Shown here: one piece after another, positions 1 to 64,000 of the stretch | How positions within the stretch are numbered: position 1 is the stretch's first letter | Layout of the letters: every line of letters begins with the position of its first letter | Origin: a virus | Taxonomy: Duplodnaviria; Heunggongvirae; Uroviricota; Caudoviricetes | DNA length: 64,000 bases | Reading direction: 5' to 3' (one strand) | Virus record (IMG/VR): IMGVR_UViG_3300042298_002704 | Position numbers and translations under genes: made by a program | Notes under the pieces: generated by a model | What the model saw: only the letters and a program-made list of their open reading frames with translations | What the model was told of the DNA's origin: nothing | Database searches by the model: none

Positions 1-661
1 GTTCCACCGTATAATTTTCAAATAAATAAGTTAAACTCGTCCGCAATTGCGCATAATTTTGTTCATTCCAGACATTATGATTGTGTTTACCTGCAATATG
101 ACTTTGAAACATAATCATATCGTGATTATGAATGGAAATATTTTCTTGGTGAATTCCGTCGTGGCCAAAGAATGTTTTACATTGCCATTCCAAATTGTTA
201 TTATGCTGATAATGAAGTGCTACATATTTGAATTTGCTTTGTAATTCATATTTTGATTCTGGCGAACATAACCATCCCGGATTACGATGTCCCATTTCAG
301 ATAAATCAAATCCGCATTCAGCCCATTCATTCTCCATTAACGAAATTCTTTCTTGTATTTGTTTTGAATCTCGCAATTCAGCCCACTCGCACTCTCCATA
401 AAGTTTAGGGTCAGAAGTCATGTGGAAGTGGCCGTGGGTGCAAATTTCTGTGAACGAAAGACTTGCAAGTTCTTGAATCCAACTTTTATCTTTACTAATG
501 GGATATTCGCGGTGGTAACAAGAAGGAACGAAAATATTGAATTTACAGCCAAATTCTTCATTCAAACTTCTAAACCATTTTTCCGCAGGTTCTCCAAGTA
601 ATCGGTAGCCTTTTTTGGGATTTATGTCATCTACTGCTATATTTAATTTAAACTGGCTCAT
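1..661 (-). CDS. Polysaccharide deacetylase-like protein (NodB/CE4 fold); runs off the left edge, missing from the ORF track
   Basis: Manual translation from ATG at 661: MSQFKLNIAVDDINP...EICTHGHFH...HRNPGWLCS; DD, HxxxH and RxPxW motifs of CE4 deacetylases; frame open to position 2. Confidence 0.7.
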   Translation of the reverse strand, partial: MSQFKLNIAVDDINPKKGYRLLGEPAEKWFRSLNEEFGCKFNIFVPSCYHREYPISKDKSWIQELASLSFTEICTHGHFHMTSDPKLYGECEWAELRDSKQIQERISLMENEWAECGFDLSEMGHRNPGWLCSPESKYELQSKFKYVALHYQHNNNLEWQCKTFFGHDGIHQENISIHNHDMIMFQSHIAGKHNHNVWNEQNYAQLRTSLTYLFENYTVE

Positions 662-953
662 GTCTAAAACTTTCCTTACTATGAATATAACAATGAAAAA
701 CGGTTTTAATCCAAGGACAAACATTTATGTCATTGGCAAACCAAATGCCTTCTTGACCGTGAGAGAATATAATGCAATTATCATGCTCCTCACGAATATG
801 TTTCCAAGATTTGTCACTCTCAATATTTAACAACCACTTTTCAAACAAATCTGCCCATTCTTTGTAATTAGGACTTATAAACATAGTGTCATCATCTGGG
901 CAATCGTTTGAAAAATAAATCGCCTCAAACAGTTTTTCTTGATATTTGGTCAT
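648..953 (-). CDS. Hypothetical protein (101 aa)
   Basis: ORF packed with minus-strand neighbours; no motif recognised. Confidence 0.6.
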   Translation of the reverse strand: MTKYQEKLFEAIYFSNDCPDDDTMFISPNYKEWADLFEKWLLNIESDKSWKHIREEHDNCIIFSHGQEGIWFANDINVCPWIKTVFHCYIHSKESFRHEPV

Positions 954-962
954 AAATTTAAT

Positions 963-1244
963 TTATCGTGCAAATAATATGATAGCAGGTTGAACGTTGT
1001 TATGTTTATCAATTACTTCTTGGATTTCATCCGATAAATCATCAGCATCTTCATTAATATACCAAATTAATTCATTATCATTCATAGCAAATCGATCGTT
1101 AGAATCCAAAACGACTGAATTATCTTTACTGATAAAATCATGAACTCCGGTTCTGCCATATTGATCATATGCATATAAAACAGCGGCTTCTGGGTCGCAT
1201 TTTTGAAGTTCTGAAATTAAATCTTTAACTTTAATGGTTTGCAT
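963..1244 (-). CDS. Hypothetical protein (93 aa)
   Basis: MQTIKVKDLISELQKCDPEA start, typical of small phage proteins. Confidence 0.6.
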   Translation of the reverse strand: MQTIKVKDLISELQKCDPEAAVLYAYDQYGRTGVHDFISKDNSVVLDSNDRFAMNDNELIWYINEDADDLSDEIQEVIDKHNNVQPAIILFAR

Positions 1245-1650
1245 TTATTTCTTTAATTTTTTGTTCTCTTAAATTTTGCAATTTTTTAATTTGATGGTCA
1301 ATTTCAATTATATCAGAATGTAGAAATACATATCGAAATTCAAACTCATTGAAATTATACCAATCATCATGTTGAACAACGATCGTTAATTCTGAATCTT
1401 TTTTGTTGTACCGATTAAACTCGCAAAAGTGAACTAAGTTTTTTGTCGGTGTAATTTGAAACCCTCGACTGCATAGCCAATCAGCATCTTCCAACCTAAA
1501 TGTCACGGCTCTGAACTGTCTATCAAATAATGACTTATACGATTGTTCAAATGCGCTGTTAAAGGTATAATCTTGGGGTTCAAGGGTTCGGGTTTTGAAA
1601 TCTTTGATTGTAATTGTTTTCCAAGGTAAATCTTGCGGATTTATAAGCAT
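1231..1650 (-). CDS. Hypothetical protein (139 aa)
   Basis: ORF in operon-like packing. Confidence 0.6.
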   Translation of the reverse strand: MLINPQDLPWKTITIKDFKTRTLEPQDYTFNSAFEQSYKSLFDRQFRAVTFRLEDADWLCSRGFQITPTKNLVHFCEFNRYNKKDSELTIVVQHDDWYNFNEFEFRYVFLHSDIIEIDHQIKKLQNLREQKIKEINANH

Positions 1651-1654
1651 AATT

Positions 1655-1882
1655 TCAATTATTGTTATTTTTAATTTGTTCTAACTTTGATGCAAATAAG
1701 GCTACTTCCCAACCAATTTCTTCAACAAATTCACCTACTACTTTACAATAACCTAACCCATTGTTTTGACAATACATTTCTGCTTCTTGCCAATTTAAGG
1801 CTTCAATGTTCGGGCCTTGCCAAACTTTTAATTCACCGTCATTTGGATCAATAGCACGAATTTCAGTTGTAAATTTCTTCAT
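1655..1882 (-). CDS. Hypothetical protein (75 aa)
   Basis: ORF with TAATG stop/start overlap to upstream gene. Confidence 0.6.
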   Translation of the reverse strand: MKKFTTEIRAIDPNDGELKVWQGPNIEALNWQEAEMYCQNNGLGYCKVVGEFVEEIGWEVALFASKLEQIKNNNN

Positions 1883-2157
1883 TAAACATAACCTTCGTTT
1901 TCTTTCATAAATTCTTTTCGGGTTATTGCAATTATGGGTAAATTATCCAAATATGACAAATCAGGATCGGCTTCCAATTTAGTCTTCCAACATTGTTCTA
2001 CTTCATTGAATTCAAAGTCAACGCCCCACTCTCCAGCAGGTCGCCAATAATAATATCCCGAATCCGAAGCAAAATAATTGTGCTGCCTTCGTTCCAACCT
2101 CATTGCGGTTCCGGTCGGGGAACCTATACGAACGTATTTGGGCGGTTTATTTTTCAT
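1882..2157 (-). CDS. Hypothetical protein (91 aa)
   Basis: ORF in operon-like packing. Confidence 0.6.
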   Translation of the reverse strand: MKNKPPKYVRIGSPTGTAMRLERRQHNYFASDSGYYYWRPAGEWGVDFEFNEVEQCWKTKLEADPDLSYLDNLPIIAITRKEFMKENEGYV

Positions 2158-2160
2158 CTG

Positions 2161-2322
2161 CTATTTAAAATGACTTTTTATCCAGTTTAAAATGTTATTG
2201 TAATTTAAAATAGTCAGCATCAAAATAAACCACACTACACTCCAAATTTCATATTGAAATGAACCTTCAAATGCAAACAATACTCCTAAAAAATAAAATA
2301 GTATAGCAATAATGTTTTTCAT
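2161..2322 (-). CDS. Small membrane protein (53 aa), not in ORF track
   Basis: MKNIIAILFIFLGVLFAFEGSFQYEIWSVVWFILMLTILN...; two hydrophobic segments; ATGA overlap with upstream gene. Confidence 0.55.
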   Translation of the reverse strand: MKNIIAILFYFLGVLFAFEGSFQYEIWSVVWFILMLTILNYNNILNWIKSHFK

Positions 2323-3341
2323 AGTGACTTCGATTTTACCTGTTTAAACAATGTTTCAAGATTATGTTTCGATTTTTCTTCTAATTCAACCCACCAGTTT
2401 CCTTTTTTTTCAGCATTACAAATTCCAGTTGGATTATCTTCATTTAAGATAAACTTTCGTTTTTGTGGGTGTCTACGGTTATGAACCCGTAAAATGTTTT
2501 TGAAATTGAACTGAACAAAGTCATCTCCCATAATCCGTTTGGCGATTCTTAAAATTGATTCATCTTCGCCGTGATGGATTAATGAATGGGGCAAAGTTAC
2601 TCCCGATTTTAAAAGTTCACTTGTAAAAACCAAACAACTTCCATCGGCCTTGGGTTCAGTCAATGCTTGGACTTGAATTTTATCGGGACTGATATTATTT
2701 ATTTCATTCATTTGTTCTAAGGACATATAAGATTTTTCAGAGGCAGGATTGTTAAAAATCCAATTTTCATCATCTTGATATGGAATTGATTCAAATAAAG
2801 GATGCGTTATCACGTCCCAACTTTTGTCCCAATTCTTTCTTCCGGCAAAGTTAGCAACATATTTGGGATATTGGCCGGAAACTTGTTCATGTAAAGTTTC
2901 CAAAGCAAATAACGTTTGTTTGGGCCATAGAGAATCCACCTCGTTCCAACAAATAAAGTCATGTGTATTGGTATATTTCCAACATATATCTCTGCGAGAG
3001 TGTGCAATATTATAAAAAGGAACATCATCAAAAATATATGAAATCTTCACATCCAATTCAGATGGTAGTTTACCCCATATCTTTCCAAATTGTTCTTTAA
3101 ATAAAATAAAACCATAGTATTCGTTTATAAATACTCTGCCATTTCCATGCTGTTCATAAAATTTATACCAATCTATTTTTTCAAATTTTTGCTGAAAATT
3201 AAAACATAAATCTATTGTAATATTTTGTTTATTAGTTATTGGTTCAGTCATCTGAATCAGAGATTGAATATGTTCATTGAACATTCCAATTTCATAAAAT
3301 TGAATTAACGACGAAAATACATATTTATTATTTAATTGCAT
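2319..3341 (-). CDS. Glycosyltransferase-like protein (GT-A fold)
   Basis: ICWNEVDSLW (DxD-like), HHGEDESI (GED motif), late RVHNRRHP; lies in sugar gene cluster. Confidence 0.55.
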   Translation of the reverse strand: MQLNNKYVFSSLIQFYEIGMFNEHIQSLIQMTEPITNKQNITIDLCFNFQQKFEKIDWYKFYEQHGNGRVFINEYYGFILFKEQFGKIWGKLPSELDVKISYIFDDVPFYNIAHSRRDICWKYTNTHDFICWNEVDSLWPKQTLFALETLHEQVSGQYPKYVANFAGRKNWDKSWDVITHPLFESIPYQDDENWIFNNPASEKSYMSLEQMNEINNISPDKIQVQALTEPKADGSCLVFTSELLKSGVTLPHSLIHHGEDESILRIAKRIMGDDFVQFNFKNILRVHNRRHPQKRKFILNEDNPTGICNAEKKGNWWVELEEKSKHNLETLFKQVKSKSL

Positions 3342-4125
3342 ATTTTTTTATTATTCTATATGTATGACTTAAATCATAATTTAACAACTGGGATATTTCT
3401 TTTGGTGTTTTTCCGCTATTGTATAATTCTAAACATTGAATTTTTATATTTTGAGATTTTTCATGAGAATTGTTATGATTAATATCAATTCGATCCCATT
3501 TTCGTTCGAGTAATGGGAGTTTCAGTGCAGTTAAATTAGTCTTAAGAGTTTTTAATTCTGAATTAACACCCAATCGCAAAAAACTCATATCTCCCCATAT
3601 ATGTATGGTACTTCTATTTGAAATATATTTTTTAAAAAATTCAAGAATATGTACCCAATTTTTATGTATTGCTATTGATAAAAATACTCTTTTATCGGAC
3701 TTAGGTGTCTTGACAATTGATCCGTCCCCGTCTATATAACCTGCAATAAGTGATAATATTTGGTTCTTATTAAAATTGCTCTCATAGTCATTTATATCGG
3801 GCGGATTATACGTTTTATTCGGTTTAATGTGAAATTTATTTACTATTTGTTTAACTACAATCTTGTCGCAAAAACGAATGCGACAACTGGTATTATTACT
3901 TGTCTTGGTTTTAACTTCTCTATGATCGATTTCATTTTTAAAATTTACAAATTTTTTAAATTTAAACAAATGATCATAATCTTTATTATTTATTTCTAAT
4001 GACATTTGTTGGGAATTTTGCGAAAACCAACCATCCGCTAACAGAAATCCGACCCAATAAAATGATTCGTTATCGTTTTCCAATAGTTTAGTCAAATCAT
4101 AATTTGTTTCTTTTTCTTGTTTCAT
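3328..4125 (-). CDS. Free-standing LAGLIDADG homing endonuclease (two motifs, C-terminal HTH)
   Basis: YWVGFLLADGWF and LIAGYIDGDGSI; C-terminal SGKTPKEISQLLNY. Confidence 0.9.
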   Translation of the reverse strand: MKQEKETNYDLTKLLENDNESFYWVGFLLADGWFSQNSQQMSLEINNKDYDHLFKFKKFVNFKNEIDHREVKTKTSNNTSCRIRFCDKIVVKQIVNKFHIKPNKTYNPPDINDYESNFNKNQILSLIAGYIDGDGSIVKTPKSDKRVFLSIAIHKNWVHILEFFKKYISNRSTIHIWGDMSFLRLGVNSELKTLKTNLTALKLPLLERKWDRIDINHNNSHEKSQNIKIQCLELYNSGKTPKEISQLLNYDLSHTYRIIKKYAIK

Positions 4126-4276
4126 TTTTTTGAATTTCCTTTATAGTTTTTATAAGAAGATTGCTAACAAATTGATTAACTTTTAGAGAATTCTGTTTAC
4201 AATATTCTTTAACAATCGAATGACATTCAACTGACACTCTAAAACTTTTCAATTCATCGATTTCTTCTTGTTTCAT
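4097..4276 (-). CDS. Small RHH-like DNA-binding protein (59 aa), not in ORF track; paralog of 16799..16966
   Basis: MKQEEIDELKSFRVSVECHSIVKEYCKQNSLKVNQFVSNLLIKTIKEIQKNETRKRNKL; strand-helix-helix pattern; overlaps the LAGLIDADG start by 29 nt. Confidence 0.75.
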   Translation of the reverse strand: MKQEEIDELKSFRVSVECHSIVKEYCKQNSLKVNQFVSNLLIKTIKEIQKNETRKRNKL

Positions 4277-4279
4277 ATA

Positions 4280-4301
4280 CTATAAGTATCCAAAATTTTA
4301 C
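4280..4301 (-). promoter_or_regulatory. 22-nt motif gtaaaattttGGATACTTATAG just upstream of the small RHH-like gene; putative phage promoter/operator
   Basis: 21/22 identical to 16969..16990; core GATA(C/T)TTATA also directly precedes the ATG at 8873. Confidence 0.6.
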
Positions 4302-4309
4302 AAAAAAAG

Positions 4310-4429
4310 TTACAAATTATTTTCAATTCCTTCCAACATTTGTTGGCAAGAACGTAAATGCTTATCCAACATTTCAATTTCGTAAAACTGAACTTGGGTT
4401 CCGATGAGGTAAGTGTTTTTTAATTTCAT
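4310..4429 (-). pseudogene. Stranded 39-codon N-terminus of the 2319..3341 glycosyltransferase family
   Basis: MKLKNTYLIGTQVQFYEIEMLDKHLRSCQQMLEGIENNL* aligns without gaps to MQLNNKYVFSSLIQFYEIGMFNEHIQSLIQMTEPITNKQ (17/39 identical). Confidence 0.8.
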
Positions 4430-4431
4430 TT

Positions 4432-4692
4432 TTAAATCATTTTACAGCCAGAATAGGCTTCATAATTGTAAAGATTGGGGGCATAATGAAGATATTCTTC
4501 ATGAACTGCATAATTAATCACTTCTCCGTTTGACAAACGTTCTGATTTCCATTCCCATTGGCCGTATTCATTACGTTGCGGCACTGTCAAAACTTTGGTT
4601 TTTATACAGCAACCATATTCATATTCGTAATGAATATCGCCAATTTTTATGCCTTGAACCTCGACATCACCCTTTGTAAAAATTCTATTCAT
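4432..4692 (-). CDS. Hypothetical protein (86 aa)
   Basis: ORF in operon-like packing. Confidence 0.6.
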   Translation of the reverse strand: MNRIFTKGDVEVQGIKIGDIHYEYEYGCCIKTKVLTVPQRNEYGQWEWKSERLSNGEVINYAVHEEYLHYAPNLYNYEAYSGCKMI

Positions 4693-4996
4693 TTTTCAGT
4701 ATTTTTATCGTTTGAATTATTTCACCAGTAAATATCTTTTTTCTAACTAAGAAAACTTGTCCGGGCCGAACCTCAAAGTGAAATTCAGTATCATGGTAAA
4801 TCCATTGCCATGAATAAATGTCATCACTACTGGGGTTTATTTGCTTAACTTTAACCCGTTTAATTCCATAAGGCGGTATATTGATATAATTGTCGTTTAA
4901 CAATATTTCACCTGCTTCCGAATTAACTTTAAAGGTTTGGGCATTTGAGTTTAACCAAAGACAAATAAATACAAAACTAAACAGTTTCCTCATCAT
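4685..4996 (-). CDS. Hypothetical exported protein
   Basis: Signal-peptide-like N-terminus RKLFSFVFICLWLNSNAQ. Confidence 0.55.
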   Translation of the reverse strand: MMRKLFSFVFICLWLNSNAQTFKVNSEAGEILLNDNYINIPPYGIKRVKVKQINPSSDDIYSWQWIYHDTEFHFEVRPGQVFLVRKKIFTGEIIQTIKILKNE

Positions 4997-5276
4997 TAAA
5001 ATGTTTTAATTGATAAACCATCATCATTGCATTACAAGCAAGAGCAATTAAATGACCGTTTTCCTGACCATCATCATCAAAGGTTCCTTCTTGAATTTCC
5101 ATAAAATGCCGTATCAAGGCTTGATTCAATTCCTCAACATCAATCTTTTTTTTCCAGTTGAACCTTGGATATTTGTCTCCCTTATTTTGGGACATTCGTT
5201 CGGCCATTGATTTAACAAATGACCAATCCAACTCGTAGAAAAGTTTATCTTTGTTCTCTTTTATTCCAGAATTCAT
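4977..5276 (-). CDS. DUF5664 / dATP-dGTP diphosphohydrolase-like protein
   Basis: KYPRFNWKK...ALIRHFMEIQEG...HLIALACNAMMM matches the family pattern KY.x.NW.K...A..RH...H(L)..A..N. Confidence 0.7.
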   Translation of the reverse strand: MNSGIKENKDKLFYELDWSFVKSMAERMSQNKGDKYPRFNWKKKIDVEELNQALIRHFMEIQEGTFDDDGQENGHLIALACNAMMMVYQLKHFNDEETV

Positions 5277-5391
5277 TCAAAACCATTATTGTGAACGTTA
5301 AAAATCCGGCATATATAAAAGAATTTATATGCGTATAGAGTCCTAAAATGGACAATCCGGCACTTACAAAAGTTAACTGAAAGGATTTCAT
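5245..5391 (-). CDS. Small membrane protein (probable start MKSFQL at 5391)
   Basis: Two hydrophobic segments; TAATG overlap with upstream stop. Confidence 0.5.
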   Translation of the reverse strand: MKSFQLTFVSAGLSILGLYTHINSFIYAGFLTFTIMVLNEFWNKREQR

Positions 5392-5594
5392 TATTTCAAT
5401 TTTATAAACAATAACGCAAAACCAAATATAGGCCAACCTAATACAAGCAACACCGAAAAAATAATCAAAACTGGAACAATAAAAATCATTTGTTCTGAAT
5501 GATAATATTTCGCGGTAAGATATTTAAAATCTTGATAAGCAATAAAGCCGAAAATAACTACTCCGAATAGATAAATTAGTAAAATAGTACCCAT
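5391..5594 (-). CDS. Small membrane protein (67 aa)
   Basis: Two hydrophobic segments. Confidence 0.55.
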   Translation of the reverse strand: MGTILLIYLFGVVIFGFIAYQDFKYLTAKYYHSEQMIFIVPVLIIFSVLLVLGWPIFGFALLFIKLK

Positions 5595-5596
5595 TT

Positions 5597-6004
5597 TTAA
5601 AAATTATTTAATATGTCCCAAAATTCAACAGGGAGATGAATGTTTTTATTTGATATTGCAATATGAAATAATGGTGCGATTTCTTCTGACGAATAACCAC
5701 TTAAACCACAACCAATTTTGGTTACTAAGAATATTTTATCAGGATTTTGTTTTGCATATTCAACAAAGATTTTAACATAAGGTTCGATTTCATTTATTGA
5801 AAGAACCTTCAAATTTCTATCCTTAGTCGGAATTGCATAACATTCGCCTGTTGGGCCAAATCCAACGCCGTATTCTGCTCCAAATTGATTTTTAGCATTT
5901 AAGGCTGCACCTAATCCGTGCTTTCCTGCTAAGTTCGAACCAAATACGAAAATCTCGTTTGGTTTGAGTTCAGTTATATTTGGATGAGTTATTCTATTAA
6001 TCAT
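5597..6004 (-). CDS. A1S_2505-family phage protein (macrodomain-like)
   Basis: EIFVFGSNLAGKHGLGAA...YAIPTKD...FLVTKIGCGLSGY. Confidence 0.75.
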   Translation of the reverse strand: MINRITHPNITELKPNEIFVFGSNLAGKHGLGAALNAKNQFGAEYGVGFGPTGECYAIPTKDRNLKVLSINEIEPYVKIFVEYAKQNPDKIFLVTKIGCGLSGYSSEEIAPLFHIAISNKNIHLPVEFWDILNNF

Positions 6005-6631
6005 TTATCTGTTGAGTTTACAAATCAATCCTTCTGAACCTTTGGTTAATACCCGCTCAGGAAACCCGCCGAAGGAATATTTGATTGGATGGCCAATTTC
6101 TTGAATTTTGACCAATCTACCGTTATAAATCAATTGTTCAATTGCGACAAATACCCGTTCGTTTAACCCATAATCGTCAAAAATAAAATAAACATCTCCA
6201 TTACCCAAATTCATTGAACAGGCACGAGCAACGTCATCTAAGACGTTTTGGGTATCGTGTCCAGCATCTACGACAAATACATTCAAAGGTTTAGTATTTG
6301 GATTATCATCAAATGTATAACTTTTATATAAAACCATAGCAATGTACTCAATATTGGTTCTATCTGAATTCAAAACTTGGGCTTCGTGAAAATGTCCCGG
6401 AAAGTTTATCGTGTAAACCTTTGAAAACAAATAACTCAAAACTCTCGTTGTTTGACCTTTATGAGTTCCAAATTCAAGTGCATTCCATGTATGAGAACCT
6501 TCCAAGTTTTTGAAAAACTCCCATACATCGGTTTTAAACTTGAAAGAGGTAGTTGAAAAGTTTTGAAACTTATCCTCTCCTACTTCTTCTAAAATTTCTT
6601 CTATTGACTTAAAATAGACCGTTTCTTTCAT
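6005..6631 (-). CDS. Class I SAM-dependent methyltransferase (Methyltransf_24-like)
   Basis: ALEFGTHKGQTT (motif I), FVVDAGHD, FIFDDY. Confidence 0.75.
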   Translation of the reverse strand: MKETVYFKSIEEILEEVGEDKFQNFSTTSFKFKTDVWEFFKNLEGSHTWNALEFGTHKGQTTRVLSYLFSKVYTINFPGHFHEAQVLNSDRTNIEYIAMVLYKSYTFDDNPNTKPLNVFVVDAGHDTQNVLDDVARACSMNLGNGDVYFIFDDYGLNERVFVAIEQLIYNGRLVKIQEIGHPIKYSFGGFPERVLTKGSEGLICKLNR

Positions 6632-6804
6632 GTTAGAATAACCAAATTAAAATGTAATAGAATTCCAACCATTGCGCAAAATGTTGACAATGTACTTGTA
6701 ATGGTACAAATAAATGCTCCGAATAAAGTTTCTTCATTAGATTTAAAGATTTTATACGAATTTACAAGTCCGATAAATGGAATTAACGATATGAAAATGT
6801 TCAT
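6628..6804 (-). CDS. Small membrane protein (58 aa), not in ORF track
   Basis: MNIFISLIPFIGLVNSY...FCAMVGILLHFNLVILT; ATGA overlaps at both ends. Confidence 0.55.
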   Translation of the reverse strand: MNIFISLIPFIGLVNSYKIFKSNEETLFGAFICTITSTLSTFCAMVGILLHFNLVILT

Positions 6805-7769
6805 AATCCTAACTTTTGTTTGACAAGTGAATAATTGTAACTAAAAGGGTATTTAGAATTTACTGGTAGACCTAATGCTTCGCCTAAACGCAAAATTGTC
6901 GGTTTCTTAACTGCATAAAGTTCTTTACTTGTTTTAAAAAGAACCTTTGCAGCAGTTTCCCAATCAACTGTCGATGGAGTGGGAGGAACAGGAACCGAAC
7001 CATTATCAAACTTAACTTCTTCAATGCACCAAAAATCATCAGCCTCGTTTGAATTTAAAGCAAATGAATAAGGCATCCAGAACAAACCTTCCTCCCCCCA
7101 ACTTGTACCCCAACTATTTTGAATTAAAAAGCATTTTTTTGAGTCAGAAAAACCAATAATTGTAACCGCGTGTCCTCCCAATAGTCGATCTCCACGTTTT
7201 GGTAGAGGCATTATTCCAGTAGTCGACTCCCAACTTCCGTAAAAACTTTGATAAACGTTGAAACCAAAACTTACAGCAGCGCCACTCAAAAGCGTTTGTT
7301 TTATTTTAGGTTCATTCTGATCAACACTTGCATATTTGACGGCGACATTTTTTAAACCATCTTCATATACATTGGGAGTTGGTTCTTTGGTCAAGGCAGA
7401 AAGCGTATCCTGATATGGCCATAAACTTTCATTGGCCAAGCCCCACTTATTCAATGCTTTGAATCCGTCCCTAATATAGGCACCCGAATCTTCCCCTTCC
7501 CAACCTTGAAGTTTTCTTGCATTATAATATTCAAATAGACGCGACGGTTCGAATTTAAAATCGTTTGTCACTTGCGCAACCTCGTAACGAAAACAAGCGC
7601 AAGCACTATTGGAAACACACGAGCCAATATTTCCTTGGTCGTATATGGGAATCTTTCTATCCAACTCAAATTCACTTGGAAGTGAAACGGGTGCAGATAA
7701 ATGTCTTACTGATTTTAAATCACGCTCGTCTTTTGGCTGACGCTGCCAATTAAGAATTCTGGTTTGCAA
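6801..7769 (-). CDS. Papain-like cysteine peptidase (C1A family)
   Basis: DQGNIGSCVSNS (oxyanion Gln and catalytic Cys), GGHAVTIIGF (His), IQNSWGTSWGEEG (Asn); TTG start. Confidence 0.92.
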   Translation of the reverse strand: MQTRILNWQRQPKDERDLKSVRHLSAPVSLPSEFELDRKIPIYDQGNIGSCVSNSACACFRYEVAQVTNDFKFEPSRLFEYYNARKLQGWEGEDSGAYIRDGFKALNKWGLANESLWPYQDTLSALTKEPTPNVYEDGLKNVAVKYASVDQNEPKIKQTLLSGAAVSFGFNVYQSFYGSWESTTGIMPLPKRGDRLLGGHAVTIIGFSDSKKCFLIQNSWGTSWGEEGLFWMPYSFALNSNEADDFWCIEEVKFDNGSVPVPPTPSTVDWETAAKVLFKTSKELYAVKKPTILRLGEALGLPVNSKYPFSYNYSLVKQKLGL

Positions 7770-8054
7770 TTATATTTCCTCATAATTTTGTAATTTTAAA
7801 TCTGCCAATAAATGAAGTCGAAATACAACTCCTCTATCATCTTTTACCAAATAACCTAAGACTTCTTGGGTTTTATATTTTGAACCATAAAAATGGTCAT
7901 TTTCATATACATCGTCGTAACTTCCATTACCATAATAAATACGGTGGTAAAAGGTTGGAAGCCCGACAATTTCCAACCGTTCAGTTCCATTCCACAAAAC
8001 TATATCCCCAATTCTAAATTCTTCAACGTTTTTTAATGCTTCAAATACAGTCAT
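7770..8054 (-). CDS. Hypothetical protein (94 aa)
   Basis: ORF abutting neighbours. Confidence 0.6.
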   Translation of the reverse strand: MTVFEALKNVEEFRIGDIVLWNGTERLEIVGLPTFYHRIYYGNGSYDDVYENDHFYGSKYKTQEVLGYLVKDDRGVVFRLHLLADLKLQNYEEI

Positions 8055-8282
8055 CTAAAACTCTCCCTTCCAAATTTTAATAATTAATGCAGTTATTCCT
8101 AAAAATAATGCAGTAGCAAAAAGAATACCCGCAACCATCATGTTAATAACCAGATAATTTTCAAGAAATGTAACTGTTTCAGGTTGAAAATTTTCAGGAT
8201 AATGAATTCTACCAAAATAAACTACGGCCAAGTTCAACAAAAATATAACTACCAAAAATATAATTAACCATTTTCCTTTCAT
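8055..8282 (-). CDS. Small membrane protein (75 aa)
   Basis: Two hydrophobic segments. Confidence 0.6.
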   Translation of the reverse strand: MKGKWLIIFLVVIFLLNLAVVYFGRIHYPENFQPETVTFLENYLVINMMVAGILFATALFLGITALIIKIWKGEF

Positions 8283-8283
8283 A

Positions 8284-8314
8284 CAAATATAAGTATTTTC
8301 TTAGAACTTTCAAA
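8284..8314 (-). promoter_or_regulatory. Bacteroidota-type sigma-A promoter
   Basis: TTTG-N19-TATATTTG on minus strand. Confidence 0.6.
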
Positions 8315-8336
8315 TATTTAGTTTGTTAATTTAAAG

Positions 8337-8873
8337 TTAACGTTTTGAAAGGTTAGACTTAATTAAACTAAATCCTTCCTCATTATTATCAACTCTAAAA
8401 CATTTATCAATCTTATAACCAGAAGGCAAATGTTTACTTCCAATTAATTTCCAAATCCTTAATTTAGTTTTATCAATACCTTCACCACTTCTACTTGTTG
8501 CAAATACGGTAACTGCGTCAGGTTTGTTTTTGGAAATGAACCTTTGATTAATTTTGGTTATGGTTTTGAAAATTGGTAAGGTATAAGATAAATTTGTTTT
8601 CTTTGCTTGTGTTTCAAACCCATCTACACTAAATGCGGTATTAAAGACTAATTTAAGTTTAGGTTGAATTATTTCAGAAAATCTAAAATATTCTCCTATT
8701 TCTTCATCAGTAAATGATTCAAATCGAATGTAAACTTCTGAACCATCAGTTGTTTTAAATTTAAATTCGTGATCGTTTATTTGTTCATACTCGAATTCAT
8801 CAATATTGTCATAATCCAGAATTTCATTTAAAAAATCTTTGGTTAAACCTTCATATATTTCTTTGATTTTCAT
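8337..8873 (-). CDS. Hypothetical protein (178 aa), possible head-packaged protein
   Basis: N-terminus MKIKEIYE resembles T4 capsid-targeting sequences; preceded by GATATTTAT. Confidence 0.6.
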   Translation of the reverse strand: MKIKEIYEGLTKDFLNEILDYDNIDEFEYEQINDHEFKFKTTDGSEVYIRFESFTDEEIGEYFRFSEIIQPKLKLVFNTAFSVDGFETQAKKTNLSYTLPIFKTITKINQRFISKNKPDAVTVFATSRSGEGIDKTKLRIWKLIGSKHLPSGYKIDKCFRVDNNEEGFSLIKSNLSKR

Positions 8874-9621
8874 ATAAATATCTAAAAGTTTTTAGCATCC
8901 AATAATTTACTTGCTCACTGCCTCCGGGAACTGCATTAAAATGATAAACTCCGGGAATTTCCGTAAATAACATTCTATCATCTAAAACGTTCTTTCTTCC
9001 CAAATCTTGCATATTGAATTGGTATGGAAGTAATTTAACTTTCCAATCATTATGTCGAACCAACATATTAATTAAGGGTTGATCAGTTCCGACCCCGTAC
9101 TTCTTTTGCATTGATTGAACCTTTGATTGGTTCTTCCAATAAAAATCCAAAATAGTTTCATGTATGAACCTGAAACTTTTATTCGTTATCATGAATCCAG
9201 TATTGAAATAATTCCAGATATGTTTTTGTTCGACATTTGGAGTCCCAAAAAACTCATATTCATAATTTTCAACACTTCGACATAACCAATCATAATCACC
9301 GTCATTATGGACAGCACAAAATTCATGTTTTGTTAATTCAAAAAAGTTTGGACATTGAGGATGAATAATCGTATCGGCATCAACCATTAAAATCTGGTCA
9401 TATTCAATTCCTTCATTTTCTAACAATTGGAAAACATAATGACGTTGAATGATTGGAGTCATTTCTTCAAGCGGAACGACTGGTTCTTCCAAAACCATGA
9501 CTTGGGAATTATTGTTTTTGGCCCAACGTTTCCAACTTTCAATAGATAACCCATACATATCATCCCTGTTAGGACGATTCGGGTTTTTAATGTTGATTAT
9601 AAGGATTATGTTTTTATTCAT
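8851..9621 (-). CDS. Glycosyltransferase, GT8-like (GT-A)
   Basis: ILMVDADTII (DxD), YFNTGFMI, GTDQPLIN, LLPYQFN, YHFNA; probable start MNKNI at 9621. Confidence 0.8.
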   Translation of the reverse strand: MNKNIILIINIKNPNRPNRDDMYGLSIESWKRWAKNNNSQVMVLEEPVVPLEEMTPIIQRHYVFQLLENEGIEYDQILMVDADTIIHPQCPNFFELTKHEFCAVHNDGDYDWLCRSVENYEYEFFGTPNVEQKHIWNYFNTGFMITNKSFRFIHETILDFYWKNQSKVQSMQKKYGVGTDQPLINMLVRHNDWKVKLLPYQFNMQDLGRKNVLDDRMLFTEIPGVYHFNAVPGGSEQVNYWMLKTFRYLYENQRNI

Positions 9622-9900
9622 AACATTCATCTATTTTATTCATCCTATCAACCCAGTCTTTTTGAGCAACTTTAAACGCATCGTTTAATTCTTTCTTTAA
9701 TATTGACCGGCCTATCGAAAACATTATTTGCCACGCAAATCCTTGTTTATAAGTTTTATTTGGTATTTTAGTAATGCAATATCGACAAAATAGTGTTACA
9801 GCATAATATGTCTCATCTTTCCATTTACTTCTCTTGGTTTAACTTGAACTTCGAAGTAAGAGGCAAATAATACGGCAAAAATTAAAAATAATCGTTTCAT
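9614..9900 (-). pseudogene. Probable ~95-aa gene with a 1-nt frameshift near 9838
   Basis: MKRLFLIFAVLFASYFEVQVK continues in another frame as TKRSKWKDETYY...MNKIDECYE*; span 287 nt, one short of 288; ends in an ATGAATAA overlap with the next start. Confidence 0.45.
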
Positions 9901-10998
9901 TTAAATTTGTTTAATTAATTCGTTTGCAATTTCAACACTCGTCCCAATCTTTCCACTGAAAATGCTGTAAAGTTGGTCTGAATGTTTGGTTATGTAACTT
10001 GGCCGGGCATCATCATGTTCTCTGTCCGGTAAAACGGTTCTTACTGTAAACATTGAACCTTGATAATGAACGTTACCTATTTTTTTATTTAAACCTTTAT
10101 TTGATTCAGGTAAAACTGGTTCACCTTCAAATTTAAAATATTCATTTAACCCATTCAAAATAAACGGAAAACGACTTAAAGAACTTTTAACAAGTCCAAT
10201 ATTCAAAATTTTCAAATAACCATTAGGAACTTGAAATATTTTTCCAACTTGACGTTCATGTATGGCTTCGCTTACATGGCCGACAACATGAAAATATGGA
10301 TTACTTCCGTATGGATCAATACAGCAAAATTCACCGTCAACTACAACGATACCTTTATTTTTATATTCTCGACCGATTGAAACCAGCGCCTTTTCACAAA
10401 GTTCAAACTGATAATCGATATGTTGATCAGAAGGTAAAAGTTCATTTATATTTGCGTAAGTTGAATTTATTACTAAATCGAACCTTTGCAAATCTTTACG
10501 CTCAAATTTTTGTGCGTAATTAACTTTGATATTTGTCTTTCGCAATCTTTCGACTATATCCAAATACAATTTTCCTACATCAAAACTATTTTCTTCGACT
10601 TTTAAAACAGTTTCAATATTTTCTTCCCACAAAGGTAATGTATATTTAGGGACAATTTCAAATTTTAAGTCGTTATTAACTAAAAATTTACAATATTCGT
10701 CAGAATTAACCTTAGATCGAGTCGAAATTGCGTAAAAACGCTCATAACCCGAATTCACAACAGCATTTGGGTAAAATTCTTCAAACGCTCTAACCCCACT
10801 AAGCACCTGTTCAACTGTTTCCTTTGAACGAGGATAATGATAACCCCTATGCAGCCGGTACTGATTAATTCCGCTGGCTGCTGATAATATGGAGGTATTT
10901 TTTTCAAAAATTTCAACTTGCGCCTTTGGAAATTTTTCTTTTAATTTTAAAGCAGAAGTACAACCAAATATTCCTGCACCAACTATTGCTATTTTCAA
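9901..10998 (-). CDS. FAD-dependent oxidoreductase (DAO-like)
   Basis: MKIAIVGAGIFG (GxGxxG), EIFEKN, ASGINQYRLHRGYHYPRS. Confidence 0.8.
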   Translation of the reverse strand: MKIAIVGAGIFGCTSALKLKEKFPKAQVEIFEKNTSILSAASGINQYRLHRGYHYPRSKETVEQVLSGVRAFEEFYPNAVVNSGYERFYAISTRSKVNSDEYCKFLVNNDLKFEIVPKYTLPLWEENIETVLKVEENSFDVGKLYLDIVERLRKTNIKVNYAQKFERKDLQRFDLVINSTYANINELLPSDQHIDYQFELCEKALVSIGREYKNKGIVVVDGEFCCIDPYGSNPYFHVVGHVSEAIHERQVGKIFQVPNGYLKILNIGLVKSSLSRFPFILNGLNEYFKFEGEPVLPESNKGLNKKIGNVHYQGSMFTVRTVLPDREHDDARPSYITKHSDQLYSIFSGKIGTSVEIANELIKQI

Positions 10999-11013
10999 TA
11001 ACGTACCCTTTTA

Positions 11014-11406
11014 CTAAAATTTGTGTCTAAATTGAACCGAAATATTAACGTTATCCAAAAAAACGTCAATGTTTAAACATAATTTTCGCTTAAACATAAC
11101 TTCGAAGTTGATCGGAGTATTGTATCCCTTCTCCTTATGAACGTAATGAAATGGCGGTAATCCGGTATAAAACCGAAAGTTCTTATATTTAAAAACTCTA
11201 AATGACATTTTTGCGTATAAGCGATCATCCCCATTAAAATTGGTCAAATATTCTAACCTCAAAAATGCCAAATCAATATCTTGCTCCCATTGAACAAATG
11301 CAAAATTCCCATCATTGTGACTTAGACTTATACCCGTATAAACATCATTTAGTTCTTGTGAAAATAAGGTTAAGGGTAAAAACAATAATGGGAATAAGAG
11401 TTTCAT
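11014..11406 (-). CDS. Exported protein, possible small outer-membrane beta-barrel
   Basis: Signal peptide MKLLFPLLFLPLTLFSQ; alternating hydrophobic strands; C-terminal VQFRHKF. Confidence 0.45.
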   Translation of the reverse strand: MKLLFPLLFLPLTLFSQELNDVYTGISLSHNDGNFAFVQWEQDIDLAFLRLEYLTNFNGDDRLYAKMSFRVFKYKNFRFYTGLPPFHYVHKEKGYNTPINFEVMFKRKLCLNIDVFLDNVNISVQFRHKF

Positions 11407-12224
11407 GACATAAATTCCTGTTTAATCCAGTTTAAAACGTTTCCGGTTGGAGAATAACCAATTTTTTGAATTTTTGAAATATCCGCCAATGTTTCACTTC
11501 TACCTACAAATCCTTCCTCAAAAACAATTGGATGATTAAATGCTTGTGCGATTTCAAGTATTGAATAATTAACTTGACTTCCTACTTCATAAATATCAAA
11601 TTTATTTTGTTCTAACATTAAAATATTCGCGTTTACAATATCGTTAACAAAAGTGAAATCTCTTTTTTGATTCCCGTCTCCGAAAATAATCAAAGGTTCA
11701 TTGTTGTCTTTTCTATCCTTGAACTTTTGCAAAACAGTTGCGTATCCGCCAGAAGCCATTCTTTCTCCATAAACGTTGAAATATCTTAATATTTGAATAT
11801 CCATTCCATATAAATGTGCATACATTTCACAAAGTTCTTCCCCGATTAATTTTGAATGTGCGTATGGATTCGTAGGGTCAAATACTGAACTTGAACTTGA
11901 GTATATGAACTTTTTAACTCCTTGCTTTCTACACGCTTCCAAAAGGTTCAACGTCGAAACGATATTGTTGTAATAATAATGTTGAGGGCGATCATAACTT
12001 TGAGGTATCCTTGCTACCGCCGCTACATGAAAGACTGCATCGACGCCCTTCAAATCAATTTCAGAGGTATTGCACAAATCAATATGCAAACCAGTTACTT
12101 TTGAGTTTCTATATTTACCAGTCGAACCATTATCGATACCAATAACTTCGTGTCCTAATTCAAGTAGACGTTCAGTTAAGTGACTTCCAATAAATCCTCT
12201 CCATCCCGTGATTAATACTTTCAA
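11403..12224 (-). CDS. NAD-dependent epimerase/dehydratase (extended SDR)
   Basis: VLITGWRGFIG, YSSSSS, YAHSK (YxxxK), LRYFNVYG, RDFTFVNDIV. Confidence 0.92.
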   Translation of the reverse strand: MKVLITGWRGFIGSHLTERLLELGHEVIGIDNGSTGKYRNSKVTGLHIDLCNTSEIDLKGVDAVFHVAAVARIPQSYDRPQHYYYNNIVSTLNLLEACRKQGVKKFIYSSSSSVFDPTNPYAHSKLIGEELCEMYAHLYGMDIQILRYFNVYGERMASGGYATVLQKFKDRKDNNEPLIIFGDGNQKRDFTFVNDIVNANILMLEQNKFDIYEVGSQVNYSILEIAQAFNHPIVFEEGFVGRSETLADISKIQKIGYSPTGNVLNWIKQEFMS

Positions 12225-12467
12225 TTATTGATCTCCCCAAGTTTGTTTAAATTCAAAATTACCTAAATAAATGTTCCTAACATCATCTAAAAATTCTTCC
12301 AGAGAAACTGGCAAATCCCAATTTAACATCAACCGGTAACCCGAGTCTGTCCACCAATCTATTGATTTGTTATTTAAAATTAAATAGCCTTGGTAGTCAT
12401 CAGGAAGTTGGTCGATTTTATTTCGGATGCTGGGAATATCTGTGTAATAAATTGCTATTGAGTACAT
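12225..12467 (-). CDS. Hypothetical protein (80 aa)
   Basis: ORF abutting neighbours. Confidence 0.55.
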   Translation of the reverse strand: MYSIAIYYTDIPSIRNKIDQLPDDYQGYLILNNKSIDWWTDSGYRLMLNWDLPVSLEEFLDDVRNIYLGNFEFKQTWGDQ

Positions 12468-12471
12468 TATT

Positions 12472-13221
12472 TTATTGATATTTTTCTTTAATTAAATCCC
12501 ACGTCTGTTTCATCACATTTATCCTATCTTCAATCGGAAATCCTGTAAAGTGCCAAACATAGGCATATTTGATAAAATAAGGAGTTGAGTCAAGTTTTAA
12601 TTGCCAATTCCCGGTGAACATATTTTTACGATGGATTGATAAAAGGTTCCATTCAGGATGCAACATTTCAATTTCTACATTATTTTTTTGTAAAAAGAAA
12701 TTTAACAATGTTTGCTCTTTACCACCACCTTCAATTTCATGTATTTCATCTTGTTTTTCTAAATAAAAGTCTAACAAAGATTCAAATATATGAAGGTTTT
12801 CGTAACCACAAAAAAGAACTCCGGCATTTAAATATTTCATTAAATCCAATTTTACATCCGGAAAGAACTTTTGTCTCTGTTTAACTGAATCTAATAACCA
12901 TTTCAAATCACATAAATCATTTACACCGTAAAACTTCCCATATTCAACTTGGTCAAATATATTTGGTGCATCCCAACGAACCATCGTATCTGAATCAATG
13001 ACTCCGATTTTTTGGTAATCTTGACCAACTAAATACACTTTTTCTTTATTCCATATAGGAAATCGTAGCCTTGGGTCGTTTTCAGTACAAATGTATAAAT
13101 CAATATTATAACGTTTGCAATAATGTTCCCAAGTTTTGATACAATACTGGGCATATTCAGAATCTTTGAACTTTGAAGTTTCTGAATCGATGCTGGTGAT
13201 GTAGATTAGATTTTTATTCAT
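12472..13221 (-). CDS. Glycosyltransferase, GT8-like; paralog of 8851..9621
   Basis: VIDSDTMV (DxD), YLNAGVLF, KEQTLLN, LHPEWN, WHFTGF. Confidence 0.8.
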   Translation of the reverse strand: MNKNLIYITSIDSETSKFKDSEYAQYCIKTWEHYCKRYNIDLYICTENDPRLRFPIWNKEKVYLVGQDYQKIGVIDSDTMVRWDAPNIFDQVEYGKFYGVNDLCDLKWLLDSVKQRQKFFPDVKLDLMKYLNAGVLFCGYENLHIFESLLDFYLEKQDEIHEIEGGGKEQTLLNFFLQKNNVEIEMLHPEWNLLSIHRKNMFTGNWQLKLDSTPYFIKYAYVWHFTGFPIEDRINVMKQTWDLIKEKYQ

Positions 13222-14370
13222 TTATGAAAAAGTTGGATTATCTTGCCAATCTGAACCTGCACCAGAACCACCAAATTCTCCTCCACCAAATTGACTTTCG
13301 TTGATTATTTCCCCAGTTGACATGATTGGTTCTGACATAAAAACATCAATATTTTCACGGTGTAGCATATAATGACTGAAATAATCAGTTACATTTATAT
13401 TATTGGTTACAAAAAATCCACGGTCGTCTCTTTTAATATCTTCTGAAAGAGGAGTAAATTCTTTTATCCGCTTATAATATTCACGTTTTTGAATATCTCC
13501 ATGCCAAATATGAAATAGATTTCCTTTAACGTATGAAATCAATGGTTTATTTCTATTTGGATATTTTAATATTCGTAAATTTTCTCCCTCTGCTAAATAA
13601 CTCCAAGATTTAATATCCTCTAAATCTCCAAAACTCTTTGAAATGCATGAACACGGAATCTGACCAACAAAGGCATGAGCCATAATATGATCTGCGCCGC
13701 CAATCAATGCTTTGTCATATAATCCACCAATTTCTTTAAGATATTCAGTCCTTGCGCCCCAAGCAAATCCAACGTGACCATGAACATCATAATCATCTGA
13801 CATTGCGTTTTTTGGACATAATCGAACATTTGAACCGAATGATCTCCAAATATTATACATCCGAGCAACTACCGACGGCTGATCATTAATAAAATGTTTC
13901 CCTATGTTTTGATCTCTGGAAATGTCAGCCTCATCCCGATTTAAATGAAAGCAATATTCAAAAGGCTGAACGACATTATAATTTTCTAGTTCTTTACACG
14001 CATCAATTAACCAACGCTTGTTATCAAAAATTACATCAGTATCTAACCAAAATACATATTTGTATTTTCCTTCTTCAATAATTTGTTTGATTATTTTATT
14101 TAACAGTGTTTCTTTATGCCACAAATGTTGGGGAACTATAATACTTTCCTTACAACCATTTTTTGAAAAATGATTCGGAATTTCCGGAACGTCTCCTTCC
14201 AGAACACCTTCCAAAATAAAATAATTCAAATGTTTAATACTTTCAAACCATTTATCAAATGCCTTCTTTCGGTATTCGTTTCGTTGCGGGTTGAAATAAC
14301 AAGCAATAATGATTGCATCTTTGTGGTTGTGGTAACCACTTGTAAATAAATTTTTAAAAAAGTTTACCAT
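13222..14370 (-). CDS. Glycosyltransferase-like protein (GT-A) with Gly-rich C-terminal tail
   Basis: YVFWLDTDVIF (DxD), HVGFAWGAR, IGGADHIMA, FHIWHG; tail FGGGEFGGSGAGSDW. Confidence 0.65.
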   Translation of the reverse strand: MVNFFKNLFTSGYHNHKDAIIIACYFNPQRNEYRKKAFDKWFESIKHLNYFILEGVLEGDVPEIPNHFSKNGCKESIIVPQHLWHKETLLNKIIKQIIEEGKYKYVFWLDTDVIFDNKRWLIDACKELENYNVVQPFEYCFHLNRDEADISRDQNIGKHFINDQPSVVARMYNIWRSFGSNVRLCPKNAMSDDYDVHGHVGFAWGARTEYLKEIGGLYDKALIGGADHIMAHAFVGQIPCSCISKSFGDLEDIKSWSYLAEGENLRILKYPNRNKPLISYVKGNLFHIWHGDIQKREYYKRIKEFTPLSEDIKRDDRGFFVTNNINVTDYFSHYMLHRENIDVFMSEPIMSTGEIINESQFGGGEFGGSGAGSDWQDNPTFS

Positions 14371-14594
14371 TTTACGAAGTAATTTATTTCATTATATCTT
14401 CCACCAGTTTCAACTTTTAACCCATCTTCTTTAAGACGGTCAACCGTTTCATTACTTAAATCATCAAATACGCAATAGAATTGTCCTTCTTGCGCAGTTT
14501 TTTTAAGTTTGTCTTGGACAATGGCCAATTCTACTGTTTGGTATTTTTTACTGACCGTTTCAGCAAGTTGTCGCAATTCTTCTGCAAAGTTCAT
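14364..14594 (-). CDS. Hypothetical protein (76 aa)
   Basis: ORF with 7-nt overlap to next gene. Confidence 0.6.
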   Translation of the reverse strand: MNFAEELRQLAETVSKKYQTVELAIVQDKLKKTAQEGQFYCVFDDLSNETVDRLKEDGLKVETGGRYNEINYFVKW

Positions 14595-14642
14595 ATTTTT
14601 AATTTGTTATAAACAAGTGAACAATATTTAATTTGATTCAAA

Positions 14643-14843
14643 TCAATCATTACATTTTTCGTCGATCCAGTTTTGTGCTTCTTCATAAGTTTTAAATGAT
14701 AGTGGGGAATCCCAGTCAATTACAAGTTTAAAATCATTTGTTTTAATTAACCCAAATAAATAAGTTTTGCGCTTATAAATCCAATATTCATAAACATCCC
14801 ACCATACTTCGGTAGGTTCAATTTTAAAATCTTCTTTTTTCAT
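14643..14843 (-). CDS. Hypothetical protein (66 aa)
   Basis: ATGA overlap with upstream gene. Confidence 0.55.
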   Translation of the reverse strand: MKKEDFKIEPTEVWWDVYEYWIYKRKTYLFGLIKTNDFKLVIDWDSPLSFKTYEEAQNWIDEKCND

Positions 14844-15040
14844 TTTATATTTCTAAATAATAAAAGTTCAGATAGTTTTTCCGGAAGGCCAGAAGCGTTT
14901 ATATAATATCGATCTGAATGTGACCATTTATCATATGTAAATTTTGTCGCATTTTCTTTTAGAATTGGTAGCATCCAATCGAGTTCTTGTTTTGTGATAT
15001 CACTTGATGAAAAACCAAACGATTTCTTTTTCTTATTCAT
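14840..15040 (-). CDS. Hypothetical protein (66 aa)
   Basis: ATGA/ATAA overlaps at both ends. Confidence 0.55.
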   Translation of the reverse strand: MNKKKKSFGFSSSDITKQELDWMLPILKENATKFTYDKWSHSDRYYINASGLPEKLSELLLFRNIK

Positions 15041-15924
15041 TTTACAAAATTTTCGTGATTTTTAATTGCTTCTGGGTGAGGTACATCAATGAATTGCGCC
15101 CATCGTGCTTTGTCTTGTCGGGAAGGGCGAATTATGATTTTATTTTGAACATCTAAACCCGATTCAAAAACATAATTTTGAGTGTTCATTTTTATGTTTT
15201 GTAGACCGTTCTCAAAGTCTTGCCAATACTGCTCGTCTTTCCTCCAAATAAGTTCATATCGAAGTTCTTTGTATTTACCAGGTCTCCACCAACAATAATG
15301 TCGCACAAAAAAAGAATCTATTTTTTTAAGTTCTTTATAATCTTGTGTCAAATACCCCGAACCCATTTTTCTTCGATAATTATACCAATTATCAAATTTA
15401 TAAACAAATCTACGATATTTTGGTGAATTTATATTGCAATTTTCGGTATAATATTGGGTTTCTAAAAAATCAATATATTTGACTGATAATCCTTCCCCAA
15501 TATTCAACTTTGAAACTTCTTCTTGGATTAGTTGTTTATCAGTTTCAAGTAAAAATGAATCGCTTTCAAAACAATAAATTTCATCTTCGATTTCAGGTTC
15601 AAAACAACTAATTGATTGGATGTAACATTCGGTTGCAGTTAAATTTGGATGATAAATTTGAGGAATTACACTAACTAAATTTGGATATTTTTCTTCCAAA
15701 CTTTTAGTCAATTCCCAATCAAACCCGACAATACCTTTACCTTTATAAGTCCATTTACGATTAAATTCTAATTCATCGTTAAATCCTTTATTTTCAGGAC
15801 CAAGTGGCATTTTTCCTTCCGAAATGAAAATTTGATCAGGATTTAAGGTTTCAATTATATTTGGAATCAAAAACTCCAGCAAATGAAATTCTGCAAAAGA
15901 TGTTATAACTGCTATTCTTGCCAT
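15037..15924 (-). CDS. Glycosyltransferase-like protein (GT-A)
   Basis: GT2-like start RIAVITSFAE, CFESDSF (DxD-like), late RHYCWWR; TTG start. Confidence 0.5.
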   Translation of the reverse strand: MARIAVITSFAEFHLLEFLIPNIIETLNPDQIFISEGKMPLGPENKGFNDELEFNRKWTYKGKGIVGFDWELTKSLEEKYPNLVSVIPQIYHPNLTATECYIQSISCFEPEIEDEIYCFESDSFLLETDKQLIQEEVSKLNIGEGLSVKYIDFLETQYYTENCNINSPKYRRFVYKFDNWYNYRRKMGSGYLTQDYKELKKIDSFFVRHYCWWRPGKYKELRYELIWRKDEQYWQDFENGLQNIKMNTQNYVFESGLDVQNKIIIRPSRQDKARWAQFIDVPHPEAIKNHENFVK

Positions 15925-16121
15925 TCTTTTATATATTTTTTTGCAGTATCAAAACTCAAAATATAATGCTGCTTTAACTTTTTAAATTCTGAAACGGGCC
16001 AATTCAAATCATTACATCTTTGTAATTTGATTCGTTTCTTAATGTCATCAATATAGACAACAAATAATTTCTCGTTTTGAACCGAAGTTACAATTGTTCC
16101 TACTTTCATATTATTTATCAA
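15912..16121 (-). CDS. Hypothetical protein (69 aa)
   Basis: ORF overlapping both neighbours. Confidence 0.5.
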   Translation of the reverse strand: MINNMKVGTIVTSVQNEKLFVVYIDDIKKRIKLQRCNDLNWPVSEFKKLKQHYILSFDTAKKYIKEWQE

Positions 16122-16827
16122 TTAATTCTAATCTTCCGAGTAATATCCAGTTTCTAACTGACCATTGAGATATTTGAAAATAATCCCGAACTTCTTTTCT
16201 GGTTTGAAAAATTTGATTCGTTTCAGTATGGAAAAATGCCTTTTTATTCCATTCTTTACGAGTTTTTATAATCGTTTTTCTCGTTTCTTCCGAATGCTGT
16301 TTTCCATAAAACGCATGATTCTCTCCCACAATCAACCCGGAAAACGTTTTACTCATATTTTGTTTATATTCAATCGTGTAAGTTTTCCCAATATTAAATT
16401 CAGAAATCTTACGCTTTCCTTCGGATGGATATGGTTTTAAAAATGTCCAATGTTTTTCCCCAGTCATCAATCCAGTTAACGTTTGACTTATTTGCTGTTT
16501 AATTTCCGATGACTGAATATTTCCGTTTTCACCACCTGTTCTACAATTATAACATTCGTCCAATTCGATTAATTCCAAAGTAACAACTTCTTTTTCATGG
16601 TCACTCGCCGCTTTTCTTGTTGGGTAATCAGTAATAATTTCTTTGGAAAAGTTTTCCTTACCATATTTTTTAATTGCATCTTTCAATAAAGTCCCGGAAC
16701 CCATATAACCATCATCTAAATTATCAGTAGAATGGATTCCATAATAATATTTACCGTTAATCAAATTGGTAATTTTGTAAAAGTAATTGTGCAATCTTTC
16801 ATTCTGTTCTTGTTTTGGTTGGTTCAT
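16111..16827 (-). CDS. Free-standing GIY-YIG (Seg-like) homing endonuclease with NUMOD3-like repeats
   Basis: YFYKITNLINGKYYYGIHST...YMGSG...HEKE...YN; GKQHSEETRK. Confidence 0.9.
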   Translation of the reverse strand: MNQPKQEQNERLHNYFYKITNLINGKYYYGIHSTDNLDDGYMGSGTLLKDAIKKYGKENFSKEIITDYPTRKAASDHEKEVVTLELIELDECYNCRTGGENGNIQSSEIKQQISQTLTGLMTGEKHWTFLKPYPSEGKRKISEFNIGKTYTIEYKQNMSKTFSGLIVGENHAFYGKQHSEETRKTIIKTRKEWNKKAFFHTETNQIFQTRKEVRDYFQISQWSVRNWILLGRLELIDK

Positions 16828-16966
16828 TCAGATTCCTCATGGTATTAATTAAAGACTTTTCAACAAAGAAACTAATCTTCAAACCGTTTTCTTTACAATA
16901 ACGAACTACAACGTCATGTATAATAGAATCGATTTGTAATGTTTTAAATTTCTTGTCTTGTTTCAT
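16799..16966 (-). CDS. Small RHH-like DNA-binding protein (55 aa), not in ORF track; paralog of 4097..4276
   Basis: MKQDKKFKTLQIDSIIHDVVVRYCKENGLKISFFVEKSLINTMRNLNEPTKTRTE; overlaps the GIY-YIG start by 29 nt. Confidence 0.75.
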   Translation of the reverse strand: MKQDKKFKTLQIDSIIHDVVVRYCKENGLKISFFVEKSLINTMRNLNEPTKTRTE

Positions 16967-16968
16967 AC

Positions 16969-16990
16969 CTATAAGTATCCTAAATTTTAC
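16969..16990 (-). promoter_or_regulatory. Second copy of the 22-nt cassette motif (gtaaaatttaGGATACTTATAG)
   Basis: 21/22 identical to 4280..4301; 2 nt separate it from the ATG. Confidence 0.6.
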
Positions 16991-17021
16991 TATTAACTAC
17001 TAATTCATAGTAGATTTAATG

Positions 17022-17852
17022 TTAAAGTTTTATTAATGCGCCGACACCGCCCCAGTTTTCATTTCCATTAACAAATTCAAAAACTTCATATAGTTGACTA
17101 TCAATCATACAAATGTTTGGGTTATCTGACATTCTAACCTTAGTCAAATCCCTCCAAAATTCGCCGACATAGACATTTCTTTCATGATGTCTGTCGCTGA
17201 TGACCGTATCGTGAAAGCAAATCAGGCCGCCTTTATTGACAAATGGACTGTAATCCAAGAAGTCTTGTTTTACGCCTTCATAACTGTGATCTCCGTCAAT
17301 GAAGAGTAAATCAATTCTATCTTTGTCGTCCTTTGACCTATTCAGAATTTTAAACCCAATTAATTTTAAAAATTCAATTTGAGTTTTTTCTGAATGACTA
17401 TCACCTCTAATAAAATGACAATTTTCAAACCGTTCATTAAACCACAAATCTCTCTTATCCATTTCCTCTTCCGAAATTCCACCATGCAGACCACCATCCG
17501 ACATATCGATTGAAATACAAGTATCTGACCAGCCCCACTGATACCAATGTTCTTTATCCCTTCCAAATACTTCGTTCAACTTGTTCCAAATATAGAACGT
17601 TCCACCATATTTGGTTCCTATTTCAAGGACGTTAATAGGACGACCATCTTTCAAACCGGTATTTTGGATTAAAAAGTTGGTCAAATCAGTGATTTCTGAC
17701 CTAACTTGTGGCATATAGAGTTTATACGCATCATCAATTATTTTTTGAAATTCATCTATCATATCTGTGTATTTTTGTATTTTTTCAGTTGTATGCGTCG
17801 AAACTTGGTTCAACGCTTCTTTAAATAGGCTGTTTTTCATCAAATAATTCAT
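17022..17852 (-). CDS. Class I SAM-dependent methyltransferase (Methyltransf_24-like)
   Basis: VLEIGTKYGGT, FIRGDS, IDLLFIDGDHSYEGVKQDF, ICFHD. Confidence 0.85.
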   Translation of the reverse strand: MNYLMKNSLFKEALNQVSTHTTEKIQKYTDMIDEFQKIIDDAYKLYMPQVRSEITDLTNFLIQNTGLKDGRPINVLEIGTKYGGTFYIWNKLNEVFGRDKEHWYQWGWSDTCISIDMSDGGLHGGISEEEMDKRDLWFNERFENCHFIRGDSHSEKTQIEFLKLIGFKILNRSKDDKDRIDLLFIDGDHSYEGVKQDFLDYSPFVNKGGLICFHDTVISDRHHERNVYVGEFWRDLTKVRMSDNPNICMIDSQLYEVFEFVNGNENWGGVGALIKL

Positions 17853-18381
17853 TTAAATGGGCGACCATTCTTTTTACCACACCACCATGATCATTAATAT
17901 CTAACTTTGCAATGAACTCATGATGTTCATTTTTATACATCTCGAACAACTTTGGATTATTTTCCAAAGATGCTTCAACATTTGCAATTCGATCACATAA
18001 TTTCAATAAAATTGCATCAAACCGTGTTGCGATCTTTGGATATGTCTTTTCTTTACGTTCTACTCTGTTGGTTCCCGGTTCATCAGTAACCAAAAATACT
18101 AAAAGAGCAATATTCCAACCAAATGACTTCCAAATTCCTTCAAAAGTACAAGTAGTATCTTCCAAAATATCGTGAAGATAGGCGGCAGTTTGAATATCAT
18201 CATTTAAATGAAACCGACTCGCAACTTCGTTTACATGATGAAGATGCTCTAAATACGACACATCACCATACATCTGTCCGTGGTGGTATTTGGCGGCGAA
18301 GTCTATCGCTCTTAACATAGATTCAACTTTTTCTATGATTTCAGGGCTGGTTCTGTTTCTAATTCTTTCGTATATATTCAT
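17821..18381 (-). CDS. HD-domain (p)ppGpp hydrolase-like protein (small alarmone hydrolase/Mesh1-like)
   Basis: AIDFAAKYHHGQ...SYLEHL...AAYLHDILEDT...VFLVTD...KLCDRIANV. Confidence 0.8.
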   Translation of the reverse strand: MNIYERIRNRTSPEIIEKVESMLRAIDFAAKYHHGQMYGDVSYLEHLHHVNEVASRFHLNDDIQTAAYLHDILEDTTCTFEGIWKSFGWNIALLVFLVTDEPGTNRVERKEKTYPKIATRFDAILLKLCDRIANVEASLENNPKLFEMYKNEHHEFIAKLDINDHGGVVKRMVAHLNELFDEKQPI

Positions 18382-18396
18382 ATAATTATTTTACCA

Positions 18397-18437
18397 CAAA
18401 GATATGGTAAGTTTTTCAATTAACCAAGAGCGTTAAC
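18397..18437 (-). promoter_or_regulatory. Bacteroidota-type promoter with upstream GTTAA
   Basis: GTTAA-N4-CTTG-N20-TATCTTTG. Confidence 0.65.
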
Positions 18438-18452
18438 AAATCATTATGAATA

Positions 18453-19445
18453 TTACTTCCAAAAGTCATATAATCCTTCCGTTAATTCAATATTCTCGAA
18501 GTTTTTAACTGGTCTGTTTGGTTGAATCTTGGCCCACGCCCACATTTCAGTAAGCATTTGTTTTAAATTGGTTTTAGGTTCAAACCCAAGAATTTGCTTG
18601 GCTCGATCATGGTTTGAATAAGCATTTTTAACTTCATGACGCTCTTGAAGATATACAACATTTTTAGGCGTTTTAGTTATTTCAAATAACATATCAACAA
18701 CTTCATTCAATGTATGAAATTCATCACCACCGACATTAAAGATCGGGTATTCGTAATCATTTTCAGCAACTTTTAAAAACGACTCACAATAATCCGTGAC
18801 CCAACTAAATGCACGAATTTGCTCACCATCCCCATAAATTGTCACTGGTAAATTATTTTTAATCTGGTTCATCCACCGACCAATTACATTTCTGTATTTA
18901 GACCACATATTACAATTTTTACCTATCACGTTATGTGGTCTAATTATTGCCCATTTCAATCCATGTTGTTCTCCCGCAACTTGAATATCCAGTTCAGAAG
19001 CGTATTTTGCAATTCCATACGGATCAATGGGTTGACAAATTTGAGTTTCATAAAATGGAACTTTATTTCTCCCGTAAACCGACATACTCGATAAATATAT
19101 TAATTTGCAATTATATTTAATACAATGATTTATTAGGTTGGCCGTAATCATAATGTTGTTTTCATATGAAAATTTCCGTACAAAAGGTGAGAAGCCTTCT
19201 GCGGCGAACGCGGCCATTGAATAACAATACTGGATATCATGACTTTCAAATATGTCTGACAAATCTGATTGTGCATCTCTTAAATAAAAATGAATTTGAG
19301 ATAGATCAACATTTTCAAGATACCCATCAGATAAATTGTCCAATCCTATAATATCATAGTCAGTGTTTTCATACAACCATTGTGCAAAATTACTACCAAT
19401 TTCTCCACATATTCCTGTAATTAAAATTGAAGGTTTACGTTTCAT
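18453..19445 (-). CDS. NAD-dependent epimerase/dehydratase (extended SDR)
   Basis: ILITGICGEIG, YLSSMSVYG, PYGIAKY (YxxxK), IIRPHNVIG. Confidence 0.9.
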   Translation of the reverse strand: MKRKPSILITGICGEIGSNFAQWLYENTDYDIIGLDNLSDGYLENVDLSQIHFYLRDAQSDLSDIFESHDIQYCYSMAAFAAEGFSPFVRKFSYENNIMITANLINHCIKYNCKLIYLSSMSVYGRNKVPFYETQICQPIDPYGIAKYASELDIQVAGEQHGLKWAIIRPHNVIGKNCNMWSKYRNVIGRWMNQIKNNLPVTIYGDGEQIRAFSWVTDYCESFLKVAENDYEYPIFNVGGDEFHTLNEVVDMLFEITKTPKNVVYLQERHEVKNAYSNHDRAKQILGFEPKTNLKQMLTEMWAWAKIQPNRPVKNFENIELTEGLYDFWK

Positions 19446-19848
19446 TTATTTTCCTCCACGTTTCATCAATTTGGTTTTTAAGTTTTGAACGTTGTTCATT
19501 TGCCGTTCGCAATCGCTTTTCTTGGGCAATGAAAACATTTACATCCGGAGTTTCTTTTTTTGTTTCCTCCAACCTTTTACGGTCACTTTCCCCAATATGA
19601 ATATCCGAAACAATTAACGAATCCAAATCAGTCAGCAATTCATTTACAAAGGTTCTACGTTCTGAAATATATTCGTATTCGGGTTCAAGTAAACATTTTT
19701 CAATTTCTTGGCGTATAAAACTAATTAATTCATCCTGATGAACCGTCAATTCCATATTTCCTTGTTTAACAAAGAAATACCACTTAATTCGCTCAGTGAT
19801 TAGGCGGTCAAAAAGTGCTGATAAGGTGTTTACATTTGTTATTCTCAT
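19435..19848 (-). CDS. Hypothetical coiled-coil protein (probable start MRITN at 19848)
   Basis: TLSALFDRLITERIK...; ATGA overlap at 19845-19848. Confidence 0.6.
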   Translation of the reverse strand: MRITNVNTLSALFDRLITERIKWYFFVKQGNMELTVHQDELISFIRQEIEKCLLEPEYEYISERRTFVNELLTDLDSLIVSDIHIGESDRKRLEETKKETPDVNVFIAQEKRLRTANEQRSKLKNQIDETWRKINET

Positions 19849-19994
19849 AACAACCACCCCGTCAACAATGTGCCAAAAATTGACATTGCAATTAGAGGTA
19901 ATGAACTTTTAATTTCCTCCAAATTCCATTTTTTTAGCCAATAAATCCCTTCTAAGAGAAAGAATAGGGTCATTAGTATAAAAATAATATGCAT
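19845..19994 (-). CDS. Small membrane protein (49 aa), not in ORF track
   Basis: MHIIFILMTLFFLLEGIYWLKKW...IAMSIFGTLLTGWLL. Confidence 0.5.
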   Translation of the reverse strand: MHIIFILMTLFFLLEGIYWLKKWNLEEIKSSLPLIAMSIFGTLLTGWLL

Positions 19995-19998
19995 AGTT

Positions 19999-20346
19999 TT
20001 AAAAATCATCATCATATTCACATTTTACCAGTTTTGTATTTAGTTGATCTATTTTTTGGTTCAATCTTCTGTAATCTTTGAAAAATAACTGAACCTGTTG
20101 TTTTAAAGTTTCATCATCAGGACGGTTGGGACGTTTTATTCCCGCAGTAACAAAATTATCAGTTTCAAATACTGCTTTAAACGTATCTTCCCATTCATTC
20201 AGATTAACTTCTAATTTATTATGTTCTTCTCGAACATCTTGTTGCAAGGAAGTTTTAGTTGGTTCAATATCAACTCGACCAATCTTAGGCGGTTTCTTCC
20301 ACCAAACTAAAAATGAAAATATTATTTTTTTAAACCAATTTAACAT
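19999..20346 (-). CDS. Hypothetical protein (probable start MLNWFKK at 20346)
   Basis: ORF overlapping upstream stop. Confidence 0.5.
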   Translation of the reverse strand: MLNWFKKIIFSFLVWWKKPPKIGRVDIEPTKTSLQQDVREEHNKLEVNLNEWEDTFKAVFETDNFVTAGIKRPNRPDDETLKQQVQLFFKDYRRLNQKIDQLNTKLVKCEYDDDF

Positions 20347-21386
20347 TGACCGTATCCTTCCATTTTTGAAATCCAATCGTAAGTATGTAAAACTAATTTA
20401 TCTGGACTGAACCTTTGATTGAATTCGTATCTAAAATTATTTGTATAATAGTCTTGGAACGCATTAAAATCGCTCAGGATTGACTCTATCGTTTCTTCCA
20501 TATCAGAAGCGTCCCATTTAATTGAAGCGTATGTGGTTTGATTATATGGGTTTGGGGCGGTATTGACGTGGGACATATCAGGTTTCATCAAAATAGAACC
20601 AAACTGGACTGCTTCAAAATCCCTCGGAGCAATTTCTCCGTACCCAAATGGAGCCAAAATAATCTTACTTTGACGCATTATTTGGTAATATTCATTTGGG
20701 GGAATATGTTGTCCGTTTTCAATCATTTTAATGTTGTATTTATCTTTCAATGACAGCAAAACATCGATAAACGGTTTTCTGAATTTATTATAATATTCAG
20801 AATGTTTTATTTCCCATTCCCAGTTTTCCTTTACCGGATATGAAAACAATGCACAAATATCAATCGGTTTATCAATTTGTTTATAATTGAACCACCGTTT
20901 GTCGTGAATGGTATTAAGCCAATTACAACCACTTAATTTGACATTATAAAGTTCTTCATTAATTTGATAGTTGTGATCCGGATTTTCTGATTTGCCCCAA
21001 AAATACCTCCCCAAAACACTTGGTTCTTTATACCAATCTAAATTATTGTAAAGTGAATTTTTAAACAAATATTTAGCCTTGGTTTCTTTGAAAACGTCCC
21101 AACTTCCTGCTAAACTTGGAGAATCACATCCGTCAAACATTACAACATCACCATGTTCACACAACCGTTCCATAACTCTAATTCCAGTTTCTACGACAAA
21201 AAGAAAATGTTTGTCTTTTTTGATGAATGTCGGATGTGCTACCCAAAGCATATCCCAATCATTTCCTTGGGTAATGAACTGAATACCAACGTCGTTAAAT
21301 AAGTTTCTAACGTCTGAAAACAAAAATGGTCGAAATGTGGTTTCGACCCTATGCTTCTCAATTTCATGTAATTTAATCTTTATCAT
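20340..21386 (-). CDS. Glycosyltransferase (GT-B, Glyco_trans_1_2-like)
   Basis: YYQIMRQSKIILAPFGYGEIAPRDFEAVQFGSILMKP; probable start MIKIKL at 21386. Confidence 0.75.
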   Translation of the reverse strand: MIKIKLHEIEKHRVETTFRPFLFSDVRNLFNDVGIQFITQGNDWDMLWVAHPTFIKKDKHFLFVVETGIRVMERLCEHGDVVMFDGCDSPSLAGSWDVFKETKAKYLFKNSLYNNLDWYKEPSVLGRYFWGKSENPDHNYQINEELYNVKLSGCNWLNTIHDKRWFNYKQIDKPIDICALFSYPVKENWEWEIKHSEYYNKFRKPFIDVLLSLKDKYNIKMIENGQHIPPNEYYQIMRQSKIILAPFGYGEIAPRDFEAVQFGSILMKPDMSHVNTAPNPYNQTTYASIKWDASDMEETIESILSDFNAFQDYYTNNFRYEFNQRFSPDKLVLHTYDWISKMEGYGQC

Positions 21387-21549
21387 TTCTAATTTCAATT
21401 CTCTCAATTACGGCAGCAATTAAATAAATAAACAACCCTAACCAAATTTGATTAGAATCAAAATGTCCTCCTTCTGGGTTATTTGAACAATTACATCCTG
21501 CACCATTACAAAATACAAATATTGCGACTAATTTAATTATATCTATCAT
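21373..21549 (-). CDS. Small Cys-rich membrane protein (58 aa), not in ORF track
   Basis: MIDIIKLVAIFVFCNGAGCNCSNNPEGG...IWLGLFIYLIAAVIER; ATGA overlap at start. Confidence 0.45.
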   Translation of the reverse strand: MIDIIKLVAIFVFCNGAGCNCSNNPEGGHFDSNQIWLGLFIYLIAAVIERIEIRNDKD

Positions 21550-22259
21550 TTTTCAAGTGTTTTGTAAAAGTCATTTTGTCGTTTTTGACGTTGAAAATCT
21601 TTAATATGAAAAATACACCAACTTAAATCAAATTCACCATTTGTGAAATTGGTTGGTAAAATTGAATAATTTTTAAATCCGGTCAATCGTTCATGTACTT
21701 GACCTTGATATTTAATTCCGATACCATTTTTCCAAATCCGTTGTTGAGGATCGTTGAAGTTGACAATGTTAGGAACTAAATCTCTGTAACTACAATCTTT
21801 TAATATTTTTTTACTTTCAGGTTCAGTTACGGTAAACGTTTGAACATTCCAATTCATTTGTCTTGTATAATCATCTGACAAATCGTTGACAACGTTAAAC
21901 CTTGGCAAAACAAATAAATCAATATCAGGATTTTCACTTAAAAGACCTTTAACATTTAAAAGTAAATTAGGATGAATTAATTCGTCAGCATCAATCAAAA
22001 ATGAATATTCTTTTGTTGCTTGGTTAAGTAAGTTATTCTTGAAACTTGCAAAATCTTTGTTTAACGGATATTCAACATATTTGACTCTTACATCTTTTAA
22101 AGAATTTCTTACTACGGAAATAACTTCATCGGTAACCTTTCCTTGGTCGCCTTGAATTATGATTTCATCTTCACTCCCAATATACTGAAACAACTGCTTC
22201 AATAATTTTGAAAGTTCCAAATGTTCATTATGAACTGCTATTAAATAACTAATTTTCAT
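21546..22259 (-). CDS. Glycosyltransferase family 2
   Basis: MKISYLIAVHNE, FLIDADE (DxD), DPQQRIWK, VHERLTG. Confidence 0.88.
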   Translation of the reverse strand: MKISYLIAVHNEHLELSKLLKQLFQYIGSEDEIIIQGDQGKVTDEVISVVRNSLKDVRVKYVEYPLNKDFASFKNNLLNQATKEYSFLIDADELIHPNLLLNVKGLLSENPDIDLFVLPRFNVVNDLSDDYTRQMNWNVQTFTVTEPESKKILKDCSYRDLVPNIVNFNDPQQRIWKNGIGIKYQGQVHERLTGFKNYSILPTNFTNGEFDLSWCIFHIKDFQRQKRQNDFYKTLEK

Positions 22260-22698
22260 TTATAACTCGAGTTTGAAATTCATCAAATGCTTCTAAAAAA
22301 GAAGTAAAATATTGTGCGTTATTTGGGTCTAAAACTTCTTCAACCAATTTATTATCTTGATCAGGAATCTTACGCCGTATTTCAAATTCATAAATGTCTT
22401 CCGGTAAACGGGCGCGAAACGTATTCACTTCCCACTGATTATCAGGAGTCGGAAACAATACTGAATTTTGAGAAAATTGAATAAGTTTAAACCATTTATC
22501 AGTTCCGTTTACAAAAACAGAATTACGAACAAATTCAGGAATTTTTTCCTCAAATCCTCCATTCCATTCACATAAATGATAACCTGTTTCCAAACAAAGT
22601 CTCATTCCATCAACGACCACTACTGATTTATTTCCAGTAATGGGGCTGTTTTCATCGTAATTCCAATTATTCTTTTTCTTCATATATTCTAAACTCAT
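22249..22698 (-). CDS. Hypothetical protein (149 aa)
   Basis: ORF in operon-like packing. Confidence 0.6.
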   Translation of the reverse strand: MSLEYMKKKNNWNYDENSPITGNKSVVVVDGMRLCLETGYHLCEWNGGFEEKIPEFVRNSVFVNGTDKWFKLIQFSQNSVLFPTPDNQWEVNTFRARLPEDIYEFEIRRKIPDQDNKLVEEVLDPNNAQYFTSFLEAFDEFQTRVINEN

Positions 22699-22746
22699 TT
22701 AAAACGCAAATTATAATAAACGTCAACATAATAACAATATCACCAA

Positions 22747-24051
22747 TCATACTTTTTTAAGTGATGGAAGTTTTAGTTCAAACCTCTTCGGTTCGTTTTC
22801 CACAAGTATAACGTTTTTATTCCAAATTTCCAAGAATCTTTCCTGCATTTTTGTTAATGAAAAGTTATCTTTGGTGTACTTGGGATGTTTCCGACTTCTT
22901 TCCAAATGTTTTTCGTAATTTTCAAACACATCAACCAAAACTTGACTTGCATATGAATAATTGACTGTAAACCACTGACCTTCTTTCGGAAGCCACTCAT
23001 TTGCAGCACTTGGATGGATTTGAGTTAATTGGCCCGGAAGCAAAACTGAATAATCGCGATTTAAAAAGTCCAAATGCCCACTATATCCACTTGCGATGAC
23101 AGGTTTACCAGTAGTTGTAAATTCCAACAATGGAAGACCATATCCCTCGCCCTTAGTCAAAGAAACCAATGCTTTGATTTTAGGATGATTGTAAAGCGTA
23201 TTCATTTCATTGTCACTCAAATCACCGTTAATCAAATAAATATTTGGAAATTTACCTGTAAAACCTTCGTGACGGATTATTTCTTGAATGTCATTTATTT
23301 TTACAATAATTTGATCACGTTCGGGATATGAAAATCCGGCTCCATTTACTTTTAAAACCAAGGCAGGTCTGTTTTTCTTGTTTTTAAAGGTATCCAAAAA
23401 CAGTTTAACCGTCATACCTATATCTTTTCTATCTTGACCCAATTCTCCGCTTAACCAAGTTCCAGTAACCAAAAAACAGAAACTTTCTTTGATTTCATTT
23501 ATTTGCTGGACAATTGGACTGTCCTTTAAATAATTGTCTTTATTGAAAATATTTGTATCCAAACCTTCAAACAAAACTTCAACTGGTTTAGTTACTTGAA
23601 GCGTATGCTCAATTTGACCTTGGGGATTTTTTTTGTCATATTTGGTTCCAACCAAAACATCTTTGGTAAATTGTGAAGGAACTAAAATTAAATCGACGTT
23701 TTCTGAACCTTGAACAAAACTTAATGGGGCAATAGTTACTTCCGTTCCCGCCGTTATACCTATTGATCTTTTACCTAAACGTTGAAATTCGGATGGAATG
23801 CTGATTTGGATTGAAACATCAGGCTGTTCAGATATTTGATTAACTTCATGTTTCAACCAAAGTTGATGCATAGGATTGTCACCTTCCAATGCAGTCAATG
23901 GAGTTGATCCCCACTTAGTTGAAACTAATTTGATATTATAATTTTCAACTATTTCAGGCGTATTGAAAATGGCAGTTAAAATTTGCCTCGAATGTGTGCC
24001 GTAGCCACTTCTCGTTCGGTAGGGTGCGATGATTACCAATGATTTATTCAA
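22747..24051 (-). CDS. Glycosyltransferase family 4 (GT-B)
   Basis: SGYG, RKDIG, TKGEGYGLPLLEFTTTGKPVIASGYSGHLDF (E-x7-E). Confidence 0.9.
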   Translation of the reverse strand: MNKSLVIIAPYRTRSGYGTHSRQILTAIFNTPEIVENYNIKLVSTKWGSTPLTALEGDNPMHQLWLKHEVNQISEQPDVSIQISIPSEFQRLGKRSIGITAGTEVTIAPLSFVQGSENVDLILVPSQFTKDVLVGTKYDKKNPQGQIEHTLQVTKPVEVLFEGLDTNIFNKDNYLKDSPIVQQINEIKESFCFLVTGTWLSGELGQDRKDIGMTVKLFLDTFKNKKNRPALVLKVNGAGFSYPERDQIIVKINDIQEIIRHEGFTGKFPNIYLINGDLSDNEMNTLYNHPKIKALVSLTKGEGYGLPLLEFTTTGKPVIASGYSGHLDFLNRDYSVLLPGQLTQIHPSAANEWLPKEGQWFTVNYSYASQVLVDVFENYEKHLERSRKHPKYTKDNFSLTKMQERFLEIWNKNVILVENEPKRFELKLPSLKKV

Positions 24052-24464
24052 TTAATTTTTCCTTTTTTACTATTAATAATACAATTATCAATTAACCACA
24101 TTTCAACTCGATTCCAATCAACAAATGGTCTACCACTTATAGATTCATCATAAATCAATGAACATCCCAATGCAGCATCATCGATATAAAGTTGAGCATA
24201 TTGTTTATTTGAATTAGTCCGCCCTACATTCGTCTGTTCCGGATTTTCATTTATTCCCCACAATTCAGTCCCGTTTAATTCAAACCAATTAACTGCGTCG
24301 GCCAAAGTATGACCGTCAGGCTTTGAACCTCTCATAGTCCATAACATTATTTTATGACCAGATTCAACTAATTGCTTTAATACTGGAACTGATCCAATAT
24401 CTTTACCGACCAACGGATAATCATGCGTTACGCAAGTTCCATCAAAATCAATCGCTATAATCAT
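24048..24464 (-). CDS. HAD-superfamily phosphatase (BT0820-like)
   Basis: IIAIDFDGTCV (DxDxT), LWTMR, LYIDD. Confidence 0.85.
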   Translation of the reverse strand: MIIAIDFDGTCVTHDYPLVGKDIGSVPVLKQLVESGHKIMLWTMRGSKPDGHTLADAVNWFELNGTELWGINENPEQTNVGRTNSNKQYAQLYIDDAALGCSLIYDESISGRPFVDWNRVEMWLIDNCIINSKKGKIN

Positions 24465-24760
24465 ATTTCCTTCAAACCTAAAAGTTTACGTTCTTCTGTT
24501 GTTAATTTAGATAATGCAGTTTTTATTTTTTCTTTATTTGCAAGTTTCTCGACAAATAAATTTGTATTATAATAATCCAATAATTTTTCAGACGCGACAG
24601 ATTTCCATTCTGGATTACCTAACAAATGTAAAGATTCATCAAATAGTGTTTGAAATTCATAACCACTTGAGCATTCTTTCTGCACTGCCGATTCTAACCA
24701 CGACAATAATCGGGTCTCATATTTAAGTAAATCTTCTTCTGTTTCGAATATAAGTTTCAT
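24461..24760 (-). CDS. Hypothetical protein (99 aa)
   Basis: ATGA overlap with downstream gene. Confidence 0.6.
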   Translation of the reverse strand: MKLIFETEEDLLKYETRLLSWLESAVQKECSSGYEFQTLFDESLHLLGNPEWKSVASEKLLDYYNTNLFVEKLANKEKIKTALSKLTTEERKLLGLKEI

Positions 24761-24778
24761 AAATTTAAAAATGGAGGT

Positions 24779-26275
24779 TTACCAAACAATTCCGTCACAT
24801 TCGGGACTTGTTTGTTCGTTTATTTGAATAGTTTCATATTTTGGTTTATGTTTCCAAGTCGAAAATAATGTTTCAACTGAATTGATAAACCGTTTACACA
24901 TTTCTTTGTCTGACATCCCACTTTCTTCACCCATAACCCAATTTCTACCACTTAATCCTCTTCGTTCTCGCTCTTCCCTTCCTAAATCATAAATGAACCT
25001 CAATCCAGTTGCAGCATCTTCGGCATCTGAATAATCATCAAAAATATAAGGAGTCATTGGAGAACCTTGTAACGCTCTTGCTCTTGGAAAAATTGGATAT
25101 GCCCATTCTCCACATTTTTGATATTGACCTCTTGAATTAGAAGCAAAAGTTGGAGTTATTTCAATCCAGTCACCATTTTCATCTTCAAACCTCAGTTGAT
25201 CCTGTAATCCACCAGTAACAGGTGCAATTAACATCGTTCCGCACATCAAACTTTCATTTGCAGCCAAACCAAATCCTTCGGCACTTGACATAAAGAAAGT
25301 ACAATCGCTAAGATTGTAAAACCAATTCAATTGTTGAGCAGATAAAAGTTCTTGATTAAATAAAACTTTGTAATTCGGACAAACGGCTTTTTTAACAGCC
25401 ATTAAATCAGTTCCGTTTTCATCAACTACGGCAGTTTTCATTATCAAGCAACAACGTTTTGCTTTCTCTTTCGGGAGTTGATCGCAAAAACGTCTGAAAC
25501 TTAGAATAATGTCTCCGGGTTGTTTTCTTCTAATGTTTCGACTATTGTAAAATACAATAAAATCAACGTCATGTTTCTTCTTAAATTCTTCTTCAAACCG
25601 TTTAAATTCCAACCAATCTGGACTGTCAGGTGTTTGTTTAAAATAATATTTTGAGTTTGAACCATGAGGCACATAACTCAACAAAACTCCGTTAATATCG
25701 TCAACAACTTTGTCGATATCAGTCGTTTTAGTTCCATGTCGACGTAAAACTTCTTGGTTAACCATTTTGGTTTGACGATTGATTGACATTAATAAATCGC
25801 AACTTGCATACGCCGAAGCATTCCAATTCGAATACGGTAAATTGTCCCAAATTGTTAAATAAGCCAGAGGAATCTTATATTCGCTTCTAAGTTCGTGTTC
25901 CATTGCAAAAACGTGACCAAAAAATCTCGGGTCGGTTATCAATAGTAACAAATCAGGTTTTTCATAATGAATAATTTCCCTGATTACATCTTGATTTCCA
26001 TATCCGTTATGGCAGTAGATTTTCACCATCGGAGATTCTACTCCGGTTTCCCGCTCAACTTCTTCACTTAAATTCAAAATTTTACCGTGGTCGGGATGAT
26101 TTAACGCAGCCCCAAGTTGAACCCAATCGTATTTGTCGCAAGTTCCTAAGACTAATTCTTTGGAAACAGTAGCAACTCCCGAATGGAACTGAAGCGAATC
26201 TGATATTAAAAAAATCTTTTTACGTTTTGGTCGTTCTACTCCGATTTTACGGAGTTTGGGTAATTGAATTTGCAA
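24779..26275 (-). CDS. Glycosyltransferase family 4 (GT-B)
   Basis: HSGVATV, NSRNIRRKQPGD, SSAEGFGLAANESLMCG (E-x7-E); TTG start. Confidence 0.9.
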   Translation of the reverse strand: MQIQLPKLRKIGVERPKRKKIFLISDSLQFHSGVATVSKELVLGTCDKYDWVQLGAALNHPDHGKILNLSEEVERETGVESPMVKIYCHNGYGNQDVIREIIHYEKPDLLLLITDPRFFGHVFAMEHELRSEYKIPLAYLTIWDNLPYSNWNASAYASCDLLMSINRQTKMVNQEVLRRHGTKTTDIDKVVDDINGVLLSYVPHGSNSKYYFKQTPDSPDWLEFKRFEEEFKKKHDVDFIVFYNSRNIRRKQPGDIILSFRRFCDQLPKEKAKRCCLIMKTAVVDENGTDLMAVKKAVCPNYKVLFNQELLSAQQLNWFYNLSDCTFFMSSAEGFGLAANESLMCGTMLIAPVTGGLQDQLRFEDENGDWIEITPTFASNSRGQYQKCGEWAYPIFPRARALQGSPMTPYIFDDYSDAEDAATGLRFIYDLGREERERRGLSGRNWVMGEESGMSDKEMCKRFINSVETLFSTWKHKPKYETIQINEQTSPECDGIVW

Positions 26276-26291
26276 TTATACGTTTCCTTTC

Positions 26292-26747
26292 TTATATATT
26301 TTTAAGTGTTTCTTTAACCAAATCTTCTAAATTATTTAACGGATTCCGACCAGTTTCTTTTGTATAAATGTAATCTAAATACCGATTATTATCACTATTA
26401 TCAGGTCTCCCGTAAATAATAGGTTTATCGGAATATACCCATCTACCAAACTCAACATTGGATGTGAATCCGAATATCTGATTATCGATAGAACGTGGTA
26501 TCCAAAATAAGATTACATCAACAAGTTTCAAATACTCACATTCCCAATCAATAACATCTACATAATCAGCCCAATGATTGTGTTCAGGTTCAGGTATAAT
26601 CAAAGTCCCCTCAAAATTATTTTGCCTAAATAACTCAACTATTTCCTTTCTCCATACCAAAGTTTGACCTTTTCTTGGAGAACAACCTGCAAGGAAAATA
26701 CTTTTTCCTTGTATTTCTTTGTGCTGACCTGAATAAATTAAATTCAC
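26292..26747 (-). CDS. Nucleoside 2-deoxyribosyltransferase-like protein
   Basis: SIFLAG...WRKE...DWECEYLKLVDVILFWIPR...TSNVEFGRW. Confidence 0.8.
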   Translation of the reverse strand: MNLIYSGQHKEIQGKSIFLAGCSPRKGQTLVWRKEIVELFRQNNFEGTLIIPEPEHNHWADYVDVIDWECEYLKLVDVILFWIPRSIDNQIFGFTSNVEFGRWVYSDKPIIYGRPDNSDNNRYLDYIYTKETGRNPLNNLEDLVKETLKNI

Positions 26748-27019
26748 GGATAAACTTGAGTTTTGGTTATAAATGCCATTTCAGTTTCATATGCAATTTT
26801 TAGCCGTTTGTAATCGTCTAATGCAGCATCAAAATCGCAATATTCATCCGAACCTACCCAAAGACACTCATGTTCGTTATGATATGACGAAATGGGAGAC
26901 CATTTTTCCTTCCACCACATTGGGGATTGATATTGTCTCTCAATGTTATACGTTTCGGGAACAACAGAATCGTGTCTTGTATTTCTTACAATTCTGAATA
27001 TTTCTTCAAATTTTTTCAT
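26744..27019 (-). CDS. Hypothetical protein (91 aa)
   Basis: ATGA overlap with downstream gene. Confidence 0.55.
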   Translation of the reverse strand: MKKFEEIFRIVRNTRHDSVVPETYNIERQYQSPMWWKEKWSPISSYHNEHECLWVGSDEYCDFDAALDDYKRLKIAYETEMAFITKTQVYP

Positions 27020-27033
27020 TAAATTGTTTATTT

Positions 27034-27618
27034 TTAATAAGGGAAAACGTTTTCATCATAAAATTTTTGCATGGCATTCCAGCAAAACAAAATTTCGTCT
27101 TCTGATACAGGTTTAAAGTGCCAAGCATCAACTCCAACATTGATCATATTTTTTTGAACCTTCCAAAGTCCGTGAATATGACCTGTAATCGCGAAATCAA
27201 ATCTTTGCCGGTCGTTGTCCCAAAGTTCTGATTTGCATTTAATTGGATAGTGATTCAAAAATACTCCTTTGATTGTCTCTCCTATATGAATAACTGTTGA
27301 ATCGAAGATGTTATCGAAATATTTTCCTAAAATGTCCAATTTATCTTCGTCGTAATTTCCGACGATAAGATTAAATTTTGATTTGGGATAAGATTGTCTG
27401 AGACTTTCAAAATAAAATTCATCGGATAAGTCATAAATAACATCGCCCAAATGCCACAGTTCATCTCCATCTTTGAAATCAGAATCTCTAAAATTAACAA
27501 TTATTGTTTGATTTTGTTCATGTATCGATCTAAATGAACGATAAAAAAGATTGGGCTTCCCATCAATTCCAATTCGGCCATCTCCAAGATGCCAATCGGA
27601 TGTAAACCATTTTTTCAT
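27034..27618 (-). CDS. Calcineurin-like metallophosphoesterase
   Basis: TSDWHLG, HLGD, VGNYD, NHYP, GHIH, INVGVDAW. Confidence 0.9.
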   Translation of the reverse strand: MKKWFTSDWHLGDGRIGIDGKPNLFYRSFRSIHEQNQTIIVNFRDSDFKDGDELWHLGDVIYDLSDEFYFESLRQSYPKSKFNLIVGNYDEDKLDILGKYFDNIFDSTVIHIGETIKGVFLNHYPIKCKSELWDNDRQRFDFAITGHIHGLWKVQKNMINVGVDAWHFKPVSEDEILFCWNAMQKFYDENVFPY

Positions 27619-27881
27619 TTTAAATTATTTTTATATTTTTGATATTCGATTTCTAAACTTTCATCTGGATGGGACTTTTCATTACAGTACGGACAAATTA
27701 AAAGTTCACCATCATCACTATAACCAACAAGTTCGAAGTTACCATTTTTGGAATTAACTGAAATACAGTTTTTACATCGACAAAGCGAAGGCATATAACA
27801 AGATGGACAATAAAACACACCCAACGTTTCACTTTGGTTTGACGTAAACTTTTCGCCAATATCTCGGTCTGGTTTCGACAT
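27615..27881 (-). CDS. Cys-rich (zinc-binding) hypothetical protein
   Basis: CPSC, CRCKNC, CPYC. Confidence 0.6.
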   Translation of the reverse strand: MSKPDRDIGEKFTSNQSETLGVFYCPSCYMPSLCRCKNCISVNSKNGNFELVGYSDDGELLICPYCNEKSHPDESLEIEYQKYKNNLK

Positions 27882-28039
27882 AAAAATATTTATTATTTTG
27901 TTTTAAAATCTTAACTTCTTTACCTCGAACCTTTCTAACTTCATTGGTAACTTTGACATTTCTAAGTTCGGTTTGATAAGTGTACCAAGGACTATGAGTT
28001 TGTGCCTGTAAAGTTGTGCATATAAGTATCATTTTCAAA

Positions 28040-28441
28040 TTAAATGAACACAACTTCTTTACCCAACTTTTCTGCATAACGTTTCGTACTTTCATATAAT
28101 GGTTTCCAAGATTTACTTTCAGGTTCATAACCAATAAAAAGTTTATCACAATTCCTTACTAAAATTCTGTATCTGTCAATAAGTTGGGTCGGATGAAATC
28201 CTTTATTGAAATATTCCTCTTTTAAAAATGAGTACATATTCCAGCCTGTATAACTTGGATTATATTCTTGGTAATCAAACTCAAATAGAAGAGCATATTT
28301 TTTTACGTCATATTCAATTCCAGTTTTATTTCCACCACTCAAAATTATTGCATTTTTTTCTTCTTGTCGAACCTTAAACAATAATTCTTTAACTGTTTTG
28401 GTTTTTTGGCAAGTTTCCGGACCAATAATAGCAATTTTCAT
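28040..28441 (-). CDS. SLOG-family (DUF2493/YspA-like) protein
   Basis: MKIAIIGP...IILSGGNKTGIEYDVKKYA...RYRILVRNCDKL...STKRYAEKLGKEV. Confidence 0.6.
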   Translation of the reverse strand: MKIAIIGPETCQKTKTVKELLFKVRQEEKNAIILSGGNKTGIEYDVKKYALLFEFDYQEYNPSYTGWNMYSFLKEEYFNKGFHPTQLIDRYRILVRNCDKLFIGYEPESKSWKPLYESTKRYAEKLGKEVVFI

Positions 28442-29385
28442 TCTTCAATTCTATTTTCTGGTGGACAAAGTTCAAAGTTATCCTTAAATTCACAAAAACG
28501 ACAATTAAAACATCCTTTACCAGCCTTTGCAGTATAATTAATGAGTTTATTGTAACTTCCATCCGGAAGGAAACAACTATTTACAAATGCCTCAAATGTT
28601 TTCAAGGTTCTATTATACGAAACTTTACCTTGTGAGGGTTTAAATTGTTGAATTCTTCGTTGAGGCCATGCCGAATCCAGATCAACTTTACGTTTTAAAA
28701 TGACAAACTCAACTTCAATCTGGTCAATCGGAACATTATACTGCTTTGAAAAATAAAGTTTATAAAGTAGAAGTTGGTCTATTTTAGTCTGGTCATCCTT
28801 ATCCCATTTAGTCCAACCTTTTGTTGAAGTCTTCAAATCCCAAATATAAAACTTGGGTTCGTTTTTGTGCTTAAAAACCACATCCAAAAACCCCATCAAC
28901 AAGACATTTGGTTTATCCTCAACAGGCGGAATTAAAATGGGAAGTTCAGTTCCGGCTAACTCCCAATTTTTCCTATCAAAATAAACTTTACGCTTTTTCC
29001 GTAAATAATTCAATGTTTCCAACCCATCCAAATAGAATTCTGTCAATTGTTCTTTGGATGAAAAATGTTGTTGGTATTTTTCTACATCGGCAGCATAATT
29101 TTGTTTTAATTGTTCCATTAAAAGTTTATCAAATTCCAAAGAATCTGCCTTTTTAACGGTTTCCAAAAACATCAACTGAACATAATGTTGGATGATGTTG
29201 TGCATTGAATTACCAAATACAGTATGAATTGAGGGTTCATCTTTTTTAATTCTATCCGCATACTTCAATTTCCATCGAAGGGGACATTTTTGGTAAGTCG
29301 AAAATTGCGTGTAACTGATGTAAGTTGAGTTTTCTGGTTTATTTGGTGTTTGGGAAAATTCTTTACTTACAAATGTTGCTTTCAC
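28438..29385 (-). CDS. PD-(D/E)XK exonuclease (Cas4/RecB-like, Fe-S)
   Basis: SYTQFSTYQKCP, GNSMH, GFLDVV, WDLKTS, QLLLY, CFNCRFC; GTG start. Confidence 0.88.
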   Translation of the reverse strand: MKATFVSKEFSQTPNKPENSTYISYTQFSTYQKCPLRWKLKYADRIKKDEPSIHTVFGNSMHNIIQHYVQLMFLETVKKADSLEFDKLLMEQLKQNYAADVEKYQQHFSSKEQLTEFYLDGLETLNYLRKKRKVYFDRKNWELAGTELPILIPPVEDKPNVLLMGFLDVVFKHKNEPKFYIWDLKTSTKGWTKWDKDDQTKIDQLLLYKLYFSKQYNVPIDQIEVEFVILKRKVDLDSAWPQRRIQQFKPSQGKVSYNRTLKTFEAFVNSCFLPDGSYNKLINYTAKAGKGCFNCRFCEFKDNFELCPPENRIEE

Positions 29386-29519
29386 TTCTTTAAAAATTTA
29401 ACAAAATCGCCCACTGCTGCAAAAATAATGAAGCATAGAAAAACGATTCCCATTAACGTTATAATATTCAATAAATGGTTCATTACTCGAACCTCGGTAT
29501 GTTTGTAATATTGGTATTC

Positions 29520-29960
29520 TTAGAGTCCAAAATCACTTTTGAGTTGTTTATCCATAAAACCACAACCATGAAGATACTCCTTTATTTCTTCTTTTGAGGT
29601 TATTTCCAAATAATCATCAACTTCACGCTCACTTAGTTGTAAACGTTCCGATAAAAATTTCAATAAAGTTCCGTGTTTTGAATCAAGTTCTTTTTGTGAT
29701 TTAATATATTTGACAAAGAACTTTTGTTTTGGAAGTAAATCCAAGTAAAAGTTATAATATTGCTCATTAGTCATTAAATCAGTCTTAGGTTGGAAATATG
29801 CAATTATATCCAAATAATCCTTTGACATAGAAAACCATCTATTCATCATAAATGGTTGAACCTTTTTCTGATCACTTTCAGTTTGTTCTTTCCACGGAAC
29901 TTTATTGAAGGTTATATCATTTAATAAATCAAAGATTGTCTTTTGTTTCAACGCTATCAA
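29520..29960 (-). CDS. Clamp loader small subunit (T4 gp62-like)
   Basis: IFDLLNDIT...PFMMNRWFS...QYYNFYLDLLPKQKFFVKYIK. Confidence 0.75.
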   Translation of the reverse strand: MIALKQKTIFDLLNDITFNKVPWKEQTESDQKKVQPFMMNRWFSMSKDYLDIIAYFQPKTDLMTNEQYYNFYLDLLPKQKFFVKYIKSQKELDSKHGTLLKFLSERLQLSEREVDDYLEITSKEEIKEYLHGCGFMDKQLKSDFGL

Positions 29961-30222
29961 ATTTAAAAGTTACATCAACTTCTGAACTTCCGTGACTTTT
30001 CTTTGGTTTAACCTCAGCCTTAACGCCTCTATCTTCAAGTTCTTTTTTAAGCGAACTTGCAAATTCAACAACTTCTGGTTCAATGGTTTCGGGTTGTGGG
30101 TTATATTCTTCAAAGAATTGTTCACGGCTTTCAATCGCTAAACGTTTCCATTCCCATTCAGTAATAATTTCGCCCTTTGAATGACGTTTCCATCCTCTTT
30201 TACAGATGTACTGTTTTGACAT
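29929..30222 (-). CDS. Hypothetical protein (97 aa)
   Basis: ORF in operon-like packing. Confidence 0.55.
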   Translation of the reverse strand: MSKQYICKRGWKRHSKGEIITEWEWKRLAIESREQFFEEYNPQPETIEPEVVEFASSLKKELEDRGVKAEVKPKKSHGSSEVDVTFKFDSVETKDNL

Positions 30223-30234
30223 TTTATTTTCCTC

Positions 30235-30426
30235 TTATTTTAATGGTAATATTTCTATTGTATTATTGTGTTCAACTGGAATGAATAAAAATGTTAATTT
30301 ATTCATTTGCTCATTTTGCTCGGAATTATTAAAAATGAATGTTTGTTTGAAAAAATTAATATGTTCAACCCATTTTTCTTTTTCAATATTTCTAACATCA
30401 ACTTTAACAATAATAATGGTTTTCAT
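30235..30426 (-). CDS. Hypothetical protein (63 aa)
   Basis: ORF in operon-like packing. Confidence 0.5.
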   Translation of the reverse strand: MKTIIIVKVDVRNIEKEKWVEHINFFKQTFIFNNSEQNEQMNKLTFLFIPVEHNNTIEILPLK

Positions 30427-30433
30427 AGTTTTT

Positions 30434-30724
30434 TTAAGTTAGTTTAATTTTTGAATCAGGTTGTTTAGTTATTCCCAATGCTTCTTCAACATCTTGCATT
30501 CCTTCTGGAAACATTTCCAACAATGGCATTTGACAATCTTGACAACGGAAGGCTTGTACTGGAAAAATCGTATCTTGTGGCTGGCCGGTAACAAATCTTG
30601 AAATTTTTCGCAATAAAACTGATGGTTCAAAAAAGAATCCTTCACAATTGGAACATTTAATTCCGGTACTTTTCTGCATTGCGCCCAATAACTGGGCATT
30701 CATTTGTTCTGGTGTTGGTTGCAT
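30434..30724 (-). CDS. Zinc-ribbon hypothetical protein
   Basis: CSNC...CQDC. Confidence 0.65.
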   Translation of the reverse strand: MQPTPEQMNAQLLGAMQKSTGIKCSNCEGFFFEPSVLLRKISRFVTGQPQDTIFPVQAFRCQDCQMPLLEMFPEGMQDVEEALGITKQPDSKIKLT

Positions 30725-30979
30725 TTATATCCTATTTTTTAGTTCTTCTAATTTGTCAGTTATATCCAAAATTTCCATTGTTTCAAAATTAGTAAAATAA
30801 ACTTTTGGTTCATCAAATCTATCGTCATATTTAAGAACGTATTCCCATTTTTCCAAAAAATCTTCACGTTCATTTCGCTGATAATTCATGATATAAGGTT
30901 CTTTTCTCGGATCCACTGCGTATTTAAATCCGAAGTCTCCTTGTAGATACATATTTGTTACGATCGTATATTGTCTCAT
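30725..30979 (-). CDS. Hypothetical protein (84 aa)
   Basis: ORF abutting neighbours. Confidence 0.55.
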   Translation of the reverse strand: MRQYTIVTNMYLQGDFGFKYAVDPRKEPYIMNYQRNEREDFLEKWEYVLKYDDRFDEPKVYFTNFETMEILDITDKLEELKNRI

Positions 30980-30982
30980 TTT

Positions 30983-31225
30983 CTAAAATTGAATTATTTC
31001 GGGTTCTTTGGGAATCTCCATGACCCAATTACTACTATTAAAAGAAATTGTCGCCATCGTAGTGGTTGAAAGTAACTTTTTATGCGAACAATTATTACAT
31101 TGAATCCAATGATGTGTGAGTTTGTAACCAGTAGTCGTTTCAATTTCGTCTGAATTAAATTCGTGAAATTCAAATGACAAACATTTAGAACATTGCTGTT
31201 TAGGTGAATTGTTATACACGACCAT
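30983..31225 (-). CDS. Zinc-ribbon hypothetical protein
   Basis: CSKC...CNNC. Confidence 0.55.
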   Translation of the reverse strand: MVVYNNSPKQQCSKCLSFEFHEFNSDEIETTTGYKLTHHWIQCNNCSHKKLLSTTTMATISFNSSNWVMEIPKEPEIIQF

Positions 31226-31226
31226 T

Positions 31227-32165
31227 TTATTCCTTTATTTCCATTAAAATATTAATAATCATCGCCATAACTTGAATTTCTTGGTCAACTACTTGGTTTG
31301 ACCTAAATTGGTGTTCAGCAAGTTGAATAATTACACCGCTTCTTTTTCCGTTAGGAGCAAAATCATTCATGTTATCAAATAAGTATCGGAACAATTCAGT
31401 AAAGTCCCGAACCTTTGCATCCGCAATTATTTGTCTGATATTTTTGAAAATGACATCTGCGGGTCTATCCAAATTTTTAAGTTCTTCCAAAATTGCTGAA
31501 CAATAATCATTCGTTGTCATGTTATCGTTGTTATAAATCAATGTCCCTTTTCTGGAATTGATATAACAATATTGCAACATAGCACGTTGATCTGGGTAAT
31601 ATTTTTTTATGATATTGACCAAATCCTTTTTATCATATTGAACCTTTTCAATATCTAAAATCCTACATAAGTTTTCAAGAATTTTAAGTGGAGGCGGAGA
31701 TTGAATTAAAAAAGGATGACATCGGGAAATAATTGATGGTAAAAATTTGTCTATGTAGTTTCCCGTAAGGAAGAACCGGGTATTTGCCGATTTTTCTTCA
31801 ATTACTGCATTAAGTGCTGATTGTGCTTGGCGACCAAACCCACTAAATTCATCAAGTATAATGATTTTCCACCGCTTAAATGATGCAGTAGCAGCAATTC
31901 GTTTAACTTTATCTCTAACTGTATCAATTGAATTTTCATCACTGGCGTTGATATATGTTACATCAGCATCCAGCATTTTAGCAATCAATTTACACGCACT
32001 TGTCTTTCCTGTTCCGCTTTTTTCGGAGTACAATATCAAATTCGGAACATCATCTGTTTCAATCCAACCTTTAACTTTTTCAATAAAATCGTCGTTACCA
32101 ACATATTCATCCAAGGTTTTAGGACGATATTTTTCTGGCCACCAAGTATTTTCAAGTTTACTCAT
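31227..32165 (-). CDS. Clamp loader large subunit (T4 gp44/RFC-like AAA+ ATPase)
   Basis: WPEKYRPKTLDEYVG, SGTGKTS (Walker A), INASDE, IIILDEF (Walker B), IISRC (SRC motif). Confidence 0.95.
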   Translation of the reverse strand: MSKLENTWWPEKYRPKTLDEYVGNDDFIEKVKGWIETDDVPNLILYSEKSGTGKTSACKLIAKMLDADVTYINASDENSIDTVRDKVKRIAATASFKRWKIIILDEFSGFGRQAQSALNAVIEEKSANTRFFLTGNYIDKFLPSIISRCHPFLIQSPPPLKILENLCRILDIEKVQYDKKDLVNIIKKYYPDQRAMLQYCYINSRKGTLIYNNDNMTTNDYCSAILEELKNLDRPADVIFKNIRQIIADAKVRDFTELFRYLFDNMNDFAPNGKRSGVIIQLAEHQFRSNQVVDQEIQVMAMIINILMEIKE

Positions 32166-33228
32166 TCAAAAGTTTATTTATTTCAATTAAAAATTTATCG
32201 TTACTGTAATATTTTTTTCCCATTTTTTCTGCGTCCTTAATCACTCTTTCCTTCCAACTTTCGTAATTGCTTATCCTATCCATAAAAAAGTTCAGCATCT
32301 CCATTCTATGACGCATTAACGAAATCATGTTATTTCTTTTTACTATGTTTATTTTTGGGATTAAATAATCTTCGTGAAAGAAGATTTGATAAAGATGTCT
32401 TTTTTGTAGAAAAGGAACTACACCGTGTAACATTGCTTCGTATATAAAAACAGGATCATGTTCAATTTCTTTGGCACTAAACATGAATTTTGCAACTTTG
32501 AAAAGTTCAGTATATTTTTCTCTATCCTTATACTGGAACTTATGTGAATAAGTATCCAAGAAAGAATAATTTAAATGATGATCCGCTTTTATTGACTTCC
32601 AAACTCGGGATTGAATTTCATCTTTGATTGGCCAAGGATTGAATATGATGTTTTCTTTTGTTCCTTGTTGAACCTTTTCCTTCAAATATCCAAACGGGTA
32701 GCCAGTTACAATTCCCTTATCCTTTACACTTTGATGTCTACGCGAAAACATTTGATGGTGTTCTTCACAAAGAAAACAATTCAAATCGTAAGTTTTGAAC
32801 AAGGACATTTCAAAATTATAGCCTCCACTATTCTTATCCTTCAATCTATTTGTCAGCGGGGAAAGTTTATTAAAAATACTATTTCCCCAAAACCCAACCA
32901 TCTTAAAATCAATTCTGTATTCCTCTCGAAAAAACGACAACGGAATAGCAACAAAGTTCCAAGCATTTGCAAATATAAAAACATCGCCTCTCTTAACCTC
33001 ATTATTTGCAAATAAATCCAATACCGATTTCATTTGTTTGTGTTTGAAACTTAAATCGGTATAAAGATATGATTCATGACTGATATATTGTCCGTCGATA
33101 ATTCGGACGTTGTACTCTTGAAAGTCTTTACTTTTTAGGAAACACTCTCGCCAGTAAACGTCCGAAAAATCGTTAATTGGACTGTAATCAGTTAAAATCC
33201 ATAATGTTCGCTTAGTCAGCCCGATCAC
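32158..33228 (-). CDS. Phage GT-B glycosyltransferase-like protein
   Basis: VKRGDVFIFANAW, IVTGYP, AKFMFSAKEIEHDPVFIYEAMLHG (E-x7-E). Confidence 0.6.
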   Translation of the reverse strand: MIGLTKRTLWILTDYSPINDFSDVYWRECFLKSKDFQEYNVRIIDGQYISHESYLYTDLSFKHKQMKSVLDLFANNEVKRGDVFIFANAWNFVAIPLSFFREEYRIDFKMVGFWGNSIFNKLSPLTNRLKDKNSGGYNFEMSLFKTYDLNCFLCEEHHQMFSRRHQSVKDKGIVTGYPFGYLKEKVQQGTKENIIFNPWPIKDEIQSRVWKSIKADHHLNYSFLDTYSHKFQYKDREKYTELFKVAKFMFSAKEIEHDPVFIYEAMLHGVVPFLQKRHLYQIFFHEDYLIPKINIVKRNNMISLMRHRMEMLNFFMDRISNYESWKERVIKDAEKMGKKYYSNDKFLIEINKLLNE

Positions 33229-33427
33229 TACTTGCCAATACTTTGATTACCTTTGTTTCACTTACAGAAATGAGTTCCCAATCAAAGTTTACACCAAAGT
33301 ATTCTTTGGTCACGGTTGCTTCTACTTCTGTCACCGATTCGGCATCAACCAGAAAAACTTCCGTAGATTTCTTAATTTTACCTTTGTCGTCTTCCTGTTT
33401 AACTTTTACTTTTGCTTGATAAAACAT
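33212..33427 (-). CDS. DUF4494-family protein (Bacteroidota-type)
   Basis: FYQAKVK...GKIKKSTEVFLVDAESVTEVEA...ISVSETKVIKV. Confidence 0.8.
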   Translation of the reverse strand: MFYQAKVKVKQEDDKGKIKKSTEVFLVDAESVTEVEATVTKEYFGVNFDWELISVSETKVIKVLASSDRAD

Positions 33428-33445
33428 AATTTTAAATTGTTTTGG

Positions 33446-33940
33446 TTAAATAATATTTCGTTTTTTTAATAAAGAAACTTCCTCAACAGTTAATTCTGAA
33501 ATTGGTTTCTGCTTTAAATATTGAATTTTTTCATTTTCATCTTTGTTGTTTTCTTGAAATTTGATCTCGCTTTCATAGTCGCGTCGAACGACAGTTTCAA
33601 AATTGATTAATTTTTCTTCCGTTATATCACTCATTTTAATTCTAATATATTCAGAACAATAATCATAATCAAGAATTAAATACAACTCATCGTCAAACTC
33701 ACATTTGATATAAAAATCATATTCATCTATATATTTTTTAAACAAATAAGGCTGAACTATCATATATCCGCCCTTGGCGTCTGGAATTAACCCAGTATCT
33801 TCTCGATATTCTTCAACCGCAAATTCCTTTAAATTGGTCACTCGTCCCAATAGTTTCCAGCCGTATTTTTCAAACAACTGAAAATTTAAATTTGAAATAT
33901 CGACAGTTTTTGGTCGTTTTGATTTAAATAAATTGAACAT
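33446..33940 (-). CDS. Hypothetical protein (164 aa)
   Basis: ORF in operon-like packing. Confidence 0.6.
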   Translation of the reverse strand: MFNLFKSKRPKTVDISNLNFQLFEKYGWKLLGRVTNLKEFAVEEYREDTGLIPDAKGGYMIVQPYLFKKYIDEYDFYIKCEFDDELYLILDYDYCSEYIRIKMSDITEEKLINFETVVRRDYESEIKFQENNKDENEKIQYLKQKPISELTVEEVSLLKKRNII

Positions 33941-34070
33941 TATATTTTGGTTAAAAATTTTGTTTTAAATAATTGTAAAACTTCATTATGACCCAGTATA
34001 AAGGTCAATATATTTGGATGTTGTTCTCCGCAACAACCGATTAGATGTGAACAGTTATGGATTAATTCAA

Positions 34071-34355
34071 TCATTTTACCCATTCGTTAAAAGCGTTATT
34101 GTAAGCCTCGATAACATCAATAGTCGGATCGTCACTAATCATTCTTTCGGCAAACATTTCAACTTCACCTCGTAAGCCCCATCTGTCGGCTTCTAAAAGG
34201 ATTTCTTCAATTTGATGTTGAACTGTTAACACGAGTTCAGTTTCGATTTCAAAGTCTTTGTCTTTCATAAGTTCGTTTTAGTATTCGTTACGAGTAGGAG
34301 TTCCGTGATGACCTAAGAGTTCATCCTTTACTTCGTCAAGTGTGTATGATTTCAT
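34071..34355 (-). pseudogene. 94-codon frame interrupted by an in-frame TAA at 34278-34280; the distal 65 aa form the ORF-track entry
   Basis: MKSYTLDEVKDELLGHHGTPTRNEY*NELMKDKDFEIE... in a single frame. Confidence 0.5.
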
Positions 34356-35064
34356 TTGGTATTTGTAAGTTTAAACGGTTACAGGATTCTTTAAATTTGG
34401 CCTCTATTTCGCCTTTGGTTGGACGTGAACGTACTTGTGCGTACAAAGACTCAAACGTCATACAATAGTTGTTTAGATTCAAAATTTGAAGCACTTCCGA
34501 AGGTTCATTTGTTAGAAAGGTTTGTTTGATTATTTTGGGATTTTTTAAAATACCACCTTTAACAGTTAATAAAGTCTTTTCTGTCCGTACTAAACCTTTA
34601 TGTGGAACGATACTTAGTTGTTCGAATCTGAAATCGTTTATCGATTTTCGAGTTTCAACAATGGAAATATCACTCAAAAGCATATTTCGATAAGTTCCCT
34701 TATATTTACTTTCGCCATCCATAAGGTTGGGAGAATAATAAATGAATTTGCTCCATTCCAAATTATCAGTGAACATTAAATCGACCTGAACAATTTGTTC
34801 TTTAAAAGAAACTCCGATTGAAATGATATTAAAACCACTTTGAACTTTGAATTCGATTTGATTTTTAGTTAAAATACGAATTACTTGTTCAAAGTCACCA
34901 ATTACGGCAATATCAACATCATTACTTTCAAGTTTCTTTCCAAACGAACCAATATAACAATAATCCTTTATATTAAATCCTCTAATTAAACCAGTATGGA
35001 TGAATTGCTTGAATTCGACTTGGTCTTCTAATTTTATTGGGGTTGAACTTTTAATTGCTTTCAT
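34336..35064 (-). CDS. Pol-beta-fold nucleotidyltransferase-like protein
   Basis: YIGSFGKKLESNDVDIAV (hGS...DxD) and third Asp in VQVDLMF. Confidence 0.7.
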   Translation of the reverse strand: MKAIKSSTPIKLEDQVEFKQFIHTGLIRGFNIKDYCYIGSFGKKLESNDVDIAVIGDFEQVIRILTKNQIEFKVQSGFNIISIGVSFKEQIVQVDLMFTDNLEWSKFIYYSPNLMDGESKYKGTYRNMLLSDISIVETRKSINDFRFEQLSIVPHKGLVRTEKTLLTVKGGILKNPKIIKQTFLTNEPSEVLQILNLNNYCMTFESLYAQVRSRPTKGEIEAKFKESCNRLNLQIPNEIIHT

Positions 35065-35216
35065 AATGCTTTATACAAGTTTGAAAATGAAAATATTTTT
35101 AAGCAATACCAAAATGAATTACTCAACCGAGACGCAACCATCATATTTGGACCGCCAGATTTTCGTAATATTGCCGAATACCATTGACCGTTGATTTTAT
35201 GGAATTTAAATCTCAT
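35061..35216 (-). CDS. Small hypothetical protein (51 aa), not in ORF track
   Basis: MRFKFHKINGQWYSAILRKSGG...LYKAL; ATGA overlap at its end. Confidence 0.45.
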   Translation of the reverse strand: MRFKFHKINGQWYSAILRKSGGPNMMVASRLSNSFWYCLKIFSFSNLYKAL

Positions 35217-35589
35217 CTTCTAATAGTTCTGGATTTTCGTAAATGTTTCCGATTATGTCATAACAATTTATATCTTCAATAATTTCATTCAAATATAACC
35301 AAGTGTTTGATTTCGTGTCAGTAATTGTGAACGAAAATAATATATCATCCCACGAAACGATGTGACTATGTTCGCTCATATCATTAAAAACGATATCGCC
35401 TTCATAAATTTCTTTTTCGTTTTTATCTTTTAGACCAGTGTATTGCTGTAAAATAACATCTTTATAAACACCATTAACATAATGTTGACCCTTAATTGAA
35501 ATTAGCATATCAACTCCCGAATCAAAATCACTTTTAGGATAAATCATTTTATCATCCAACCAAACTCTAAATTTAATTTCCCTATTCAT
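35206..35589 (-). CDS. YopX-family protein
   Basis: MNREIKFRVW, QQYTGLKDKNEKEIYEGDI, IIGNIYENPELL. Confidence 0.9.
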   Translation of the reverse strand: MNREIKFRVWLDDKMIYPKSDFDSGVDMLISIKGQHYVNGVYKDVILQQYTGLKDKNEKEIYEGDIVFNDMSEHSHIVSWDDILFSFTITDTKSNTWLYLNEIIEDINCYDIIGNIYENPELLEDEI

Positions 35590-35824
35590 GTTCTGGTAAT
35601 TGAATGTTTAGAAGTTCACCGGGTTCAAAACCAATATAACTTTCTTCGTCTGGGTTATCCGGATGAACCCAATCTGGAGTACATTCATCTTCTACAAATT
35701 TCAATACCTTTCTGGCGTAATATTCAGCGTATTCTTTCATAACATCTGATAGTGCCTCATATCCATTAATTTTAAATACATGAGGGTCAACTTTACTTTC
35801 AATCAATTCATCAATCTTACTCAT
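35582..35824 (-). CDS. Hypothetical protein, paralog of 36929..37192
   Basis: MKEYAEYYA...LPEHE shared with 36929..37192. Confidence 0.7.
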   Translation of the reverse strand: MSKIDELIESKVDPHVFKINGYEALSDVMKEYAEYYARKVLKFVEDECTPDWVHPDNPDEESYIGFEPGELLNIQLPEHE

Positions 35825-36572
35825 TTATTTCAAAACTTTTAAGGTAGTAATTTGCAGTATAATCTTCTCCTGTAAATTTAACAGCCATAACTCCCTGCAA
35901 ACTTATTGAAATACTTGCTTCTCTGTAATCAGTATTTTCAGTCAAAATAGCAACAAAATTATTACAACTGAAATACAAGGGTGAAAATTCTTCAATAATT
36001 TCAACATCAGTAACCAAAACTTTGATACTGTTGACATTTTTACCGGGTTCGTAATTTACAATAAATTCGGCAGTATTATCAAAATTATTTGGAATAACCG
36101 CAAACATTGGAGCATCCGAAAGTGCTTTTTTCGCTTTAATAAAGTTTTGAACAAAATCTTTTTTCAAAGTGAAATTAAGGTGCATTTCCGGTAAACCTTT
36201 CAAACTTGCACGTTCTTCAATTTGCTGTGGATCGGCCAAGGCAAATGTTGCTGAAATATCACTATCACTAAGTTTCAGGACATTAACATAATCCTGTTTA
36301 ACTTTTTGAAATTCCAAATTGATATCAGTTCCGAAGGCACTCAACATTGAAAGGAACTGTTTTGTATTTCCAACTACAAACTCACCATCAGGAAGTTCCA
36401 AATCTTGATCAATTACTGCTAATACGCTCTTATCTGTACTTCTGACAGTAACTTTTGCTGTTCCGTTTTCAACGTTAATTGGAACCGGGTTCCAGTCGTT
36501 TGAACTATCCTTCGTCAAGGTTCCGCCCAAATAATACTTCTGAATGAATTCTACTAAGTTTTCTTTTTTCAT
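35817..36572 (-). CDS. DNA polymerase sliding clamp (T4 gp45-like)
   Basis: 251 aa two-domain beta-rich protein (FIQKYYLGG, SATFALAD) between clamp loader and polymerase. Confidence 0.7.
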   Translation of the reverse strand: MKKENLVEFIQKYYLGGTLTKDSSNDWNPVPINVENGTAKVTVRSTDKSVLAVIDQDLELPDGEFVVGNTKQFLSMLSAFGTDINLEFQKVKQDYVNVLKLSDSDISATFALADPQQIEERASLKGLPEMHLNFTLKKDFVQNFIKAKKALSDAPMFAVIPNNFDNTAEFIVNYEPGKNVNSIKVLVTDVEIIEEFSPLYFSCNNFVAILTENTDYREASISISLQGVMAVKFTGEDYTANYYLKSFEINE

Positions 36573-36579
36573 TTAATTT

Positions 36580-36936
36580 TTATTTGTTTAATAATTCTGG
36601 ATTTTCATAAATATTTCCGATTACTTCTATTTCAGATTCTCCTGCTCGAGTTTCATATACATTCCATTTCCCCTCACATTCTAACCATTTTACTTCTTTT
36701 ATTTTAATTGGAAACTTTTCTGGGACTATATTGAATAAATGTTGCTTGTATTTTAAAATATCGCCTTCGTAAATTTCCTTACCAGTTTTATCTTTTAAAC
36801 CAGTGTATTGCTGAAATGACGGATACTCATCAAAATTTATATTATCGATTATGTAAGAAAAATCTTTAATATCAATATGATAAAGAAATCTTTTTGATAC
36901 TTGATAATATGTCCTAAATTTAATTTCTCTATTCAT
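36580..36936 (-). CDS. YopX-family protein (probable start MNREIKF at 36936)
   Basis: QQYTGLKDKTGKEIYEGDIL, VIGNIYENPELL. Confidence 0.9.
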   Translation of the reverse strand: MNREIKFRTYYQVSKRFLYHIDIKDFSYIIDNINFDEYPSFQQYTGLKDKTGKEIYEGDILKYKQHLFNIVPEKFPIKIKEVKWLECEGKWNVYETRAGESEIEVIGNIYENPELLNK

Positions 36937-37192
36937 GTTCTGGTAATTCAAGATTTATAATTGTTTCTTCATCCAAGTCCCAAGTCGGACTTTCCTCCCA
37001 ATTTTTACGCTTTCCTTTTTGATATGCAATTTCCAAACATCGTTTTGCATAATATTCTGCATATTCTTTCATTGCATTCATATAACATTCAAGTTGTATA
37101 TCATTTAATGAGGTGATATAATGTTTAAATAAAAACTTATTTAAAAGTAACTTTTCTCTTTTAAATTTTTCCTTACTTTCTTTTTGCGTCAT
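36929..37192 (-). CDS. Hypothetical protein, paralog of 35582..35824 (probable start MTQKESK)
   Basis: MKEYAEYYA...LPEHE. Confidence 0.7.
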   Translation of the reverse strand: MTQKESKEKFKREKLLLNKFLFKHYITSLNDIQLECYMNAMKEYAEYYAKRCLEIAYQKGKRKNWEESPTWDLDEETIINLELPEHE

Positions 37193-37385
37193 TTTCAATC
37201 CATTTATAAGGTTTCCAATCAGAATATCCATATTCAGAACCACCCAAAATTGGATTAAACCAATTAAATTGTTTTTCTGGTTGCGAATATTCCATCCATT
37301 TACCAAAAACTAACCATTTAGTTTTACCCTCAATTGTTTTCGGAAACCAAAGGAATTTTTGTTTTTGCCTGTATTTAACTTCCAT
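37173..37385 (-). CDS. Hypothetical protein (70 aa)
   Basis: First ORF after a promoter. Confidence 0.55.
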   Translation of the reverse strand: MEVKYRQKQKFLWFPKTIEGKTKWLVFGKWMEYSQPEKQFNWFNPILGGSEYGYSDWKPYKWIENDAKRK

Positions 37386-37398
37386 ATTTCTTTTTTTA

Positions 37399-37439
37399 CA
37401 AGTATAAGTTATTTTTATGACTTTTCCAAATGGTTTAAC
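37399..37439 (-). promoter_or_regulatory. Bacteroidota-type promoter with upstream GTTAA
   Basis: GTTAA-N4-TTTG-N20-TATACTTG. Confidence 0.65.
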
Positions 37440-37446
37440 ATTTTAT

Positions 37447-39993
37447 TTAGAAAAAAGGATTCGGTTCATTTTGTTCAACTTTCCCCCAACCCAAATCTTC
37501 CCAAATAGTATCAAGTTTTGATATAAAGGTTTGTTGAAAGACTTTTTCCCTATCAATAAATTGTTCTACAAATTCAACTATCTGCTCAGGGTCTTCGCCT
37601 TGACCTTTTAAAGCCATTGTTTCAAACCCGAAAGGATTTTGTTTCATATAGGCATATAAAATTTTATCGCCGTCATCAATTTGAGGTATAGATTCAATTT
37701 TGTGAAGGTCTAAAAGTTTATTGTAATTTTGGGCAGATTTGACGTGAATCGGGATGTTCTTAGTTGCAGTTTTATATTTGGAAATTTCTTTCACTGATGT
37801 TGGTAACATAATGTCCCAGATAGGACTTTGTTTGTATTCTTTTTTGAAGGTTCGAACCTTTTGATTTAAATTATCCTTCGAAACGTCATTCAACACATCA
37901 ATAATCATTTGTCGCATAGTCGACCTGAAAATTTTGGGAAACGAACTCCGAACAACATCAAATCCTTTAATTTCAACTTCATCTACGGGTAAACCATTTT
38001 TGTTGATAATGTGCATGGCATAACGTTTTTTGGCAGAACCCCAAAATGCCCGTTTTCCGACCATTTCTTGCTTAATTCTCCATGTATGAGTATTGACGTT
38101 ATGGTAACGCTTGGCATAAATGGAGTATGAATTATTGATTAATTCTTCAACCTCCTTCGCAATTTCAAGTGTCTTGTCAACAAACCCCGAATCATCAAAA
38201 TTATTGTCCGGATATAAATGTTGAATCAATGGAAGGGATTCAAAAAAACAAGAATCCGTATCCTGATATATACAATAATCTATATATGTTCCAGAATTTA
38301 TTTTTTTATTGTAGAATTGATTTCCGACTTTGGCGCTCCATTGAACTAAGGTTTGTCCCGTCAATGTAACCGATTCTCCGTTTTCTTTATCATAAAACCT
38401 GAACGTCGGAAGTAATAATACCCCATACAATGAGTTTAATAAGATTTTTTGAACTAATTGTTTACGGTCATAATAAACAAAATTATCAATATCACCATTA
38501 TTGTGATAATCCTTTGCAGTTTTCCGATATTGAGTTCGAGTATCGCCCCAAATAGTCAAAATGGTCGGAATAATACCTTTATTTTTAGTATTATATAAAA
38601 TTCCGGCAGAAGAAACACTTAAATTGTTATCATTTAAAAACTCCAATAATTCTGAGTGAGTTTGAAACGTGAAGTTAAGTTGTTCTGAATCGTTACCAAT
38701 TAATTGATCTGAAACGTGGCCTTTTTTATATTTAATTACTGACCAAGGTTTATCACGTTGTGCTACAAAATCATCAACTACATATGATTCAATCCTGCCC
38801 CATTTAGTTTCAGGACTGATGTTTAACGTTTTGATATTGTTCGGATATTCAGATTCCAAATCAAGGTCATAGCAATATTTATATAATCCTGAGTTAGGAG
38901 GCTTAACAAATGCTCCTTCGGCTTCGGTTTCGTTTCCATACTTTTCAGTAGCAAACGCGACAAGATTATTACGTTTACAATACGTTAATAATGCTCCGTC
39001 CAAATAACGACTTGACATCTCATAATCTTCATATGGAACGTGACCTGCATGACAAATACCTCGGGCAATCTCAATCAAGTCCATCTTTTTGTCCAACGCA
39101 ACCAAAAGTTCTACGTCATTGACGTTGTACTCAATAAACCCGTCAATATTATCCCTGAACAAATCATCCAACGTTCCGTCATATTTGAATTTACCACGTT
39201 TAAGTTCCTTTTGAGAAATTGATTCCAAGGAATAGGAACTTTCTTCATTATAGGTAAATTTCTTATATAATTGCATATAGTCCATTTGGGCAACACCTGC
39301 AATCTTAATACAAATATCCCTCTTATTCATTGGACGTTCATATACAACTTTAATAGGGCTTAATTTTTGTGCTTGGGAACGTCCTAAAACGTTGCACATT
39401 CGATTATAAAGGTAAGGACAATCATAGACCCCGCTATTCCAACCTGAGACGATTGTGGGCGAAATTTTGACCCATTTGACCAAGAAATTCATTAGCAGTT
39501 CGCGTTCCGATTTAAAAACCAGAACGTCGACCAAAAGGTTCTGTCCGTTAATAACGATTTCCTTGGTACAATTTTTTAAATTGCCCGTTTCATCCCATAA
39601 CAAACAAACGTATTTTCCATCATAAAAATAGGCAATGGAAGTAATTTCATTTAGGGCTTCTTTTGGAGTTGAATATCGTAATCCCTTCTTAACCTCAATA
39701 TCGAAAAACAGAATACGATGTCCCTTCGAAGGTTCATCGCTTTCGAAATATTTATCAATCAAAACCCTTGTCGCAATGGGAACGTCGTGTTCAAAAATCA
39801 TTCCCTGCTTTTCCGCTTCCTTGCTCCAACTTTTGACTTTTTTAACCTTTAAACCCGTCAGGGTCTTATATTCGCCATTTGGATCAATCTGATACGCATA
39901 AGGCTGATATTCGAAAGTACTGTATCCAGTAGTGTCGTCCCACAAGTGACACATCCCTGTTTGACGGTCATGGTAAAAGTTTTGATATGCCAT
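37447..39993 (-). CDS. polB: DNA polymerase family B (T4 gp43-like)
   Basis: Exo FFDIEV, SGWN...YD, YNVND; pol DLESEYP, KILLNSLYG, YQDTDS. Confidence 0.97.
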   Translation of the reverse strand: MAYQNFYHDRQTGMCHLWDDTTGYSTFEYQPYAYQIDPNGEYKTLTGLKVKKVKSWSKEAEKQGMIFEHDVPIATRVLIDKYFESDEPSKGHRILFFDIEVKKGLRYSTPKEALNEITSIAYFYDGKYVCLLWDETGNLKNCTKEIVINGQNLLVDVLVFKSERELLMNFLVKWVKISPTIVSGWNSGVYDCPYLYNRMCNVLGRSQAQKLSPIKVVYERPMNKRDICIKIAGVAQMDYMQLYKKFTYNEESSYSLESISQKELKRGKFKYDGTLDDLFRDNIDGFIEYNVNDVELLVALDKKMDLIEIARGICHAGHVPYEDYEMSSRYLDGALLTYCKRNNLVAFATEKYGNETEAEGAFVKPPNSGLYKYCYDLDLESEYPNNIKTLNISPETKWGRIESYVVDDFVAQRDKPWSVIKYKKGHVSDQLIGNDSEQLNFTFQTHSELLEFLNDNNLSVSSAGILYNTKNKGIIPTILTIWGDTRTQYRKTAKDYHNNGDIDNFVYYDRKQLVQKILLNSLYGVLLLPTFRFYDKENGESVTLTGQTLVQWSAKVGNQFYNKKINSGTYIDYCIYQDTDSCFFESLPLIQHLYPDNNFDDSGFVDKTLEIAKEVEELINNSYSIYAKRYHNVNTHTWRIKQEMVGKRAFWGSAKKRYAMHIINKNGLPVDEVEIKGFDVVRSSFPKIFRSTMRQMIIDVLNDVSKDNLNQKVRTFKKEYKQSPIWDIMLPTSVKEISKYKTATKNIPIHVKSAQNYNKLLDLHKIESIPQIDDGDKILYAYMKQNPFGFETMALKGQGEDPEQIVEFVEQFIDREKVFQQTFISKLDTIWEDLGWGKVEQNEPNPFF

Positions 39994-39995
39994 TC

Positions 39996-40739
39996 TTAAT
40001 TTTTATCGATCACAATTAAAACAGATGAAACCATCGTACCGCTTTCCTTAAAGGTTCCTTTTGGAAAATTATAAATTTCAGCGTCCAATTCGTCTAACCA
40101 ATTCCTAAATTCAGTTTCTTTTTTGTTATTTGAAATTTGCCAGTGGGTAGAAGCGATGGTAACAATTCTTCCACCTTTGTTCAAACATTCGTACATCTTC
40201 CTGATATGTTCGATGTCTTGATTTTTACTGAATGGTGGGTTGGCTACAATTAAATCATAATAATTTTCCTTTCCAGTTAAAGTTAGAAAATCATCTTGAA
40301 GGAAAGTAGTATTTGGAATTTTGGTTAGAAATGTTCTATTTATATCCATCAATTCACAATAATCGACGTTTATTTCAGGGCTGAACCTTTGAATGGCCTT
40401 GATAATTGAACCTTGACCTGCGGATGGTTCCAAGATTTTATAATGCGGTTGTATATATGCAAATTGGTTCACAATCCAATCAGAAACATCATCAGGAGTA
40501 GCAAAAAATTGAAATTCTTTTTTCAGGTTGCGATTTTCACCATTGGCTATTTGTTCCAATAATTCAGTAGGATCATTTGGAAATACAAATCCCATTGTTT
40601 TTCGCCCTACCCATTCTCCACCAATCAAAGTTAATGCCTTGGCAACTTCCTGATATAATTTTCGATCCAATTGACCTTCGGGTAATCGAACAATATTTCC
40701 ATCAATTGTGCATTTTTGTAGTATTTCTTGCTTAGTCAT
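39996..40739 (-). CDS. Amino-methyltransferase, probably DNA N6-adenine (gamma order)
   Basis: QFFATP, ILEPSAGQG (motif I), IVANPPF (motif IV). Confidence 0.8.
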   Translation of the reverse strand: MTKQEILQKCTIDGNIVRLPEGQLDRKLYQEVAKALTLIGGEWVGRKTMGFVFPNDPTELLEQIANGENRNLKKEFQFFATPDDVSDWIVNQFAYIQPHYKILEPSAGQGSIIKAIQRFSPEINVDYCELMDINRTFLTKIPNTTFLQDDFLTLTGKENYYDLIVANPPFSKNQDIEHIRKMYECLNKGGRIVTIASTHWQISNNKKETEFRNWLDELDAEIYNFPKGTFKESGTMVSSVLIVIDKN

Positions 40740-41398
40740 TAAAAAAAGTTATTATCGTTTTTTATTTGAAATTTAAAATATTCATTAAATCGGTTTTTGG
40801 AATCTTCAAAATAATCTTTATCAATTTCACACCCCCAAAAATCAAAGCCGTTTTTGTATGCTGAAATTCTGGAAGAACCTGAACCTAAGTGGGTATCTAA
40901 GATTTTTTCTCCGGTTTTGGCAAAAGTATTCAATAACCAATCATAAAGTTCGGTTGGTTTTTGTGTTGGATGAATTCTTGGAGACTTCAATAAAAATCCA
41001 CCATTGTTACAAAAAGAAAATAATCTGGCACGACCAGTAAATGAAGTCTATGCGTATTCCCATTCACTTACATTTTTTTGATTTGGTCGCACCTTATCCC
41101 AACAAATTGGTTGATAACATGGAGGCAAATCAAAAAAGTTTCCGCCCCAAATGATTTGATTTTTACTAACCCGAAACAATTGATCAAAGTAATCAGAATT
41201 CGGCGCAATATCCCACGCATCTGCGTTTGATTTTACCATGTTTGCCCAACCTGACGATAATGTACCACCGCCGGACGTTAAACGTTTACCAATACCATAT
41301 GGTGGGTCAACAATAGCCAAATCAAAATATTTGTCTGGAAATCGCTTCATCATTTCCATACAATCTTCATTTGATATTTCACTAATTGGATTATTCAT
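40739..41398 (-). pseudogene. Beta-class N4/N6 DNA methyltransferase with an in-frame amber codon at 41048-41050
   Basis: DCMEMM, AIVDPPYG, EWEYA*TSF (W expected), HPTQKP, ILDTHLGSGS in one frame. Confidence 0.85.
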
Positions 41399-42095
41399 TT
41401 AAAAAAAGTTGGTTGTAATATTTTTTATTTTTGAAATTCTGTCTTTTGCTACGTTGAAATAATGATCATCTAATTCAGTAGTAATACATATTCTACCTGT
41501 TTCTACGCAAGCCTGATATGTAGATGCGCTACCTGCAAAATGGATCAAACACGACTTCATTTGGTTCTGAAATAGAAAGAAGGATATTTTTGATTAATGC
41601 TATTGGTTTTTCATTTGGATGGATCATGTATGTTGGACTAAGCCGATTAAACCGCATAATTGTAGTTGGTCGCTTACCTTTAAATTCATAACGTCCTTTG
41701 GTCGCATAAATAATAGATTCGTGTTGCGGTGCAAATTCACCTGCTAAATCACCCATTCCATGAACACCTTTATCCCAAATTATTTGACTTTTAACAAGGA
41801 ATCCTGCATCTTTTATTTCGTTCAAAAATGCATCTTGAACATCCCAACGATAAAAACAAATTAGTCTACCACCATCTTTCAGTTTAGAATAAATTGGATT
41901 TATCCAATCAATAAATGGTTCTTCATCATTTTTAATTTTAGGTTTCCATTTTGATACGTCAGTCCGCCTGGCGGACTGAAAGTTGATTCCGTACGGTGGA
42001 TCGGTCAAACAAATGTCAATTGAATTGTCTGGAAATAATTTAATTAAATCGAGACAATCAGAATGAAGTAAATTGGATTGAGTTATATCGATCAT
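41399..42095 (-). pseudogene. Beta-class N4/N6 DNA methyltransferase with a +1 frameshift at 41537-41540
   Basis: LTDPPYG, HPNEKP, FDPF then cca-TTTT-gca-ggt-agc; removing one T gives DPFAGSAS...ITTELDDHYFNVAKDRI...TNFF*. Confidence 0.85.
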
Positions 42096-42104
42096 ATATT
42101 TTTA

Positions 42105-42617
42105 TTATTCTTCACTAACATTTCCATCATCTTCAACTCTCAATGTTTTAAAGGTATAACGTTCATCTTCGATTATTTCCCTGATTGAATCTTGAACCTG
42201 ACCTTTGTTTTTCTTGTTGTCCAAAAAAACCAAGTTCTTGACATTACCGGAGTGCATACCATTAAATACGATAAAATCAACAGGCGAACAAATGTTTTTA
42301 CAATCGTTTGGATTTAAACCCAAAGGTTTGAAAACTTTATCAAATTGTTCAACGTGAATATCTGCTTCTTGTCTTCCTCGAACCTTCGCTTCATTTTTAA
42401 GTTTTTCAATTTTGGTTTTAAGAAGATTTTCTTGTTTGTCCAACCTTTGAATATCTTCATTCAACTTTTGCTTCCAATCCTTATTTGGAAGTTTGTCTTT
42501 GAAAATATGACTGTCAGTTGAACGGTAAACCTTATTGCAACAAGGGCAATGAATGAATGTTTTTCTAAGGTTTTGATAAAATTCTATTTGACTATTCATA
42601 CGTTCTAAATTTAACAT
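42105..42617 (-). CDS. Holliday-junction-resolvase-like PD-(D/E)XK nuclease (Endonuc_Holl-like) with N-terminal CPCC
   Basis: LNPNDCKNICSPVDFIVFNG...LVFLDNKK. Confidence 0.65.
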   Translation of the reverse strand: MLNLERMNSQIEFYQNLRKTFIHCPCCNKVYRSTDSHIFKDKLPNKDWKQKLNEDIQRLDKQENLLKTKIEKLKNEAKVRGRQEADIHVEQFDKVFKPLGLNPNDCKNICSPVDFIVFNGMHSGNVKNLVFLDNKKNKGQVQDSIREIIEDERYTFKTLRVEDDGNVSEE

Positions 42618-43074
42618 TCTTATTCAGAATGGTTTGTTTAATTTGTTTTTGTCCATCCGTTAGTTTGGCATTACCAGTTTTGACATCGACAAAGGTAATA
42701 TTTTCAACTACACCATTTTCAGTTAAACCTTCAAAGATGATATAGTCCAAAGGATCAAACATTGGCCTACAATCGTTATGATTGAAATTAAATGAATCCA
42801 ATGATAGAATCAATCTTTCTAAAATGAATCCAACATTGATTGATTTAGTGTTTCTTACTAACCAATCAAAATTACCATTAGTCATTCCTTCTAAACGTTC
42901 CTTTTGTTTCTGAACCTTTTTAAGTTCATTTTCATAAAATTCAAGTGAGCGTTCACCAAAGTTTTTATCATCAAACATTTCAACTTCTGAAAGGTTCAAT
43001 TTTGTTTCACAAAAAGGACATTGAGATTGAAATCCTTCTTGTTTTAAATTTTCAATTATTTGTTTTGGTTTCAT
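42592..43074 (-). CDS. Holliday-junction-resolvase-like PD-(D/E)XK nuclease (Endonuc_Holl-like) with N-terminal CPFC
   Basis: FNHNDCRPMFDPLDYIIFEG...ITFVDVKTGNAKLT. Confidence 0.75.
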   Translation of the reverse strand: MKPKQIIENLKQEGFQSQCPFCETKLNLSEVEMFDDKNFGERSLEFYENELKKVQKQKERLEGMTNGNFDWLVRNTKSINVGFILERLILSLDSFNFNHNDCRPMFDPLDYIIFEGLTENGVVENITFVDVKTGNAKLTDGQKQIKQTILNKNVKFRTYE

Positions 43075-43259
43075 TATGCTTTAAATTTTTTCAAATCTTC
43101 AGGTTTATTTTCTTCCCAAACCTGTTCAGATTCGCTATAATGAAATACGCGACCATCCTCATGTTCGAGATAGTCAATTCCGTTTTCAATCAAGAAATTT
43201 AAAAGTTCGTCTGAACTATGAAAATCTTGAAATTTAATAGTTTTTAGTTTTTTGGTCAT
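43074..43259 (-). CDS. Hypothetical protein (61 aa)
   Basis: TAATG overlap with downstream gene. Confidence 0.5.
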   Translation of the reverse strand: MTKKLKTIKFQDFHSSDELLNFLIENGIDYLEHEDGRVFHYSESEQVWEENKPEDLKKFKA

Positions 43260-43261
43260 TG

Positions 43262-43564
43262 TTAATATAAATCTTCCGAATAAAGTATTTCTTTTAATTC
43301 ATTAGTTTGCCCTTGTTCAAAAGCAATTTTTGCGGCTTCTTTCCGACCGACAAAACGGTTTTTTGAAGTTAAAAAACCTTGTTCCTTTTCAAAAATACCA
43401 AGTTGTTGTCGTTCTTTGACCAATCCATCGATTTGTTGGAAAATACAACCGTGTCTCCAAGCGCACAAAACCAACCCACTTGTAATACCACTTGGTTGGT
43501 ATAAATAACTTTTACCATCATCGAACCAAATTGCAGCGCAAAGGATATATTCGGGCTTAGACAT
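43262..43564 (-). CDS. Conserved phage hypothetical protein (probable start MSKPEY at 43564)
   Basis: ILCAAIW...WRHG...EQGFLTSKNRFVGRKEA...LYSEDLY. Confidence 0.65.
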   Translation of the reverse strand: MSKPEYILCAAIWFDDGKSYLYQPSGITSGLVLCAWRHGCIFQQIDGLVKERQQLGIFEKEQGFLTSKNRFVGRKEAAKIAFEQGQTNELKEILYSEDLY

Positions 43565-44015
43565 AAAAAAGTTTAGAATTTTTAAGTTGAGAACAAAATC
43601 GTTCCATATCTTCAATCGGTTTCCCATAATACTTATGAAAACCAACTTTTGCCTTTAAAGGTGAGGTTAATCGTTCAACTATACGAGAACGAACAATGCA
43701 TGAATCTTTGAAATTTGGTTTCCAGTTATTTTTAAACTGGTTAAATTCAGAAACGTCAATCTTGGTATTTGGGTTAAATCCTCGACGTTTCATTTCTTCA
43801 TTAACTTCACTCAACCTATATTTCAAATAAAGGACTTTGGGTTTGAAGAAGTTAATATGACCCTTTCCCAATGTAAATTCATCAGGAATTAAACCTTTGA
43901 TTCGATAACCATCTTTACGCAATGCGCCAGTTATCATGGTAATTTCAACAGACTCTGCAATCAGGTGCTGGTCGGAAAGATAAGCGGGCGAGATTCCGCA
44001 GTTAATTCTTGCCAA
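43557..44015 (-). CDS. denV: Pyrimidine dimer DNA glycosylase / endonuclease V
   Basis: MARIN...LSDQHLIAESVE...FTLGKGHINFF...EMKRRGF; TTG start. Confidence 0.88.
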   Translation of the reverse strand: MARINCGISPAYLSDQHLIAESVEITMITGALRKDGYRIKGLIPDEFTLGKGHINFFKPKVLYLKYRLSEVNEEMKRRGFNPNTKIDVSEFNQFKNNWKPNFKDSCIVRSRIVERLTSPLKAKVGFHKYYGKPIEDMERFCSQLKNSKLFYV

Positions 44016-44093
44016 ATTAAATAAATTAAAGTTAAATGAAATAAAAACAGAACCGCAGTAACGATTCGTTCTTTTGTTTTATTTTTCATACCA

Positions 44094-44135
44094 CAAAGAT
44101 AAGGTAAAATTTTGGAATTATCCAAATGGATTAAC
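44094..44135 (-). promoter_or_regulatory. Bacteroidota-type promoter with upstream GTTAA
   Basis: GTTAA-N4-TTTG-N21-TATCTTTG. Confidence 0.65.
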
Positions 44136-44141
44136 TAATCG

Positions 44142-44588
44142 TTAACGACCTGTCGAGCCAAAGCCTCCGGAACCTCGGGTGGTTTCAGAAAGTTCATCTA
44201 CTTCAATCGGTTCAATTTTTGGAAACGGTAAAATAATGAGTTGACCGACGCGATCGCCAACTTCATACGTTTTCAAATCAACTGATGCCGTTCCAGCAAT
44301 TATTTTCTTAAATCTAAATCGTATCGGCCCTCTGAAGCCACTGTCAATCACACCAACGTGATTAGTTAACAATAGATTTACGTTTGATTGTGAACTTCTT
44401 GGAAAAATTAATCCAACATATCCTTCGGGAATTTCAACCGAAAGACCAGTATCGTATTCACAATAATAACCACCATCCGATTTTGACCAATTTTTTGAAA
44501 TAGCGGTCAAATCCATGCCCGCGTCGCCTATCTTTGAATATGCCGGAATTTTCGCGTTAGGATGTAATTTTTTAAATTTTATTTGCAT
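44142..44588 (-). CDS. dut: dUTPase (trimeric)
   Basis: AGMDL, PRSS, GVIDSGFRG, RVGQL, RGSGGFGSTG. Confidence 0.97.
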   Translation of the reverse strand: MQIKFKKLHPNAKIPAYSKIGDAGMDLTAISKNWSKSDGGYYCEYDTGLSVEIPEGYVGLIFPRSSQSNVNLLLTNHVGVIDSGFRGPIRFRFKKIIAGTASVDLKTYEVGDRVGQLIILPFPKIEPIEVDELSETTRGSGGFGSTGR

Positions 44589-44591
44589 TTT

Positions 44592-45122
44592 TTAAAATTG
44601 ATATTGATATCCAACAAACATTTGTTCAAATCCATCACTTAATTCAGTATCAACAAACCAACCTTTATATCCAACTCCAAATTTGAAGTTACCTCTGGTT
44701 GAAATTGCGCCCGAAACAAGCCATTTTGATGGTTTAGTTTTAAAAACAGTTTCAGTTCTGTTATAGGTGGTAATTCGAGGTTTGAAACTTAAAAGTTCCC
44801 CCAAAGTTTCAATCTCGTAATTCAACTTATAATCCTTACCTTGAATTGAATCTTTGTAAAGGTTCGCATAAATAAAATTATCACCAAGAGTATCAACCCT
44901 ATAAATTTCAACCAAACGTTCATCAATGATGGTTTTAACCAAAGTATCAGTTCTTTGTTTAATTATTATTTTTGGGTCAGGAACCTTGACAAATATATCA
45001 TTCACAACGGTATCAGTCTTCACGACAATACGTTCTATGGGCTTTTCTATTGGGTTATATATACAATTACCAATCCAACCAAGAAAGATGCCCAGAATCA
45101 AAAATAAGACGTTCTTTACCAT
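44592..45122 (-). CDS. Membrane-anchored hypothetical protein (possibly spanin-like)
   Basis: N-terminal TM segment, KTDTVV/RTDTLV repeats, C-terminal beta-strands ending YQF. Confidence 0.55.
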   Translation of the reverse strand: MVKNVLFLILGIFLGWIGNCIYNPIEKPIERIVVKTDTVVNDIFVKVPDPKIIIKQRTDTLVKTIIDERLVEIYRVDTLGDNFIYANLYKDSIQGKDYKLNYEIETLGELLSFKPRITTYNRTETVFKTKPSKWLVSGAISTRGNFKFGVGYKGWFVDTELSDGFEQMFVGYQYQF

Positions 45123-45649
45123 AAGTCTTCAAACTCCTTTTCCATTGTAAACCGACGATTGCGAGAACGCCAAGTTGAAGGTCTAAGTTTTCTACCTTGT
45201 CGAGACCATAAACCTAACATTTTACCCTTAGCATATTCATGTAAAGATTTCAATTCAGTTTTTACAGTCGAATCCATTTTTGGTTCTTCTAACCACCAAG
45301 CCAAACCTTCCGAAATTAAAAGTTTAGTCAAATCAATTTTTTGCAAATCGGAACCAAGTTCTTCTTTTAAGAGGTTCACTTTACAAATCATCCTACCGTA
45401 CTGGTCACGGAATAATGTTTCAACTTCTACGGTTTGACCTTTAATTAATTTTCTAAGTTCATTTCCACTTTCCCGACCATGAGGTTGATCCTTAGTTACA
45501 TGATTGGAAATGACTTCGGGAGCATCACAACCGTAAAGTCTAATCCAACTTACTTCCCCATCTTCAAATTGAACTTTGATCGAATCACCATCATGCACCG
45601 CTTTGACAACGGCAGTTTTGGTTTCATTTGGAATGATTGAATAACGCAT
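45116..45649 (-). CDS. Thermonuclease (SNase-like)
   Basis: VHDGDSI, IRLYGCDAPE, DQYGRM, LISEGLAW, GLWS. Confidence 0.92.
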   Translation of the reverse strand: MRYSIIPNETKTAVVKAVHDGDSIKVQFEDGEVSWIRLYGCDAPEVISNHVTKDQPHGRESGNELRKLIKGQTVEVETLFRDQYGRMICKVNLLKEELGSDLQKIDLTKLLISEGLAWWLEEPKMDSTVKTELKSLHEYAKGKMLGLWSRQGRKLRPSTWRSRNRRFTMEKEFEDLW

Positions 45650-45663
45650 TTATATTTCTCTAT

Positions 45664-45861
45664 TTATTTTAATTGTTTTAATGTTGTTATGATATCATTT
45701 AAATACTCATATTCAAACTTAGCAATTACTTTATCATTTATAGATAATTTAATTGTACGTTCATCTGAAAATATAGCAGATACGTTGCCGGATTTCGCGT
45801 AATTTCCTTCGGAAAGTTGTTGTTTTATCATTTTTATTATTTTATCTCGGTTCATATTCAA
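45664..45861 (-). CDS. Hypothetical protein (65 aa)
   Basis: N-terminus MNRDKIIKMIKQQLSE. Confidence 0.55.
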   Translation of the reverse strand: MNMNRDKIIKMIKQQLSEGNYAKSGNVSAIFSDERTIKLSINDKVIAKFEYEYLNDIITTLKQLK

Positions 45862-45864
45862 TCC

Positions 45865-46203
45865 TCAAATTGTAAATTTAGAAATATAGGCAGTGTTGTT
45901 TTCAGCATATACATAAAAATAAGTTCCGGCTAATAGCGCATTTTTTTCAATAGGATGCGAGTTTCCGTTTAAATGAACTATATAACCTATTTTATGTTTT
46001 TGCGACATTTTAGCAGCAGAAAATATGCGTTTAGTCATTTGACTTTCGTCTGAGTTTAAATCGCCAAAACTAAATGTTTTTTGCCACTGAACGTTTGGTT
46101 TATATTTAGGTGCTTTCCACGAGGTATTTATTACCTCGGGAACTTCCCTATCGTTTTCAAACATTAACTTTTTTACAATTTCAAGTAATTTATTTCTGTT
46201 CAC
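45865..46203 (-). CDS. Hypothetical protein (112 aa)
   Basis: N-terminus MNRNKLLEIVKKLMFE; GTGA overlap. Confidence 0.55.
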   Translation of the reverse strand: MNRNKLLEIVKKLMFENDREVPEVINTSWKAPKYKPNVQWQKTFSFGDLNSDESQMTKRIFSAAKMSQKHKIGYIVHLNGNSHPIEKNALLAGTYFYVYAENNTAYISKFTI

Positions 46204-46841
46204 ATTTCTCCCTCCAAGAATTGTTTATATTCATAAATATCTCTAAATAACCGTTCATTTGTAAACTTAGTTTTAATCAAACCTTCAAATTCACTTTCGC
46301 ATATCAAATCATTGTTTATATCAATCAATGTTATACCAAGACCAAAAGGTTTATGTTGGTGTTGAGTGTCAAACATTAATTTAATATATTTTGACATATC
46401 CTTATGATCGATTATTTCTATTTTTTTCACATTTCCGTATTTATCATAATACGGAGTTTCTTTCCTGAATACAATAATATGGGCATAAGGAATATTGTTG
46501 GTCTGAATATTGGCAGTTTCTCCAAGCATCGATTCAAAATAGTTGTTTGCATTTTGTTTGAAGTTTGAAGTTATAAACTTTACACCCAAACAAAAAACCG
46601 AATTGTTATCCTTTACAACGGTTATATCAATATTTTTGTTGTAATATTTTCCAGTTGCCTTAAATTCTTTGTTTCTGTCGCTACAATAAACTTCATATTC
46701 AGAACCATATATCGAACACAACACATCTGCAAGATAGTTATGAATTGGCGAAACTTTTTTGGAAGACCGTTTACCGAACTGATTGTAGTTTTCAAATGAT
46801 TTTTTGACGGACTCGATAAAGTCCAAATGGTTATAGTACAT
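46200..46841 (-). CDS. Putative type II restriction endonuclease (PD-(D/E)XK fold)
   Basis: KNIDITV...LGVKFITSNFKQNANNYFESMLGE; starts on the base after the methyltransferase stop. Confidence 0.55.
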   Translation of the reverse strand: MYYNHLDFIESVKKSFENYNQFGKRSSKKVSPIHNYLADVLCSIYGSEYEVYCSDRNKEFKATGKYYNKNIDITVVKDNNSVFCLGVKFITSNFKQNANNYFESMLGETANIQTNNIPYAHIIVFRKETPYYDKYGNVKKIEIIDHKDMSKYIKLMFDTQHQHKPFGLGITLIDINNDLICESEFEGLIKTKFTNERLFRDIYEYKQFLEGEM

Positions 46842-48974
46842 TTAAAAAAAGTCGTTATCGTTTACAGTTGGTTTTTTATTCTTAGGTTCGTGTTTAGTAT
46901 CGAACGTCCGATTCAATTTGAATTTATTATCAATTGCATACTGAATCCTTAACTTTGCAATTTCAAAATATTCGGGTTCAAGTTCACATCCGATAAACTC
47001 AAACCCCAATAATTTTGCTGCCATTCCTATTGAACCAGAACCTAAGAACGGGTCAAAAACAACTTGTGGATTTGGTGTTTTAAATAACTTCAAAAGGTTC
47101 AGACACAATTGAATTGGTTTTACGGTAACGTGGTTGTTTTTTACGCCCAAATCACGTTCACTCTTAGAAACTTTTGCACAATAATGATAAAGTTGAATAT
47201 CCTGCTCGTCATAATCACATCTTTGCAAAATTTTAGAACAGCCCCCAACACTTGCTTCAACTTCTTTACCAAACGGCTGCGCCTTGTATTTACCATAAAT
47301 TCCATGATGTGGCATAAAGCCATCTTTTCCAGTTTTGCCTACATTATGACTTGATTTCATTGCACCTGATTTACGTTCTCCACTTTGTTCGTCCAAATTA
47401 TCAGCCATTTCAGAATCGACGAAGGTTTGAGATGGGAATCGGCCCAAGGGCGAAGTTCCAACAGCGTAATCACCTTCATATCCGTAAAACTTCGCAGACG
47501 ATTTTGTTCCAAATACTCCGTTTCCACCCAATCTTTTATCAGCATTTGCTTCTAATGAAATCCTGTTCCCGTCAATATCCAAAGCGCCGCACAAACATTC
47601 TTCATCGCCATTTTCATAGGCCAACGTATCATGCAATGCAGAATTCGTCTTATAAGGCTTTTGGAAGACCATTATTGTTTCATTCTGTTGGGCTGACTTC
47701 GTTTCGCAAGTAAAAATGCCAGCAAGATTTTGAACAAAAATTTCGTTTAGTGATTCTAATTTGAGAATTACGTTTGTAAAATTGCGTATTACAGTATTGG
47801 CAATTAACTTTTGTAAATTCTCGTTCAGTAATATCTTTTGTTGCGTGAAGTATTTTATGTTCTCCGTGAGATAATAATTTAAGATTTTCAATTCTGTTAT
47901 CATCTCTGATTTCGTTGATGTGGTGAACATCTTCATTTCTATCCAAATCTCTACCAATATGTTCAGCCATAACTGCCCGATGTTCCAGTATCCATTCAAG
48001 TGGGGTTTTGGGGTTTCTGATAAGTACATATCCATCAGTTCTTGTAAATCGTCCGCCAGTCCATTGTGGATGGTTTTCTCCCTTAAATCCGCGCATAGAT
48101 TCTCCATGACATTTTTTACTACAATATTTCCCAACTTGGCTTGGCGGAGCATAGAATTTACTTCCGCAGTGCAAGCAAAAATTTTTTCGATTTCTTCGAC
48201 AGACATTTGAGCAATATGGCTTCCACGTTGGGTCTGTAATTGTTCTACTTGGAGCAAGATAAAATTTATTTCCGCATTCGAGGCAATCATACCATTTTCC
48301 AAGTCGTTGCTGTGGGTTGTTGTCATTATACATTCTAAAATATCCTTTATATTTTGGGCTAACAATATTCGATTGTCCCAATAAATATCAGGAATTTTTT
48401 GAAAGACACTCACAATTTCTTGGGTCTGTTTCAAAGGAGCGATACTATATTTAAACCCGTCGTATTTTTTGGCGAGATCGGATGAAGGTTGGGTAATTGG
48501 TTGAATTCCAGTTGCAAACTCATTATAACCTTCTCCCCCATTGGAACTTTTATATATTTTACTTCCAACAACTTCCCGTGCTTCACCAAAATATTTGTCC
48601 AAATTTTTTGATAAATCACTTGCCTTCGGAAATGAGCTGGCGAAATACCAATATAAACTTTGTTGTTCAATGAATCCAGAAGAACAAGCATAATATTTAT
48701 TTAGCATTAATTGCCTATCCATTCCAAACATAACAACCCGTCCACCATGTTTCAAGATACGAAACGCTTCAATGAACCATTCTTCCCAAAATTTACCATC
48801 AGGTTGATTCCACTTATTCATGAAATCAACGGCCTTTTTATAATCAGGTTTACCATCTTCTCTGATTATAACTTCACTTCCAAGTGCGTATGGAGGGTCA
48901 GTGAATATCAAATCCACTGAATAATCCCCCATACTTTTCATTTTTTCTAAGCAATCAATATTGAATAAATTCAT
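46842..48974 (-). CDS. Beta-class DNA methyltransferase (710 aa) carrying a 246-codon in-frame insertion
   Basis: DCLEKM, IFTDPPY, HVTVKP, VFDPFLGSGS, FIGCELE; insertion is residues about 185-430. Confidence 0.9.
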   Translation of the reverse strand: MNLFNIDCLEKMKSMGDYSVDLIFTDPPYALGSEVIIREDGKPDYKKAVDFMNKWNQPDGKFWEEWFIEAFRILKHGGRVVMFGMDRQLMLNKYYACSSGFIEQQSLYWYFASSFPKASDLSKNLDKYFGEAREVVGSKIYKSSNGGEGYNEFATGIQPITQPSSDLAKKYDGFKYSIAPLKQTQEIVSVFQKIPDIYWDNRILLAQNIKDILECIMTTTHSNDLENGMIASNAEINFILLQVEQLQTQRGSHIAQMSVEEIEKIFACTAEVNSMLRQAKLGNIVVKNVMENLCADLREKTIHNGLADDLQELMDMYLSETPKPHLNGYWNIGQLWLNILVEIWIEMKMFTTSTKSEMITELKILNYYLTENIKYFTQQKILLNENLQKLIANTVIRNFTNVILKLESLNEIFVQNLAGIFTCETKSAQQNETIMVFQKPYKTNSALHDTLAYENGDEECLCGALDIDGNRISLEANADKRLGGNGVFGTKSSAKFYGYEGDYAVGTSPLGRFPSQTFVDSEMADNLDEQSGERKSGAMKSSHNVGKTGKDGFMPHHGIYGKYKAQPFGKEVEASVGGCSKILQRCDYDEQDIQLYHYCAKVSKSERDLGVKNNHVTVKPIQLCLNLLKLFKTPNPQVVFDPFLGSGSIGMAAKLLGFEFIGCELEPEYFEIAKLRIQYAIDNKFKLNRTFDTKHEPKNKKPTVNDNDFF
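47680..48381 (-). CDS. Zinc-finger HNH homing endonuclease nested out of frame in the methyltransferase (TTG at 48381, or ATG at 48333 after AAGGA)
   Basis: CLEC/CLHC/CQYC and YCSxxC zinc motifs, GENHPQWTGG, EHRAVM...VHHINEIRDDNRIENL...H. Confidence 0.92.
   Translation of the reverse strand: MGQSNIVSPKYKGYFRMYNDNNPQQRLGKWYDCLECGNKFYLAPSRTITDPTWKPYCSNVCRRNRKNFCLHCGSKFYAPPSQVGKYCSKKCHGESMRGFKGENHPQWTGGRFTRTDGYVLIRNPKTPLEWILEHRAVMAEHIGRDLDRNEDVHHINEIRDDNRIENLKLLSHGEHKILHATKDITEREFTKVNCQYCNTQFYKRNSQIRITKRNFCSKSCWHFYLRNEVSPTE
47685..48422 (-). mobile_element. 738-nt dual-coding insertion element in the methyltransferase, encoding an HNH endonuclease in another frame
   Basis: Flanked by diverged duplicates of host sequence (KQT-QEIVSVFQK before, QQ-NETIMVFQK after); removal restores APLKQT|NETIMVFQKP. 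Confidence 0.8.
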
Positions 48975-49171
48975 TTACCAACGTAATCTTTTAAACTTTT
49001 ATAAAAATACATTCCCATACCTAACAATACGAAAAGGGAAAATGATTGCCAATATGTTATTTCATTCCGTTGAAAATAATTTAACCATTGATTTATACAA
49101 AGTTGGAAAATATAGGCACTGATGCTAAATATTGAAATAATAATTAAAATAGAAGTTAGTATTTTATTCAT
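48971..49171 (-). CDS. Small membrane protein (66 aa)
   Basis: Two hydrophobic segments. Confidence 0.55.
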   Translation of the reverse strand: MNKILTSILIIISIFSISAYIFQLCINQWLNYFQRNEITYWQSFSLFVLLGMGMYFYKSLKDYVGK

Positions 49172-49508
49172 ACCTGAACGTTTGAATGTTATTTGGTGAA
49201 ATTGAGTTTAAAATGAAATAAATGGTTTTACAGATGTAATCGATATCAGTATTTTGAACTGTAAATATTTCTGGAAAGAACCTTTGTAAAGGTTCAACCT
49301 TATCAGGAACATTATCATCTGCGCCAATGACCAATTTATTATTCAATATCTTTGAAAGCCATTCATTCAGCGTAATTCCAGATATATCATTCTTTAACAG
49401 TTCAACCTCAAAATGAAGTTTGACTGGTCGAATAACATCGTAAAGGACGTTGAAAATTACGTCAACTTTTACGGTTTCGGTAAGTTCGGTATTTGTTAGT
49501 TTTTTCAT
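49164..49508 (-). CDS. Hypothetical protein (114 aa)
   Basis: ORF in operon-like packing. Confidence 0.55.
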   Translation of the reverse strand: MKKLTNTELTETVKVDVIFNVLYDVIRPVKLHFEVELLKNDISGITLNEWLSKILNNKLVIGADDNVPDKVEPLQRFFPEIFTVQNTDIDYICKTIYFILNSISPNNIQTFRYE

Positions 49509-49510
49509 AA

Positions 49511-51256
49511 TTAACCTTCACAGTGTAAACAATCTGAAAATGTTGAACTTTTCATATTTCTGGATAAAATGGATTCGGTTCTAACATAATAAAGCGATTT
49601 TATACCTTCTTCCCATGCAGTTAAATGAACTTTATTGAACCATTTAGGATCAACATCAGCAGGGAAAAATAAATTTAACGAAATACCTTGATCAACGTAT
49701 TGCTGCCATATAGCAGCATTTTTTACAAGTTCAAGTTGATTTAATTCATAAGCAGTTAAGAACACTTCCTTTTCATCATTAGTCAAAAAATCCAAATGCT
49801 GAACCGAACCTTGATGCTTTACCATTATATCATTCCATAACAATTCAGTATCATATTCTTTATATTTTTTCTGCATCAATTTTTGGAAATGTTTATTTTT
49901 TCTAATAAATGTTCCCTTAGCACTTTTTTGAACCCACGCATTACAAATTATAGGTTCTATTCCTTGCGAAACCCCGCCCGATACAAGAGAGTTAGTAGTT
50001 GTAGGGGCTATTGCAAACAAAGTAGTATTTCTATTATAATCGCACCACTCAGGATTGCCCAATATTTCGCCCCATTTACGATTATAATTGTTACCGTCTA
50101 CTTGAAATTTAGTTCCTATTTTTCTAATCCACGCTTTACTTGTTAAACTATTAAAAGGAATCATTTTAGATTGTAAATAAGTGTGCCAGCCCAAAACTCC
50201 AAGACCTAACAATCTTGCTTTTTTAGCAAAATTAATAGCACTTTCAAATCCAATTTTACCAGAAGCATCTTCTATATATTGCTCCAAATTACAATCCAGA
50301 AATAATAAAGAAAGTTCTATAAATTCTTCATTATCTTTAAACTCATCCCATTTTGTCAAGTTTACGCTTGCCAAATCACACACAACTGTATGTTCAAAAT
50401 CATGCGGGGCCATGATTTCAGTACAAATATTTGTTCCGTCTATTTTTAAATTGCGACGTTTGAAATCGTCTGGTTTATTTTTATTTGCATTATGATAATT
50501 AAAAATATAAGGCTGACCAGTTTTCATTCGGGTAGATAACAATTCGGCCCAAATTTCTCTTGCAATACTATCTCCATTTAAAAGAGATTCATAAAAGTAA
50601 TCGTCTATTGTAACGCAATGATTGACATTCAATGATTGTCGATTTACATCTCCAATGGGCAATCTAATTTTTAAAAATTCTTTTATATCCTTATGCCTAA
50701 TGGGTAAATTTATAGAAATAGCGCCTCGCCTGACCGACCCTTGTGATGTTGCAACTATCGCCGAATCATAAACCTTAATAAACGGAATTGTACCTTCGGT
50801 AAATCCTCCGGTTGAAATGGGTTCTCCACGGCCTCTAATTTTATCGAAAGTTATACCGACTCCTCCTCCCATTTTTGTCAATAGTGCCGTTTCGTGAAGT
50901 TTGTTATAAATTCCGTCAATTGAGTCGGGAACCCTATTGATATAACAACTAATCGTGTATCCTCTGTTTGTACCACAATTTGCTAAAATTGGAGTTGACG
51001 GACATAACCAACCTGCCCACATATAATCAAACCATTTAGTTTTAACTATTTCACAATATTTCGTTATTTGATCATCCGACCATTTTGAGTTTTTAACCAG
51101 CATCTTATTAAGTTGAGTAGCCAATGCCGTAGATACCCTGACATACATTTCTTTTGGCGTTTCGCCATCCAATAAATGTTGCCGTTCTAAGGTTCTCAAC
51201 CCTTCTTCAATCATCCACCCCGGATAATCGTGTCCTTCAATCCAATTATTTATCAT
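49511..51256 (-). CDS. nrdA: Ribonucleotide reductase class Ia alpha subunit (no ATP cone)
   Basis: STPILAN, ISCY, GGGVG, TNICTE, VCDLASVN, IAPTTTNS, SLYY, C-terminal CLHCEG. Confidence 0.96.
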   Translation of the reverse strand: MINNWIEGHDYPGWMIEEGLRTLERQHLLDGETPKEMYVRVSTALATQLNKMLVKNSKWSDDQITKYCEIVKTKWFDYMWAGWLCPSTPILANCGTNRGYTISCYINRVPDSIDGIYNKLHETALLTKMGGGVGITFDKIRGRGEPISTGGFTEGTIPFIKVYDSAIVATSQGSVRRGAISINLPIRHKDIKEFLKIRLPIGDVNRQSLNVNHCVTIDDYFYESLLNGDSIAREIWAELLSTRMKTGQPYIFNYHNANKNKPDDFKRRNLKIDGTNICTEIMAPHDFEHTVVCDLASVNLTKWDEFKDNEEFIELSLLFLDCNLEQYIEDASGKIGFESAINFAKKARLLGLGVLGWHTYLQSKMIPFNSLTSKAWIRKIGTKFQVDGNNYNRKWGEILGNPEWCDYNRNTTLFAIAPTTTNSLVSGGVSQGIEPIICNAWVQKSAKGTFIRKNKHFQKLMQKKYKEYDTELLWNDIMVKHQGSVQHLDFLTNDEKEVFLTAYELNQLELVKNAAIWQQYVDQGISLNLFFPADVDPKWFNKVHLTAWEEGIKSLYYVRTESILSRNMKSSTFSDCLHCEG

Positions 51257-51258
51257 TT

Positions 51259-52209
51259 TTAAAATAAATCCTCAGTTTTAAAATCAACCTTAGTATAAGC
51301 ACTAACTCTTGTTCCGAAAAAATCGCCGAATTCTTGACCGGCACTTAGCGAATCAAACCAAGAAATTCTTTGTAAAGATTCAGTATCAACTTCGAAAATA
51401 GCCTCATAACCAAGTTCAATCAATTTAGTATTAATTCTATGTTTAATGAACTGTTTCAAATCAAAAGGATTCAATGTGCGTATAGAATTATCATTAAACA
51501 AGTTATCAATAAACTTTTTTTCCAGATCGTAAACCATTCTGGCTGCGTCTAAAATATCATTTTTTACCAATTCCTTTAATCCATCATTTTCTGCGCACAA
51601 TTGATTAAACAGCCAGCATCCTCCCTCACTATGTAAATTTTCGTCCCTAATGCTAAATGAAACAATTTGTCCTACACCCTTCAATAAATTTTCACGCTGA
51701 AATGATAATAAAACCGCAAATGAACTAAATAACATACACCCTTCGGCAAAGGCAGAAAAAATTGCTAAGGACTTTGCTTTGTCTTCTATCGTACTTTCCT
51801 CCGGAATATCAATGAAATAATCTATTTTACGTTTGGTATCTTCATCATACAAGAACGATGTAAAATCGTCAAGACCCAAAGTTTCATTTATAAGCGCGTA
51901 ACTATCCTGATGTATAGCCTCAAAATATGAAAATGTTGAACACATTAAACCAATTTCAGGCTTAGGAAACCATTTAGGTACGTTTCTCCAATAATCACCC
52001 ACCAAAACTTCCATTTGAGTAAATCCCTTTAATATACCTCCAATTACTGCCTTTTCAGTTTCAGTTAAATCATTGTTCCAATTTTGTAAATCTTCCCCAA
52101 TTTTGATTTCATCCTTTGTCCAGTGAACTAATTGTTCATTTCGGTAAAAATCGTATGCTTGTTGATATTCAAATGGTCTATAATAAAGTCGTGTATCAGT
52201 TAATGCCAT
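51259..52209 (-). CDS. nrdB: Ribonucleotide reductase class Ia beta subunit
   Basis: YRPFEY, HWT, EAIHQDSY, FAEG, RDENLH, DFF. Confidence 0.96.
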   Translation of the reverse strand: MALTDTRLYYRPFEYQQAYDFYRNEQLVHWTKDEIKIGEDLQNWNNDLTETEKAVIGGILKGFTQMEVLVGDYWRNVPKWFPKPEIGLMCSTFSYFEAIHQDSYALINETLGLDDFTSFLYDEDTKRKIDYFIDIPEESTIEDKAKSLAIFSAFAEGCMLFSSFAVLLSFQRENLLKGVGQIVSFSIRDENLHSEGGCWLFNQLCAENDGLKELVKNDILDAARMVYDLEKKFIDNLFNDNSIRTLNPFDLKQFIKHRINTKLIELGYEAIFEVDTESLQRISWFDSLSAGQEFGDFFGTRVSAYTKVDFKTEDLF

Positions 52210-52360
52210 TTTTCTCCTTGTTTCTAAAATGTTTATCGTAATATTTTTCTAATCTTGTAAATTCTTTTTTATCTTTTTCCCATTCACCTGATAACTGCGG
52301 GTAAAATTCCCAAAACATTCCAGATTTGAGTAATTTTTGATGTCTTTCAATCATTTTCAT
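52196..52360 (-). CDS. Small conserved hypothetical protein (54 aa), not in ORF track
   Basis: MKMIERHQKLLKSGMFWEFYPQLSGEWEKDK... Confidence 0.5.
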   Translation of the reverse strand: MKMIERHQKLLKSGMFWEFYPQLSGEWEKDKKEFTRLEKYYDKHFRNKEKNGIN

Positions 52361-53734
52361 TTAAAACAATTGTTTTTTACGATTTTGCTGTCTTTGATAT
52401 TCTTCGGCTGCAACTTTTTGCTGATATTCTGAATCACTCATGGTTTCATTTTTTGTTTTTTGTCCTTGTTCAGATTCAGGATGATAAAACTCAATGATGG
52501 GCGAATAAGTATCAAATTTTCCCGGAAATGTTAATCCGTCTGGGCCTAACCTTGACTTTGATAAATATAACCTTGCTGTTTTATTCACCTTATCCTTTCT
52601 CCGTCTGGAAAGTGACATTACAACATCGGCAGCAAATATTTTTGCAAATGAATTTGAAATGCCCGAATTTTCGATAATATCAACATCGCTATTTTGCCTA
52701 TTTGTTTGGTCAACAACCCAGCAAGCAACACCAAACCTTCCAGCCAAACCTCGAATATCAGTATAAAGTTGGCCTAAAACTTTATCGTCACGTTCACCTG
52801 TAAAATCAATCTTTAAAAGTTCTGGATAGTCAATTATCAATAAATCTGGCTTATGCCCTGCTAAAACAAATTTTTCTAAATGCGCTTCCAATCCAGTTAA
52901 ACTCAAAGTCGAGGGCGGAAACTCTTTAATGAAAAGTTTACCTTTTAACTTTGAAACTGTATTTTTAACTTGATCCTGATGATATTTTAAATCGTCAAAA
53001 GGGATATTATTCAGAAGGGAATCGTATCGTTTAGCAGTATAAATATCCGCCAATTCCAAAGTATAATGTAAGACAGTTTTTCCTGCTTTTACTGCGTTTG
53101 CGCCGAGTTTAGTCAAAAACCATGATTTTCCTAATCCACTCGGTGCGATGATGATCCCCAAACAACCTTTCGGCAATCCTCCGTTCGTCACTTCATCCAA
53201 TACTTCAAAACCAGTTTTTACTCGTTCAGGTTCTGCTTCTTCCGTATATCGATATTCAACATCATCAATAAAATTGTGACCGAAGTTTTGATTTACAATT
53301 CCTTTTTGAATAGCAACTTTGAACCTTGATAAAATTGAATCGTAATTACCTTGTTGGAAATCATTTATTGAACTTTCAAATGCTTGTTTAATTGCCTGAT
53401 TTTGACCAAATTGGATTGCCGTTTCTTTGATGTATTTTAAGTCACTACTTTCAATTTCCTTAAACGCTTCTTTGAGTGAATTTACAACTTCCTCTCTTAA
53501 TGTTTGAGTTTGAGGAATATTTGAAATTTGAATCTTGAATACGTCAATGGTTGGAAGTAATTTGAAAACTTTGAAATAATCGTAAGTTTTTTCAACTAAC
53601 CACTTCAATGCCGGACTTTCAAAATAATCAGGTTGGATTAAATCTAAACTTTGAGTTAAAAAATCTCTGTCCGTTATTAATGCAGTCAGAACCTTGACTT
53701 GAAATTTATACCCATACTGATTTAAGTTGTCCAT
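52361..53734 (-). CDS. dnaB: DnaB-like replicative helicase (probable start MDNLNQYG at 53734)
   Basis: TGFEVLD, IAPSGLGKS (Walker A), HYTLEL, IIDYPEL, DQTNR, RLGPDG. Confidence 0.93.
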   Translation of the reverse strand: MDNLNQYGYKFQVKVLTALITDRDFLTQSLDLIQPDYFESPALKWLVEKTYDYFKVFKLLPTIDVFKIQISNIPQTQTLREEVVNSLKEAFKEIESSDLKYIKETAIQFGQNQAIKQAFESSINDFQQGNYDSILSRFKVAIQKGIVNQNFGHNFIDDVEYRYTEEAEPERVKTGFEVLDEVTNGGLPKGCLGIIIAPSGLGKSWFLTKLGANAVKAGKTVLHYTLELADIYTAKRYDSLLNNIPFDDLKYHQDQVKNTVSKLKGKLFIKEFPPSTLSLTGLEAHLEKFVLAGHKPDLLIIDYPELLKIDFTGERDDKVLGQLYTDIRGLAGRFGVACWVVDQTNRQNSDVDIIENSGISNSFAKIFAADVVMSLSRRRKDKVNKTARLYLSKSRLGPDGLTFPGKFDTYSPIIEFYHPESEQGQKTKNETMSDSEYQQKVAAEEYQRQQNRKKQLF

Positions 53735-54708
53735 ACGTTTAAACCTGAAAATGTCATTAACAACCACTCATCAACATTTTTGAAAACAGTAGCCAATCCA
53801 TCTTCCATCATTAACTTTCGTATCTGATAGTTGTTTGTTTTACTTATTTTTGGATTTTCCAACCTTTCAAACAAATTTATCTTAGTTGCACCGGAAATAT
53901 CAGTTTCCTGTAATTGCATCAAATAATAATTTCGTTCAAGTAATTGTTCGTTTTCAACTATGTTTTTGAATATTTGTTTTGGTTTCTTTTCTTCTTGAAT
54001 TTTTTGTTTACTTTCTTCAATTAACCTTTGAATGGAAGTTGGTTGTGGAAACGATTTAACCAATGTTTTCAAACCAATTCCCGGAACTCCGTCAATGTTA
54101 TCACTTACATCGCCCGTTACTACCCTAAACGTTAAATATTCTTCCGGCGTAAGGTTCAACTCCTGATAGAAATTTTCATTTGTATAAAGTTTCTTTTTGA
54201 CAGGTGAATAAATTTCAACGTTCGGACTAACTAACTGTAAAAAGTCTCTGTCCGTACTTACAATTCGAACCTTTGAATCCAAGGGTTTGAAATATTGCAT
54301 AGTCATATACGCAATTACATCATCTGCTTCAACGTTCGGAACACAATAAACTTCGACTGGTAAATTTTCAAAATACTTGAATATTTGAGCCATCTGCGTT
54401 CGCATGACCTGTTTTTCTTCCTCTACACTTGAAAATAAATCCTTCCTCAAACCACTTGAACCATTACGGTTGGCCTTGTATTCAGGAAACACTTTTTTAC
54501 GTCGTTGTGAACCTCCACTTCCATCCCAAACTAAGATACATCTCGTTGGTTTGAAATCTCGAATGTTACTTCCAATTGAACGTAAAAATCCAAGTATCCC
54601 CCCAATATAATCACCTCTTTCTGAAATGTCGGACATTGAAGAGAAAATTCTCATGTAAGAATTCAATGAGTCGATTATTAAGACTCTATCATTTCTGGTT
54701 TTATTCAT
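53722..54708 (-). CDS. 5'-3' exonuclease / RNase H-like flap nuclease
   Basis: LIIDSLN, VWDG, YKANR, EADDVI, STDRDFLQL, GDVSDNIDGVPGIGLKT. Confidence 0.95.
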   Translation of the reverse strand: MNKTRNDRVLIIDSLNSYMRIFSSMSDISERGDYIGGILGFLRSIGSNIRDFKPTRCILVWDGSGGSQRRKKVFPEYKANRNGSSGLRKDLFSSVEEEKQVMRTQMAQIFKYFENLPVEVYCVPNVEADDVIAYMTMQYFKPLDSKVRIVSTDRDFLQLVSPNVEIYSPVKKKLYTNENFYQELNLTPEEYLTFRVVTGDVSDNIDGVPGIGLKTLVKSFPQPTSIQRLIEESKQKIQEEKKPKQIFKNIVENEQLLERNYYLMQLQETDISGATKINLFERLENPKISKTNNYQIRKLMMEDGLATVFKNVDEWLLMTFSGLNVWTT

Positions 54709-54944
54709 TCAAAAAACCGTGTTATCGAATTTTTATTATCAGGATTTATCAAAGAAAATACTAACCAACCAAGTATTACCAACAAACCAATCGCAACCAC
54801 GACAAATCCTATTTTAGCAAGCCAAGCAACAAATGAATGTGCTGTCGAACTAAACTCGGATATTAATTTACCAATTGTTCCGATCACCCACAATACAGTA
54901 ACCAGAAATATACTACTCCATAAAATTCGAACTAAGTTAAGCAT
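54705..54944 (-). CDS. Small membrane protein (79 aa)
   Basis: Two hydrophobic segments. Confidence 0.55.
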   Translation of the reverse strand: MLNLVRILWSSIFLVTVLWVIGTIGKLISEFSSTAHSFVAWLAKIGFVVVAIGLLVILGWLVFSLINPDNKNSITRFFE

Positions 54945-55146
54945 CTTTTTCTAAATTATTTTTGAGAAAGTTATAAACCATTTCTATAAATCGTTTACGT
55001 TTTTGTTCATCATCAATTATATATTCACTTTTGAAATCCGATGGTAATTCAGAATCCAAAAATTCACTTTCAAGTGAAATTGTAAGTTTCCAATTCCCAT
55101 TTTCAAGATGGTGAGAATTTACAAGTACGTCAAATTCTTTTTTCAT
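54937..55146 (-). CDS. Hypothetical protein (69 aa)
   Basis: ORF overlapping neighbours. Confidence 0.55.
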   Translation of the reverse strand: MKKEFDVLVNSHHLENGNWKLTISLESEFLDSELPSDFKSEYIIDDEQKRKRFIEMVYNFLKNNLEKDA

Positions 55147-55342
55147 AATAATCCATATTTTCGTTATCTAAAAATACAATTTCTTGGGTATTCTCATCGC
55201 AGAAAAATCCAACCAAAGGTTTATCTAAACGAACTGTTAATTCGGTATCATCAACATCTGAAAATTCAGAAAAAACAACATCGTAATTCAAGTATTGATC
55301 AGGCACTTGATGTAAAAAATCAATTAAATTATTTAATTTCAT
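55130..55342 (-). CDS. Hypothetical protein (70 aa)
   Basis: ORF overlapping neighbour. Confidence 0.55.
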   Translation of the reverse strand: MKLNNLIDFLHQVPDQYLNYDVVFSEFSDVDDTELTVRLDKPLVGFFCDENTQEIVFLDNENMDYYEKRI

Positions 55343-55345
55343 ATA

Positions 55346-56515
55346 TCAATCTTCGTTTGTTACTTCAAGTTCAATGTCGTCAATTCCCAATTCTTCTTCA
55401 TCTTCACCTGTATCATATTTCATAATATATTCATCACAAATTTGTTTATAAATTCGTTCCTTTAATTCCGGATTTTCAGTCAATAAGGCCTTGAAATCTT
55501 TGGATTGGAATTTTTTTGTAATTTCTTCACCCGTTTCTTCATCTACAAATTTATATGTATAACTTGAACCGCTTTGACCAATGGCTCCCAATTCTTTCAA
55601 ACAAGTCAACCAACTTCCATAATTGTCAATACCACTATCGTAACGAACATCAAAGGTTATTTTCCTACGAGGCGGCCCCAATCTATTTTTAACAACCTGA
55701 ACCTGAATACGTTCACCAATTGCAGTATCAATCCCGTTAATTTTACCTTTGATTTGTCCTAATTTTGACAATCTCAAACGAGTAGATGCAGTGAAGGGAA
55801 TTGCTTGGCCCCCCGAGGTTGACCATTTATCAGCGCCGAAACCAATAGCATTCATGTTAGCACGAAGTTGATTAATCAACACCAACAAAATTTTTCTACC
55901 AGCAATTAATGACGGGATTTTTCGCATTGCCTTTGAGTTAACAATTGCTTTGGTAGTTGCGTAACCATCCTTTTCGTAATCTGCTTCCAATTCAGCCAAT
56001 GTACTTGCACCCATAACTGAATCAATTACAATAACAACTGGTTTATCTTTATCAGAAGCAATTGTTTTTTCAATAATCATTTCTACTGCTTCATAAATTT
56101 CTTCTAATGCACGAAGTTTATCAGTGTAAATAACCTTTTCAGGGTCTAACCCGACTGAAACGTAAAAATCAAGCATACCGACTGCCTTTTCGGTATCGAA
56201 TAGAACCGCAAGGCCCCCCATTTTTTGACATTCAGTTAATATGTGCGCTGCTAACAAACTTTTGCCGCTGCCTTCTAAACCACTTAATTCCACAACCGTC
56301 CCAAATCCTAATCCGCCATGAGGTCTATTTGAAATTGATAAATCTAAAATATCACATCCAGTGGGACACCAACTTTGAATCATATTCGCTGCCGATAAAA
56401 ATTCAGCAGCGTTAGGATATTCCTTAAATTTTTTATTTATAATCGAAAGTACATCAGACGCTAAATCATCAATTCTTTCTATCTTCGTAGGTTTTTCAGT
56501 AGTTTTTTTCGCCAT
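55346..56515 (-). CDS. recA: RecA/UvsX recombinase
   Basis: PTGCDILD, ELSGLEGSGKS, FDTE, VIDSV, INQLR, SGGQAIPFTASTRL, VKNR. Confidence 0.96.
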   Translation of the reverse strand: MAKKTTEKPTKIERIDDLASDVLSIINKKFKEYPNAAEFLSAANMIQSWCPTGCDILDLSISNRPHGGLGFGTVVELSGLEGSGKSLLAAHILTECQKMGGLAVLFDTEKAVGMLDFYVSVGLDPEKVIYTDKLRALEEIYEAVEMIIEKTIASDKDKPVVIVIDSVMGASTLAELEADYEKDGYATTKAIVNSKAMRKIPSLIAGRKILLVLINQLRANMNAIGFGADKWSTSGGQAIPFTASTRLRLSKLGQIKGKINGIDTAIGERIQVQVVKNRLGPPRRKITFDVRYDSGIDNYGSWLTCLKELGAIGQSGSSYTYKFVDEETGEEITKKFQSKDFKALLTENPELKERIYKQICDEYIMKYDTGEDEEELGIDDIELEVTNED

Positions 56516-56540
56516 TAAGTTTTCATTTAAAAAGGGATTT

Positions 56541-56577
56541 AAAAAATAAGGGAACCAGTTTTTGAGGCTGATTCCCC
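56541..56577 (-). terminator. Rho-independent terminator after the SSB gene
   Basis: Minus strand GGGAATCAG-cctcaaaaa-CTGGTTCCC followed by TTATTTTTT. Confidence 0.75.
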
Positions 56578-56598
56578 ATTAAATACACAAACAAACAA

Positions 56599-57498
56599 TT
56601 ATTTACTGTTCAACAAATCTTCAAATTGTTTTTCAATATCAGAAACATCAACTTGTGAAGTAGGTTGTTTAGGTTCAGAACCCGGAACTTGGAAGTTTGT
56701 CATATCAAAACCTTCGTTTGTAGCAGCGTGATTTGTACGAACATTGTTAGGATTTGAAGGAGTTTGTTTAACTTCTGGTTCAACCTTCAAATACTTAGCA
56801 AGTGCGTCTTCAAGTTCTTGTTCAGTTGGACAAGTGAACAATTCAGCCACATTTGGCATATTTTTGATTTTATCCAAAACTTCCGGATCATCTGTTGCTA
56901 CGGTTTGATTTGGTTTAACCACAATAGTCGTCTTACCAAATTCTCCCTCTTTTGATGGCGGAGTATATTTGACAGTCATATCGCGACCAGTCTTCAAACT
57001 GGTAATATCACCATAATCATCGTCCGCCATAATTTCCAAAATTTGATTGAAAATTGTCTTTGAAAAGCCCCAAAATTTAACACCATCACTTTCTTGACCT
57101 CGAACCAAAACTGGAACGTAAACGCGATCCTTTGGCATTAATTTACGTTTAATCTGCATCTTAGTGACATATTCTTCTTTTGAAAGTTTTCCACCAGAAG
57201 TTAGTCCGTTACAATATTCAACAATTGGGTCATGTTTTTGAAAGCAAGTTGGCGAAATCCATGTTTTTCCAAAATCATAATAAAAGTAAAGTTCTGCAAA
57301 TGGATAACCTTCTTCGGTATAAGGGTTTGGCAGAATTCGAATCTGATCAGTTAACGAATTTCCTTTGTCGTCTTTGGTTTGTCCGGGTTTCCAAAAAACG
57401 TTGTTACCTCCGCCTCCTGAATTTGAAGGTTTTTGTGCTTGTTTGTTAAGTTCTGCAAGTTTTTGTTTAATTAAATCAAGTCCTGTTGGTTTTTGCAT
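56599..57498 (-). CDS. Single-stranded DNA-binding protein (T4 gp32-like)
   Basis: FWKP, IRILP, VLVRG...KFWGF, YGDITSLKTGRD, acidic C-terminal tail. Confidence 0.85.
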   Translation of the reverse strand: MQKPTGLDLIKQKLAELNKQAQKPSNSGGGGNNVFWKPGQTKDDKGNSLTDQIRILPNPYTEEGYPFAELYFYYDFGKTWISPTCFQKHDPIVEYCNGLTSGGKLSKEEYVTKMQIKRKLMPKDRVYVPVLVRGQESDGVKFWGFSKTIFNQILEIMADDDYGDITSLKTGRDMTVKYTPPSKEGEFGKTTIVVKPNQTVATDDPEVLDKIKNMPNVAELFTCPTEQELEDALAKYLKVEPEVKQTPSNPNNVRTNHAATNEGFDMTNFQVPGSEPKQPTSQVDVSDIEKQFEDLLNSK

Positions 57499-57574
57499 AA
57501 GTTTTCCTAAGTGGTTTAAATTGGTTAAAAAAGTAAGTAAAATTTCCCTTTAAGGGAGTTAAAATCGTTATTTA

Positions 57575-57615
57575 CAAATATAAGTAATTTTTTTCAGAAA
57601 GTCAAGTCCATTAAC
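57575..57615 (-). promoter_or_regulatory. Bacteroidota-type promoter with upstream GTTAA driving the SSB gene
   Basis: GTTAA-N4-CTTG-N20-TATATTTG. Confidence 0.7.
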
Positions 57616-57644
57616 AAAAGATTAGGAAATAATTCATCATTTAA

Positions 57645-57926
57645 TTATTTTTTCCGATAAACAAATACTGCTTGTTCAAATCCTATTGTATCCACATCTG
57701 ATTTATATATATCTACGCCCGATGTTTCATTTGCAATTTCCACAAGAACTTGTCCGGAGGCTTTCAATATATGACCGGCGGCTGCGATAGCCAATGAATG
57801 GTGCAAATAATCTGGAACAGCATCTATGCCAATCCCGGCAATAACATCATCTATATATGATGTTTCACTTAGTGACGCATTTATAATGTGATTAATTACT
57901 GCGCTTTTCAATTCTAATTTTTTCAT
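57645..57926 (-). CDS. Hypothetical protein (93 aa)
   Basis: ATGA overlap with upstream gene. Confidence 0.55.
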   Translation of the reverse strand: MKKLELKSAVINHIINASLSETSYIDDVIAGIGIDAVPDYLHHSLAIAAAGHILKASGQVLVEIANETSGVDIYKSDVDTIGFEQAVFVYRKK

Positions 57927-58603
57927 AATTTTATTTGTTTTAATTCGTGATAATTTTTTCCTGCTTTAACGTGAAAGGGTATTCCATCAAATACTTGGAT
58001 TATTTCATTTAAAGTTTCTTTTCCGTCCGAAATTGAATAATCAAACAGGAAAGAGTCATAAGTGTAAAGGATTAGTTTTGTTTTTTTATGTTCTAACCGT
58101 TTGTTCAACTCAGACAACAAACTTGTATTAAATTCAGTTTCCAAATTTTGAAGCATATAGTTAAACAACTTTGTTTGGGTTAAACCTTTGATTGTAATTT
58201 TTCTACCAAACAAAAATGTCGTTAGTTTACCCTGCTTATATTGTTCATAAATGTTATGTTGAAGTTGTTTAATTGATTTAAATGGTTCAACATTTACAAG
58301 ATTTTCGTCAACCCCACCATATATCTGTTTGAAGGTATATTCTTTCGGGTTTACATCGGGAGGATAAAAAGGTTCCAATTCCTTATAAATGTCTTTGGGG
58401 AATGATTTTTCTAAAATCAAATAAATTAAATACAAGTGGAAGCCACTTAAATCTATTTCAAATAAAAATCCATCTTCATATCTGGAAACGAACCTTTGCC
58501 TTGAACCATCTTCTTTATTTAAGGCAGCATAATTGATATTGTTGAAGTGGTTTGATGGGCGACCTGTTAAAGTGAAAGGATGGTATTCTGAATATTCAAA
58601 CAT
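57923..58603 (-). CDS. Mini family-A DNA polymerase, C-terminal (palm/fingers) half
   Basis: TLTGRPSN, FEIDLSGFHL (motif A), KEYTFKQIYGG (motif B), LYTYDSFLF (motif C). Confidence 0.85.
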   Translation of the reverse strand: MFEYSEYHPFTLTGRPSNHFNNINYAALNKEDGSRQRFVSRYEDGFLFEIDLSGFHLYLIYLILEKSFPKDIYKELEPFYPPDVNPKEYTFKQIYGGVDENLVNVEPFKSIKQLQHNIYEQYKQGKLTTFLFGRKITIKGLTQTKLFNYMLQNLETEFNTSLLSELNKRLEHKKTKLILYTYDSFLFDYSISDGKETLNEIIQVFDGIPFHVKAGKNYHELKQIKL

Positions 58604-58938
58604 TAATCAATTAAAGTTTTAAATCGAACCAAATATGCTATATCATTACCATATTGAACCGATGGATACCAAGCAATTAATTTTCGACTATTCCACCATT
58701 CTAATTGAGATTTATAAGATTTGTCATTAATGAACAGTCTTCTTGAAATGACAGTGAACCTTGAAATCCCAACAACAACTTTGTCGTCAAAAATTATATT
58801 ATCATCGTAGGTTATTTCACCTATTTCCCGATTAAAAAAGAAACTTGGGCGTTCAACTTGAACAAGGTTATTTCCATGAAGTCCTATTGATTTCAAATCT
58901 TCAAGAGTTTGCGTTTCTATTTTAGGAATCAAGTTCAT
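58603..58938 (-). CDS. Hypothetical protein (probable start MNLIPK at 58938)
   Basis: TAATG coupling to the PolA C-terminal half. Confidence 0.55.
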   Translation of the reverse strand: MNLIPKIETQTLEDLKSIGLHGNNLVQVERPSFFFNREIGEITYDDNIIFDDKVVVGISRFTVISRRLFINDKSYKSQLEWWNSRKLIAWYPSVQYGNDIAYLVRFKTLID

Positions 58939-59245
58939 TTGATTTATAAAATGATAAACAAGTACAATCGTTTCCACCCTCAGATTCAACCCACGCTCGA
59001 TATAAAAATCCATTAATTTCGATAAATTCAAAATCAGAAATGCAATCATATTCATCCAATTCACAATTAAACGAAACTAAATCGTCGGGGTTCAATTCGT
59101 AACCATCAATAATCATATATGCATATTCTCCACCAGTATCTTCTTCCGGAGTAGCAATATATCCGTTTTCAAAAGTAATTTTTTGAATTTCTGAATATTG
59201 ACCTTTATGAACTTCTTTAACTTTAAAATTTTTAATATATTTCAT
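58922..59245 (-). CDS. Hypothetical acidic protein (107 aa)
   Basis: ORF after intergenic regulatory region. Confidence 0.6.
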   Translation of the reverse strand: MKYIKNFKVKEVHKGQYSEIQKITFENGYIATPEEDTGGEYAYMIIDGYELNPDDLVSFNCELDEYDCISDFEFIEINGFLYRAWVESEGGNDCTCLSFYKSNELDS

Positions 59246-59303
59246 ATTTCAATATTTAATTTTAAAATGACTATCCGCATATTGTACCCCAAATCTACCC
59301 GCC

Positions 59304-59338
59304 CGCAAATTATTGCGTAAGTCATTGATTATCAATGA
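59304..59338. promoter_or_regulatory. Palindrome TCATTGAT-T-ATCAATGA overlapping an IHF consensus site, preceded by CGCAA-atta-TTGCG
   Basis: 59318-59330 read on the minus strand is AATCAATGACTTA, matching WATCAANNNNTTR exactly; lies between divergent genes. Confidence 0.55.
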
Positions 59339-59347
59339 TTAAATATT

Positions 59348-59382
59348 TTTGTTTTAAAATACCGGCTTTTTGTTTACCTTTG
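59348..59382 (+). promoter_or_regulatory. Plus-strand Bacteroidota-type promoter
   Basis: TTTG-N23-TACCTTTG (spacer slightly long), 25 nt upstream of ATG at 59408. Confidence 0.45.
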
Positions 59383-59407
59383 GTCATCACTCAAAGCACT
59401 TTCAATT

Positions 59408-59536
59408 ATGGCTGAAAACAATAACAACACCAATTCGACCACAAATAGCACCACTACTACCACTCAAACCGAACAAACTCCTGCCGCTCCCACTCAACCA
59501 CCCTCGCAATGGTCTATGAAATATGCTTCTGTGTAA
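59408..59536 (+). CDS. 42-aa low-complexity peptide; only credible plus-strand gene
   Basis: MAENNNNTNSTTNSTTTTTQTEQTPAAPTQPPSQWSMKYASV*; own promoter; its stop lies 1 nt from the YegP stop. Confidence 0.5.
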   Translation: MAENNNNTNSTTNSTTTTTQTEQTPAAPTQPPSQWSMKYASV

Positions 59537-59537
59537 T

Positions 59538-59717
59538 TCATTTAGTTTTATCTTCAATTATTTCAGTTTGAGCATTTGCCTGAACAGATGCGATTCCATT
59601 ATAACACGCTGCTAAGGAAGCATATTTTTGACTGGTAGCAATTACGAAACCGTTTTTCGCTTTTAACTGAAAATAAAATCTTCCGGCCTTTGCTTGTAAA
59701 ACTTCGTATTTAGCCAT
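59538..59717 (-). CDS. YegP/DUF1508-family protein (59 aa), not in ORF track
   Basis: MAKYEVLQAKAGRFYFQLKAKNGFVIATSQKYASLAACYNGIASVQANA. Confidence 0.85.
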   Translation of the reverse strand: MAKYEVLQAKAGRFYFQLKAKNGFVIATSQKYASLAACYNGIASVQANAQTEIIEDKTK

Positions 59718-59735
59718 TATTCTATTTTTTATAAT

Positions 59736-60065
59736 TCAATATTCAATTTCTTCATTTTCAATATCAAATTTACGGCCGGAAGTATAATCGAAATCAACAT
59801 TCATTTTAAAACGATATTTTATAAACATTTCGTCTGGTACAATTCTATGTGCAATGTTACTAAAAATTTTAAAAAATAATTTATTAATATGTGAACAAGT
59901 TTCATGTTCACATTCATTAAATGGGTAAATACCTTCAATTTCTTTTGGGATTTTACCATGAAAAAAATCGTAATGAATTTCGACTATTCGTTCATTTGGA
60001 GTATTTACTAAAATTCTACCAATCTCTTGAGCATATTGTCGTAGTTTAAAATCTGTAATAATCAT
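59736..60065 (-). CDS. Hypothetical protein (109 aa)
   Basis: ORF in operon-like packing. Confidence 0.55.
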   Translation of the reverse strand: MIITDFKLRQYAQEIGRILVNTPNERIVEIHYDFFHGKIPKEIEGIYPFNECEHETCSHINKLFFKIFSNIAHRIVPDEMFIKYRFKMNVDFDYTSGRKFDIENEEIEY

Positions 60066-60075
60066 ATTTCAATAT

Positions 60076-60276
60076 TTAATTTTCTTTAATCCATAATGTT
60101 GGAAACGCAAACGTATTACCTTCTTTACCCAAACCATCAACATTTATTCGTTTATTTGTTCGTCCACATATAACATATTCAATATTATTTTTATCCAATT
60201 TTCCGGTATAATTAAAATGTTTTTCTCCACATCTTCCACACTTATCAGTCTTCCATTTATTTTTAGTTTTTCTCAT
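60076..60276 (-). CDS. Small zinc-binding hypothetical protein
   Basis: CGRCGEKH...YVICG. Confidence 0.55.
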   Translation of the reverse strand: MRKTKNKWKTDKCGRCGEKHFNYTGKLDKNNIEYVICGRTNKRINVDGLGKEGNTFAFPTLWIKEN

Positions 60277-60374
60277 ATTTCGATATTCAACTGTTTAGCA
60301 ATTTGTTTGACTTTCATTTTGGTATCATAATGGAACTTGAAAGTTTTCTTATTTTCATCTGGTGTAAATCCCAT
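60273..60374 (-). CDS. Possible 33-aa peptide, not in ORF track
   Basis: MGFTPDENKKTFKFHYDTKMKVKQIAKQLNIEI*; ATGA overlap with the next gene; start overlaps the PolA N-terminal half. Confidence 0.35.
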   Translation of the reverse strand: MGFTPDENKKTFKFHYDTKMKVKQIAKQLNIEI

Positions 60375-60894
60375 TCTTTTCAATTATACTTAAATTTTCA
60401 AGTAGTTTATCATATTGTTTCAAAGTTTCGTCAGGTTCGTAATTTTTAACATTTATAACGAACTTATCCTTTAATTCTCTGCACCATTCTAACCATTTCA
60501 TTATGGGGATATAATCATTTATATTTTCAACGCTTCTAAACTGGTTCCAATAACTTCTTATTGTAAAAGGAACCTCAACTTCTAACTTCTCATTTGTTTC
60601 TAACCAAAAAGCCATTTGAGCATCATAATTTTGCCCACAATCGTTTAAGTATTTTTTCTGATATATGAAGTTGTCTTGACCTATAAAGTCGCTTAGAATT
60701 GAAATGTGAAGGTTCTGTGCATCGTTATGGTTGAAAGTTAAAATACATTCGTCAAAATTTTCTAAGTCGTATGCGTATATGAATGAAAGTCGATTCAGTA
60801 CCCAATGTTTCTTATGGTCTGATAAAACTGGAACGATTAATTTCCTTTTTTGCTTCCAACCTTTGACTTCATCATTTTCCTCAATGAATTGCAT
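60355..60894 (-). CDS. Mini family-A DNA polymerase, N-terminal half (degenerate exonuclease-like domain plus ExNGI helix)
   Basis: VPVLSD...NRLSFIY...LTFNH...NINDYIPIMK...IIEKNGIYTR*; the ExxG(I/V) helix normally precedes TxTGRxS within one PolA chain. Confidence 0.7.
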   Translation of the reverse strand: MQFIEENDEVKGWKQKRKLIVPVLSDHKKHWVLNRLSFIYAYDLENFDECILTFNHNDAQNLHISILSDFIGQDNFIYQKKYLNDCGQNYDAQMAFWLETNEKLEVEVPFTIRSYWNQFRSVENINDYIPIMKWLEWCRELKDKFVINVKNYEPDETLKQYDKLLENLSIIEKNGIYTR

Positions 60895-60910
60895 TTAAAA
60901 ACGTTTTTCA

Positions 60911-60950
60911 CAAGTATAGGTTAAAACCTTGACATTTCCAAATGTTTAAC
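60911..60950 (-). promoter_or_regulatory. Bacteroidota-type promoter with upstream GTTAA
   Basis: GTTAA-N3-TTTG-N20-TATACTTG. Confidence 0.65.
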
Positions 60951-60957
60951 ATTTCAT

Positions 60958-61182
60958 TTAGAAAGGAGTCGCTAATTTGAAAATATCCTTGGTAAGTTTC
61001 CCGTCTTGGTTCACAAACTGAAAATACCTACCAAACCAATCATACTGACGGTTTTTTAGACTGGTTTCAAGTATGTTTTTAAATTCGTTGTAATTGTTCT
61101 TTTCCTTTGCTGCCATCAAAGCATCTTGAAACTCTTCGTATTTTGAAAAAGAACGTTCAGTTAAAATTTTTGATATTTTCAT
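60958..61182 (-). CDS. Hypothetical protein, possible head-packaged
   Basis: N-terminus MKISKILTE. Confidence 0.55.
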   Translation of the reverse strand: MKISKILTERSFSKYEEFQDALMAAKEKNNYNEFKNILETSLKNRQYDWFGRYFQFVNQDGKLTKDIFKLATPF

Positions 61183-61715
61183 TTTGGTTTCCTTATAATA
61201 ATTCGTTTTGGGTATTGTTCTTCAATTTCCCAATCTTTGGGTATAAACTTTTTAATCAATCGCATCGAGAATAAATATCTTTGGTGACTGACTGGGTTGA
61301 ATACTAAAAGTTGAGCAAAATCTTGTTGTTTAAATTTAGGAATAATTTCATCTCTGAAAATTTTTGCAACTGTATCACTTCTCTTACTTCCAACAATTCC
61401 TGAACTATTTTGGGGAAGTTTATTGTAAATTGGAATTCTTGAATTTGGTTCATACCAAAAAGTTTTGAACTCGCAAAAATTTTCAGTTTTACCTAAACTT
61501 GAAGTCATTATTGCGGTAAAAATAATTCCATCATCATCTTTAAACCTATAACAGCCCCTGTCATAAAAATATTGATAAGCATTTTCCGGATTCAATAATT
61601 CTCCCAATAACAACGCAGTCGTTATATTTGCTTCATCAAGTGAATCAATTGGATGATATTGTCCCTTTTGATTATACTCCTCAATCAATTCATCTAAAAT
61701 ATCATTTAATTTCAA
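61179..61715 (-). CDS. Hypothetical protein (178 aa), possible head-packaged
   Basis: N-terminus MKLNDILDE; TTG start. Confidence 0.6.
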   Translation of the reverse strand: MKLNDILDELIEEYNQKGQYHPIDSLDEANITTALLLGELLNPENAYQYFYDRGCYRFKDDDGIIFTAIMTSSLGKTENFCEFKTFWYEPNSRIPIYNKLPQNSSGIVGSKRSDTVAKIFRDEIIPKFKQQDFAQLLVFNPVSHQRYLFSMRLIKKFIPKDWEIEEQYPKRIIIRKPK

Positions 61716-61927
61716 AACATTAATCCTCCTAAGTTGAACAACTCTGGCCGCTCATCTCTAATTTTAAATTCAAGTTTATTTATCAATTTTATATATTCTT
61801 CATACGAAATTTCATTTAATTCAAATTGGTTAAATATTTTCCAAAATTCAACACATTCAAAATTTTCAAATTCGCATAAAAATTCTAAATCATAATATCC
61901 CATTTCTTCAATATGTGGTCTATTCAT
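61712..61927 (-). CDS. Hypothetical protein (71 aa)
   Basis: Overlaps both neighbours by 4 nt. Confidence 0.5.
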   Translation of the reverse strand: MNRPHIEEMGYYDLEFLCEFENFECVEFWKIFNQFELNEISYEEYIKLINKLEFKIRDERPELFNLGGLMF

Positions 61928-62493
61928 CTATAAAACTCCAAAAAGTTGGTTAAATAAGTTTGAATGTATGGGAATTTAGGAATACTTTTTTGAACCTCCA
62001 ATTCATTCAAGTAACTTGCGTCTTTGGGTTCTATTTTTGAAATTCGCCATTCCAATAAAAGTTTGTTCCAAATCACTCCGTTTATTCCCGGGTTATTTTC
62101 ATTGTTGATTGAATTATATTGTTGTCCATCTATTTCCATTATGGTGTTTAACGGACTGTTTCTTTTTTGAACAAAGAACCTTTGAATCTTTCCTCGTTTG
62201 TAATCTTCGTCCGTTACTTGGGGGTAAAATAAAATAGGAGGAATATAACGATTAATTTCACTTTCGGTTATTTGGTTGTACCTTAAAATATCCAGAGTTG
62301 GAGTGAATCTTTTTTCAAATAACTCAACACTTAAAGGTTCAGGTTGACTTCCTGAAAATCTTTGTCCTGTTGGTAATATATGAAATAATCCAACATAATC
62401 TTCACCATTCCTCAATACAAATTCATTGCCACTGGTGTATTTTCCAGTAACAATTTGATGTAAATTGAAGTATGGTTGCGATATACGAGGCAT
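61924..62493 (-). CDS. Probable virion structural protein
   Basis: YTSGNEF...YVGLFH...DYKRGKIQRFFVQKRN pattern recalled from large-myovirus tail/baseplate regions. Confidence 0.45.
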   Translation of the reverse strand: MPRISQPYFNLHQIVTGKYTSGNEFVLRNGEDYVGLFHILPTGQRFSGSQPEPLSVELFEKRFTPTLDILRYNQITESEINRYIPPILFYPQVTDEDYKRGKIQRFFVQKRNSPLNTIMEIDGQQYNSINNENNPGINGVIWNKLLLEWRISKIEPKDASYLNELEVQKSIPKFPYIQTYLTNFLEFYR

Positions 62494-63122
62494 TATTTTA
62501 ATTTGCTCCTATGTTCTTCTCGTTTAATATCATAAAGTTTATATGCAGATTTCAAGATTCTGCGTTTCATTGGTTCGTCTAAATATTCCCATCCGCGTAG
62601 GTTATCTTCTACAATACCGACCAAATCACTTTTACGAATATAAATGGTAATGTGTTCGGCCAATTCAGCAAACCTTGCCCAAACTTCATGTGGAAGTTTC
62701 AAATATGAATAATGTGATTTGTACTTTGATTTATAATATTCCTGACTTTGTTTATCTTGGGTGTATTTTCCTTTACTTCTTAAATCATCATAAGCGTGTT
62801 GAAGTTCATGTACAAGTATATTTCTATATATCTTTTTTATATCTGAACCTTCTGGTGCGGACAAATATTCAGTTTCGCTTAATGCTATTAATTTATATGG
62901 CCCAGAATAATAACTTTTACGACCTGCAATTTCTACTTCGATGTCAGATTCAACTAAGTTTTTAATATATTTAAAATTGTTATTTTTAAACTTATTCAAG
63001 TTCAATGTAGTATCAAACAATCGATCTTCTGGAATTTTTGAAAATTCTTCCAAAATTAAATCAGTCAATTGATATAACTCACTATTTTCTTGAACTCCCT
63101 CGATTATAAATTTAATTTTCAT
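62493..63122 (-). CDS. Zincin-like metallopeptidase
   Basis: ILVHELQHAYDD (HExxH) and downstream PHEVWAR. Confidence 0.7.
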   Translation of the reverse strand: MKIKFIIEGVQENSELYQLTDLILEEFSKIPEDRLFDTTLNLNKFKNNNFKYIKNLVESDIEVEIAGRKSYYSGPYKLIALSETEYLSAPEGSDIKKIYRNILVHELQHAYDDLRSKGKYTQDKQSQEYYKSKYKSHYSYLKLPHEVWARFAELAEHITIYIRKSDLVGIVEDNLRGWEYLDEPMKRRILKSAYKLYDIKREEHRSKLK

Positions 63123-63520
63123 TTCATCTTATCCAAGTTTACAACATAACCTTTGACCGTATTTTTTCCGTTTTCGATCAAGTTTACTGTTCTGTGATGT
63201 CCATCATGTAAATACAAGTTTCCTTCAAACTTAAATACATGAATAGGTTTATAATTTTCCAAATCCATTTGGGTTCCTTTTCTGTCAAGAACCTTTGATT
63301 CAACTTTCTTTTGCCCTATTTGAATTTTGTTGATGGGAATATTCATCAACTTCCCATGTTCTTTAAAGAAATATTCATCATGTTGGTTGTTTAACGGATA
63401 ACCTTTTTCCTTGCACATCTCACGACACTGATTCAATTTTCCTTCATTTTCTTTTTTGTAATTATCGAAGAACTTTGAAGTGCTTTGTTGTATTTCTCTT
63501 AAAATTGTTCTTATTTTCAT
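63119..63520 (-). CDS. ParB/Srx-like domain protein
   Basis: PIHVF...YLHDGHHRT. Confidence 0.7.
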   Translation of the reverse strand: MKIRTILREIQQSTSKFFDNYKKENEGKLNQCREMCKEKGYPLNNQHDEYFFKEHGKLMNIPINKIQIGQKKVESKVLDRKGTQMDLENYKPIHVFKFEGNLYLHDGHHRTVNLIENGKNTVKGYVVNLDKMK

Positions 63521-64000
63521 AATTGAATATACTCAATGTTTGGGTAATATCCTAAAATCCCATCTATTTTACAGCTCCAGTCGGATTGTTGAAATGAATG
63601 CGTTACTCTTGAAATCATAAAATATGAATTTAAACTCGTTCTCCATTTTCTCGGAACTTGGGTAGTTGAAATTGCATTACCCGGTGTAAATCCCCAAGTA
63701 CCATCAATTTCCAAACTTATGGACATTCCCGGATAATGAACTTTTTCGTCAGTTCCTGTTTTTGGGTTATTATTGTGAAGCCGAGTCATGACTGCTTTTA
63801 AACCATTTATTTCTTGCGGGTCGAAAGAGTTTTTACCTAAATTTCCCGGATTTTTAATAATTGCGTCTTTATCGGTTTTGGCTTTCGAATATTCACTTTC
63901 ACGAGTTTCTTTTAATTTATCAGTACAATCGCGAATTGCGGCTACTGAATCTCCTTTTTTACTCGAACCTACAAACATTGCTGCTCTATATTCTTGTGAC
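63517..64000 (-). CDS. C-terminal part of a probable baseplate hub/tail protein; frame continues off the right edge
   Basis: ISLEIDGTWGFTPGN...FMISRVTHSFQQSDWSCKIDG; frame open from 63999. Confidence 0.5.
   Translation of the reverse strand, partial: SQEYRAAMFVGSSKKGDSVAAIRDCTDKLKETRESEYSKAKTDKDAIIKNPGNLGKNSFDPQEINGLKAVMTRLHNNNPKTGTDEKVHYPGMSISLEIDGTWGFTPGNAISTTQVPRKWRTSLNSYFMISRVTHSFQQSDWSCKIDGILGYYPNIEYIQL

Follow-up and report, generated by a model that had tools for sequence, protein, structure and literature searches.

The locus lies in a 64,000-nucleotide stretch of DNA (the window) from the IMG/VR record IMGVR_UViG_3300042298_002704, a large lake phage of the T4-like group that infects Bacteroidota. 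All four open reading frames (ORFs) of the locus, of 39, 59, 265 and 340 amino acids (aa), are on the minus strand, as are the other features given here. An 86-aa neighbour gene upstream (4432..4692), which matches phrog_11618, has no assigned function and serves as context only, ends 2 nt before the ATG of the 39-aa ORF (4429..4310), and a homologue of it also stands upstream of an uninvaded glycosyltransferase gene in another phage locus (L001). The 39-aa ORF holds the stranded resident 5′ end of such a gene, consisting of codons 1–37 and 2 further bases (4317..4429), while its final codons and its stop derive from a 15-nt junction stretch, TTTGTAACTTTTTTT (4302..4316). The stop stands 8 nt before a 22-nt motif, GTAAAATTTTGGATACTTATAG (4280..4301), which is followed by a small, ribbon-helix-helix (RHH)-like gene of 59 aa (4097..4276) and, overlapping it by 29 nt, a free-standing LAGLIDADG homing endonuclease of 265 aa with a C-terminal helix-turn-helix (3328..4125). 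The nuclease stop is overlapped by 14 nt by the start of a whole, rebuilt glycosyltransferase gene of 340 aa (3341..2319), which comprises a 5′ tract of foreign type (codons 1–140; 2922..3341), a downstream crossover interval (codons 140–145; 2907..2924) and a 3′ part of resident type (codons 141–340 and the stop; 2319..2921). The exact 39-, 59-, 265- and 340-aa proteins are each recorded from 14–16 contigs, and hence the locus is not an assembly artefact; the arrangement is inherited.

The 22-nt motif forms the 5′ edge of sequence common to two nuclease cassettes. It occurs in the window at 4280–4301 and 16969–16990 only, where chance would predict no occurrence, and the second copy stands before a GIY-YIG nuclease cassette from which the 15-nt junction stretch is absent. 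The motif may be an operator or an expression signal; a scan for sigma-70-type promoters was uninformative (11 sites against 17 expected), and by eye the motif fits the Bacteroidota -33/-7 promoter pattern poorly. The 59-aa gene has a paralogue at 16966..16799. Its RHH matches in Pfam (Omega_Repress at 2e-6, 56B_RHH and RepB-RCR_reg) come from relatives within the family and not from the window protein, the predicted structure of which has an extended N-terminal segment followed by two helices and finds Arc, omega and CopG as its top, weak Foldseek folds (E 0.1–1); the gene may act as a regulator. The nuclease matches Pfam LAGLIDADG_3 (E 8e-7, 29.6 bits against a cut-off of 22.5), HTH_23 and the endonuclease family phrog_4645 (3e-23), and has both LAGLIDADG motifs intact in one chain (LLADGW, 4044..4027; YIDGDGS, 3738..3718).

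The name glycosyltransferase, given to the target gene in the initial annotation, is borne out at the level of fold. Sequence searches with the 340-aa protein gave no match in Pfam, PHROGs or the PDB, whereas its AlphaFold model (pLDDT 94.9) retrieves GT-A glycosyltransferases by Foldseek with a probability of 1.00 and E values of 1e-7 to 1e-5. There are 239 PDB matches at E ≤ 0.001, and the top matches listed are all GT-A enzymes. GT-A enzymes combine a Rossmann-like fold with an acidic DxD-type motif, and here E134 and D136 are invariant. The fold modelled for the target gene is that of a GT-A glycosyltransferase, and the corresponding activity is predicted.

The 39-codon ORF had been taken for a diverged, ungapped copy of the start of the gene behind the nuclease, and tblastn against the six-frame window agrees, aligning it without gaps to residues 1–37 of the 340-aa protein at 46% identity (E 3e-8). 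By our own count 17 of the 39 residues are identical to the start of the gene; in the DNA, 69 of 120 bases agree. When the N-terminus of the closest uninvaded relative, P0001, is used as the native end, identity to the stranded ORF rises to 92%, compared with 46% for the gene's own new start, and phylogeny places the stranded ORF as sister to P0001 with support of 91. Where the stranded ORF breaks off, uninvaded alleles continue as GAAAATAAAGAAAATGT.

The rebuilt gene runs the full length of its family members and aligns collinearly with them, with a complete N-terminus and its own ATG (about 120 homologues compared), and it is a mosaic. Residues ~141–340 are 95–100% identical to P0001 and residues 1–140 just 15–50%, the front (codons 1–140) being at most 60% identical to any homologue. 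P140 is the last residue to differ from P0001, and from F145 onwards there are residues specific to P0001 and the window, both junctions of the mosaic being mapped at the protein level. Separate trees for the front and the back, a check already envisaged when the locus was first described, are discordant: the back half groups with P0001 as its sister (support 99), while the front falls within a clade of other relatives (P0002–P0011) on a long branch, which can mislead such a placement. AU tests reject a grouping of the front with P0001 (p 0.006) and with the stranded ORF (p 0.0008). Entry of the cassette near codon 38, with stranding of the resident 5′ end, stands as originally proposed, the stranded ORF being 92% and the 3′ 200 codons 97% identical to P0001. 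The accompanying proposal of a foreign 5′ end agrees with the differing affinities of front and back, but its extent had to be revised, from 39 codons to a tract of ~140 that ends at codons 140–145; about 130 resident codons were therefore lost. A search of the 64,000-nt window for resident codons 38–165 and for any further fragment of the gene found none, so there is no cluster of fragments of the kind formed by the WHO elements of yeast. No donor-type allele was found, the best match to the front being 60% identical and the nearest of the 217 nuclease homologues 46%. L026, a 1.3-kb DNA fragment with a P0001-like C-terminus, departs from the window a short way beyond the gene's 3′ end, which makes the backbone a mosaic in its own right; which phage was 'resident' we infer from nuclease biology.

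All of the 25 related phage loci from IMG/VR have one intact gene in conserved synteny with no nuclease directly upstream. The nuclease is thus polymorphic for presence and absence, being missing from the site in 25 syntenic loci. These distant loci were recovered solely by an alignment-based scan; IMG/VR scans with the window's gene, nuclease and 22-nt motif returned nothing close, the INPHARED phage set gave no DNA or protein match, and with P0001 as query a metagenome scan returned only L026 and a genome scan nothing.

Across 17 uninvaded alleles, three DNA blocks stand out as the most conserved in the front half of the gene. The upstream junction falls in one of them, and its position argues for cleavage at codon 37/38, although after resection an identical product would result from a cut at any point between the two junctions. 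Codons 32–45 of the new allele have unusual residues in 4 of 6 conserved columns, a proportion that falls to 3 of 32 over the rest of the front (Fisher p 0.006, for an interval chosen post hoc). The unusual residues cluster at codons 36–45, which only suggests that the target site was removed; a comparison by eye finds 6 of 22 bases changed between the new and uninvaded alleles at the presumed target, and the unusual motif of the new allele, TEPITNKQNITIDL, occurs in no other family member. The break was presumably made by the LAGLIDADG nuclease, to which the new allele would be immune. For this uncharacterised enzyme the comparison supplies a predicted target, around GGAATTGAAAATAAAGAAAATGT, at codons 34–41 of the uninvaded allele.

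We read the locus of this T4-like Bacteroidota phage as an end-replacing homing element, and put the probability of this at about 0.78. The mobile unit would comprise the 22-nt motif, the small RHH-like gene and the LAGLIDADG-HTH endonuclease, travelling with the 5′ part of the glycosyltransferase gene behind it. The endonuclease would cut both strands of a P0001-like gene within its 5′ third, the conserved GIEN-x-ENVTF block at codon 37/38 being the likeliest place. After resection, the downstream end would find its next usable stretch of homology in the donor at codons 140–145 and invade there, and the cassette and the donor's first ~140 codons would be copied by repair synthesis. The upstream end would be joined where the cassette begins on its 5′ side, either through illegitimate (one-sided) repair, at the time the element originated, or, in later homing, through homology with the stranded fragment already present in the donor, as in the model for yeast WHO elements. 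The expected outcome is a full-length chimeric gene, with resident codons 1–37 left upstream and the new allele altered at the presumed target.

The nuclease might instead have been a bystander. Co-infecting mosaic phages could have exchanged DNA through one illegitimate and one homologous crossover that bracketed a passive cassette, and this gains some plausibility from the heavy recombination among T4-like phages, from the mosaic backbone around the gene, and from the fact that the role of the nuclease is drawn from sequence comparison. However, it needs an illegitimate junction to have landed by chance inside the very gene that adjoins the nuclease, in a DNA block of high conservation, and precisely where the cassette starts on its 5′ side; moreover, nuclease genes at exchange boundaries are a pattern described for phages (PMC10448857). 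We consider such an exchange unlikely. A recombinant origin of P0001, with the window's front ancestral to the lineage, would account for the unusual, longer variable region of P0001 and its odd S169 at the crossover, but it leaves the truncated P0001-type start upstream of the window's cassette unexplained and is very improbable.

Two further explanations dispense with foreign DNA or with a rebuilt start. In-place tandem duplication of the first 37 codons upon insertion of the cassette, followed by fast divergence, suits two copies that are collinear and ungapped and a front that sits on a long branch; against it, residues 38–140 are unduplicated and are nevertheless 15–50% identical to P0001, compared with 97% for residues 141–340, and a sister relationship between the front and the stranded ORF is rejected by the AU test (p 0.0008), so that we accord this explanation scarcely any weight. 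Alternatively, the stranded ORF could be a first exon, spliced or protein-joined to the body, with the nuclease borne by an intron or intein. Short, unannotated first exons beside phage nuclease genes do occur, for example in the ICP1 terminase (PMC10448857), but the gene behind the nuclease begins with an ATG of its own and its N-terminus is complete, matching about 120 homologues collinearly, the nuclease is a separate ORF with its own start and stop and not an in-frame intein, and no Rfam intron family was found in 2000–5200, even at E values up to 1. We give this possibility next to no credence, and the initial view that the gene was restored without splicing is upheld; since the chimeric gene has its own start, splicing is not needed.

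End-replacing homing, the reading we favour, is known from fungal mitochondria and yeast, and a phage case is not reported in the literature searched. The mobile endonuclease ORFs (mORFs) of fungal mitochondria carry foreign C-termini, as in atp6, atp9, cox2 and nad3 of Glomus (PMC3630166) and, as cited there, atp6 of Allomyces macrogynus (Paquin et al. 1994). Both there and here, a LAGLIDADG or GIY-YIG gene adjoins a host gene whose reading frame is restored by a foreign, diverged version of the gene end, a remnant of the native end matches an uninvaded relative far better than it does the inserted copy, and there is no splicing. The mORFs, however, replace the 3′ end in organelles, whereas here a lytic phage has had the 5′ end replaced, start codon included, and the rebuilt gene has the nuclease upstream of it, in a cassette with its own motif and small RHH-like gene. 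In the yeasts Torulaspora and Lachancea, WHO elements take over the 3′ end of FBA1, and the fragments they leave serve as homology arms (Coughlan et al. 2020, PMC7282813). These elements share with our locus the replacement of one end of a conserved gene, discordant trees for its ends and fragments beside the nuclease gene; in WHO elements homing makes the allele resistant (PMC7282813) and a fragment can be the second homology arm. Unlike our locus, they encode intein-derived zinc-finger fusions, reside in nuclear genomes at the 3′ end of their target, form clusters of fragments and have had cleavage demonstrated, whereas our locus has a single fragment and a predicted cut. The initial annotation had likened the element to integrases that rebuild their target genes; that resemblance is looser than the one to these fungal and yeast elements.

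Among phages, the free-standing T4-type homing endonucleases SegF, SegG and MobE co-convert their flanks (reviewed in PMC2988022), and one-sided homing with illegitimate junctions was obtained in T4 (Parker et al. 1999, as summarised in PMC2988022). Such nuclease genes, like ours, stand between or beside conserved genes, are thought to cut the neighbour in nuclease-less relatives and spread with flanking DNA, leaving one homologous and one non-homologous junction. The cases in PMC2988022 differ in being clean replacements or split genes, and neither that review nor PMC10448857 mentions a retained 5′ gene fragment together with a rebuilt start. In the genes-in-pieces Aeh1 nrdA/mobE and T4 gene 39/60 mobA (PMC2988022) a nuclease gene also lies within the coding region of a phage gene, but both halves are needed and reassemble, whereas at our locus nothing is missing from the downstream gene and the piece upstream is redundant.

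If the locus is an end-replacing homing element, it would show, in a natural T4-like phage, how homing can rebuild the 5′ end of a target gene with neither intron nor intein; both junctions are mapped, and a near-identical uninvaded relative serves as reference. It would link the experimental 'one-sided' illegitimate repair of T4 to a natural product, and extend the logic of mORFs and WHO elements to 5′ ends in viruses. A more far-reaching version, possible but distinctly tentative, is that the stranded fragment is the working upstream homology arm of a phage gene drive that enters P0001-type alleles by homing again and again, mirroring the WHO elements of yeast. The unit would then comprise the fragment, the motif, the RHH gene, the nuclease and a resistant 5′ third; each event would swap the nucleotide-sugar-binding half of a hypervariable glycosyltransferase, and the motif and RHH front end would serve the unrelated LAGLIDADG and GIY-YIG families. 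A selfish element would in that case drive the functional diversification of a phage sugar-modification gene. For annotation, a short ORF beside a nuclease gene may represent the stranded end of another gene, and a gene adjoining a nuclease may be a chimera with discordant phylogeny.

LAGLIDADG relatives in two other loci (L003 and L004) were considered as the same element and rejected, as they occupy a different site and have neither the small gene nor a stranded fragment. There is a second, diverged lineage with a 39-aa ORF that has the same ...ENNL end, and this ORF appears to share one 2245-bp contig with a 60-aa variant of the small gene (both from Logan); the matching junction may reflect vertical descent or independent homing.

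At 2319-4429 on the minus strand, a nuclease cassette separates an intact glycosyltransferase gene from a stranded, diverged copy of its beginning, an observation that holds up on checking and whose interpretation is supported once refined. With a GC content of about 0.32 the window is AT-rich, and all ORFs treated lie on its minus strand. In that order, an 86-aa gene (4692..4432) is followed after 2 nt by the stranded 39-codon ORF (4429..4310), an 8-nt spacer, a 22-nt motif (4301..4280), a 59-aa ORF (4276..4097), a 265-aa ORF (4125..3328) overlapping it by 29 nt and encoding a LAGLIDADG enzyme that carries two such motifs and a C-terminal helix-turn-helix, and the 340-aa glycosyltransferase ORF (3341..2319), which overlaps the nuclease by 14 nt. 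The stranded ORF does stop just before the motif, as the initial annotation held, although the spacer is 8 nt and not 9. Each of the exact 39-, 59-, 265- and 340-aa proteins is on record from 14-16 contigs, so the arrangement is no assembly artefact.

The claim that an ungapped, diverged copy of the gene start lies upstream is borne out by tblastn against the six-frame window; the 39-aa product aligns without gaps to residues 1-37 of the 340-aa protein (46% identity, E 3e-8), and the DNA is identical at 69 of 120 bases. P0001 (369 aa), the best homolog of the gene and its closest uninvaded relative, has an N-terminus 92% identical to the stranded ORF and 49% identical to the gene's own start. 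In a sliding comparison, identity to P0001 runs at 95-100% from about residue 141 to the end of the gene but at only 15-50% over residues 1-140, which are nearer to other homologs, P0002-P0011 (45-63%). Separate trees for the parts of the gene are discordant: residues 141-340 have P0001 as sister (support 99, path 0.03) and the stranded ORF also pairs with P0001 (support 91), whereas residues 1-135 form a long branch within the P0002-P0011 clade, with P0001 outside it. AU tests reject this front part as sister to P0001 (p 0.006) and to the stranded ORF (p 0.0008). Because identity profile, trees and AU tests concur, we read the stranded ORF and codons 141-340 as two pieces of one earlier P0001-like gene; by the same sequence comparisons, what lies between them, the cassette and some 140 codons, has another ancestry. 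Trees and identities hence favour a nuclease element that stranded the resident 5' end and brought in a foreign start, but the foreign tract spans about 140 codons and not the 39 first supposed.

Both junctions were mapped from protein comparisons. Downstream, P140 is the last residue differing from P0001 and residues particular to P0001 and the window begin at F145, which at protein level places the crossover at about 2924..2907. Exactly there, P0001 departs from the proline found in 94% of the family and has serine at its residue 169 (window codon 140, 2922-2924), possibly as the last marker separating donor from recipient or as a change that confers resistance at a second candidate target site. 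Over the last 220 nt of the gene, the only P0001-like DNA fragment (L026:1-1322) shares 89% identity with the window; about 250 additional nt follow in the fragment, whose next gene has only 52% identity, a divergence that indicates a mosaic boundary at the gene's 3' end.

Uninvaded alleles were found in 25 related IMG/VR loci; all of them (25/25) have one intact gene, with synteny conserved, and in none (0/25) does a nuclease lie directly upstream of it. Where the stranded ORF departs from the family these alleles read GGAATTGAAAATAAAGAAAATGT; the window retains uninvaded sequence to GAAAATAA (position 4317), past which a 15-nt junction stretch leads to the cassette motif. The fragment ends at codon 37/38, codons 35-45 make up one of the front half's three best-conserved DNA blocks (17 uninvaded alleles), and of the 6 conserved columns in codons 32-45, 4 have unusual residues in the new allele (T36, Q39, I43, L45), compared with 3 of 32 in the rest of the front (Fisher p 0.006, for an interval picked post hoc); no other family member has this combination of residues. 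On these grounds codon 37/38 is the somewhat favoured site of cleavage; had resection shifted the junction upstream, the cut could lie at any point as far as the crossover. Restoration of the gene without splicing is also upheld, since no Rfam family occurs in 2000-5200, save one chance-level match, and the N-terminus of the gene is complete and has a start of its own.

The stranded ORF, used as query, returned one further protein, P0241, of 39 aa, 92% identical and with the same ...ENNL end, from a 2245-bp Logan contig. Judged by matching source and size (2245 bp), the small cassette gene is present on this contig too, as a 60-aa variant, which places the arrangement in a second, diverged lineage, where it could have arrived by descent or by repeated homing.

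A second nuclease gene, GIY-YIG/NUMOD3 (16827..16111, minus strand), is preceded by an identical 22-nt motif and a paralogous, ribbon-helix-helix-like 55-aa ORF with an equal 29-nt overlap; the window has no further copy of the motif. This cassette (16111-16990, minus strand) is flanked by a CmcI-type methyltransferase on one side and a 69-aa gene on the other, and no stranded gene fragment adjoins it. Members of the small-protein family have 47-74 aa, and relatives match ribbon-helix-helix Pfam families; the model has an extended N-terminal segment and two helices, and Arc, omega and CopG lead its structural matches, though their E-values are weak. This weak but consistent evidence suggests a ribbon-helix-helix fold, and the protein is probably the cassette regulator. 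In related phages a 305-aa LAGLIDADG homolog (37% identity; L003:865-1611, L004:97-1014) occupies a different site, between homologs of window genes 6631..6005 and 6004..5597, with a cysteine-rich N-terminal extension in place of the separate small gene.

In T4, when homology exists on one side only, resection during homing is followed by illegitimate joining at microhomologies (Parker et al. 1999, as summarised in PMC2988022), which fits the origin of the upstream junction. Once made, the fragment would serve as upstream homology arm in later homing, as is proposed for the FBA1 fragments in yeast, where each integration of a WHO element replaces the FBA1 3' end and the two ends of the gene yield discordant trees (PMC7282813). 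Fungal mitochondrial mORFs likewise replace the C-termini of atp6, atp9, cox2 and nad3 (PMC3630166), whereas the phage case concerns the 5' end. In the phage reviews and surveys consulted (PMC2988022, PMC10448857), the patterns described are co-conversion, split genes and nucleases located at exchange boundaries, and a gene whose 5' end is rebuilt while its original start lies stranded is absent; SegB-driven local duplications in T6 indicate that such nucleases can generate repeats (PMC13096335). The element thus appears, with the refinements made here, to be of a known selfish kind, new in its 5' end, its phage setting and its ribbon-helix-helix-led cassette; cleavage by the nuclease and immunity of the new allele are predicted.

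Pfam, PHROGs and PDB sequence searches with the 340-aa protein gave no match, and its family is large, with full-length homologs, 320-370 aa long, numbering at least 216. The glycosyltransferase label is nevertheless backed at fold level, because the AlphaFold model (pLDDT 94.9, built from 49 sequences) matches GT-A glycosyltransferases (Foldseek probability 1.00, TM about 0.42-0.45), E134 and D136 are invariant, the neighbourhood includes CmcI-type methyltransferases and an NDP-sugar epimerase/dehydratase, and one homolog (P0096, 522 aa) is fused to a Methyltransf_24 domain. Through that fusion the family is linked to sugar O-methylation, as are the neighbouring genes at 17022-17852 and probably at 6005-6631. 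Elsewhere in the window, a 99-aa protein (4977-5276, minus strand) matches the dATP/dGTP diphosphohydrolase N-terminal domain (PF18909, 8e-12) and presumably has a MazZ-like function, as in phages with modified purines, and a 322-aa papain-family cysteine protease (Peptidase_C1, 2e-16; 6801-7769, minus strand) has about 70% identity in related phages.

Follow-up and report, generated by a model that had tools for sequence, protein, structure and literature searches.

The stretch of DNA analysed here (the window; 64,000 nt of a Caudoviricetes virus, IMG/VR record IMGVR_UViG_3300042298_002704) carries on its minus strand a DNA methyltransferase gene with a second gene hidden inside it (Table 1). 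The 710-aa ORF matches PF01555 (N6_N4_Mtase) with an E-value of 2.8e-29 (Pfam; score 103 bits against a cut-off of 26.7) as well as DNA methyltransferase families in PHROGs, and its motif order, DPPY towards the N-terminus and FxGxG towards the C-terminus, is that of the beta-class N6/N4 enzymes. In the AF2 model, the methyltransferase core outside the insert is predicted with pLDDT values of 80-98, and the insert part consists of long low-confidence helices (pLDDT 35-57). A megablast search of the gene and the 24 kb around it against a phage collection gave no match.

Table 1. Features of the methyltransferase locus in the window
Feature	Coordinates	Strand	Basis
Host gene, beta-class N6/N4 DNA methyltransferase, 710 aa	46842..48974	minus	ORF listing and PF01555
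Motif IV, DPPY, N-terminal, residues 26-29	48899..48888	minus	
First, diverged motif copy, QEIVSVFQK, residues 185-193, 5' end of insert	48396..48422	minus	alignment
Mobile insert, 738 nt, 246 codons, residues 185-430	47685..48422	minus	protein alignment and nucleotide junctions against empty alleles
SD-like AAAGGA, 9 nt upstream of the HNH ATG, inside the methyltransferase frame	48343..48348	minus	sequence
Hidden HNH endonuclease gene, 217 aa from ATG 48333	47680..48333	minus	HNH_3, phrog_20891, alignment
Second, native motif copy, NETIMVFQKP, residues 431-440	47655..47684	minus	identical to the consensus of empty alleles
AdoMet motif X/I (FxGxG), FLGSGS, C-terminal, residues 643-648	47048..47031	minus	
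Probable type II restriction endonuclease, 213-aa ORF starting directly after the methyltransferase gene	46200..46841	minus	predicted-structure match

The insert begins at Q185 and ends at Q430, followed by N431; its length is divisible by three, it has 0 stops in the methyltransferase frame, and it is absent from the empty alleles L085, L084 and L087, for which nucleotide junctions were compared. The original prediction had placed it at 48422..47685 (246 codons), bracketed by diverged duplicates of host sequence. These exact bounds were upheld, and the duplicates are indeed seen, QEIVSVFQK at the start of the insert and NETIMVFQKP after it. The motif duplication was found at all embedded loci listed. 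In the AF2 model the second copy forms a core beta strand (strand 433-438, pLDDT 83-96), a placement that is biased because the empty alleles in the alignment align there, and the first copy falls in a low-confidence region. As a separate observation, P0015 carries two more in-frame inserts.

A complete HNH ORF takes up almost all of the insert and runs to its 3' edge; counted from the 217-aa start, just 89 nt of the insert remain outside the ORF, all of them 5' of it. The ORF matches HNH_3 (Pfam, E 2.7e-09) and phage HNH families, the best being phrog_20891 (PHROGs, E 6e-23), and its protein layout comprises three CxxC...CSxxC zinc fingers and an HNH core; a search against PDB sequences gave no match. 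Each HNH codon begins on the third base of a methyltransferase codon, the frames differing by an offset of 2. Over the methyltransferase gene, the HNH frame is open only across codons 196-430, and the third frame contains 29 stops across the HNH ORF. The ORF listing agrees with the earlier claim that a zinc-finger HNH ORF (47680..48381) lies on the same strand, in another frame, within the 710-aa methyltransferase, and the sequence agrees with the claim that its stop, TGA at 47682..47680, is built from the host codons AAT-GAA (N431-E432).

The start of the hidden gene had been taken as the upstream in-frame TTG 48381, which would yield 233 aa (ORF 47680..48381, minus strand). This part has to be revised, as ATG 48333 (217 aa) is more likely, because the homologous ATG is the start in the distant copy L003 and a Shine-Dalgarno-like (SD-like) motif precedes the ATG in both, AAAGAGG in L003 being homologous to AAAGGA in the window. 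Of 59 distinct embedded elements, 45 have one of the words GGAG, GAGG or AGGA 4-17 nt ahead of the HNH start (background 10 %), and the conserved SD is also present in elements of the Bipolar/ShiLan type. A sigma-70 promoter scan found sites no more numerous than in shuffles, and the Bacteroidota -7 motif TAnnTTTG is missing from the minus-strand sequence immediately ahead of the HNH start, its nearest copy lying at 48725-48732; a separate HNH promoter is therefore not claimed.

It had been predicted that empty alleles would read APLKQT/NETIM (the slash marks the junction), and that homologues without the HNH motifs would lack the 246-aa segment. This is what was found: hundreds of homologues of 440-500 aa read PLKQT/NETIM, continuing as ...PLKQT/NETIMVFQKP... 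In run X17, another lake metagenome, a phage closely related to that of the window has a contig in which 4 letters stand in place of 47685..48426; 738 nt are missing at the predicted place, and the contig reads PLKQT/NETIM. Similarly, L085 and L002, which are 88-92 % identical around the gene, differ in that L085 is without exactly the insert. Between the window and L002, a second phage, the insert is 91.5 % identical and the flanks are 75 % and 67 % identical, with dS of 0.22 for the insert against 1.34 and 1.60 for the flanks, an apparent youth that is somewhat inflated because stop avoidance places some constraint on HNH synonymous sites. The insert is younger than the host gene. A scan of genome contigs yielded 3 loci only. 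L006 is a decayed case: its N-terminal fragment extends no further than the first motif copy, and the HNH that comes next contains a stop in the frame of that fragment.

The original prediction also held that selection keeps the host frame open, and it proposed counting stops in related filled alleles and comparing dN/dS between frames. Amongst 52 distinct methylase-embedded relatives with GC of 27-70 %, no stop was observed in the methyltransferase frame against 234.7 expected, although these copies are not fully independent because the elements are related by descent. The AT-rich subset of embedded elements likewise has 0 stops against 88 expected. In the third frame of the same 52 elements 530 stops were observed (493 expected), and 16 non-embedded, free-standing relatives contain 87 (72.8 expected). 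Wherever both flanks were identified, the downstream methyltransferase half lies in the same frame (52/52 distinct elements). For the window copy, an exact calculation conditioned on the HNH protein gives a chance of 4e-6 for the open frame with window codon usage (9 stops expected) and 1.4e-3 with the codon usage of the ORF itself. The naive estimate of 1e-6 to 1e-8 made beforehand is hence somewhat too small for one copy, however its conclusion stands, carried by the 52 copies. By frame, omega values of 0.28 (HNH), 0.77 (methyltransferase, stop-free across the insert) and 1.3 (third frame) were obtained. Purifying selection acts on the HNH reading of the insert and not on its methyltransferase reading, in which stops are nonetheless avoided.

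The ORF that follows the methyltransferase gene showed no match in Pfam and NCBIfam and only a chance match to PDB sequences; its predicted structure resembles a 'putative restriction endonuclease' cluster in ESM Atlas (TM 0.92) and the XhoI/PaeR7I family (TM 0.75), and similarity at this level suggests that it is probably a type II restriction endonuclease. At the same position, L002 and L085 have a PF15515 MvaI_BcnI enzyme (E 7.6e-48 in L002). With such a neighbour, the methyltransferase would be the protecting half of a phage restriction-modification module and probably has to remain active.

A hidden, out-of-frame HNH endonuclease has been described as the ShiLan domain in the mycobacteriophage DNA methylase gp65 (Gosselin et al. 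2023, PMC9957025; Arsenault, Gosselin and Gogarten 2025, PMC11855218). The HNH protein of the window and the ORF hidden in the methylase of Mycobacterium phage Bipolar share 36 % identity (E 4e-31), and the Bipolar insert is 99.5 % identical to that of phage ShiLan gp65. The original prediction had already named this parallel; it proved correct and closer than supposed, with a homologous HNH, a homologous site and the same methyltransferase family. Both systems involve PF01555 enzymes interrupted in the LKPxxEPIxxxxKP strand motif, with a duplication of ~11 residues in which the insert start resembles the host sequence just after the insert. They also share the frame offset (HNH codon first base on host codon third base), an HNH stop at the 3' junction, a host frame without stops, a patchy distribution and inserts less diverged than the host genes. 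Judged by this homology, the window element is a true relative of the ShiLan domain and belongs to a kind published in 2023-2025, not to a new kind.

The two nevertheless differ in several respects. The insert has 246 codons here and 202 in ShiLan, and the HNH here carries a third, N-terminal zinc finger, unlike ShiLan. Its start is an ATG 90 nt into the insert, whereas ShiLan uses a GTG at nt 18, and its stop is a TGA made from host codons, in contrast to a TAA inside the insert. The window comes from an AT-rich lake-water phage with a GC content of 36 %, against 64 % for ShiLan, and in an AT-rich genome the open frame is statistically far more telling (the expected stops number 9 here and 2.7 in Bipolar). 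A probable restriction enzyme gene stands next to the methyltransferase here, unlike in ShiLan. The ShiLan work did not find a ribosome-binding site and proposed leaderless initiation, whereas the present survey finds a conserved SD, the Bipolar/ShiLan type included. What is new here is the conserved Shine-Dalgarno before the hidden start, the conserved host-motif duplication and the adjacent restriction-enzyme gene, and the earlier statement that this instance extends the ShiLan principle is therefore fair. A second out-of-frame HNH-like ORF, in the divergent actinophage methylase Pacc40 gp60 (PMC11855218, section 3.6), likewise lies in the alternate frame of an insert read through by the methylase; by its description, the methylase family member, the site and the nuclease (less certain there) are different.

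Some well-known arrangements share single traits with this locus. The intronless homing genes of T-even phages (SegA-G, MobE, split nrd, gene 39/60) are nuclease genes without intron or intein that spread to alleles lacking them. They lie in or next to the targeted gene, either between genes or splitting the host gene into separately translated pieces, whereas here the host gene remains a single ORF by overprinting. In phage lambda, Rz1 is a complete gene with its own ribosome-binding site nested within Rz in another frame of the same strand. Rz and Rz1 encode proteins that work together, and selection acts at the protein level on each of the two frames; at the present locus, by contrast, the overlap as read in the host frame looks like filler (omega 0.77).

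In our reading the insert is very probably a ShiLan-type homing element, that is, an HNH gene of free-standing style lodged in a phage methyltransferase gene with no intron or intein around it. Ribosomes would start within the methyltransferase mRNA at ATG 48333, behind the SD-like motif, and so produce the 217-aa HNH. During mixed infection it may cut or nick the conserved motif-coding sequence of insert-free alleles (...AAACAGACC/AATGAAAC...), and repair would then copy the 738-nt element into the cut allele. Pointing indirectly to such homing are the presence and absence of the insert in near-isogenic DNA, its younger age compared with the flanks, and the omega of 0.28. Survival of the host gene would follow from the length of the element, divisible by three, and from its lack of stops in the host frame: translation would continue through it and give a 710-aa enzyme that may still be active. 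The 246 extra residues would then loop out as a flexible stretch, with the catalytic half on the N-terminal side and the target-recognition/AdoMet half on the other, and the duplicated copy of the interrupted beta-strand motif would keep a complete strand at the junction.

If the insert were instead an unrecognised self-splicing intron, almost filled by the ORF and removed from the mRNA, the open host frame would be irrelevant. HNH genes are common intron passengers and the 5' end of the insert resembles the 3' exon, a resemblance that the ShiLan authors found reminiscent of group I introns (PMC11855218, section 3.1). However, no intron was found with Rfam at E up to 1 across 46000..50000, the sole match being a chance CRISPR-repeat on the other strand; no catalytic RNA core (P3-P9) of a group I intron was seen flanking or overlapping the ORF, and of the 89 nt of the insert outside the ORF none follow it. 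Moreover, an intron would be free to have any length and to carry stops in the host frame, whereas all 52 distinct elements with both flanks identified are in frame, with 0 stops against 235 expected, which makes splicing highly improbable. The original prediction had likewise noted the lack of intein junction residues and that hardly any sequence outside the HNH is left to house a group I core, and the Rfam result and the junction residues, with no C/S/T or Asn at the required places, are in line with it. An intein was rejected on the same residues (Q185...Q430, N431; no C/S/T as first residue, no terminal His-Asn followed by C/S/T) and on the AF2 helices, which show no Hint-like fold. Ribosomal bypass from the first to the second motif copy was also rejected, there being no stop after the putative take-off site, and it would leave the stop avoidance of the whole insert unexplained. 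We know of no precedent for a ribosomal hop of 738 nt.

It is also conceivable, though very unlikely, that the enzyme has come to benefit from the insert as read in the methyltransferase frame, which would then be retained as a domain in its own right, perhaps a helical arm with a role in dimerisation, specificity or immunity to the HNH. The frame is open in every embedded copy, AF2 draws long helices and the duplicated motif is retained in very diverged elements. Against this, omega in that frame is near neutral (0.77, versus 0.28 in the HNH frame), the window and L003 are only 36 % identical in it, the shared part lying under the conserved HNH core, the pLDDT of the insert is only 35-57, and most homologues work without the insert. 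A filled methyltransferase that is dead and a mere carrier, its frame open from recent insertion or to avoid polarity on downstream genes, would suit an insert that is young relative to the gene, and the methylase is dispensable in mycobacteriophages according to the ShiLan authors (PMC11855218, section 4.1). Nevertheless, even HNH copies with as little as 35 % identity are lodged in unbroken methyltransferase ORFs that keep both DPPY and the C-terminal motifs in frame, and a restriction enzyme gene follows here, in L002 and in L085, so that loss of methylation would be costly. The decayed L006 shows what loss looks like, and a dead carrier appears extremely unlikely. The homing element read through by its host gene remains our preferred interpretation.

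The ShiLan arrangement is thus not limited to high-GC actinophages, where an open alternate frame is cheap; AT-rich freshwater phages carry it too, and there 246 stop-free codons need constant selection. The survey puts numbers to the published idea, as 52 distinct embedded elements have 0 stops where 235 are expected and free-standing relatives behave as expected, and the conserved ribosome-binding site corrects one published point. The probable restriction-enzyme neighbour offers a concrete reason for the host enzyme staying alive. For annotation, gene callers miss such hidden genes, and the extra methylase 'domain' should not be taken as a domain. It is possible, though doubtful at present, that read-through HNH elements are no peculiarity of mycobacteriophages but an old, phylum-spanning mobile class with a conserved design, in which the frame offset is fixed, an internal start follows a Shine-Dalgarno, the stop falls at the acidic host-motif codon and the strand duplication is maintained and functional. 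If so, L091, with a second element at another site in the same enzyme family, and L083, an intein with its middle overprinted by a related HNH, would be further cases, and the strand duplication could let the enzyme fold around the insert, or could shift the target spacing such that the filled allele resists the nuclease that it encodes.

The methyltransferase gene and the HNH gene nested within it were found exactly as the original prediction had described them, in their ORFs, families and frames as well as in a stop codon taken from host codons. The methyltransferase carries a DPPY motif close to its N-terminus and FLGSGS close to its C-terminus, and its frame 0 has no stop throughout. The HNH frame is open only at codons 196-430 of the methyltransferase gene, the third frame contains 29 stops over the HNH ORF, and the HNH ends in a TGA to which host codon N431 supplies the T and E432 the GA. 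Three CxxC...CSxxC zinc fingers are present in the HNH ORF, which matches phage HNH families with E-values down to 6e-23.

Coordinates, strand and assignment of the nested genes and their neighbour in the window
Feature	Position	Strand	Assignment
Methyltransferase ORF, 710 aa	46842..48974	-	PF01555 N6/N4 DNA methyltransferase, E 2.8e-29
HNH ORF, 233 aa, frame other than methyltransferase's	47680..48381	-	Pfam HNH_3, E 2.7e-09
213-aa ORF, starts right after methyltransferase gene end	46200..46841	-	putative type II restriction endonuclease

A search of 5.8 billion proteins detected hundreds of homologues without the insert (440-500 aa, 55-73% identity), in which the two halves are joined directly, ...YSIAPLKQT being followed by NETIMVFQKPYKT..., and two that bear it: P0001 (727 aa; locus L002, from a syntenic phage contig) and P0027 (763 aa; locus L003), a far more distant gene at 43% identity. 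All three copies have an insert of exactly 246 codons that leaves the host frame open and contains the HNH at an identical relative frame. Presence and absence of the insert in nearly identical DNA was observed twice. Loci L085/L086 share the gene order of L002 (RNR, small ORF, methylase, methylase, MvaI_BcnI nuclease, SNase, dUTPase) and 88-92% identity with it on either side, precisely the 738 nt being missing. When contigs from four lake-water metagenomes were compared with the window, a 13.9-kb contig of run X17, from a close relative of the window phage, skipped 47685..48426 with four letters in between; its junction reads PLKQT-NETIM, the empty allele that had been predicted. In the same relative, unrelated sequence of about equal length takes the place of window stretches 47440-47566, 48484-48640 and 47122-47137 (-) of the methyltransferase; these segments are mosaic and variable, and one falls within the presumed target-recognition region. 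An additional ~1.1 kb separates its methyltransferase start from the upstream gene, a place at which L002 and L085 carry another methyltransferase gene.

The exact chance of zero host-frame stops was computed with the HNH protein sequence fixed and codon usage taken from the long ORFs of the window. The window copy would be expected to contain 9.0 stops (chance of none 4e-6), that of L002 7.35 (1e-4) and that of L003 6.90 (3e-5). For a broader view, 80 viral contigs encoding HNH relatives were collected and classified, elements being termed embedded where both methyltransferase halves flank them in the frame that lies one base beyond that of the HNH. The claim that the host frame stays open beyond chance held up, with 0 stops against 234.7 expected in 52 distinct embedded elements (GC 27-70%), and 0 against 88 in 12 embedded elements whose DNA has less than 50% GC. 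The third frame of the same 52 elements contains 530 stops (493 expected) and 16 relatives outside any methyltransferase contain 87 (72.8 expected); both counts are near expectation. The model is therefore calibrated, and it is specifically in the embedded state that stops are absent. The downstream methyltransferase half is in the same frame in every one of the 52. Embedded copies share ancestry, but since they have diverged down to ~35% protein identity, the open frame is maintained and not merely inherited. The most extreme single case is an embedded element at L018:2316-3680 (IMG/VR UViG_3300028805_000155), in DNA of only 27% GC, with 0 host-frame stops against 11.8 expected (P 2e-9); its open span begins past the N-terminal methyltransferase match, so this gene may be interrupted upstream.

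Between the window and L002 the insert is 91.5% identical, as compared with 75% and 67% for the flanking exons, and most of the remaining DNA of the two phages does not align. Because dS (Nei-Gojobori) is 0.22 in the insert, taken in the HNH frame, against 1.34 and 1.60 in the two exons, the insert is several-fold younger than the gene carrying it, as it would be had it moved from one lineage to another. Omega over the insert in this pair is lowest in the HNH frame (0.28), higher in the methyltransferase frame (0.77) and highest in the third (1.3). Purifying selection acts on the nuclease, and at the amino-acid level the host-frame reading evolves almost neutrally.

In an AF2 model of the 710-aa protein built on 73 aligned sequences, the methyltransferase core is confident (pLDDT 80-98) and residues 179-430 form low-confidence stretches of long helix (pLDDT 35-57), a predicted picture that agrees with the published extruded-loop view of the ShiLan insert. 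The second motif copy (433-438) is modelled as the core strand and the first as disordered, a choice biased by the empty alleles in the alignment, which match the second copy. At the nucleotide level both junctions resemble the empty target in mutated form: the upstream one retains AAACAGACC and is divergent beyond, while the downstream one, AACAG followed by AATGAAAC, equals the target minus a Thr codon. In both copies, the halves carried by the element retain E/D, a hydrophobic run and A-x-K-P even where the elements are otherwise very diverged, and hence seem maintained. The duplication may serve folding, immunity to self-cleavage, or both.

The HNH of L003 starts at an ATG homologous to ATG 48333 of the window, and both starts follow a purine-rich SD-like motif (AAAGGA, 9 nt before the ATG, in the window; AAAGAGG in L003). 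GGAG, GAGG or AGGA occurs 4-17 nt ahead of a start codon in 45 of 59 distinct embedded elements, against a background of 10% in the same genes, and in most of those 45 the first CxxC follows 4-6 codons after the start. The form seen most often is TTGGAGGCCCGTTT-ATG, and that of the Bipolar/ShiLan type is CTGGAGGACGA-GTG. A separate promoter for the hidden HNH was looked for and none was found. The conserved motif suggests that the HNH is translated from the methyltransferase mRNA by ordinary initiation at an internal site. This disagrees with the ShiLan paper, which detected no ribosome-binding site and considered leaderless initiation likely (PMC11855218).

The 213-aa ORF has no sequence-family matches; however, its Atlas model resembles a 'putative restriction endonuclease' cluster (TM 0.92) and the XhoI/PaeR7I family (TM 0.75). 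The same position in L002 and L085 is occupied by a clear MvaI_BcnI restriction enzyme unrelated to it, and the nuclease of a putative phage R-M module thus appears to have been swapped. A methylase guarding against a neighbouring nuclease could presumably not be lost cheaply, which would account for the pressure on it to stay readable.

The reading of the insert as a hidden HNH element over which the host frame is kept open gains support from the empty alleles, the stop avoidance and the ShiLan homology. That the host-frame product is instead a co-opted domain is improbable, given its omega of 0.77 and poor conservation. A spliced intron is more improbable still: there are no RNA family matches, almost all of the insert is coding, and splicing would need no preserved downstream frame, whereas frame preservation is universal and stops are avoided. 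An intein is negligible, as the residues at the junctions do not fit one and a Hint fold is lacking. Just as doubtful as the intron is a dead carrier gene, because the flanks stay intact over deep divergence and the nuclease neighbour would make loss of the methylase costly. Actual decay is exemplified at L006:1984-3142 (likewise L007 and L008). There, a 162-aa N-terminal methyltransferase fragment ends just past the first motif copy and is followed by a free three-finger HNH gene with a stop in the fragment's frame; the next ORF is unrelated, with a DCPW motif and possibly MT-A70-like, and the C-terminal methyltransferase half is absent downstream. The locus represents a decayed or split form of the arrangement.

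The ShiLan domain entered the literature as a puzzling insert of mycobacteriophage methylases that moves horizontally (PMC9957025) and was subsequently recognised as an out-of-frame HNH (PMC11855218). The best phage-database match of the window methyltransferase is the methylase of Mycobacterium phage Bipolar, with an alignment running through the insert; it contains a hidden HNH ORF 36% identical to that of the window (E 4e-31). The Bipolar insert is 99.5% identical to ShiLan gp65 and is also found in Mantra and Starcevich, two phages that the ShiLan paper mentions (PMC11855218). Bipolar and window elements share the insertion site (LKPxxE-xxxxAxKP, insert, xPxx(E/D)-PxxxARKP), the motif duplication and the frame offset. 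Owing to these features and the HNH homology, the window element is of the same family as the ShiLan element and not a mere analogue, which bears out the parallel drawn in the original prediction. Unlike the ShiLan type, it has an additional N-terminal zinc finger, an insert of 246 instead of 202 codons, an ATG start deeper in the insert and a stop borrowed from host codons, and it resides in AT-rich DNA of lake-water metagenomes.

Related arrangements were seen elsewhere. At L083:571-3876 (IMG/VR UViG_3300005264_001333), a 1101-aa family-A DNA polymerase ORF has an intein-like insert (start CLAKGTLIV, end FLVHNCS), the middle of which is overprinted by a 206-aa HNH ORF (2387..3007) 29% identical to that of the window; the frame offset differs from the window's, and the polymerase frame has 0 stops there against ~11 expected. 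This would be an intein with its endonuclease encoded out of frame. L091:1001-3691 (ENA ERZ27300140 k141_366001; P0085) encodes a methyltransferase of the same family, 50% identical to the window's, with a different hidden zinc-finger/HNH ORF (1435..2076, 213 aa) at another site, ~window residue 128, with the same frame offset and an open host frame. P0015, a 657-aa homologue, has two more in-frame low-complexity inserts at other sites (alignment A1 columns 136-290 and 1112-1260), which look like out-of-frame filler.

The window element is thus an added case of the published ShiLan-type hidden HNH. Its analysis contributes an instance from AT-rich DNA for which an empty allele occurs naturally, a wide survey in which stop avoidance was tested with a calibrated model, an internal SD that is conserved, and a putative restriction-modification context.

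Follow-up and report, generated by a model that had tools for sequence, protein, structure and literature searches.

A probable split variant of the thumb-truncated phage polymerase divPolA1, with an island of small genes between its two halves

We report here a pair of genes that, judged from sequence, is a split variant of divPolA1, a divergent family A DNA polymerase, in a 64-kb stretch of DNA (hereafter the window, meaning the whole stretch analysed) from an uncultured, T4-like phage. Both genes lie on the minus strand. The upstream one, called here the N-gene (60355..60894, 179 aa, taken from the ORF list), encodes an exo-like N-terminal domain plus two helices up to the thumb stump, and the downstream one, the C-gene (57923..58603, 226 aa), encodes the remaining palm and the fingers according to family homology. 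The assignment as a split variant follows from the two reading frames each having its own start and stop codon and lying 1751 nt apart, so that no single polypeptide spans them. The ends described in an earlier note on this DNA are found as claimed, the N-gene finishing with IIEKNGIYTR before its stop codon and the C-gene beginning with MFEYSEYHPFTLTGRPSN. In our judgement the pair is probably a divPolA1-type accessory polymerase that underwent fission at the thumb stump, with two subunits assembling non-covalently and with the intervening island as secondary cargo. Single-chain members of the family, a split PolA and T4-type genes in pieces are all known.

divPolA1 was described as a divergent second family A polymerase of Flavobacterium phage vB_FspM_immuto and related phages of 155-190 kb, having a truncated thumb and an inactivated proofreading domain, and being located beside gp32/SSB, RecA/recombinase and a flap 5'-3' nuclease in phages that also encode a regular polymerase (Yutin et al. 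2024, Virol J 21:200, PMC11348598). It was reported from 14 genomes, in which all members are single chains, with no split mentioned (PMC11348598). The C-gene matches divPolA1 of phage immuto with E=1e-22 at 90% coverage (tblastn), the N-gene matches immuto residues 34-150 with E=3e-6 (BLASTP), and the two align in order. Homology of the N-gene to the N-termini of single-chain relatives, on which the earlier note made its reading depend, is present over residues ~11-171 in the same order. The single-chain relatives measure 390-460 aa, the nearest fused ones 402-406 aa, and the two genes add up to 405 aa (179 + 226). Overall, 931 representatives are homologous to the C-gene at E<=0.001, and nearly all of the best 150 of these 931 are single-chain, showing that separate genes are not the rule for the family as a whole; in the fused homologues the two motifs are joined directly, as the earlier note had it. 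Known so far from 14 genomes, divPolA1 thereby becomes a large environmental family. Neither the N-gene nor the C-gene gives a match at threshold in Pfam, PHROGs or NCBIfam, and automated annotation misses both halves; family membership is therefore established via the fused relatives, the distant members of which score above the Pfam DNA_pol_A gathering threshold. A blastn search with the region finds no match among 50,697 phage records.

The family profile matches the Klenow fragment with E=1.2e-7, aligned over motifs A-C. The distance from IEKNG to TGR is 14-40 residues in 84 family members versus ~124 in Klenow, and this comparison, together with the family alignment, bears out the proposal that the break sits where the thumb of a canonical PolA would be. 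In the family A polymerase fold, the thumb stump of this locus is a natural split point that evolution has tested. For a fused relative, the AF2 model (pLDDT 95.9) superposes on KlenTaq 296-832 with Z 27.3 and an rmsd of 3.3 Å over 331 residues; in this model the two polymerase-domain helices that belong to the N-gene are predicted to pack against the palm, and the predicted N-domain matches the exo-like part of KlenTaq and Bst; Pfam gives no exonuclease match. The split pair retains each of the 40 positions conserved in the family, 11 of them invariant and 29 near-invariant. Among them are H30, H56, P130, E172 and G175 of the N-gene, and the C-gene has TGRPS, D51 of motif A, K87/F91/Y95 of motif B and Y182-D183 of motif C. 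Motifs A, B and C are intact, as had been supposed, with D51, K87/F91/Y95 and D183 at invariant family columns. Some deviations count against our reading: motif C has YDS in place of HDE, motif B does not conserve the equivalent of Klenow R754, and in motif A a near-invariant His replaces the steric-gate Glu; the substrate therefore may not be ordinary dNTP and DNA.

Downstream of the C-gene, on the same strand, the module 53722..57498 contains a gp32-like SSB (56599-57498, Pfam gp32), RecA/UvsX (55346-56515, Pfam RecA) and a 5'-3' flap exonuclease (53722-54708, Pfam 5_3_exonuc_N/5_3_exonuc), and the same gene order is found downstream of the fused gene in phage immuto. A full PolB is encoded as well (37447-39993), in agreement with the earlier note. 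The window gene resembles the published divPolA1 in sequence, in the truncated thumb and in keeping the palm residues, as well as in lying upstream of SSB, recombinase and 5'-3' exonuclease genes and coexisting with a regular polymerase, here PolB. It may also share the lack of exonuclease motifs, none being detected. It differs in being divided into two cistrons, with unrelated genes filling the 1.75 kb that separates them, whereas the published members are single-chain. We propose that a divPolA1-type gene was broken exactly at the thumb stump, which would have left the exo-like domain and the helices up to IEKNG in the N-gene, and the remaining palm, the fingers and all catalytic motifs in the C-gene. 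The two polypeptides would associate without a covalent link into one enzyme, and this two-part enzyme may fill gaps or extend recombination intermediates with gp32, RecA/UvsX and the flap nuclease. The stop/start overlaps described below would provide translational coupling of the C-gene. After the fission, the new cistron junction could have become a slot for the gain, loss and shuffling of small accessory genes, and short repeated leader sequences may contribute to the turnover of the island genes.

As far as sequence comparison reaches, the window phage shares the split with a whole clade of uncultured phages. It is common to 11 loci, namely the window and 10 IMG/VR loci, with both genes in the same order, N-genes 40-95% identical to that of the window, and gaps between the N-gene and the C-gene ranging from 30 nt to 2560 nt. 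In the island-bearing loci, the start of the C-gene overlaps or abuts the stop of the preceding island gene. Two loci, L016 and L017, carry no cargo and are split by a 30-nt spacer having a single in-frame TGA and 10 sense codons in the same frame. Stand-alone N-genes form at least 21 clusters, all of which end just past IEKNG. Stand-alone C-genes are represented by P0005 and P0010. The alleles form a series from the fused form through a single stop codon to islands of 0.25 to 2.6 kb, which allows testing whether a PolA-type enzyme works as two subunits, and how a new inter-cistronic junction becomes a hot spot of accessory genes in large phages.

A family A polymerase naturally encoded in two genes is also found in S-SBP1-like, T7-like cyanophages, where PolA is divided into an exo and a pol gene; according to prediction, the two products together regain the canonical fold (Czernecki et al. 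2023, NAR 51:4488, PMC10201439). That enzyme, however, belongs to another PolA subfamily, is replicative and proofreading-active, and is broken at the exo/pol domain border by a +1 frameshift, with the genes adjacent (PMC10201439). In the window, the polymerase domain is broken after its second helix, at the thumb stump, with the gap of 1751 nt; the gap in split divPolA1 loci usually holds a gene island, and L016 and L017 show an in-frame stop and no frameshift.

Between the two halves the earlier note had counted six or seven small genes. Five intact minus-strand ORFs stand, beside a deletion scar and a stretch with a candidate plus-strand ORF. The scar (60280..60358, minus strand), recognised by reading the sequence and by blastn against locus L005, has an ATG that overlaps the stop of the N-gene (ATGA). 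Its first codons, MKIRK, are shared with the gene that opens the island in relatives, and run out of frame into the final 78 nt of a DUF5662 gene, an identity taken from the intact gene of L005. By blastn, window positions 60357-60280 correspond to L005:5924-6001 with 86% identity and L005:4900-5923 is absent; on the whole, the window is without ~1 kb found in L005 and has 1.66 kb absent from L005. The five intact ORFs, all on the minus strand, begin with a 66-aa ORF having a CxxC motif (60076..60276), with a sub-threshold Zn_ribbon_recom match (E=0.086) and no counterpart among the islands of relatives, and a 109-aa ORF (59736..60065), which has no Pfam, PHROG or NCBIfam match and whose family makes up the sole gene of the L011 island. 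Then come a 59-aa DUF1508 (YegP-like) gene (59538..59717; Pfam PF07411, E=1.6e-18), present also in the L008 island, and, according to the ORF list, a stretch of 292 nt without minus-strand ORF (59246..59537, no strand assigned), which includes the candidate 42-aa ORF on the plus strand (59408-59536) and a perfect 17-nt palindrome (59322-59338). The last two are a 107-aa ORF (58922..59245), with no Pfam or PHROG match and found only in the window among the islands compared, and a 110-aa ORF (58603..58935, the start at 58935 being chosen by homology), which has no family match and no Atlas match, and has homologues in the islands of L006, L012 and L015. The TAATG noticed earlier is read at its end, where the ATG of the C-gene overlaps its stop. 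The island gene families are patchily distributed among the loci. The most frequent of them is DUF5662, a 216-aa gene that islands of relatives carry intact and whose product shows invariant H, HD, H and D positions. A PDB profile search with it finds nothing, and HD-domain hydrolases make up nearly all of its weak fold matches (Z 5-7), so that the gene, by these predicted folds, looks like an HD-type hydrolase. An interpretation of this 216-aa gene as a homing endonuclease carrying a helix-turn-helix tail was rejected, given the DUF5662 assignment and these fold matches.

The island also contains a leader repeat of 13-20 nt, with three matches in 64 kb, all within the island, against 0.23 expected (exact 20-mer search). 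Copy 1 (60274..60286, minus strand) coincides with the 3' end of the DUF5662 remnant and includes the ATG of the next gene, and its 13-mer is found at the DUF5662 3' end in L007 too. Copies 2 and 3, 20 nt each and on the same strand, are directly 5' of the 109-aa ORF (60063..60082) and of the 107-aa ORF (59243..59262). A hand-made pattern meant to connect the leader repeat with the opening codons of the C-gene gives chance-level matches only. Near the N-gene there is a sigma-70-like match of 9/12 at 60941-60913; the promoter and terminator scan is at chance level, with 25 promoter-like matches found in the AT-rich region versus 21.4 ± 4.6 expected. In the hyperplastic regions of T4-type phages, small ORFs turn over quickly and cassettes shuffle at short repeated regulatory sequences. 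The window island is similar in its small unrelated ORFs with stop/start overlaps, in its fast turnover and in the leader repeated three times. It differs in that the slot is inside a gene that is elsewhere a single protein-coding one, and in that the repeat is derived from the DUF5662 3' end, not from a promoter stem-loop.

As to the origin of the split, a mobile element, for instance a homing endonuclease of the free-standing Aeh1 nrdA/mobE type, might have made it and might still spread it, the island being a decayed and overwritten remnant. We consider this possible but rather unlikely; it concerns origin, and is compatible with a working two-piece enzyme. Precedents in T4-like phages speak for it, namely Aeh1 nrdA split by mobE (PMC3045599) and the split topoisomerase and gp43 (PMC2988022, PMC2993671), in which, as here, a DNA-metabolism gene is interrupted by inserted ORFs. 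The pieces of those genes work as subunits, and the window halves are likewise retained and may do the same. The fused relatives are nested among the split forms on the tree, with at least four changes needed and monophyly of the split forms rejected (AU p=0.0196), an interleaving that such an element could produce. Between the window and L005, moreover, the two flanks of the island differ in dS (0.39 vs 0.73) and in DNA identity (96% vs 87%), and this unequal divergence indicates a recombination junction there. The L015 island ends in a 205-aa ORF that, on an Atlas lead only (score 0.92, TM 0.5-0.55), resembles restriction-type PD-(D/E)xK nucleases in its features and predicted fold. On the other hand, no HNH, GIY-YIG, LAGLIDADG or other endonuclease family is found in the window island or in 20 island ORFs of relatives, and the earlier statement that no mobility gene is visible in the window island is upheld with Pfam, PHROGs and NCBIfam. 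The commonest island gene is the apparently HD-hydrolase-like DUF5662, and the cargo-free split of L016 and L017 comes down to one in-frame TGA. Nor is there a signal of co-conversion near the junction, the split alleles being no more alike than split versus fused ones. Unlike the known genes in pieces, the window has no detectable homing endonuclease but a variable, multi-gene accessory island, and the same divPolA1 break is found with inserts from 30 nt to 2.6 kb.

A doubtful extension is that the fission is adaptive and more than tolerated, so that the free ends at the thumb stump accept a separate thumb or processivity partner or open round DNA, the N-gene with its His/His/Asp/acidic cluster has an activity of its own, and the junction acts as a protected landing pad. 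If this were true, accessory or counter-defence genes at the junction would be expressed and kept, the start of the C-gene being tied to their stops, and simply deleting the island would shut the polymerase down.

It is improbable, in comparison with fission into two cooperating subunits, that the two genes have gone separate ways, with the C-gene acting as a minimal polymerase alone and the N-gene in another role or being lost. The N-gene has conserved H, H, D and D/E columns of its own (His30, His56, Asp58 and, near position 91, an acidic residue), which differ from the classical exonuclease motifs, and such positions leave room for a possible separate activity of the N-gene. The N-genes also diverge faster than the C-genes, with 49-62% versus 65-73% identity for the same pairs. 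Nevertheless, every locus with sufficient upstream sequence retains both genes, adjacent and in the same order, and both halves are under strong purifying selection. The dN/dS of the N-gene (0.067 versus L005) is as low as that of the C-gene (0.068), and all pairs with unsaturated synonymous sites give 0.07-0.09 for both halves. Within the N-gene lie the two polymerase-domain helices that in the fused model would pack against the palm, and the exo domain is reportedly needed for PolA stability even when inactive (PMC10201439). From the purifying selection and from both halves always being retained together, we infer that the two chains work in trans.

It is very improbable that one continuous chain is still produced through rejoining of the halves at the RNA or protein level, whether by a self-splicing intron, split inteins, ribosomal bypass or readthrough of a stop codon, even though readthrough of the TGA in L016 and L017 would yield a linker of family-normal length. 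The window gap of 1751 nt holds five ORFs with overlapping or abutting starts and stops, and in every split locus each of the two genes starts and stops with codons of its own. A group I or II intron was rejected, cmscan of 57500-61300 against Rfam giving no intron and no other RNA family at E<=1 and the gap being filled with ORFs. Split inteins were rejected too, since the termini align to the linker of 3-4 residues of the fused relatives with nothing extra, and 179 + 226 aa equals the fused length without an intein-sized surplus. Finally, a decaying pseudogene disrupted by insertion is hardly credible: the interruption of the coding sequence and Pfam scores below threshold for both halves would fit it, but this reading is contradicted by a dN/dS of ~0.07, by the retention of every one of the 40 conserved positions, and by both ORFs being intact in the window and in all ten split IMG/VR loci, at divergence down to 40% identity.

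The N-gene (60355-60894, minus strand, 179 aa) and the C-gene (57923-58603, minus strand, 226 aa), the two halves of the polymerase gene, were both recovered by ORF calling with the coordinates and termini assigned to them in the earlier note, and are separated in the window by 1751 nt. The C-gene begins within TAATG, where its ATG and the stop codon of the ORF before it share one base. Because no Pfam, PHROG or NCBIfam model matches either half, their identity is demonstrated via relatives. A tblastn search with the C-gene leads to single chains of 408-452 aa encoded by three phages: Microcystis phage Mel-JY01, an uncultured phage of 484 kb, and Flavobacterium phage vB_FspM_immuto. The immuto protein carries a family-A polymerase annotation, and genes for SSB, recombinase and 5'-3' exonuclease follow it. 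The N-gene is homologous to the N-termini of such single chains, as had been supposed, and aligns in order with the first 170 residues of the fused proteins. Together the halves amount to 405 aa (179 + 226), a length within the 402-406 aa range of their closest fused relatives, and in the family alignment the last four residues of the N-gene and the first three of the C-gene land on the linker of 3-4 residues in the fused relatives. Of the conserved family positions, 11 invariant and 29 near-invariant, none has been lost; the N-gene holds 5 of them and the C-gene 35. Judged from these alignments, the split is real and exact. Intein halves are rejected, as there is no room for them in two halves that together have the fused length, and an Rfam search at E<=1 gave neither an intron nor any other family. 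A pseudogene is likewise excluded, since dN/dS is 0.07-0.09 for both halves in all pairs unsaturated at synonymous sites (window-L005, L006-L007 and L006-L008, the L numbers denoting IMG/VR loci of relatives) and the ORFs are intact throughout the clade.

Distant fused members pass the gathering score of Pfam DNA_pol_A, and a profile of 84 fused members matches the Klenow fragment at E=1.2e-7. For a fused relative 57% identical to the C-gene, the AlphaFold model has a pLDDT of 95.9; in Foldseek it gives more than 200 matches at E<=0.001, all of them, among the matches listed, family-A polymerases, and over its whole length it superposes on KlenTaq 296-832 with Z 27.3 and rmsd 3.3 Å over 331 residues. 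The IEKNG helix, which lies in the N-gene half, and the TGR motif, which lies in the C-gene half, are 14-40 residues apart in the family versus about 124 in Klenow; therefore the thumb is reduced to a stump. The split gene belongs to divPolA1, a family described in 2024 as having a truncated thumb and an inactivated exonuclease, as adjoining replication genes and as accompanying a regular polymerase in its phages (PMC11348598). The setting in the window matches this description, with gp32, RecA/UvsX and a flap nuclease directly downstream, and the full PolB that the earlier note ascribed to the phage is indeed present, 18 kb from the split gene.

Several residues bearing on activity depart from the usual pattern across the whole family. 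Motif C reads YDS (Y182-D183-S184 of the C-gene), the second carboxylate being absent, the arginine of motif B is not conserved, and in motif A a near-invariant His (H56 of the C-gene) takes the place of the steric-gate Glu, so that selectivity for sugar or substrate may be unlike that of ordinary PolA. In the exo-like N-domain, which is supposed to be inactive, His, His, Asp/Glu and Asp/Glu are conserved at 87-98% across 84 family members (N-gene H30, H56, D58 and D91); this set is different from the classical DEDD motifs, and might constitute a metal site or serve some separate function.

The full HMMER search of 1.84 billion representatives yields 931 homologues, and nearly all of the best 150 are single chains of 390-460 aa, in which the match to the C-gene begins at about residue 165-225. 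The closest relatives show the opposite: ten IMG/VR loci, 40-95% identical, hold both genes in the same order, with gaps of 30, 249, 373, 649, 966, 1118, 1121, 1648, 2424 and 2560 nt, while one fused ORF is found in L013/L014 and in L019. Stand-alone N-genes form 21 clusters at 90% identity, of 161-189 aa, and every one of them ends two to four residues past IEKNG[IL] or the variant IEATGL. The 30-nt gap belongs to L016 and L017, where the halves share a frame and a single TGA followed by ten sense codons precedes the ATG of the C-gene (L016:1393-1428, L017:1365-1400); readthrough of this TGA would restore a linker of family-normal length. The proteins of these two loci are identical, and their contigs come from two different samples.

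In the tree of concatenated and fused proteins, all split forms fall in one clade of 15 rows with support 99/94, inside which four fused proteins are nested, and at least four state changes are needed. Monophyly of the split forms is rejected by the AU test (p=0.0196) for a group named after the tree was seen. Two histories are to be weighed. The split junction is identical in nearly all cases, the C-gene starting with MFE, and one island gene family (the island being the small genes between the halves) is common to the deep branches L012 and L015 and to the group of the window, which favours a single origin with later re-fusion or replacement by fused alleles. The nested fused members carry the short linker of the outgroup, which argues for retained ancestry and for acquisition that was repeated or lateral. 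No excess similarity near the junction was found among split alleles.

The earlier note had counted six or seven small genes in the island of the window, of which five stand as intact minus-strand ORFs (66, 109, 59, 107 and 110 aa, the 59-aa one being DUF1508); a deletion scar and a candidate plus-strand ORF are also present. This 42-aa candidate lies within 59246-59537, a 292-nt stretch that is the only one in the island without a minus-strand ORF, has no Rfam match, is covered by none of the relatives, and contains a perfect 17-nt palindrome (59322-59338). The scar is recognised against L005, the nearest relative with both sides: L005:4900-5923, with the gene of an ART-PolyVal ADP-ribosyltransferase and most of the DUF5662 gene, is absent from the window, leaving only the opening codons of the first island gene, joined to the last 78 nt of DUF5662, and conversely 1.66 kb of the window is absent from L005. 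DNA identity between the two is 96% on the N side versus 87% on the C side, and dS is 0.39 versus 0.73, showing a recombination junction at the island. Three copies of a leader of 13-20 nt are present in the 64-kb window, all of them in the island and at a gene start, and its sequence is the 3' end of DUF5662, which suggests recombination at this junction as the route by which cassettes were added.

In every island-bearing locus the ATG of the C-gene overlaps the stop of the gene before it or lies directly next to it. The gene pool is partly shared among loci: DUF5662 is found in five, a 110-aa family in the window, L006, L012 and L015, a 109/119-aa family in the window and L011, and DUF1508 in the window and L008, in addition to many singletons, among them the R2K ATP-grasp and DUF4419 of L015. 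Neither the island of the window, in agreement with the earlier note's impression that no mobility gene is visible in it, nor 20 island ORFs of relatives yielded an endonuclease family. In DUF5662 the H, HD, H and D positions are invariant, and the weak fold matches are to HD-domain hydrolases. The sole lead towards mobility is the ORF at the end of the L015 island, which has restriction-type PD-(D/E)xK nucleases among its Atlas neighbours. The first island gene varies by locus (ART-PolyVal of 157 aa, a 129-aa ORF or an 84-aa ORF), with shared first codons (MKIRK...) that overlap the N-gene stop at L005:4885, L006:3576, L007:691 and L008:4355, and at 60356-60358 of the window only the MKIRK-type first codons remain. 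It seems that the start stays conserved while the gene body behind it is exchanged. Genes of phage-host conflict type occur in the islands of relatives, namely the ART-PolyVal ADP-ribosyltransferase (L005:4885-5358), the R2K ATP-grasp adjoining DUF4419 (L015:3746-5394) and a restriction-endonuclease-like 205-aa ORF (L015:5384-6001).

Overall, the gene underwent fission at the thumb stump, both genes are kept and constrained, the C-gene start overlaps the upstream stop, and the cargo turns over. The two proteins would reassemble without a covalent link: the N-gene is predicted to encode an exo-like domain and two helices that pack on the palm, and PolAs are reported to need the exo domain for stability (PMC10201439). 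The assembled enzyme would be in effect a Pol I in pieces and, as the conserved synteny suggests, may act together with gp32, UvsX and the flap nuclease in filling gaps or in recombination-linked synthesis. Natural splitting of PolA has a precedent in S-SBP1-like podoviruses, where the break is at the exo/pol border via a frameshift (PMC10201439), whereas in the window it is at the thumb stump; genes in pieces are known in T4-like phages (PMC3045599, PMC2988022). In the literature searched, divPolA1 fission at the thumb stump, its clade-wide conservation, the gradation in gap size and the role of the gap as a slot for accessory genes all appear to be undescribed.

Small genes are also found outside the island. 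Directly upstream of the polymerase gene, relatives have a conserved 189-aa gene (L013:4846-5464, L016:202-811), and at that position the window has three extra small ORFs of 71, 178 and 74 aa (60958-61927); downstream, a 93-aa ORF separates the C-gene from gp32. Small genes therefore accumulate at gene borders throughout the neighbourhood.
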